Shown: positions 1 through 20,000 of the stretch, in pieces
How the letters are laid out: each line of letters begins with the position of its first letter
How positions within the stretch are numbered: the stretch's first letter is position 1
NCBI GenBank assembly: GCA_963976765.1
Contig: CAXBME010000004.1
Location: 371,805-391,804, forward strand
DNA length: 20,000 nucleotides
Direction: 5' to 3'
Source of the DNA: an uncultured Planctomycetaceae bacterium
Lineage (GTDB): Bacteria > Planctomycetota > Planctomycetia > Planctomycetales > Planctomycetaceae
Made by a program: the position numbers and the translations under genes
The notes under the pieces: model-generated
Database searches by the model: none
What the model was told of the DNA's origin: nothing
Seen by the model: the letters and a program-made list of their open reading frames with translations, nothing else

Positions 1-2
1 GG

Positions 3-1190
3 GCAACTGACAACAGTCCGGAAAGTGCGGTCATCATGTTGACCGGCTACGGCACCATCGAAAGCGCGGTCGAGGCCATTCGCGTCGGCGCCTTCGACTA
101 CCTGACAAAACCGGTCATCGACGACGAGCTGAACCTTGCCATTCAACGAGCCCTTGGACAACGAGCGATCGTCGAAGAAAACAGGAGCCTGCGCAAGCAG
201 CTCAACGAACGCTTCGGCCTCTCAAAAATTGTCGGTCGCGATTACAAGATGCAGAAAATGTTCGACCTGATCGAAAGCGTCGCCGACACACGCGCAACGG
301 TTATGGTCCTCGGCGAAAGCGGAACCGGGAAAACAATGACCGCCCGCGCGGTCCATCAGCTCAGCTCACGCAGCGACAAGGCATTCGTTGAAGTGGCCTG
401 CGGTGCGCTGCCTGACACACTGCTCGAAAGCGAACTGTTTGGTCACGTTGCCGGAGCCTTCACCGGAGCCAACCACGATAAAATCGGAAAGTTTCTGCAG
501 GCCGATGGCGGGACGATCTTCCTCGACGAAATCGCGACCGCCTCACCAAGTCTTCAGGTCAAACTCCTGCGAGTTCTGCAGGATCGAGAATTCGAACCGG
601 TCGGTGGTACGACCACTCACAAAGTCGACGTGCGTCTGATTCTTGCCACGAACGAAGATCTCGAAGAGCGCGTCCGAGCCGGAACGTTTCGTCAGGATCT
701 CTTCTACCGAATCAACGTGATCTCGATCACCCAGCCGCCACTTCGAGAACGCATGGGTGACATTCCGCTACTGGTCGAGCATTACATCGGCGAGATGAAC
801 GAGCGGAACGGCAAGCACGTCAAGCGATTCGACGAAACAACGCTTCAGGTCATGCAGCGATACAACTGGCCAGGCAACGTTCGCGAGCTGGTTAACGTTG
901 TCGAGCGGGCCGTCGTGCTGGCTCGAAATGAAACTGTCATGGTCGACGATCTGCCGGAGAACCTGCGACGCGAAGATCCGAATCGAAACACGCTGGAACT
1001 GCCGGGTTCAGCCGGATCGTTGCGATCGGCCCTCGTCGTCCCCGAACGGCAGATCATCCTGAACGCGTTGGAGCAGCACGGCTGGAACCGCCAGAAGACG
1101 GCTGCCGCCCTAAGCATCAACCGAACGACGCTCTACAAGAAAATGAAGAAGTACGACATCAGCTTCGAAAAGCAGCTCATCGAGTGCTGA
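3..1190 (+). CDS. Sigma-54-dependent response regulator (NtrC/AtoC family: REC-AAA+-Fis HTH); 5' end lies outside the window
   Basis: Frame is open from nt 3 ([17 protein letters not shown]). Shows the end of a REC domain (MLTGYG...GAFDYLTKP), Walker [16 protein letters not shown] and GAFTGA, Walker [25 protein letters not shown] and a C-terminal Fis HTH ([16 protein letters not shown]). Confidence 0.95.
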
Positions 1191-1345
1191 GCGGCGAGAT
1201 GACCGAAATGAATGACGCACCGAGGGATCCACAAAATCGCAGGTGCGCAAACCACGGACCGACGCAAACTGTTTAATAGGGTCAGTGCCGAATCGTGACA
1301 TGTCGGTCTGTCCTGCTCCCATCACGAAATCAGCTTTGCCTTCGA

Positions 1346-2077
1346 TTATTGGCAATTTCCCAGCTTCAGATGATCGAGGGCTCGGCCAAAAGAGTCTCCC
1401 GGTGCAGCGGAAAGGTTCATCAGCTCATTCGTCACCGGATGCCTGATTGACAGTTCGCTCGCGACGAGCAGCAGTCGTCGAATTCCGAACTCTCTTTCGA
1501 TCAGCTGATTAACGTGATTGTCCCCATGCTTGATGTCTCCCACGATGGGGTGTGACGCGTGCTTGAAGTGTCGCCTGATCTGGTGCCGGCGACCGGTGTG
1601 CGGCGTGACTCGCACAAACGAGTACCGGCTTGTTGGATACCTGCCCGCTGACAGCGGGAGTTCCGAACGCACCACGGTTTCAAAATCCGTGATCGCTTCC
1701 TGAGCAGGTTTGTTTTCCGTTGTCTCAGCCGGTGTCGCGATGCGGTCGTACGGTTCTTTCAGAGGCAGGTCGATCGTGCCTGAGTCTTCGGTATAGCCTC
1801 GGACAATCGCCATGTACGTCTTCTTAACTTCCCGACGTTCGAACTGCGTTGTCAGCAAATGAGCCGCTTCAGCGTTCAGTCCAAAAATCAGAACCCCCGA
1901 CGTCGCCCGGTCCAGGCGGTGTACAGTGAAGACTCGCTGTCCAAGCTGCCGATGCAACGTTCTGACGACGTTTTCCTTCTCACGGGTGGCCACAAAACTT
2001 CGATGGACCAGCAGGTCCGGCGGCTTGTTCACAGCGACGCACTCGTCATCGAGATACAGAATTTCGAGGTCGTTCAT
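1346..2077 (-). CDS. truC: RluA/TruC-family RNA pseudouridine synthase, most like tRNA pseudouridine(65) synthase TruC
   Basis: Motifs VNKPPDLLVHRS, catalytic VHRLDRATSG, TGRRHQIRRH and HPIVGDIKHG; no S4 domain. ATG 2077 (MNDLEILY) is preferred because GGTGG lies upstream; the ORF track start is 2095. Confidence 0.85.
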   Translation of the reverse strand: MNDLEILYLDDECVAVNKPPDLLVHRSFVATREKENVVRTLHRQLGQRVFTVHRLDRATSGVLIFGLNAEAAHLLTTQFERREVKKTYMAIVRGYTEDSGTIDLPLKEPYDRIATPAETTENKPAQEAITDFETVVRSELPLSAGRYPTSRYSFVRVTPHTGRRHQIRRHFKHASHPIVGDIKHGDNHVNQLIEREFGIRRLLLVASELSIRHPVTNELMNLSAAPGDSFGRALDHLKLGNCQ

Positions 2078-2248
2078 CAGGCCACCATCACACAACGGGG
2101 AAGAGCAGGTACGGATGATTCTTCAAAGTTGTCAGAGTTCGATTCTGGATTGAGCGTAACCGGAATCGTTAAACGTCAAGTCGCAGGCGGCAGCTCGCCG
2201 GCCTTTGAACTCCGCGTACCCACATACTTGAGGCCCGATCCCTGATAG

Positions 2249-2284
2249 AAAAAAGGCCCGACAGAAGTCGCTTCTGTCGGGCCT
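2249..2284 (-). terminator. Rho-independent terminator downstream of pgk
   Basis: Perfect 14-bp inverted repeat AGGCCCGACAGAAG-tcg-CTTCTGTCGGGCCT (2254-2284). The A-run at 2249-2254 gives a U-tract on the minus strand, about 60 nt after the pgk stop. Confidence 0.9.
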
Positions 2285-2343
2285 GAGTTTTAACGACTCA
2301 CTTTGATCCTTCTCGACGGTCCAGCCTTCGACTCACGAACAGC

Positions 2344-3543
2344 TTACGCTTCGTCAAGCAGATCGACGGCTTCGAAGTTCTTGCCTTCGAGCATTTCGAG
2401 GCTGGCTCCGCCACCGGTGCTGATATGCGAAACCTTGTCCGCAAACCCGAGCTGCTGGATTGCCGCTGCGCTGTCGCCGCCTCCGATAATGCTCGTGCTG
2501 TCGCCGTCAGCGATTGCCTGAGCAACCATCTTCGTTCCTGCATCAAACGGCGGCAGTTCGCAGACTCCCATCGGGCCGTTCCAGACAACGGTCTTCGCCT
2601 TGAGAACGGTCTCGGCATACTTCTTTGCCGTCTCCGGACCGATGTCGAAGCCTTCAAAGCCGACGGGGATGTTACCAGCTTCGACAACGCACTTGTTGCA
2701 GTCGCCGCTGAAGTCGTCACCGCAGTGAGTGTCCGTCGGCAGTTCCAGAACGTCGCCGCCTTCCTTCATCAGCTCTTTCGCGAGTTTGACATAGTCGTGC
2801 TCGACGAGGCTCTTCGCGACGTTGCGGCCTTTCGCCAGTTCAAACGTGTAAGCCATCGCTCCGCCGACCAGAACCTTGTCACAGATGCCCAGCAGGTTGC
2901 GGATCACATTAATCTTGTCGGAGACTTTCGCGCCACCCACGATCGCCACGAATGGTCGTTCGGGATCGGCGATAGTGTCGGCGAGGTATTTGATTTCCTT
3001 CTCGACGAGGAAACCAACAACGCGTGGCTTGCCTTCCATCTTCAAAGGGACGAGATACATCGACGAGTCCGTACGGTGGCACGTGCCGAACGCATCGTTG
3101 ACGTAGACATCACCAAAGGTCGCCAGCGTTTCAGCGAACGGTTCTTTGACGCTGTCTTCCTCTTTCCGATCTTCGCCTGGATTGAAGCGAACGTTTTCAA
3201 GCACAAGCACCTGTCCCGGCTGCAGGGCTTCGACTTTGGCTTTCGCGTCGTCACCGACGGTGTCTGAGGCAAAGGCTACATCCTGACCGATCAGTTCGGC
3301 CAGTTTCTCAGCAGCCGGCTTGAGGCTCATCGTCGGCTCAACCTTGCCTTTGGGGCGAGAAAGGTGGCTCATCAGAACGAGACTTCCGCCTCGCTCCAGC
3401 ACAGACGTAATCGTCGGCAGCGCCATCCGAATTCGCAGGTCGTCTGTCACCTGCAGGTCGTTGTCGAGCGGTACGTTAAAGTCGACTCGTACGAGGACTC
3501 GCTTGCCGGAAACATCCACATCTTTGATCGTCTTCTTAGCCAC
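2344..3543 (-). CDS. pgk: Phosphoglycerate kinase
   Basis: [18 protein letters not shown]-like [39 protein letters not shown] and [14 protein letters not shown] start with AGGAG upstream; 399 aa. Confidence 0.98.
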
Positions 3544-3759
3544 TTCAAACGGCTCCTGAGAGTTCTGGCCGAGCGAATCGGCCGCATTTTGAGAGAAATA
3601 ATAAGCGCCGGCATCCTACGTCGTCGTATCCCGAACGCAAGCCAGCATCGGAACGACCGAAACGCATCGACCTCATTGGATACGTTCGCTGTTCGACTCG
3701 GCTTTCGCAAAGTATCGTAGCCGCTTCGAACGAAAATCTTCCGCCGGAAAAGTACAGGC

Positions 3760-3775
3760 CGGAACAGGCATTGCG
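3760..3775 (+). promoter_or_regulatory. Candidate sigma-54 (-24/-12) promoter
   Basis: CGGAACAGGCATTGCG: GG (3761-62), exactly 10 nt, GC (3773-74) with TTGC, about 105 nt upstream of ATG 3880. Deviates from TGGCACG at several positions. Confidence 0.35.
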
Positions 3776-3879
3776 AAGTGCCGGCATCGCGAGCGTCCCG
3801 TTCGAAAATTGCCAGGACGGCGCAAAGCGTTTTCCAGCATCCCCACTACCCACCGACTCAACCTCGGAGTGACGACCAG

Positions 3880-5160
3880 ATGAATCGCATGCTTCCCGCC
3901 GTTTCGACAATTGCCAGCATCATTGCCGGGACTCTGTTCTGCAGCTCAGTATCAGCCGACAACTGGCCGGGCTGGCGCGGCCCCACGTCAAACGGCGTCG
4001 CCGCGACGGGTGAGTACCCAACAACCTGGAGTGCCACGAAGAACGTTGCCTGGAAGATGAAGCTCGACGGACGAGGCGCGTCGACACCGATCGTCTGGGA
4101 AAACAACATCATCCTGACGATGGGACGCGGCGGAAAAAATGTGCTCGTCAGCTTTGACCGCTCGGGCAAGCAGAACTGGATGCTGGAAGTCGGCACCGAA
4201 AAAGCCGGCAAACACAAAAAAGCCAGCGGCAGCAATCCTTCCTGCGTGACCGATGGCAAGCTGGTCTTTGCCTACTTCAAGAGTGGTGATCTGGTGGCCG
4301 CTGACCTGAACGGCAACCTGAAGTGGCACCACAATGTCCAGGAAATGTTTGGCGAAGACACGTTGTGGTGGGATCTCGGCACGTCTCCGATTCTGACCAG
4401 CGCTCACGTCGTCATCACGGTCATGCAGTCGGGGCCGTCGTACCTTGCCGCCTTTGATAAGGAGTCCGGCAAGTCTGCCTGGAAAGTCGACCGAAATCTG
4501 AACGCCCCTGAAGAAGCTGCTCAGGCTTACTCGACACCGGTCGTCGAAATGGTCGACGGTAAGGAACGTATCTACGTTCTGGGAGCCGATCACGCGACCG
4601 GCCACGACGCGGCAACCGGCAAAGAACTCTGGCGAGTCGGCGGTCTGAACCCGACTCAGCACCAGTACTTTCGGTCGATCGCCGGTCCCGTTCTTGCAGG
4701 AAACATGCTGATCGCTCCTTATGCACGTGGTGGCTCAGTCACGGGAATTCGGCTCGGTGGAAGTGGTGATGTCACGAAAAGTCACGTTGCCTGGACAGCT
4801 CTGGAGGTGGGCTCGGACGTTCCAACCCCAACCTTCCTCGGCGATCGTGTCTTCATCTGCCGCGATAGCGGAGGCAGCAAAGGCAACCTCGCCATACTCG
4901 ATCTGAAGACCGGCAAAATTGTTGACGAACTGCTGTTGGAAAAAAATCGAAACGGCTTCAGTTCATCGCCGACGCTCGCCGGCCATCATCTTTATGTCAC
5001 TCGCGAAGACGGCGTGACTTTCGTCGTTGACGTCTCCGGAAAGTCGAAGGTCGTCGCCACGAACTCGCTGAACGACGAGTTCACCGTCGCGACTCCAGTC
5101 CTTGTCGACGGAAAAATCCTGCTGCGAACGTACGAGCACCTCTACTGCCTTGGTAAATGA
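3880..5160 (+). CDS. Exported PQQ-like beta-propeller repeat protein (BamB-like/PQQ_2 family common in Planctomycetes)
   Basis: Signal peptide (MNRMLPAVSTIASIIAGTLFCSSVSA) followed by DNWPGWRGP, then repeated blade motifs (STPIV, AFDKESGKSAW, GHDAATGKELW, SSPTL, ATPVLVDGKILLRT..HLYCLG). ATG 3880 has GGAG upstream. Confidence 0.9.
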   Translation: MNRMLPAVSTIASIIAGTLFCSSVSADNWPGWRGPTSNGVAATGEYPTTWSATKNVAWKMKLDGRGASTPIVWENNIILTMGRGGKNVLVSFDRSGKQNWMLEVGTEKAGKHKKASGSNPSCVTDGKLVFAYFKSGDLVAADLNGNLKWHHNVQEMFGEDTLWWDLGTSPILTSAHVVITVMQSGPSYLAAFDKESGKSAWKVDRNLNAPEEAAQAYSTPVVEMVDGKERIYVLGADHATGHDAATGKELWRVGGLNPTQHQYFRSIAGPVLAGNMLIAPYARGGSVTGIRLGGSGDVTKSHVAWTALEVGSDVPTPTFLGDRVFICRDSGGSKGNLAILDLKTGKIVDELLLEKNRNGFSSSPTLAGHHLYVTREDGVTFVVDVSGKSKVVATNSLNDEFTVATPVLVDGKILLRTYEHLYCLGK

Positions 5161-6281
5161 GCACGGAAACCTTCCTCATGGCAAAGTACCGAGTCGCGAT
5201 TATCGGCAGCACGAATCGAGGAAACTACGGTCATGGTCTCGCCGGGCCGTGGCAGCATCTTGATTCGTGCGAGGTGGTTGCCGTAGCAGACGAGCACGAA
5301 GGCGGGCGTGCGGCAGCCATCAAGCGGTCCGGAGCGAGATCCGGCTATGCCGACTACCGTGAGATGCTCGCCAAAGAGCAGCCGAACATTGTGGCGATCT
5401 GCCAGCGCTGGATCGATCGGCACCACGAAATGGCGATGGCGTGTGCCGAGCACGGTTGCCACATCTACATGGAGAAGCCGTTCTGCCCGACTCTCAACCA
5501 ATGCGACGAGATTATTCAGGCGTGCGAGATGCGGCATCTCAAGATGGCCATCGCTCATAACACAAGACATTCGCCTGTCGTACGAGTCGTTAAAGGTTTG
5601 ATCCGGGACGGCAGAATTGGTGACGTGCTGGAAGTCCGGATTCGAGGGAAAGAAGATGCTAGACGTGGCGGCGGTGAAGATCTCTGGGTGCTGGGAACTC
5701 ACATGCTCGACCTGGCCGGGATGCTGTTTGGCGAGGTCGAATCCTGCTTCGCAACTGTTCGTGAAAGCGGTGAACGAGTTTCAAAAAAGCACGTGAAGCC
5801 CGGCAATGAAGGCATCGGCCCTCTGGCTGGCGACCACATTCAGGCGACGTACCAGTTCAGGCGAGGCATCAACGGCTTCTTTGCCTCGAAACGCGGATCC
5901 GGTGGCAGCCCGACACGATTCGGCATGACGATTGTCGGTTCCAAAGGCCAGATCAAACTGCAATCCGGTTACGGGCGCACGGCGTACATTCTGGAAGATT
6001 CAAGCTGGTCGCCCGGGCAGACCGGATCGAAATGGCAGCCCGTCACGTCCAACGGGGTCGGCAAGCCAGAGACAATCGCTGACGACAGTCACGATGGCGG
6101 CAACACTCAGGCGGCGATCGACCTGCTTTCAGCGATCGAAAACGATCGGCAACCGCTCAGCAGCATGTACGACGCGCGGGCGGCTACCGAGATGATCGTT
6201 TCCATCTTCGAATCTCACCGCCTCGGGATGCCGGTCACGCTGCCGCTGGAAACTCGCGAGAACCCGTTGACTTTGTTGTGA
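5157..6281 (+). CDS. Gfo/Idh/MocA-family NAD(P)-dependent oxidoreductase
   Basis: N-terminal Rossmann strand (YRVAIIG), YADYREML, HIYMEKP and GTHMLD. ATGA overlap with the upstream stop; alternative ATG at 5178. Confidence 0.92.
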   Translation: MSTETFLMAKYRVAIIGSTNRGNYGHGLAGPWQHLDSCEVVAVADEHEGGRAAAIKRSGARSGYADYREMLAKEQPNIVAICQRWIDRHHEMAMACAEHGCHIYMEKPFCPTLNQCDEIIQACEMRHLKMAIAHNTRHSPVVRVVKGLIRDGRIGDVLEVRIRGKEDARRGGGEDLWVLGTHMLDLAGMLFGEVESCFATVRESGERVSKKHVKPGNEGIGPLAGDHIQATYQFRRGINGFFASKRGSGGSPTRFGMTIVGSKGQIKLQSGYGRTAYILEDSSWSPGQTGSKWQPVTSNGVGKPETIADDSHDGGNTQAAIDLLSAIENDRQPLSSMYDARAATEMIVSIFESHRLGMPVTLPLETRENPLTLL

Positions 6282-6621
6282 GCCACCGACCTGCGTCCTA
6301 TCCGGTCTTGAGTGAACTTTCGCGAATTCACCCAAAAAAGCGGATGCGGACATAGACTCAACGTTGCTGGTTTCCACGCTTGCCCGGAATGTGGACACCG
6401 TCCAGAACCGCAGTAACACGGCCTGAAACTGCCTCTGTTAAACATTCCGGATTATGCCGATTCGTCGGGGCCAATTTGACCGACGTCGCTGTGGCGATTG
6501 TGGATTCGTGGTTTGCTCAAACCGGCCACAGCGATTGTACCGATTCTCCTGAAGCCTGTGCGTGGTTGCCGGCACGTAACTTTTCTGCCGCGTGGCAGGT
6601 TCCAGTCAATCAACTTTGCGG

Positions 6622-8628
6622 ATGGTGACAAGGATGTCCCGCTGCCGCCTGATCTGTTTACTGAGCGCGGTTGTCGTTGCCGCCTCTGTCTTCATGCGCG
6701 ATGCCGGACACGATCTGGCGTCGTCGGTCGTAGCTGCCCCGCACACCATCAGCAATGTCGAACATCCGTACGACGCGGACTGGCCCGACGTTCGGCTGAT
6801 TCTCGCTCAAAAATGCAACGCGTGTCATCGCCCCGGCACTGAGCAATCTGACCTGACGAGCTGGGAAGCGATCGTCGATAAGCCGCATCCGCACGGCGAA
6901 ACACTCGTCGTTCCCGGCAAGCCCGAATCGTCATTGCTCTGGCAGTACGTCGCCTGGAACGTTTCTGAACGCTCTGACTCTGACGAAGCTGAAGAGCCAC
7001 AGATGCCGCCCGAGAAGTCCGAGTGGCTCACCGCGGGACAGCTCGAAACACTCAATCGATGGATTCGAAATGGCGGATTGAAGTATCGCCTGCCGGACAC
7101 CTGTGACACGTGGCCGTTGACTGAGCTGGATTTCCCATCCGCCAGAGAGTGCGCGACCTGCCACCCGAAACAGTACACCGAGTGGTCACGTTCGATGCAT
7201 GCGTACGCGCAACACAGTCCGGTGTTCGAGGCGTTCAACCTGACTCTGCAGGAACGAACGAGCGGCACTCTCGGAACATTCTGCACCCGTTGCCACACGC
7301 CACTCGGAACGGCAATCGGAGAAAACGGGCAACGTCGAAACGTGAACCGTTCCAGACTGTCGATGGAAGGCGTGACCTGCGTAGTCTGCCATCGAGTCAA
7401 CAAGTCGTACTACAAATCGAACACCCGTCGACACATCGTTCCCGGCAGACTTTCAGAAGGCTGCATGTATGGACCTTTTGAGGATGCCGTTTCCGTCGAC
7501 GAAAACTCGCACGGCGCCTCAAAGTCTGTTTCAATCCGGTCCAGCGCGTTCTGCGGAGCCTGCCATGACGTTTACAGCCCTGAAGGAATTCGCCTGGAAG
7601 AAGCCTTCAGCGAGTGGCAGAACAGCCCCGCTGCAAAGAACCAGCAGACCTGCCAGCATTGCCACATGGGACCTGTCCAGGGCAAGCCGTTTCTTGAGTG
7701 CGAACGGCCGATTGGACGAGCCGCGACCGTGCCGGGCATCGACCCGGAAAAAATTCCGTTGCGGCCACTCTCCGACCACACCTTCGCCGGCCCGGATTAT
7801 TCGCTGCTGCCGGATACCGAGTTTCCGCACAAGCTCGACTGGATGTACGAAACTGATTACCGCCGAACCGACCGGCTGACTCTGCATCAGAAAACGACAC
7901 TCGATCAACTGCGTCGAACAAACCGCAAACAGCTTCGAATCGCTCAGGAAAAGCGATACGAACTCCTGCAGAACGCGGCCGAAATTTTCGTTGCAGCTCC
8001 AGAATCTGCAGCCTGCGGCGATCGGATTTCCGTGCAGGTCGACGTGCGAAGTCTCGTTGCCGGGCACAACTTCCCGACGGGTTTTACGGAGGAGCGCCAG
8101 CTTTGGGTTTCCATCGAAGTGTGTGACGAGTATGGCAGGTCTGTATTTGCAACGGGCGATTTCGACAGCAACGGCGACCTTCGAGACGAACACAGTCACG
8201 CAGTCCTGGGCGGACATGCTCACTGGGATCGGAACCTGCTGAACTTTCAAAGCAAGTTCGTCGGTCTGGCAACTCGCGGAACCGAGCGGCCGCTGATTCT
8301 GTCAGTCAATCGACAACTTGCGCCACTGAATATCTTCCGTCCGGCAAATGCTCCTGCAGCCGCGTTCGGTCGTCCTTCCACCTTCCGAATTTCGAAAGGC
8401 AGCCTGTCGCCGCTGAGCACCGTCTCGAAAAAGTACACCATCACACTTCCCGAACAGACCGGAAGCTACTGCCTGCGAGTCCGTCTGAACTATCGGCATC
8501 TGCCTCCACATCTGATGGACGAAATCGGAACGCCGCACCTGAAGCCTCTGCTTGAGACAGTAATTATCGATCAGCACGAAGGTGTCATTCGAGTTGGGCA
8601 ACGCACGGGAGGACTCTTCCTGCGATGA
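6622..8628 (+). CDS. Exported hexaheme cytochrome c: N-terminal planctomycete-type monoheme domain, five-heme c554-like core and C-terminal GHxxPTG beta-rich domain
   Basis: Six CxxCH motifs: CNACH 6814, CATCH 7150, CTRCH 7282, CVVCH 7378, CGACH 7552, CQHCH 7651. Hydrophobic N-terminus (LICLLSAVVVAASVF). Start is uncertain (GTG 6592, ATG 6622 or ATG 6634). Confidence 0.9.
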   Translation: MVTRMSRCRLICLLSAVVVAASVFMRDAGHDLASSVVAAPHTISNVEHPYDADWPDVRLILAQKCNACHRPGTEQSDLTSWEAIVDKPHPHGETLVVPGKPESSLLWQYVAWNVSERSDSDEAEEPQMPPEKSEWLTAGQLETLNRWIRNGGLKYRLPDTCDTWPLTELDFPSARECATCHPKQYTEWSRSMHAYAQHSPVFEAFNLTLQERTSGTLGTFCTRCHTPLGTAIGENGQRRNVNRSRLSMEGVTCVVCHRVNKSYYKSNTRRHIVPGRLSEGCMYGPFEDAVSVDENSHGASKSVSIRSSAFCGACHDVYSPEGIRLEEAFSEWQNSPAAKNQQTCQHCHMGPVQGKPFLECERPIGRAATVPGIDPEKIPLRPLSDHTFAGPDYSLLPDTEFPHKLDWMYETDYRRTDRLTLHQKTTLDQLRRTNRKQLRIAQEKRYELLQNAAEIFVAAPESAACGDRISVQVDVRSLVAGHNFPTGFTEERQLWVSIEVCDEYGRSVFATGDFDSNGDLRDEHSHAVLGGHAHWDRNLLNFQSKFVGLATRGTERPLILSVNRQLAPLNIFRPANAPAAAFGRPSTFRISKGSLSPLSTVSKKYTITLPEQTGSYCLRVRLNYRHLPPHLMDEIGTPHLKPLLETVIIDQHEGVIRVGQRTGGLFLR

Positions 8629-10478
8629 CCAGGTCCGTCCATCCAACAGAACGACTTTTCCAAACCATTCGTGAGTGTCACGTTGCGCGACATGCGTGCG
8701 TCCTGTTTGTCAGTCTGGCGATTGTGGCCGGCACGTCTGCGGCTGCCGACAACGGTTTCCTGCGCGGCGTCAACCAACTGCTGGAATTACCCCTGCCGGT
8801 AACTGCAAATCATCAACCCAGATCGACGATTCGAATCATTCCCGCACCGACTCCGAGTGCGGTCAACCAATCATCACACCGCACGGGCAAAGTTGTTTCC
8901 AACAGTTCCATGTCCGTGACACTGCCCGTGGCTGCTCAAGGAAACAGGCCGAAACAGGATCTGCGCAGTTCCGACATTCGTGATGCGAATCAACCGGCGG
9001 CAGCTGAAACTTCCCGAGCGGAGCAGAGGCAGTTCCAGCCTGCCGCTTTCGTCGCAGTAGCTGCCGAAGTGCCCGCGATAGCCAGCTTCTCGATCGAAAC
9101 TGCTGAGCCGCTGCCGCCACTGGCGGAAGAGCTTCAACGCTTCGGCGGTTCGTCGCTTTACGAAGCCGAGGGCGAACACGCTGGCTCCCCCTTCGTTCAT
9201 CACGGCGACGATCACGTCAGGAATCTCCGGCTGCCGGAGTCGTGGGAGAAGCCACTGCCGCCGGTAACGGCATACCAGGAGTTCGTTGGCGCCGACCCGA
9301 TCGGCTCGTGGGATGGTTTGAACTGGTTTGGCGACGACGGATTTCAGTGGGAACCGCGACTCGTCGCGCATGGCTCGTATGAAATGTTCGGACTGTTTCT
9401 TGAGCAGGGTGGCACTCGTCAGGACGCCATCGGCCATCAACTGATCGTGGATGTCGATCTGCAACTAACCGGAACCGAACGTGCTCACGTCCAGTTTCGC
9501 CCACTCGGTCGCCGCAACACCGGCGGCTCGTTCTTTCGTCTCGATGACCCAACCGGGTTCGACGACAACTCCACCGGCATTCCCGACCGCTGGTGGATCG
9601 AGGGCGAATTCTACAGCCTGTTCGGCGGACTTATCGACGACGAGTTTACGCCACTGGATTACCACATCACCGTCGGGAAAGTTCCATACGCCGTTCACAA
9701 CTCGCTGCTGATCAACGACGAAGTCACCGGCGTCATCGTCAACAAGAATACGCTGCTGATTCCGCCGCTCAGCAACCTGAATATTCAGGGCTTTTATTTT
9801 TTCGACGATGTCGACACGGCAACGCCACACTCGACCGAACTGGTTGGCATGCACGCCTCTGCCGACTGGCGAAACGCGTTTATCGAAGGAACGGTCGCTT
9901 ACGTCAGCCATTCAGACGACGCGAGTTTTGACTCGCGCTACGCCGCTGTCAGCGCGACAAAATTTTTCGGGCCGGTAACGCTGGCTGGCCGAGCACTCTT
10001 CAAAGACGGAGACGAAGCCGGAACAGGTGACGGAGCTTTGTTCGTGGTCGAGAGCAACCTGACGCGACTGGCTCCCCACGAAATCAGCTGCGTGACCGGC
10101 ATCGAACACGCCGTCTTCTACGGAAACTTCTTCAAAGCAACCAGCGGTTGGAGCCCGATCAGCGGAGCCAACTTCAACCGGCTGAGAAGTTCCTTCGCGG
10201 TCGATCCGCTGATCCGAATCGGTCAGGGCTTGAACCCATCCGACACGACCGGTGCCTCACTCGGCGTCCAGCTTTTTCGCGACCACGAGGATGAGTCAAT
10301 CACTCCCGAAGTCGCCTGGGAGCAACCACAGGGCGACTCCGTCTGGGGCGTGGGTCTGCGTTGGCAACGAAAACTCGGTCCTCAGATTTTCCTGGACGCG
10401 TCGGGGCTGATCTCCTGGTCAGACAACCGCCAACTCGAACGCGAAGGCATCTTCATTTCGACGTTTGTCCTCTTCTGA
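8625..10478 (+). CDS. Hypothetical protein, predicted outer-membrane beta-barrel with a long N-terminal extension
   Basis: Signal-peptide-like segment (CVLFVSLAIVAGTSAAA). About 18 alternating amphipathic segments in the C-terminal ~375 aa (e.g. LIVDVDLQL, FIEGTVAYV, WGVGLRWQRK, IFLDASGLISW). Ends in Phe (GIFISTFVLF). ATGA overlap with the cytochrome gene. Confidence 0.75.
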   Translation: MTRSVHPTERLFQTIRECHVARHACVLFVSLAIVAGTSAAADNGFLRGVNQLLELPLPVTANHQPRSTIRIIPAPTPSAVNQSSHRTGKVVSNSSMSVTLPVAAQGNRPKQDLRSSDIRDANQPAAAETSRAEQRQFQPAAFVAVAAEVPAIASFSIETAEPLPPLAEELQRFGGSSLYEAEGEHAGSPFVHHGDDHVRNLRLPESWEKPLPPVTAYQEFVGADPIGSWDGLNWFGDDGFQWEPRLVAHGSYEMFGLFLEQGGTRQDAIGHQLIVDVDLQLTGTERAHVQFRPLGRRNTGGSFFRLDDPTGFDDNSTGIPDRWWIEGEFYSLFGGLIDDEFTPLDYHITVGKVPYAVHNSLLINDEVTGVIVNKNTLLIPPLSNLNIQGFYFFDDVDTATPHSTELVGMHASADWRNAFIEGTVAYVSHSDDASFDSRYAAVSATKFFGPVTLAGRALFKDGDEAGTGDGALFVVESNLTRLAPHEISCVTGIEHAVFYGNFFKATSGWSPISGANFNRLRSSFAVDPLIRIGQGLNPSDTTGASLGVQLFRDHEDESITPEVAWEQPQGDSVWGVGLRWQRKLGPQIFLDASGLISWSDNRQLEREGIFISTFVLF

Positions 10479-10528
10479 GACGCGGTGGAATACCGGCAAG
10501 AGGGCGCAGGGTGCTGACGAATTCCGTT

Positions 10529-11761
10529 TCAATCTCGGACTCGAACTCCGTTCTGATCCGCCGGTGGAACCAGCAGCGTCGACAACACCTGAGCGTAGAC
10601 GCGGTGCCCGAAATCATTGGGATGATTCACGCCATTGCCCGTGAGATCCCAGTCCTGTTTTCGATTCAGGAATTCTGTCCAGATGGATGTCATGTCTGCC
10701 AGGGCAATTCCAGGCTCGCAGAGTTCCTGCAGCGCGTTGCGGTACTGCGGGAACAGTTCCTGTTTGAGTCTGGGCCAGTCTCGATTGCCCAGCATCGTGG
10801 CCACAAGAATAAATTCGGCGTTCGGCAGCGTTTCGCGAATCTTCGTCATAACGGCCTTCGTATTCGCCTGATACTCCTTCGCCGATCGTCCGGCGGCATC
10901 GTTCATTCCGAACGCGACGATGACCAGATCTGGATTCGGCGCGACAACCAGATCGATTGCTGACAGCACCCATCGCGTATCTTTGCCGCTGACCGAAGGG
11001 TTCGTCATCTGGACTTCTGATTGATACTCAGCTTCCAAATGTTGCTGCAGTAAACCGGGAAATGGCGGTTGATAAGGCGCTCCGCCAGCCCAGCCTGAAG
11101 CGTTGCATCCTGACGAGATGCTGTCGCCAATCAGGACGATCGAAACAGGCTTTCCGTTTCGCAGTCGGCCGATGGTGCGCGGCAGGGCCTGCTCATCGAA
11201 CTTTGGAATGATCGCTTCCCAGTCCTCAGACTCATGCCGGTACGTGATGCAGGTCTGCATGTGGTGATATTCAAGCTTCGCCCCGAAGAAAATTTCTCCG
11301 TTGCCGTCGCGATGAGTCAGCTTGTACTTCTGAGAATCATCCGGACGCCGCAGGTCGGCCGGTGTGTAAGACGCAATTCGTGAACCGGCAGGCAGAGTGA
11401 TCTCACGGGAGCCCGGCTTCCACAAATAATCGCGTCCCTCTTCGTAGGTCTTCTCGCCCGCTGAATTCTGAATGCTCAGGACATCGACAATCGGCGACAG
11501 CACCGACGCCTTCGCGATGCCGGTTTTCGGATCCCGGATGAACAGCATCGACTCGCCTTCAATGGTGTCGCCCTGCCAGAACGGACGAAGCAGCCGCGAC
11601 TGGTAGTTCCATTTGGAAGTTGCAGGCTCGTCAGCAACGATCGAACTCACCGACAGCGACACCAGCATGACGACGCTCAGAGGCAACGCGCACAAGGTAC
11701 ACCTGTCGAACAGTGAGGCTGATTGTGGATACGGGTGGCTTTGTCGAGTCAGCTTGTTCAA
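10529..11761 (-). CDS. Exported SGNH/GDSL-family hydrolase with an extra N-terminal domain
   Basis: Block I IVLIGDSIS, block II SVSG, block III AFGMND, block V NGVNHPNDFGH; signal-peptide-like LPLSVVMLVSLSVSSIVA. TTG start with GGAG about 6 nt upstream (start uncertain). Confidence 0.88.
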   Translation of the reverse strand: MNKLTRQSHPYPQSASLFDRCTLCALPLSVVMLVSLSVSSIVADEPATSKWNYQSRLLRPFWQGDTIEGESMLFIRDPKTGIAKASVLSPIVDVLSIQNSAGEKTYEEGRDYLWKPGSREITLPAGSRIASYTPADLRRPDDSQKYKLTHRDGNGEIFFGAKLEYHHMQTCITYRHESEDWEAIIPKFDEQALPRTIGRLRNGKPVSIVLIGDSISSGCNASGWAGGAPYQPPFPGLLQQHLEAEYQSEVQMTNPSVSGKDTRWVLSAIDLVVAPNPDLVIVAFGMNDAAGRSAKEYQANTKAVMTKIRETLPNAEFILVATMLGNRDWPRLKQELFPQYRNALQELCEPGIALADMTSIWTEFLNRKQDWDLTGNGVNHPNDFGHRVYAQVLSTLLVPPADQNGVRVRD

Positions 11762-11932
11762 GGCATGCTCCGAATCTGACGTAAAAAAACATCATGGCCG
11801 ACACCGAGCATCATCTTTGGCTCGGCATCTCGCAACTGTTCGTGACCAAAGCGTGACAGCCGCGACTGATGAAAGAATCACGCAACGGCGTGCACAACGC
11901 GAACTGGTCTTGTGACGATTGGCGATCGATTC

Positions 11933-11979
11933 TAAATTTGGCCACCCAAATTTGGACGGACAAATTTGCCAGATCAAAT
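11933..11979. promoter_or_regulatory. Array of (C/T)AAATTTG palindromic boxes with 14-bp period; putative operator of the BlaI-like repressor
   Basis: AAATTTG at 11934, 11948 and 11962, plus a degenerate CAAAT with AAAT at 11976. All are exactly 14 bp apart and end about 28 nt before the repressor ATG. Confidence 0.6.
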
Positions 11980-12006
11980 CGACGGCCACTCAGACAAGGA
12001 GGCGAC

Positions 12007-12396
12007 ATGGCCGGAACGCAGACAAAGGAACTGACTGAGCGAGAGCTCGCGGTGATGAGAACTTTCTGGGACGACGGCGAGGCGACTGCAGACGAGGCTC
12101 GCCAGCGGCTGGCCGAAACCGGCGTTGAACTCGCCTATGTCACGGTGGCAAACGTTGTCCGAGGACTGGAAGACAAGGGCTTCCTGAAGCAGCTCAATAA
12201 ATCCCGCCCGTTTCAGTATCGCGCCGCGCGGTCGTTTGACGATGTTTCCAAACGGCTGGTCGGCGACCTGGTCGAACGACTGTTTGACGGCTCACGGCAG
12301 AAACTGCTGGTTCAGGTTCTGAACAAGCGACGGCTGTCAAAAACCGAACGCGAGTTCCTCAAGCAGATCCTGGTGGATCAGGGAGAGGACGTATGA
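12007..12396 (+). CDS. BlaI/MecI/CopY-family transcriptional repressor
   Basis: LTERELAVMRTFW, helix LAYVTVANVVRGLEDKGFL and LVERLFDGS; strong RBS AAGGAGG before ATG 12007; 129 aa. Confidence 0.93.
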   Translation: MAGTQTKELTERELAVMRTFWDDGEATADEARQRLAETGVELAYVTVANVVRGLEDKGFLKQLNKSRPFQYRAARSFDDVSKRLVGDLVERLFDGSRQKLLVQVLNKRRLSKTEREFLKQILVDQGEDV

Positions 12397-14462
12397 CGTC
12401 GCTCGATCTATTTCTGAGCCTTGCCCGAATCACCACTGTCGGATTTCTGGCCATCGTTGCCGGGTACTGTTTGCTGCGTCGCCGGCCGGAGATTGTTCTC
12501 GGGCTTTCGTTGGCCGGGCTGCTTTCTGGTTGCGTGCTGCTGGCCGCTTCCGGAAGCGAATGGCCAACTCTCTGGGAATCGTCAATCTCAGTGACTGATC
12601 CGGTTCTGCCTTCGGATTCTGGTGGCCAGAATTCTCAGCTCACGAAGAGACCTTTAAGCAACTTCGGGATGTCCCTCACGGATATCGGGCGGTTTGTTCG
12701 AAAGCTCGACGTGGCTGATTCAGGAACTGCCTCGACGAAGAGACTGAACCTGCTCACCGTCTTCGGAGTCCTGGTCGCCCTGGCCGTCGCTCGAATTCTT
12801 GCTGGGCTTATCTCCACGGCCTGCTTTCACCAGCGAAGCAAGGTTGTCACCAGCGATCGCCTGCAGAAACTGTTGTCTGTGTTTGCCGCAAACGTAGAAG
12901 GCGGTTACGCACTGGAATTTCGCGTCTCGCGGCAGATTCACGCTCCATGCGTGACGGCAATCAGTCAGCGTTGCATATATCTGCCAGAGAATTGGAATGA
13001 CTTTTCCGAGGACGAGCTTGAGGCCGCGATCACGCACGAGCTTGGCCACCTGAACCGTCAAGATGCTCGGTGGCGTCTGCTGGCTCAACTCGCCACCGCG
13101 TTCCAGGTGTTTCACCCATTGTCGCACGGCCTGCTCCGCCAACTGGTGCTTGCTCAGGAACTGTCCGCCGACCAGTGGGCCGCTGACGTAATCGGCCAAT
13201 CCCGATTTGTCCGTGGAATTTCTCAACTGGCTTTACGACTTGACCATGCTGCCCTCCCGCGACGGTCCCAGGGAATCGGGATGTCGCACTCTTCTTCATT
13301 TCTGATCAGGAGGATCAAGATGCTTCGCAATGGAATGCCCGCCCACCGAAGAAAGACTCACTCGCTCACCAGAAAGTTTGCCGCACTGTCAATTTTTGCG
13401 ATCGCTTTCGTGGCCTCGTCATGGACTCTTTCGGCTGAGGAGCCAGTTCGAGTTGCGGCTCGAATCATTGATCCTTTGACAGAAAAACAACCAGAAATCG
13501 ACACAGATCTCTGGAACATCCTGCCAGGCAGAACTGGCTACTGGTCCCTGAATTTCCAGGCAGCTCTCAAGCACCAACTTATCGGCGAGTGGCTCAATCA
13601 GGCTGACGCAGTGTTCATCACGCCAGGCTGGATGATGATTGCGAAGGATGAAGCCAGGGGGCAGCGACGGGAGCTTGGTCTGTCGCTCCGGAACCTGGCA
13701 ACCTTGTCTGGCACGGTGATGATGGAAACAACACGGATCGAAGACGACGACAGCGAAAAGACTTTTCGCACCAACGTGACGACAAGCGAGATGATCCTTC
13801 GGATGCGAAAGGATGTCGATTGGTCATCGGTCGCAGCCGCTCTGCCGGAAGAGCGGCTCGACGCAGCAATTCGGGATCTGGCCGGACCCCAGATATCCGA
13901 AGATCAAGCCGAACAACTCACTCAGCTCGACATGTTTGCTGATTTCTTTGCAAAACAAACGGACCCTCGACGATTTATCTTCAAACAGGATCCGGAAAAA
14001 CCAGAGGCAACCTCACCGGTGATCAAATCGCTGTGGAATGAGTACAGCGGCGAGATCGCTACCATGATCGTGAAACTCCCGTTGTTCAGCGGCCAGACCG
14101 AATCGGAAATGGCCACGCTGATGCAGAACCTTCACGAGACTGGTGAGTACGAGGTTGTCGGAGTTGACCCGTCAGTCGAGCCTGAAAAGATCAGAATGAC
14201 CATTGGGCTGACGGTTCGAGAAGGCAAATCAACGGAACAACTTCTGGCGGCGATGTCTGCCGTCATTGATGCGAGCATCAAAGAATTCGATGCGGACCAT
14301 GCCAACGACGAGCCGCTGGATGCCTCAGAAGAAGCAATCTTTCAATTTCTTAAAACCGTCAAGCCAGAAATTCGAAAGTCGTCCAACCCAGCAACGCCCA
14401 GCGCCGTGATGCTTGAAGGGGATGTCATGCCAACGGCCCTGTGGCTGGCAATCGGCGGCTGA
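12393..14462 (+). CDS. M56-family (BlaR1/MecR1-like) membrane metallopeptidase with an uncharacterised C-terminal extracytoplasmic domain
   Basis: N-terminal TM helices, zinc motif THELGH (13035-13049), FHPL, ELSADQWA, LIRRIKML, then a TM/signal segment. ATGA overlap with the BlaI-like gene. Confidence 0.92.
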   Translation: MTSLDLFLSLARITTVGFLAIVAGYCLLRRRPEIVLGLSLAGLLSGCVLLAASGSEWPTLWESSISVTDPVLPSDSGGQNSQLTKRPLSNFGMSLTDIGRFVRKLDVADSGTASTKRLNLLTVFGVLVALAVARILAGLISTACFHQRSKVVTSDRLQKLLSVFAANVEGGYALEFRVSRQIHAPCVTAISQRCIYLPENWNDFSEDELEAAITHELGHLNRQDARWRLLAQLATAFQVFHPLSHGLLRQLVLAQELSADQWAADVIGQSRFVRGISQLALRLDHAALPRRSQGIGMSHSSSFLIRRIKMLRNGMPAHRRKTHSLTRKFAALSIFAIAFVASSWTLSAEEPVRVAARIIDPLTEKQPEIDTDLWNILPGRTGYWSLNFQAALKHQLIGEWLNQADAVFITPGWMMIAKDEARGQRRELGLSLRNLATLSGTVMMETTRIEDDDSEKTFRTNVTTSEMILRMRKDVDWSSVAAALPEERLDAAIRDLAGPQISEDQAEQLTQLDMFADFFAKQTDPRRFIFKQDPEKPEATSPVIKSLWNEYSGEIATMIVKLPLFSGQTESEMATLMQNLHETGEYEVVGVDPSVEPEKIRMTIGLTVREGKSTEQLLAAMSAVIDASIKEFDADHANDEPLDASEEAIFQFLKTVKPEIRKSSNPATPSAVMLEGDVMPTALWLAIGG

Positions 14463-14481
14463 GACTCAGCGGTCAAAGACA

Positions 14482-14513
14482 AAACGCCGTTGCCGCGCCT
14501 GGCAACGGCGTTT
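14482..14513. terminator. Probable bidirectional Rho-independent terminator between the convergent M56 and sulfatase genes
   Basis: 13-bp inverted repeat AAACGCCGTTGCC-gcgcct-GGCAACGGCGTTT with short A/T tracts on both sides. Confidence 0.8.
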
Positions 14514-14542
14514 CTGCAGGTCGGTCATCGAGCAGGAATCCT

Positions 14543-15940
14543 CTACATCGGGGCAATTCGTTTTGAGCCGACGTCGGTTGTCTGCATGACGTGTGAGTTG
14601 AAGCTCTTCCAGATCAGCTCGTTGCGAACATTCGCAAAATCGGGGTGATCCCACAGGTCGTTGAATTCCCAGGAGTCAGCCTGCAGGTCGTACAGTTCGC
14701 CGAGTTGCTGATCGTGGTAAACGGTCAGTTTGTATTGCTCATCGCGATACATCGTCGCGTAACTTCCCGGGCCGCCGGTGAAGAATGGATCGAGCGCCTC
14801 GAAGTATTCGCTTCGCACGGTGTCGCGAAGTTTTGATCCGTCTGCTTCGCCACGTAGTACGGGCAACAGACTGTGGCCCTGGAAGTAGTCGGGAATTTCG
14901 ACGCCGCACAAATCGAGAATCGTCGCGGACATGTCGAGCAACTCGACCAGCCCGTCGCACTGCACGTTCTGCTGAAACTGTCCCGGCCACGAGAAGATCA
15001 ACGGCACGCGGACGAGCCCTTCGTAGAAGCGGCAGCCCTTAAACATCAGCCCGTGATCGCCCAGCGTTTCTCCATGATCGCTGGTAAAGATGATAACGGT
15101 GTTGTCTCGCTGGCCGGTCTGGTCGAGACATTCAAGGATTCTCGCAAACTGATCGTCGATCAGCGCGATCATTGCATAGTACTTTGCCTGAGCGTCCTTC
15201 GCGTTGTGATCTTCCGGTCGTTTGACTTCTCCCTGAAAATCGACGTTCGCCAGTTTCGCCTGGTGGGCGAGGTCGCTTTCCTGGAAGTACGGACCGGGCA
15301 TGTCTTCCGCTTTGAACTGGTCGGCGTACGACTTCGGCGGAATGAACGGCGGGTGTGGATCGTAAATATTAACGTTGAGCAGCCAGGGCTGGTCGCGCTC
15401 GCGAGAGATGAACTCGATCGCCCGTTCTGACGCCCAGGTCGTTTGATGAAACTCAGCCGGAACTCGCTCGTCACTGTCCCGCATCGCGTTGAGATCGCCG
15501 CCTTTGGCACGGACCCAGTCGGCGTAGTCGTGTGTGCCTTCGGGCCAGTCGTCGCGAGGGGCATGGCTATGCCACCAGTCCGTAAAGCCATCATCAAGTC
15601 GCGGTTCCGGACGATGCCCGCCGCTTGTCAGGTGAAACTTTCCGATGAGACTACAGTCGTAGCCCGAGTCGGCGATCAGCCTGCTGATCAGCGGTGGCGA
15701 ATCGGGAAACGTGTCGTTGCCGTTTCGAGTGTTGTGAACCCGGCTCGGGTACAGGCCGGTCATGATGCTGGCTCGACTGGGCGTGCAAATCGGGCTTTGA
15801 CAATACGTCTGCGTAAAAGCCACGCCTTCGCCGACCAGAGCATCGATATTTGGCGTGCGAACGTGCTCGTTCCCCAGGGCCTTTATCGTGTCAAACCGTT
15901 GCTGATCGGTGCAGTACCACAGAATGTTTGGTCGAGTCAT
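14543..15940 (-). CDS. Formylglycine-dependent (S1) sulfatase, probably cytoplasmic
   Basis: RPNILWYCTDQQR, CTPSRASIMTG (CxPxR), IGKFH, PHPP, FTSDHG, RVPLI and ELYDL. No signal peptide. Confidence 0.95.
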   Translation of the reverse strand: MTRPNILWYCTDQQRFDTIKALGNEHVRTPNIDALVGEGVAFTQTYCQSPICTPSRASIMTGLYPSRVHNTRNGNDTFPDSPPLISRLIADSGYDCSLIGKFHLTSGGHRPEPRLDDGFTDWWHSHAPRDDWPEGTHDYADWVRAKGGDLNAMRDSDERVPAEFHQTTWASERAIEFISRERDQPWLLNVNIYDPHPPFIPPKSYADQFKAEDMPGPYFQESDLAHQAKLANVDFQGEVKRPEDHNAKDAQAKYYAMIALIDDQFARILECLDQTGQRDNTVIIFTSDHGETLGDHGLMFKGCRFYEGLVRVPLIFSWPGQFQQNVQCDGLVELLDMSATILDLCGVEIPDYFQGHSLLPVLRGEADGSKLRDTVRSEYFEALDPFFTGGPGSYATMYRDEQYKLTVYHDQQLGELYDLQADSWEFNDLWDHPDFANVRNELIWKSFNSHVMQTTDVGSKRIAPM

Positions 15941-16004
15941 GTTGCCTTGTGATGTCCTGAGGAATTGACTGAATCAATCGTGCCTGTCGATTGATTCCTG
16001 TCAC

Positions 16005-17501
16005 TTAGGTTGAAGACTGGGTGGGAATGTTAGCTTCCCGGCGGCGTTGAATCAGCGGTACGGCCAGCAGAACGGCGCTGATGACAAGAAACACTGCCGA
16101 CATCGGTCGAGTCACGAGCGGCAAATAGCTTCCGCCCGAAGCCATCAGTCCCGCGCACAGATTGCTCTCGGCGACCGGTCCGAGCACGAAGCCAATGACA
16201 AACGGTGCCAGCGGGATTCGCAGCTTCTCCATCCCGAAACCAACCAACCCAAAGAGCAGCATCACCCAGACGTCAAACATGCGGTTGCTCAGAGCGTACG
16301 AGCCAACAACGCAGAATGTCAGAATGACGGGGATCAGGAATGCTCGTGGAACATCGGTCAGGCGGGCGATCTGCCGCACAGCCAGTACCAGAAAGCCGAA
16401 CATGAAAAAGTTCGCAATAAAGTACGTTCCCATGATCGTGTAGATCAAAGACGGGCTTTGCTTGAACAGCAGCGGCCCAGGCTGCAATCCGTGCAGAACG
16501 AGTGCTCCCAGCAGAATTGCGTCGATCACGCTGCCGGGAATTCCCATCGCGACGAGCGGAATCAGTGCTCCGCCGACCGTTGCATTGTTCGCAGATTCTG
16601 AAGCAATGATGCCTTCTTCGCTGCCGTGTCCGAATTTCTCGGGAGTCTCTGAGAAAGTACGGGCGGCTGAGTAGGCGGCAACCGATCCGATGTTGGCACC
16701 AATGCCGGGCAGGATGCCGATCCATGTTCCGATGATCGACGACCGAAGCATATTCACCCAGTGAAGCTTCCAGTCTGCCAGTGTGGGAAACAGCTTCTGT
16801 TTTGCCAGCGGAACCTGCTCGATCGAACCATCGATTCTCAGCACGTCGCTGATCACCTGGCTCAACGCGAACAGCCCGATCAGTACTGGCAGCAGCTTGA
16901 GTCCGCCGTTCAATTCTTCGAACCCCAGAGTCATCCGCAATTCGCCAGTCGCCTCAGCGACGCCAGGCATCGCGCAAAGAATTCCGAGCAAACCGGAAAA
17001 CAGCGCGGCACTCAGCGACTTCCCGCCGACTGAGGCAATCAGGACCAGGGCCATCATGACGAGTGAGAAAAATTCGAACGGGCCGAATTTCGTTGACAGT
17101 TCGGCCATCGGTTCTGACAGCGCGATCAGGAACAACCACGACACGAGGCCGCCAGCGAACGAGGCCATGATGCTCAGCGTCAGCGCGCGACCGGGCTGCC
17201 CTCCCCTGGCCATCGGGTAGCCGTCCAGCGTCGTCATGACCGAAGCCGGCGTGCCAGGCATCCGGAGCAACGTCGCGGTAATCAGTCCGCCACTGATCGA
17301 GCCGACATACATACTGACGAGCAGGATCATCGCATTTCCCGCGTCCATCGAGTACGTCAGTGGCAGCGTCAGCGCGATCAGCATCGCCCCGGTGAGACCG
17401 GGAATCGCCCCGACGAGAATTCCAAGGCTCGTGCCGATGGCGATCAGAATCAGCCCGGTCGGAGCGATCAGAAGTTGTATGGCTTCTTCAGTAGATGACA
17501 C
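16005..17501 (-). CDS. tctA: Tripartite tricarboxylate transporter large permease TctA
   Basis: GAIPGL, PGTPAS..TTLDGYPMA, GILPGIG, ESANNA, GIPGS and GLQPGP; polytopic membrane protein of 498 aa. Confidence 0.93.
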   Translation of the reverse strand: MSSTEEAIQLLIAPTGLILIAIGTSLGILVGAIPGLTGAMLIALTLPLTYSMDAGNAMILLVSMYVGSISGGLITATLLRMPGTPASVMTTLDGYPMARGGQPGRALTLSIMASFAGGLVSWLFLIALSEPMAELSTKFGPFEFFSLVMMALVLIASVGGKSLSAALFSGLLGILCAMPGVAEATGELRMTLGFEELNGGLKLLPVLIGLFALSQVISDVLRIDGSIEQVPLAKQKLFPTLADWKLHWVNMLRSSIIGTWIGILPGIGANIGSVAAYSAARTFSETPEKFGHGSEEGIIASESANNATVGGALIPLVAMGIPGSVIDAILLGALVLHGLQPGPLLFKQSPSLIYTIMGTYFIANFFMFGFLVLAVRQIARLTDVPRAFLIPVILTFCVVGSYALSNRMFDVWVMLLFGLVGFGMEKLRIPLAPFVIGFVLGPVAESNLCAGLMASGGSYLPLVTRPMSAVFLVISAVLLAVPLIQRRREANIPTQSST

Positions 17502-17592
17502 GCGACAGTTTCATGGTTTAGTTACGAGGAAAGTGACGCAGGGTGCAGCTTGAGCACCACAGCTTCAGATGAAGTGATGGTAGAGACGTCTC

Positions 17593-18918
17593 CTACGGCA
17601 GGTCCGTGACGACGACCTTCGTCAGGATGTACTGCACGCCGAACGCGACGAGCAACGACGTTTCGACCAGCAGTAAAGCGTGAGTTCGTTTCTGCTGACT
17701 GAGCAGGAAACCGCCACACGGTATAAAGACGATCGTTGCCCACACAAACGGAACTCCATACTGCATGGCCACGACGTAGATCGCCGTGGCGGTAAGCAGC
17801 CCGATCGTTCGCAAAGTCGCAGGCGACGTTTCAGCAGCAGCATTGCTGGCGGAATTCGCCACAAATTCGCGACGACGCTCGACGATCATAGCCGCAACGC
17901 AAGCAACAAGTGCCCAGCCAACGCCCATTGGAATATCAGGAACTTCCGGAGTCTTCTGCTGACCAACGGTCTTTGCATCCGCGACCTGCTGATTGATGTA
18001 GTCGATAAATTCCTGTCCCTGCAGAAAGTTTGGCTCCATCTGCAGCTCGGCCAACCGCTTACGAACGTGCTCGGTCTCCATCGCTTGTTTGAGAACGTTG
18101 GCGATGTAGTCGACGCATTCGCGTGGCGTTCCCTTTGGAAACCACCAGTAATGACGGTTCGAGTTGACGACGTCGACACCCTGTTCGCGAGCCGTCGGAA
18201 CTTCCGGCAACGCCGGATTCCTTTTCTCCCCCAGATACGCAATCGCCCGCAGACCTTGAGATTTGAAGCTGACATACTCCGAGACAGAAAACGAAGACAC
18301 TTCGATGTGGTCTCCCACGAGTTTATGAGCCCGATCTGCCCCGTCTCCCGATTGAGTAAACCGAAACTTTGCTCCTGGAAATGCCTGCTCCAGTTGAAGC
18401 GAGGCGAAGTGGGTAGGGGCTCCAAGATTGACCCCGTTGATCACCGAATCCGGCTTCGATCTGCACTCATCGAGCAACTCCGTGAGCGTCTCGAACCGGG
18501 ATGAATCCTTAACGACGACCACCATGCCGATCTCGCCCGTCGAGGCCACCGGTTCGAATGCTTCCGGGCCATACTTCACTTTGCCCGAATACTTCGCCGT
18601 GATAATTGCATCGTGCAGCAACAGCAGCGTGTAGCCGTCCGGCTTTGCATCCCGCACGTACCGACTGCCAATCGTCGCGCTGCCGCCTGGTCGGTTGATG
18701 ATTACAAACGGCTGAGGCAGCAGCCCGGCTTCATCGATCCCCAGCTTGATAATCCGACCAAAAGTATCACTGCCCCCTCCCGGTCCAAACGGAACGACAA
18801 GCTTGATCGGTTTCGCCGGGTAGTTCCCTCCAGCGCTTCCAGAGTCGCCAGCCAGAGATGCCACCATCAAAGCAACGATCGCGCCGCATGCAGCAAGATG
18901 TCCGAGAATTCGATTCAT
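17593..18918 (-). CDS. Tripartite tricarboxylate transporter substrate-binding protein TctC fused to a TctB-like membrane domain
   Basis: TctC/Bug motifs YPAKPIKLVVPFGPGGGSD, NRPGGS, PDGYTL, LPEVPTAREQG and PKGTP. The last ~115 aa contain about four hydrophobic helices with TctB-like features (Y...F.WAT..F and a terminal ..LP). Confidence 0.85.
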   Translation of the reverse strand: MNRILGHLAACGAIVALMVASLAGDSGSAGGNYPAKPIKLVVPFGPGGGSDTFGRIIKLGIDEAGLLPQPFVIINRPGGSATIGSRYVRDAKPDGYTLLLLHDAIITAKYSGKVKYGPEAFEPVASTGEIGMVVVVKDSSRFETLTELLDECRSKPDSVINGVNLGAPTHFASLQLEQAFPGAKFRFTQSGDGADRAHKLVGDHIEVSSFSVSEYVSFKSQGLRAIAYLGEKRNPALPEVPTAREQGVDVVNSNRHYWWFPKGTPRECVDYIANVLKQAMETEHVRKRLAELQMEPNFLQGQEFIDYINQQVADAKTVGQQKTPEVPDIPMGVGWALVACVAAMIVERRREFVANSASNAAAETSPATLRTIGLLTATAIYVVAMQYGVPFVWATIVFIPCGGFLLSQQKRTHALLLVETSLLVAFGVQYILTKVVVTDLP

Positions 18919-18978
18919 ACTGAGCCAGTGATTGCTTCAACGCGAGAATCTGAAATCCGCTCTGAAAAGCAACTCCAG

Positions 18979-19014
18979 AAAAGAAGCCCGTCTCTGATTG
19001 TCAGAGACGGGCTT
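18979..19014 (-). terminator. Rho-independent terminator after the DUF1552 gene
   Basis: 14-bp inverted repeat AAGCCCGTCTCTGA-ttg-TCAGAGACGGGCTT (18984-19014), followed on the minus strand by CTTTTCT. Confidence 0.8.
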
Positions 19015-19042
19015 TATCAAATGTCGTTTCCCGGAAGTCGTA

Positions 19043-19951
19043 TTACAAGTCGGCGATTGGTTTGTCGCTGAATGTTTCCTGGCCGACTTCGAGCTTTCCG
19101 GCCAGTGACGCGTGCAGGCTCGACAGTGGTGTGTGTTTCGGGCAGACGAGGTGTCGACCCGTTTTGATGCGGCCCTGCCCGCCGCCAGCAAGCAGAATCG
19201 GCAGGTTTTCCCGGACGTGGCCGTTGCCGTCTTTCATCCCTGAACCGTACATCACGATTGTGTTGTCCAGCAGGCTGCCGTTGCCTTCATCGATTGCTTT
19301 CATTTTCTGCAGCATGCCCGAGAACATCTCAATGTACCAGCGACTGACCGTTGTGTACTCGGCGATAGCCGTGGCCTGATTCTGGTGATGCGACATGCCG
19401 TGATGATCGCTGTTGACGCCGTCCAGGAAGCTGAAATTCTGGCGGCTGAAACCGTGAGCAGTCATCAGAGTTCCGACGCGAGTCGTGTCTGTCTGAAAGG
19501 CCAGAACCATCAGGTCGATCATCAGTTGCAGATGCTCGTCACGACGTCGCGGAATCCCGGCGGCAGGGGCTGCCAGATCGGGAGTCGTCGGCGGCACCCA
19601 GGATTTCCTCGGTGGATTCAGGCTCTTTTCGATTCGCTCTTCGACCGAGCGAACGCTTGCCAGGTATTCCTCAATCTTGTGCTGATCGAGCGAACTGGCT
19701 TTCTTCTTCAGAGCCTTTGTATCGTCCAGGACAAGATCGATGATACTTCTGCGGTCGAGGTTCCGCCGTCGTGCTTCGGGACTGGTTTGATTTCTGAACA
19801 GCCGGTCGAAAGCGACTCGCGGGTTGATCTCAGGACTGACTCGCGTCGTCTCGGATGCCCACGAAATTGTATTTGCAAAAGAAATCGGGTTGCCGCTGGC
19901 TGACCCCTGTCGAGGCGGCTCGGTGCCGAGCACCACTGACGGCAGGCTAGT
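19043..19951 (-). pseudogene. DUF1552 (HxxSHH) family protein, C-terminal portion only, interrupted upstream
   Basis: INPRVAFDRLF, SIIDLV, EYLASVRSVEERI, LAFQTDTTRV, HHGMSHH, SLLDNT and NLPILLAGG are typical of DUF1552. The family-like segment TSLPSVVLG is preceded by an in-frame TGA at 19960-19958, so the N-terminus is missing. Confidence 0.75.
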
Positions 19952-20000
19952 GCTTCGTCAGAGGGCAAAGTTCGGGTTCCACGGAATGGATGAATCTGAG
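19947..20000. mobile_element. Probable terminus of an insertion sequence inserted at CTAG/TA (family not determinable)
   Basis: DUF1552 similarity stops at CTAG (19947-19950). The sequence beyond (TAGTGCTTCGTCAGAGG...) resembles DUF1552 in none of the three minus frames. Only 54 nt are visible. Confidence 0.5.

What the first reader, a model, noticed from the sequence alone, without database searches (positions are those of the whole stretch)
6622..10478. Non-canonical porin-multiheme cytochrome pair: candidate outer-membrane electron conduit in a Planctomycete
Seen: an exported cytochrome with six CxxCH motifs is translationally coupled (ATGA at 8625-8628) to a 617-aa protein with a signal peptide, about 18 amphipathic strands by eye and a terminal Phe. 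The pair forms a stand-alone two-gene unit. Established: adjacent multiheme cytochrome and beta-barrel genes are the signature of MtrAB, PioAB, MtoAB and Geobacter Pcc conduits; MtrA-type partners are decaheme and MtrB is a larger barrel. Inference: this pair fits none of them and may be an uncharacterised trans-outer-membrane electron-transfer module, or a surface-displayed redox enzyme with its own translocator.
Basis: partly seen in the sequence, partly recalled or inferred. Interest (0 to 1): 0.85.

Follow-up and report, generated by a model that had tools for sequence, protein, structure and literature searches.

The report
Six-heme cytochrome plus dedicated membrane channel
A tightly conserved two-gene unit in some Planctomycetes encodes a cytochrome with six heme-binding motifs, predicted to be exported, and a protein predicted to fold as an 18-strand outer-membrane barrel. 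It is a divergent form of the PtdAB/PCC4 cytochrome-porin pair, which is in print but untested, and the barrel likely acts as a solute channel for the cytochrome and not as an Mtr-type sleeve.

Summary
ORF A (6622-8628) has six CxxCH motifs. It overlaps ORF B (8625-10478, 617 aa, ends in Phe) by ATGA. B models as an 18-strand barrel closest to MOMP, OprD/Occ and AlgE.

The two genes are adjacent in 77 of 77 testable public loci. In 401 sampled Planctomycetota genomes they occur in exactly the same 8. No other neighbour is conserved.

The pair is not without precedent. A is a PSCyt1-type monoheme domain fused to a pentaheme cap and an Ig-like stem of the T. tepidum c552 / ExtKL (MccSep) / PtdA fold. 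B is a profile-level homolog (hhalign E 5e-41) of the barrels that follow PtdA-like pentahemes in complete ptdABCDEFG (= PCC4) clusters. That system was described only from sequence, in 2017 and 2024, and has never been tested.

This copy is a variant: six hemes, no ptdC-G partners, a subfamily-specific invariant Cys281, and an extra conserved N-terminal motif in the barrel. It lacks the catalytic Cys and Sec of MccSep.

Best reading (0.45): a periplasmic redox protein fed by its own solute channel. A true trans-membrane conduit remains possible (0.3). Binding could not be tested because the complex predictor was unavailable.

The parts
6622..8628 (+). Gene A: six-CxxCH c-type cytochrome, 668 aa from ATG 6622. 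Alternative starts are GTG 6592 and ATG 6634.
   Evidence: Homologs are 53-89% identical in 77 loci.
6622..6714 (+). Signal-peptide-like N-terminus of A (residues 1-31), with no lipobox.
   Evidence: Sequence. Modelled as a single helix, residues 6-31. Export is inferred; no predictor was run.
6784..7071 (+). PSCyt1-type class-I monoheme domain (about residues 55-150). Heme motif C65xxCH69, invariant Met128-Pro129.
   Evidence: Pfam PF07635 scores 24.4 bits, above the gathering score of 22, when the domain is scanned alone. Invariants from 42 sequences. This domain is missing from PtdA-type relatives.
7129..7971 (+). Pentaheme cap (about residues 170-450). CxxCH at C177, C221, C253, C311 and C344; subfamily-invariant Cys281.
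   Evidence: Profile search of solved structures: 5ze8 E 1.3e-10, also MccA and MccSep. Foldseek top hit 5ze8, E 1.1e-9. NCBIfam ExtKL 50.7 bits, cut-off 250.
7972..8625 (+). C-terminal Ig-like beta-sandwich stem (about residues 451-668) with invariant GHNFPTGF and an SGD.D.NGDLRD.HS loop.
   Evidence: Strands modelled at residues 453-659. The GH motif aligns to HAMPTGA of 5ze8 and GHSIPDGU of MccSep.
8625..8628 (+). ATGA overlap of the stop of A and the start of B.
   Evidence: By my count of the table, the same 4-nt overlap (to the first start codon) occurs in 14 of the 70 homologous loci examined.
8625..10478 (+). Gene B: outer-membrane beta-barrel protein, 617 aa.
8625..8747 (+). Signal-peptide-like N-terminus of B (residues 1-41).
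   Evidence: Sequence. Helices at residues 7-38 in the model.
8748..9074 (+). Low-complexity Pro/Ser/Ala/Gln linker of B (residues 42-150), variable in length among homologs.
   Evidence: pLDDT below 50 for residues 39-146. Homologs carry linkers up to about 550 aa, none with CxxCH.
9102..9356 (+). Subfamily-specific conserved N-terminal segment of B (residues 160-244): EPLPPLEEEL..HGGS.LYEPEGD ... LRLPE.W..P.P.T.F..FLGADPI.
   Evidence: Invariant columns in 30 sequences. Residues before 208 fall outside the hhalign match to PtdB-type barrels.
9357..10478 (+). 18-strand beta-barrel (residues 245-617) with C-terminal Phe, plus the stop codon.
   Evidence: AlphaFold2 secondary structure. VIA-align Z 26.6 to MOMP 5ldt, 24-26 to OprD/Occ, 24.3 to AlgE. 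Foldseek E about 1e-10 to the same set.

Best explanation
The two genes encode a cytochrome with six CxxCH motifs and a protein predicted to form an 18-strand outer-membrane barrel. The barrel likely works as a dedicated solute channel that would bring a small redox-active substrate to the periplasmic cytochrome, and the cytochrome would exchange electrons with the respiratory chain through its fused monoheme domain.

Shown:
- The domain make-up of A: a PSCyt1-type monoheme domain fused to a c552/PtdA-type pentaheme cap and an Ig-like stem.
- Homology of both proteins to the PtdA and PtdB (PCC4) proteins.
- Strict adjacency and an identical phyletic pattern.
- The 18-strand barrel fold (as a prediction).
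- Absence of the MccSep catalytic residues.

Inferred:
- Export of A to the periplasm and of B to the outer membrane.
- Docking of the Ig-like stem, whose GH loop abuts the odd heme in MccSep, under the channel mouth.
- One non-bis-His heme (PHC heme 2, C221xxCH225) as the reactive site.
- The fused His/Met-type heme as the link to soluble c-type cytochromes or oxidases.

The substrate and the direction of electron flow are unknown. I favour oxidation of an incoming reductant in these aerobes, but weakly.
For: 1. Barrel fold. B is predicted as 18 strands. Its nearest solved structures are all monomeric or substrate-specific solute channels: MOMP Z 26.6, OpdQ 26.0, OccAB 25, AlgE 24.3, chitoporin 23 (Foldseek).

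2. Cytochrome fold. A has the c552/ExtKL fold. 5ze8 is the top hit by profile (E 1.3e-10) and by structure (E 1.1e-9, TM 0.61 on the target). The one biochemically studied relative, MccSep (ExtKL), is described by its authors as a periplasmic protein and shown to be a tetrameric polysulfide reductase. Its cluster encodes the porin-like ExtI, and the authors leave outer-membrane transit of the substrate open.

3. Heme ligands. In an alignment of four A-type and nine PtdA-type proteins, only H193, H386 and H482 are invariant His outside the CxxCH motifs. H297 or an 'IH' in the PtdA insertion may add a fourth (my reading of the alignment). That gives four distal His for five hemes, as in MccSep, where heme 2 is the reactive one.

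4. Electron link. A class-I monoheme is recruited twice. It is fused as PSCyt1 in the A type. It is a separate 122-aa PF00034 cytochrome gene directly upstream of the pentaheme-barrel pair in 2 of 2 sister-lineage loci that have upstream DNA (L103, L104).

5. Obligate partnership.
- A lies directly upstream of B on the same strand in 77 of 80 public loci. The 3 misses have under 1 kb of upstream DNA.
- A type and B type occur in the same 8 of 401 sampled genomes, always side by side.
- By my comparison of the coordinates listed, 31 of 34 PtdB-type barrels have a pentaheme hit just upstream on the same strand.

6. No fused forms. None of 266 barrel-family proteins examined contains a CxxCH motif.
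Against: - No interface was predicted or observed. The complex predictor was unavailable.
- Translational coupling and strict pairing suit a stoichiometric complex as well as an enzyme with its porin.
- A lacks the MccSep catalytic Cys and Sec (V323/R324 and F488 at the aligned positions). It may be a pure electron carrier, which would favour a conduit.
- An outer-membrane protein with 18 transmembrane domains (ExtB) is part of a putative Geobacter conduit. Strand number alone therefore does not exclude a conduit.
- Full ptd/PCC4 clusters carry tetra- and decaheme proteins typical of electron-export chains.
- The heme-ligand inference rests on alignment only. The heme region of the A model is poor (pLDDT below 50 for residues 211-303), and no coordinates could be inspected.
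- No substrate is indicated by any neighbour.
Confidence: 0.45

Rival explanations
1. True trans-outer-membrane electron conduit. Part of A (the Ig-like stem with its hairpin, or an edge of the heme cap) would sit inside the lumen of B. Electrons would then pass between the periplasmic cytochrome pool and an extracellular donor or acceptor (Fe, Mn, humics) without the substrate entering the cell, as proposed for PCC4 and Ptd.
For: - Strict adjacency, ATGA coupling and an identical phyletic pattern.
- Homology to PtdAB/PCC4, which both source papers interpret as a porin-cytochrome complex.
- Full clusters add an NAD(P)H/FAD/2Fe-2S reductase, a membrane protein, and tetra- and decahemes.
- A lacks the MccSep catalytic residues.
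- The pentaheme fold is related to archaeal cytochrome nanowires according to PMC11976967 (passages read).
- ExtB, a Geobacter outer-membrane protein with 18 transmembrane domains, is part of a putative conduit.
- The conserved extra N-terminal motif of B appears together with the extra domain of A.
Against: - The 18-strand barrel is nearest to solute channels. MtrB is not among the 50 matches shown.
- The cap of this fold is a wide 'mushroom' head in MccSep.
- No extracellular or lipoprotein cytochrome is encoded.
- None of 266 barrels is fused to a heme motif.
- MccSep, long listed as part of a putative conduit, was described by its authors as a periplasmic protein and shown to be an enzyme.
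Confidence: 0.3
2. B would be a translocator or anchor that places A, or part of it, on the cell surface. This is the first reader's second option: a surface-displayed redox enzyme with its own exporter.
For: - AlgE, one of the structural neighbours, is an export channel.
- B carries a long periplasmic linker and a conserved N-terminal motif that could engage a passenger.
Against: - The best-scoring structural matches are solute channels, Z 23-27. Protein-translocating barrels appear lower in the list: FhaC Z 14.2, ushers Z 13.7-14.7, BamA-type Z about 12-14, an autotransporter unit Z 10.9.
- No POTRA domain was found by Pfam.
- A folded protein carrying six covalently bound hemes could not pass an 18-strand pore. 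This point is an inference.
- MccSep was described by its authors as periplasmic, and T. tepidum c552 was purified as a soluble protein (recalled).
Confidence: 0.07
3. A would be an MccSep-type polysulfide or selenite reductase, and B the counterpart of ExtI.
For: - The best NCBIfam hit of A is ExtKL.
- The profile also hits MccSep chains 9wt8 and 9wt9.
- The cap-and-stem architecture is the same.
Against: - The ExtKL score is 50.7 bits against a cut-off of 250.
- The Sec/Cys position after GHxxPxG is an invariant Phe (F488), and the heme-ligating Cys239 position aligns to V323/R324.
- B has no NCBIfam hit and models with 18 strands, whereas ExtI is reported with 21 transmembrane domains.
Confidence: 0.05

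Closest known systems
PtdA-PtdB of the ptdABCDEFG cluster (bioRxiv 10.1101/2023.11.21.568154), the same cluster as PCC4 of He et al. 2017 (PMC5566968)
   Same: [quoted passage not shown]
- A is 30-36% identical to PtdA-type proteins over residues about 180-645 (E 1e-68 to 1e-91).
- B matches the PtdB-type profile with hhalign probability 100%, E 5e-41, over 379 columns.
- Both papers list Planctomycetes among the hosts.
- The function is untested in both.
   Different: - A has a sixth heme in a fused PSCyt1 domain where PtdA-type proteins have an acidic or Pro-rich linker.
- No ptdC-G genes lie nearby in any of 81 loci. In the window's own genome tblastn finds no PtdF or PtdG homolog, a PtdC-like gene on another contig, and only weak or partial hits for PtdD and PtdE.
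- Cys281 is invariant in the subfamily.
- B has an extra conserved N-terminal motif.
- The barrels are only 22-28% identical.
Thermochromatium tepidum pentaheme cytochrome c552 (PDB 5ze8)
   Same: It is the best sequence-profile match and the best fold match. The heme cap, the Ig-like stem and the GH..PTG loop are shared.
   Different: It has five hemes and 435 residues, with no monoheme domain. Its function is unknown (as cited). Its genomic partner was not examined here.
ExtKL (MccSep) with ExtI of the Geobacter sulfurreducens extHIJKL cluster
   Same: The cytochrome has the same pentaheme fold and is encoded with a porin-like outer-membrane protein. It is a precedent in which a presumed conduit component was described by its authors as a periplasmic protein and shown to be an enzyme.
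   Different: - A has no Sec or Cys after the GH loop and no Cys239-type ligand.
- ExtI is reported with 21 transmembrane domains, and B has no NCBIfam hit.
- There are no rhodanese (ExtH) or ExtJ genes here.
MtrAB / MtoAB / PioAB
   Same: A periplasmic multiheme cytochrome gene lies next to an outer-membrane barrel gene.
   Different: - A has six hemes of a different fold. The decaheme DmsE-family model scores 19 bits against a cut-off of 192.
- B has 18 strands, not the 26 of MtrB (recalled).
- B has no MtrB_PioB Pfam hit.
Cyc2 fused cytochrome-porin
   Same: A small barrel is associated with a class-I-like heme. Features of Cyc2 are recalled.
   Different: The cytochrome and barrel are separate polypeptides here. 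None of 266 barrel-family proteins has a CxxCH motif.
OprD/Occ, AlgE and Campylobacter MOMP 18-strand channels
   Same: They are the best structural neighbours of B (Z 24-27, rmsd about 3 A over 304-325 residues).
   Different: Sequence identity is 6-13%. There is no Pfam hit apart from Porin_4 at E 0.067. None of them is known to be paired with a cytochrome.

Membership tests
PtdAB / PCC4 cytochrome-porin module | [quoted passage not shown] | tested here: met
   (5ze8 is the top hit). 30-36% identity to the pentahemes of complete ptd clusters L100 and L101 and of other PtdAB-type pairs.
PtdAB / PCC4 cytochrome-porin module | Barrel gene directly downstream that is homologous to PtdB | tested here: met
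   hhalign of the B-family alignment A1 against the PtdB-type alignment A5: probability 100%, E 5e-41. Adjacency.
PtdAB / PCC4 cytochrome-porin module | Accompanying ptdC-G genes: FAD/NAD/2Fe-2S reductase, tetraheme, cNMP/4Fe-4S protein, membrane protein, decaheme | tested here: not met
   None is next to the pair in 81 loci. In the window's own genome only a PtdC-like gene on another contig and weak or partial hits for PtdD and PtdE were found, and none for PtdF or PtdG. Stand-alone PtdAB-type pairs also exist in other Planctomycetes (L094, L097, L098).
PtdAB / PCC4 cytochrome-porin module | Exactly five heme motifs in the A protein | tested here: not met
   Six CxxCH motifs, because of the fused PSCyt1 domain.
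MccSep / ExtKL selenoprotein family (NF040886) | Sec or Cys directly after the GHxxPxG loop | tested here: not met
   Invariant Phe488 in 42 of 42 sequences.
MccSep / ExtKL selenoprotein family (NF040886) | Heme-2 distal Cys (C239) after the fourth heme motif | tested here: not met
   This position aligns to V323/R324, in a low-confidence HMMER alignment. No Cys is invariant in that loop.
MccSep / ExtKL selenoprotein family (NF040886) | NCBIfam score above the cut-off | tested here: not met
   50.7 bits against 250.
MtrAB / PioAB / MtoAB | Decaheme MtrA/DmsE-type cytochrome | tested here: not met
   TIGR03508 scores 19.1 bits against 192.2. A has six hemes.
MtrAB / PioAB / MtoAB | Large MtrB/PioB-type barrel | tested here: inconclusive
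   No MtrB_PioB Pfam hit. 18 strands are modelled. MtrB is not among the 50 structural matches shown, which does not exclude a distant relationship.
Geobacter Pcc (OmaB-OmbB-OmcB) | Outer-surface lipoprotein multiheme cytochrome in the cluster | tested here: not met
   There is no third cytochrome gene and no lipobox in A.
Cyc2 | Cytochrome and porin fused in one polypeptide | tested here: not met
   Two ORFs are present. None of 266 barrel-family proteins has a CxxCH motif. The apparent fusion in L047 contains a stop codon.
18-strand solute channels (OprD/Occ, AlgE, MOMP) | 18-strand barrel fold | tested here: met
   This is fold only; sequence-family membership was not shown (Pfam Porin_4 E 0.067).

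The most novel reading that the evidence does not exclude
This would be the smallest self-contained porin-cytochrome system known. Two genes would let aerobic Planctomycetes take electrons from an external reductant such as Fe(II), Mn(II) or a reduced sulfur or humic compound at or within an 18-strand outer-membrane pore. The electrons would pass down five low-potential hemes into a fused high-potential class-I heme, and from there straight to the terminal oxidases. No inner-membrane or quinone-linked partner would be needed.
Probability: 0.15. Interest if true: 0.7.

Novelty: new variant of a known kind. Interest (0 to 1): 0.35.

Why it matters
The PtdAB/PCC4 pair is widespread in aquatic bacteria, and ptdAB is highly transcribed in a marine oxygen-deficient zone. 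No one knows what it does.

The Planctomycete hexaheme variant is the simplest form seen here: two genes, no accessory redox proteins, and a built-in class-I heme that points to the likely electron partner. It occurs in cultured strains: Blastopirellula marina DSM 3645, Bremerella cremea and Thalassoglobus neptunius (record titles).

That makes it a practical entry point for deciding whether this family is a conduit or an enzyme with a channel. The same question was reopened for Geobacter ExtKL by the MccSep work.

Tried and rejected
- Complex prediction (A residues 165-668 with B residues 150-617) was never accepted. The queue was full, and the calls between were not sent on. No test of binding exists in this report.
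- The look-up of sequencing runs listed no RNA holder, so expression and co-transcription were not examined.
- The promoter and terminator scan gave no promoter-like site on the + strand upstream of A. Terminator-like sites numbered 10 against 5.3 +/- 2.7 in shuffles, with none after B. This was uninformative.
- The search for related loci on metagenome contigs with alignments A4 and A5 failed for lack of a conserved stretch. A single protein, P0163, was used instead.
- The apparent A-B fusion in L047 was an artefact of my ORF script. The frame contains a stop codon.
- The in-frame TGA in the A homolog of L008 is not at a Cys or Sec position. I treated it as an error or pseudogene, and it was left out of alignment A3.
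- Pfam and NCBIfam gave no family for B or for 12 of its 13 distant relatives scanned. The 13th, P0196, runs on into an FHA/FAD-binding gene across a frameshift.
- Chen et al. 2019 on c552 is not held. Its heme ligation could not be read.
- Heme-ligand geometry could not be measured, because model coordinates are not exposed.
- Greedy ORF picking missed the barrel in L095 and L099. Adjacency there rests on the coordinates.
- Looking up earlier findings by place and by sequence gave nothing.
- The supplements of the ptd preprint (Tables S7, S8) are closed, and those of He et al. 2017 were not opened. They may list this hexaheme subfamily.

Full report
**What is there**

ORF A runs from ATG 6622 to 8628 on the + strand (GTG 6592 and ATG 6634 are alternative starts). 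ORF B runs from 8625 to 10478. Residues of A are numbered from ATG 6622.

- A carries six CxxCH motifs.
- B is 617 aa and ends in ...TFVLF.
- The sequence at the junction is cgATGAcc, with a GGGAGGA 12-18 nt upstream.
- Both N-termini look like Sec signal peptides without a lipobox. This is read from the sequence; no predictor was available.
- The flanking genes are unrelated: a BamB-like PQQ propeller and a GFO/IDH/MocA oxidoreductase upstream (ending at 6281), and a convergent GDSL lipase downstream.

**The barrel**

B has no Pfam or NCBIfam family; the only hit is Porin_4 at E 0.067. It has more than 200 homologs, which cover the C-terminal 72-75% of the protein.

AlphaFold2 on an 89-row alignment gave a mean pLDDT of 77.9. 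It modelled:
- 18 long strands between residues 245 and 616, mostly at pLDDT above 90;
- a disordered linker at residues 39-146;
- a conserved segment of medium confidence at residues 160-244.

Foldseek and VIA-align both place the barrel with 18-strand solute channels:
- Campylobacter MOMP, Z 26.6;
- OprD/Occ proteins, Z 24-26;
- AlgE, Z 24.3;
- chitoporin, Z 23.

106 of 120 family members end in Phe.

**The cytochrome**

Pfam finds a PSCyt1 monoheme domain. It scores 24.4 bits, above the gathering score of 22, when scanned alone, and has an invariant Met128-Pro129. Generic multiheme models match residues about 174-350.

- The best NCBIfam hit is ExtKL, at 50.7 bits against a cut-off of 250.
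- A profile of 42 homologs hits PDB 5ze8, the T. tepidum pentaheme c552, at E 1.3e-10 in three stretches. It hits MccA and the MccSep chains more weakly.
- The A model has a mean pLDDT of 67, and the heme region is poor. It still finds 5ze8 as the only specific fold match (E 1.1e-9, TM 0.61 on the target).

A is therefore a class-I monoheme domain fused to the 'pentaheme cytochrome' fold: a heme cap and an Ig-like stem. That family is described for ExtKL, Gsu2801 and c552 in PMC11976967 (passages read). It is described structurally for MccSep in bioRxiv 10.1101/2025.11.18.688581 (abstract and sections 4, 7 and 8 read).

**It is not an MccSep-type enzyme**

In MccSep, heme 2 is ligated by Cys239, and Sec325 follows the GHSIPDG loop. 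In the HMMER alignment, the invariant GHNFPTGF of A puts Phe488 at the Sec position. The Cys239 position falls on V323/R324.

The A subfamily has its own invariant non-heme Cys281. PtdA-type relatives have a gap at that position.

Across four A-type and nine PtdA-type proteins, only three His outside the heme motifs are invariant (H193, H386, H482). H297, or an 'IH' in the PtdA-type insertion, may add a fourth; that is my reading of the alignment. Four distal His for five cap hemes suggests one non-bis-His heme. This is an inference from alignment only.

**Synteny and co-occurrence**

A scan of species-representative genomes returned 80 loci, all Planctomycetota.

- tblastn finds an A homolog directly upstream on the same strand in 77 of them. 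The three misses have under 1 kb of upstream DNA.
- Six CxxCH motifs are kept in 69 of 70 near-full-length ORFs.
- One locus, L026, has a 774-nt gap with an ORF between the two genes.
- No other gene family is shared. A and B are each found in 76 of 81 loci by greedy ORF picking, and the next family in 11.
- In a sample of 401 Planctomycetota genomes, the B type (E at most 1e-80) is in 8. The full-length A type is in the same 8, side by side.
- The window's own genome has one copy of each.

**Relation to Ptd / PCC4**

The distant relatives of B (about 23-31% identity) form a family of about 470 aa (alignment A5).

- In the same 401 genomes this family has 34 strong places. By my comparison of the coordinates, 31 of them have a pentaheme hit just upstream on the same strand.
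- In eight regions fetched, these pentahemes are 30-36% identical to A over residues about 180-645.
- Two regions, L100 and L101, show this gene order: pentaheme, barrel, reductase-sized ORF, tetraheme, about 560-aa ORF, about 280-aa ORF (not picked by my ORF script in L101), decaheme. Pfam names the L100 products as FAD/NAD/2Fe-2S reductase, tetraheme, cNMP/4Fe-4S protein and decaheme.
- That is the ptdABCDEFG cluster of bioRxiv 10.1101/2023.11.21.568154 (section 8 read). It is also the PCC4 cluster of He et al. 2017, PMC5566968 (passages read).
- Profile-profile comparison of the B and PtdB-type families gives probability 100% and E 5e-41 over 379 columns.

PtdA-type proteins have a low-complexity linker where A has its monoheme domain.

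A third lineage (P0163; Deltaproteobacteria and Binatia by record names) has a separate 122-aa class-I cytochrome c gene directly upstream of a 520-aa pentaheme and a barrel. This is seen in 2 of 2 loci with upstream DNA. That cytochrome is not detectably homologous to the PSCyt1 domain. A class-I heme partner therefore seems to have been recruited twice.

**Mechanism**

I commit, at 0.45, to a periplasmic six-heme redox protein served by its own outer-membrane solute channel. The fused monoheme would be the link to the soluble cytochrome pool.

Reasons for this reading:
- the barrel's fold class;
- the periplasmic assignment and enzymatic nature of the one characterised relative;
- the likely odd heme;
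- the twice-recruited class-I heme.

Evidence against it, and for a true conduit (0.3):
- strict pairing and translational coupling;
- loss of the MccSep catalytic residues;
- tetra- and decaheme partners in the full clusters;
- the precedent of ExtB, an 18-transmembrane-domain protein in a putative Geobacter conduit;
- the absence of any interface test.

Substrate and direction of electron flow are not indicated by any result.

**Novelty**

The kind is already in print, from sequence analysis only. Searches found no experimental work and no description of the hexaheme form. The supplements of the two source papers were not seen.

Earlier notes of this scan reached the same PtdAB assignment in other genomes. 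One of them gave the PCC4 lead, which I then checked in the paper.

This copy is a new variant: six hemes, a stand-alone pair, its own invariant Cys, and an extra barrel motif.

Noticed in passing
window 3778-6281 (+): A BamB-like PQQ beta-propeller gene (3778-5160) overlaps a GFO/IDH/MocA oxidoreductase gene (5157-6281) by 4 nt. This pair stays upstream of A-B only in the closest relatives: L003, L004 and L006.
   Followed up: partly
window 11869-14462 (+): A BlaI-type repressor (Penicillinase_R) and a BlaR1-type M56 peptidase sensor overlap by 4 nt.
   Followed up: no
window 16005-18918 (-): A TctA gene is followed by a 441-aa protein that carries both TctC and TctB Pfam domains. This looks like a fused receptor and small membrane subunit of a tripartite tricarboxylate transporter.
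   Followed up: no
G000:C7:14404-19350 (-): A run of three ORFs with 10, 4 and 5 CxxCH motifs (514, 540 and 574 aa) sits beside large membrane-protein-sized ORFs. They match PtdD and PtdE only weakly and are not a ptd cluster.
   Followed up: partly
G000:C9:202547-205274 (-): A PtdC-like gene (34% identical to the FAD/NAD/2Fe-2S reductase of L100, E 2e-48) lies about 0.9 kb from a 268-aa ORF with seven CxxCH motifs.
   Followed up: no
G000:C49:26346-29327 (+): A 993-aa ORF with five CxxCH motifs and an N-terminal hydrophobic anchor is a weak paralog of the pentaheme cap of A (21% identity, E 1.6e-6). No barrel gene follows it.
   Followed up: partly
L103:3001-7896 and L104:150-2887: The sister lineage has the gene order monoheme class-I cytochrome c, 520-aa pentaheme, 481-aa barrel, TPR protein. 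A CHASE2 adenylate/guanylate cyclase and a class-II phosphodiesterase-like gene lie upstream in L103.
   Followed up: partly
L096:8447-15974 (-): Two pentaheme-barrel pairs lie in tandem in one Planctomycete genome (G369). One has a PtdB-type barrel and the other an intermediate type.
   Followed up: no
L008:3242-5338: The A homolog has an in-frame TGA at codon 121, in the monoheme domain and not at a Cys position. It is probably a sequencing error or a pseudogene.
   Followed up: partly
P0132, P0135, P0122 (B-family proteins): Some B homologs carry low-complexity Pro/Glu/Ala-rich N-terminal extensions of 430-550 aa, and in places His-rich inserts, ahead of the conserved HGGS.LY.PEGD motif.
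   Followed up: no
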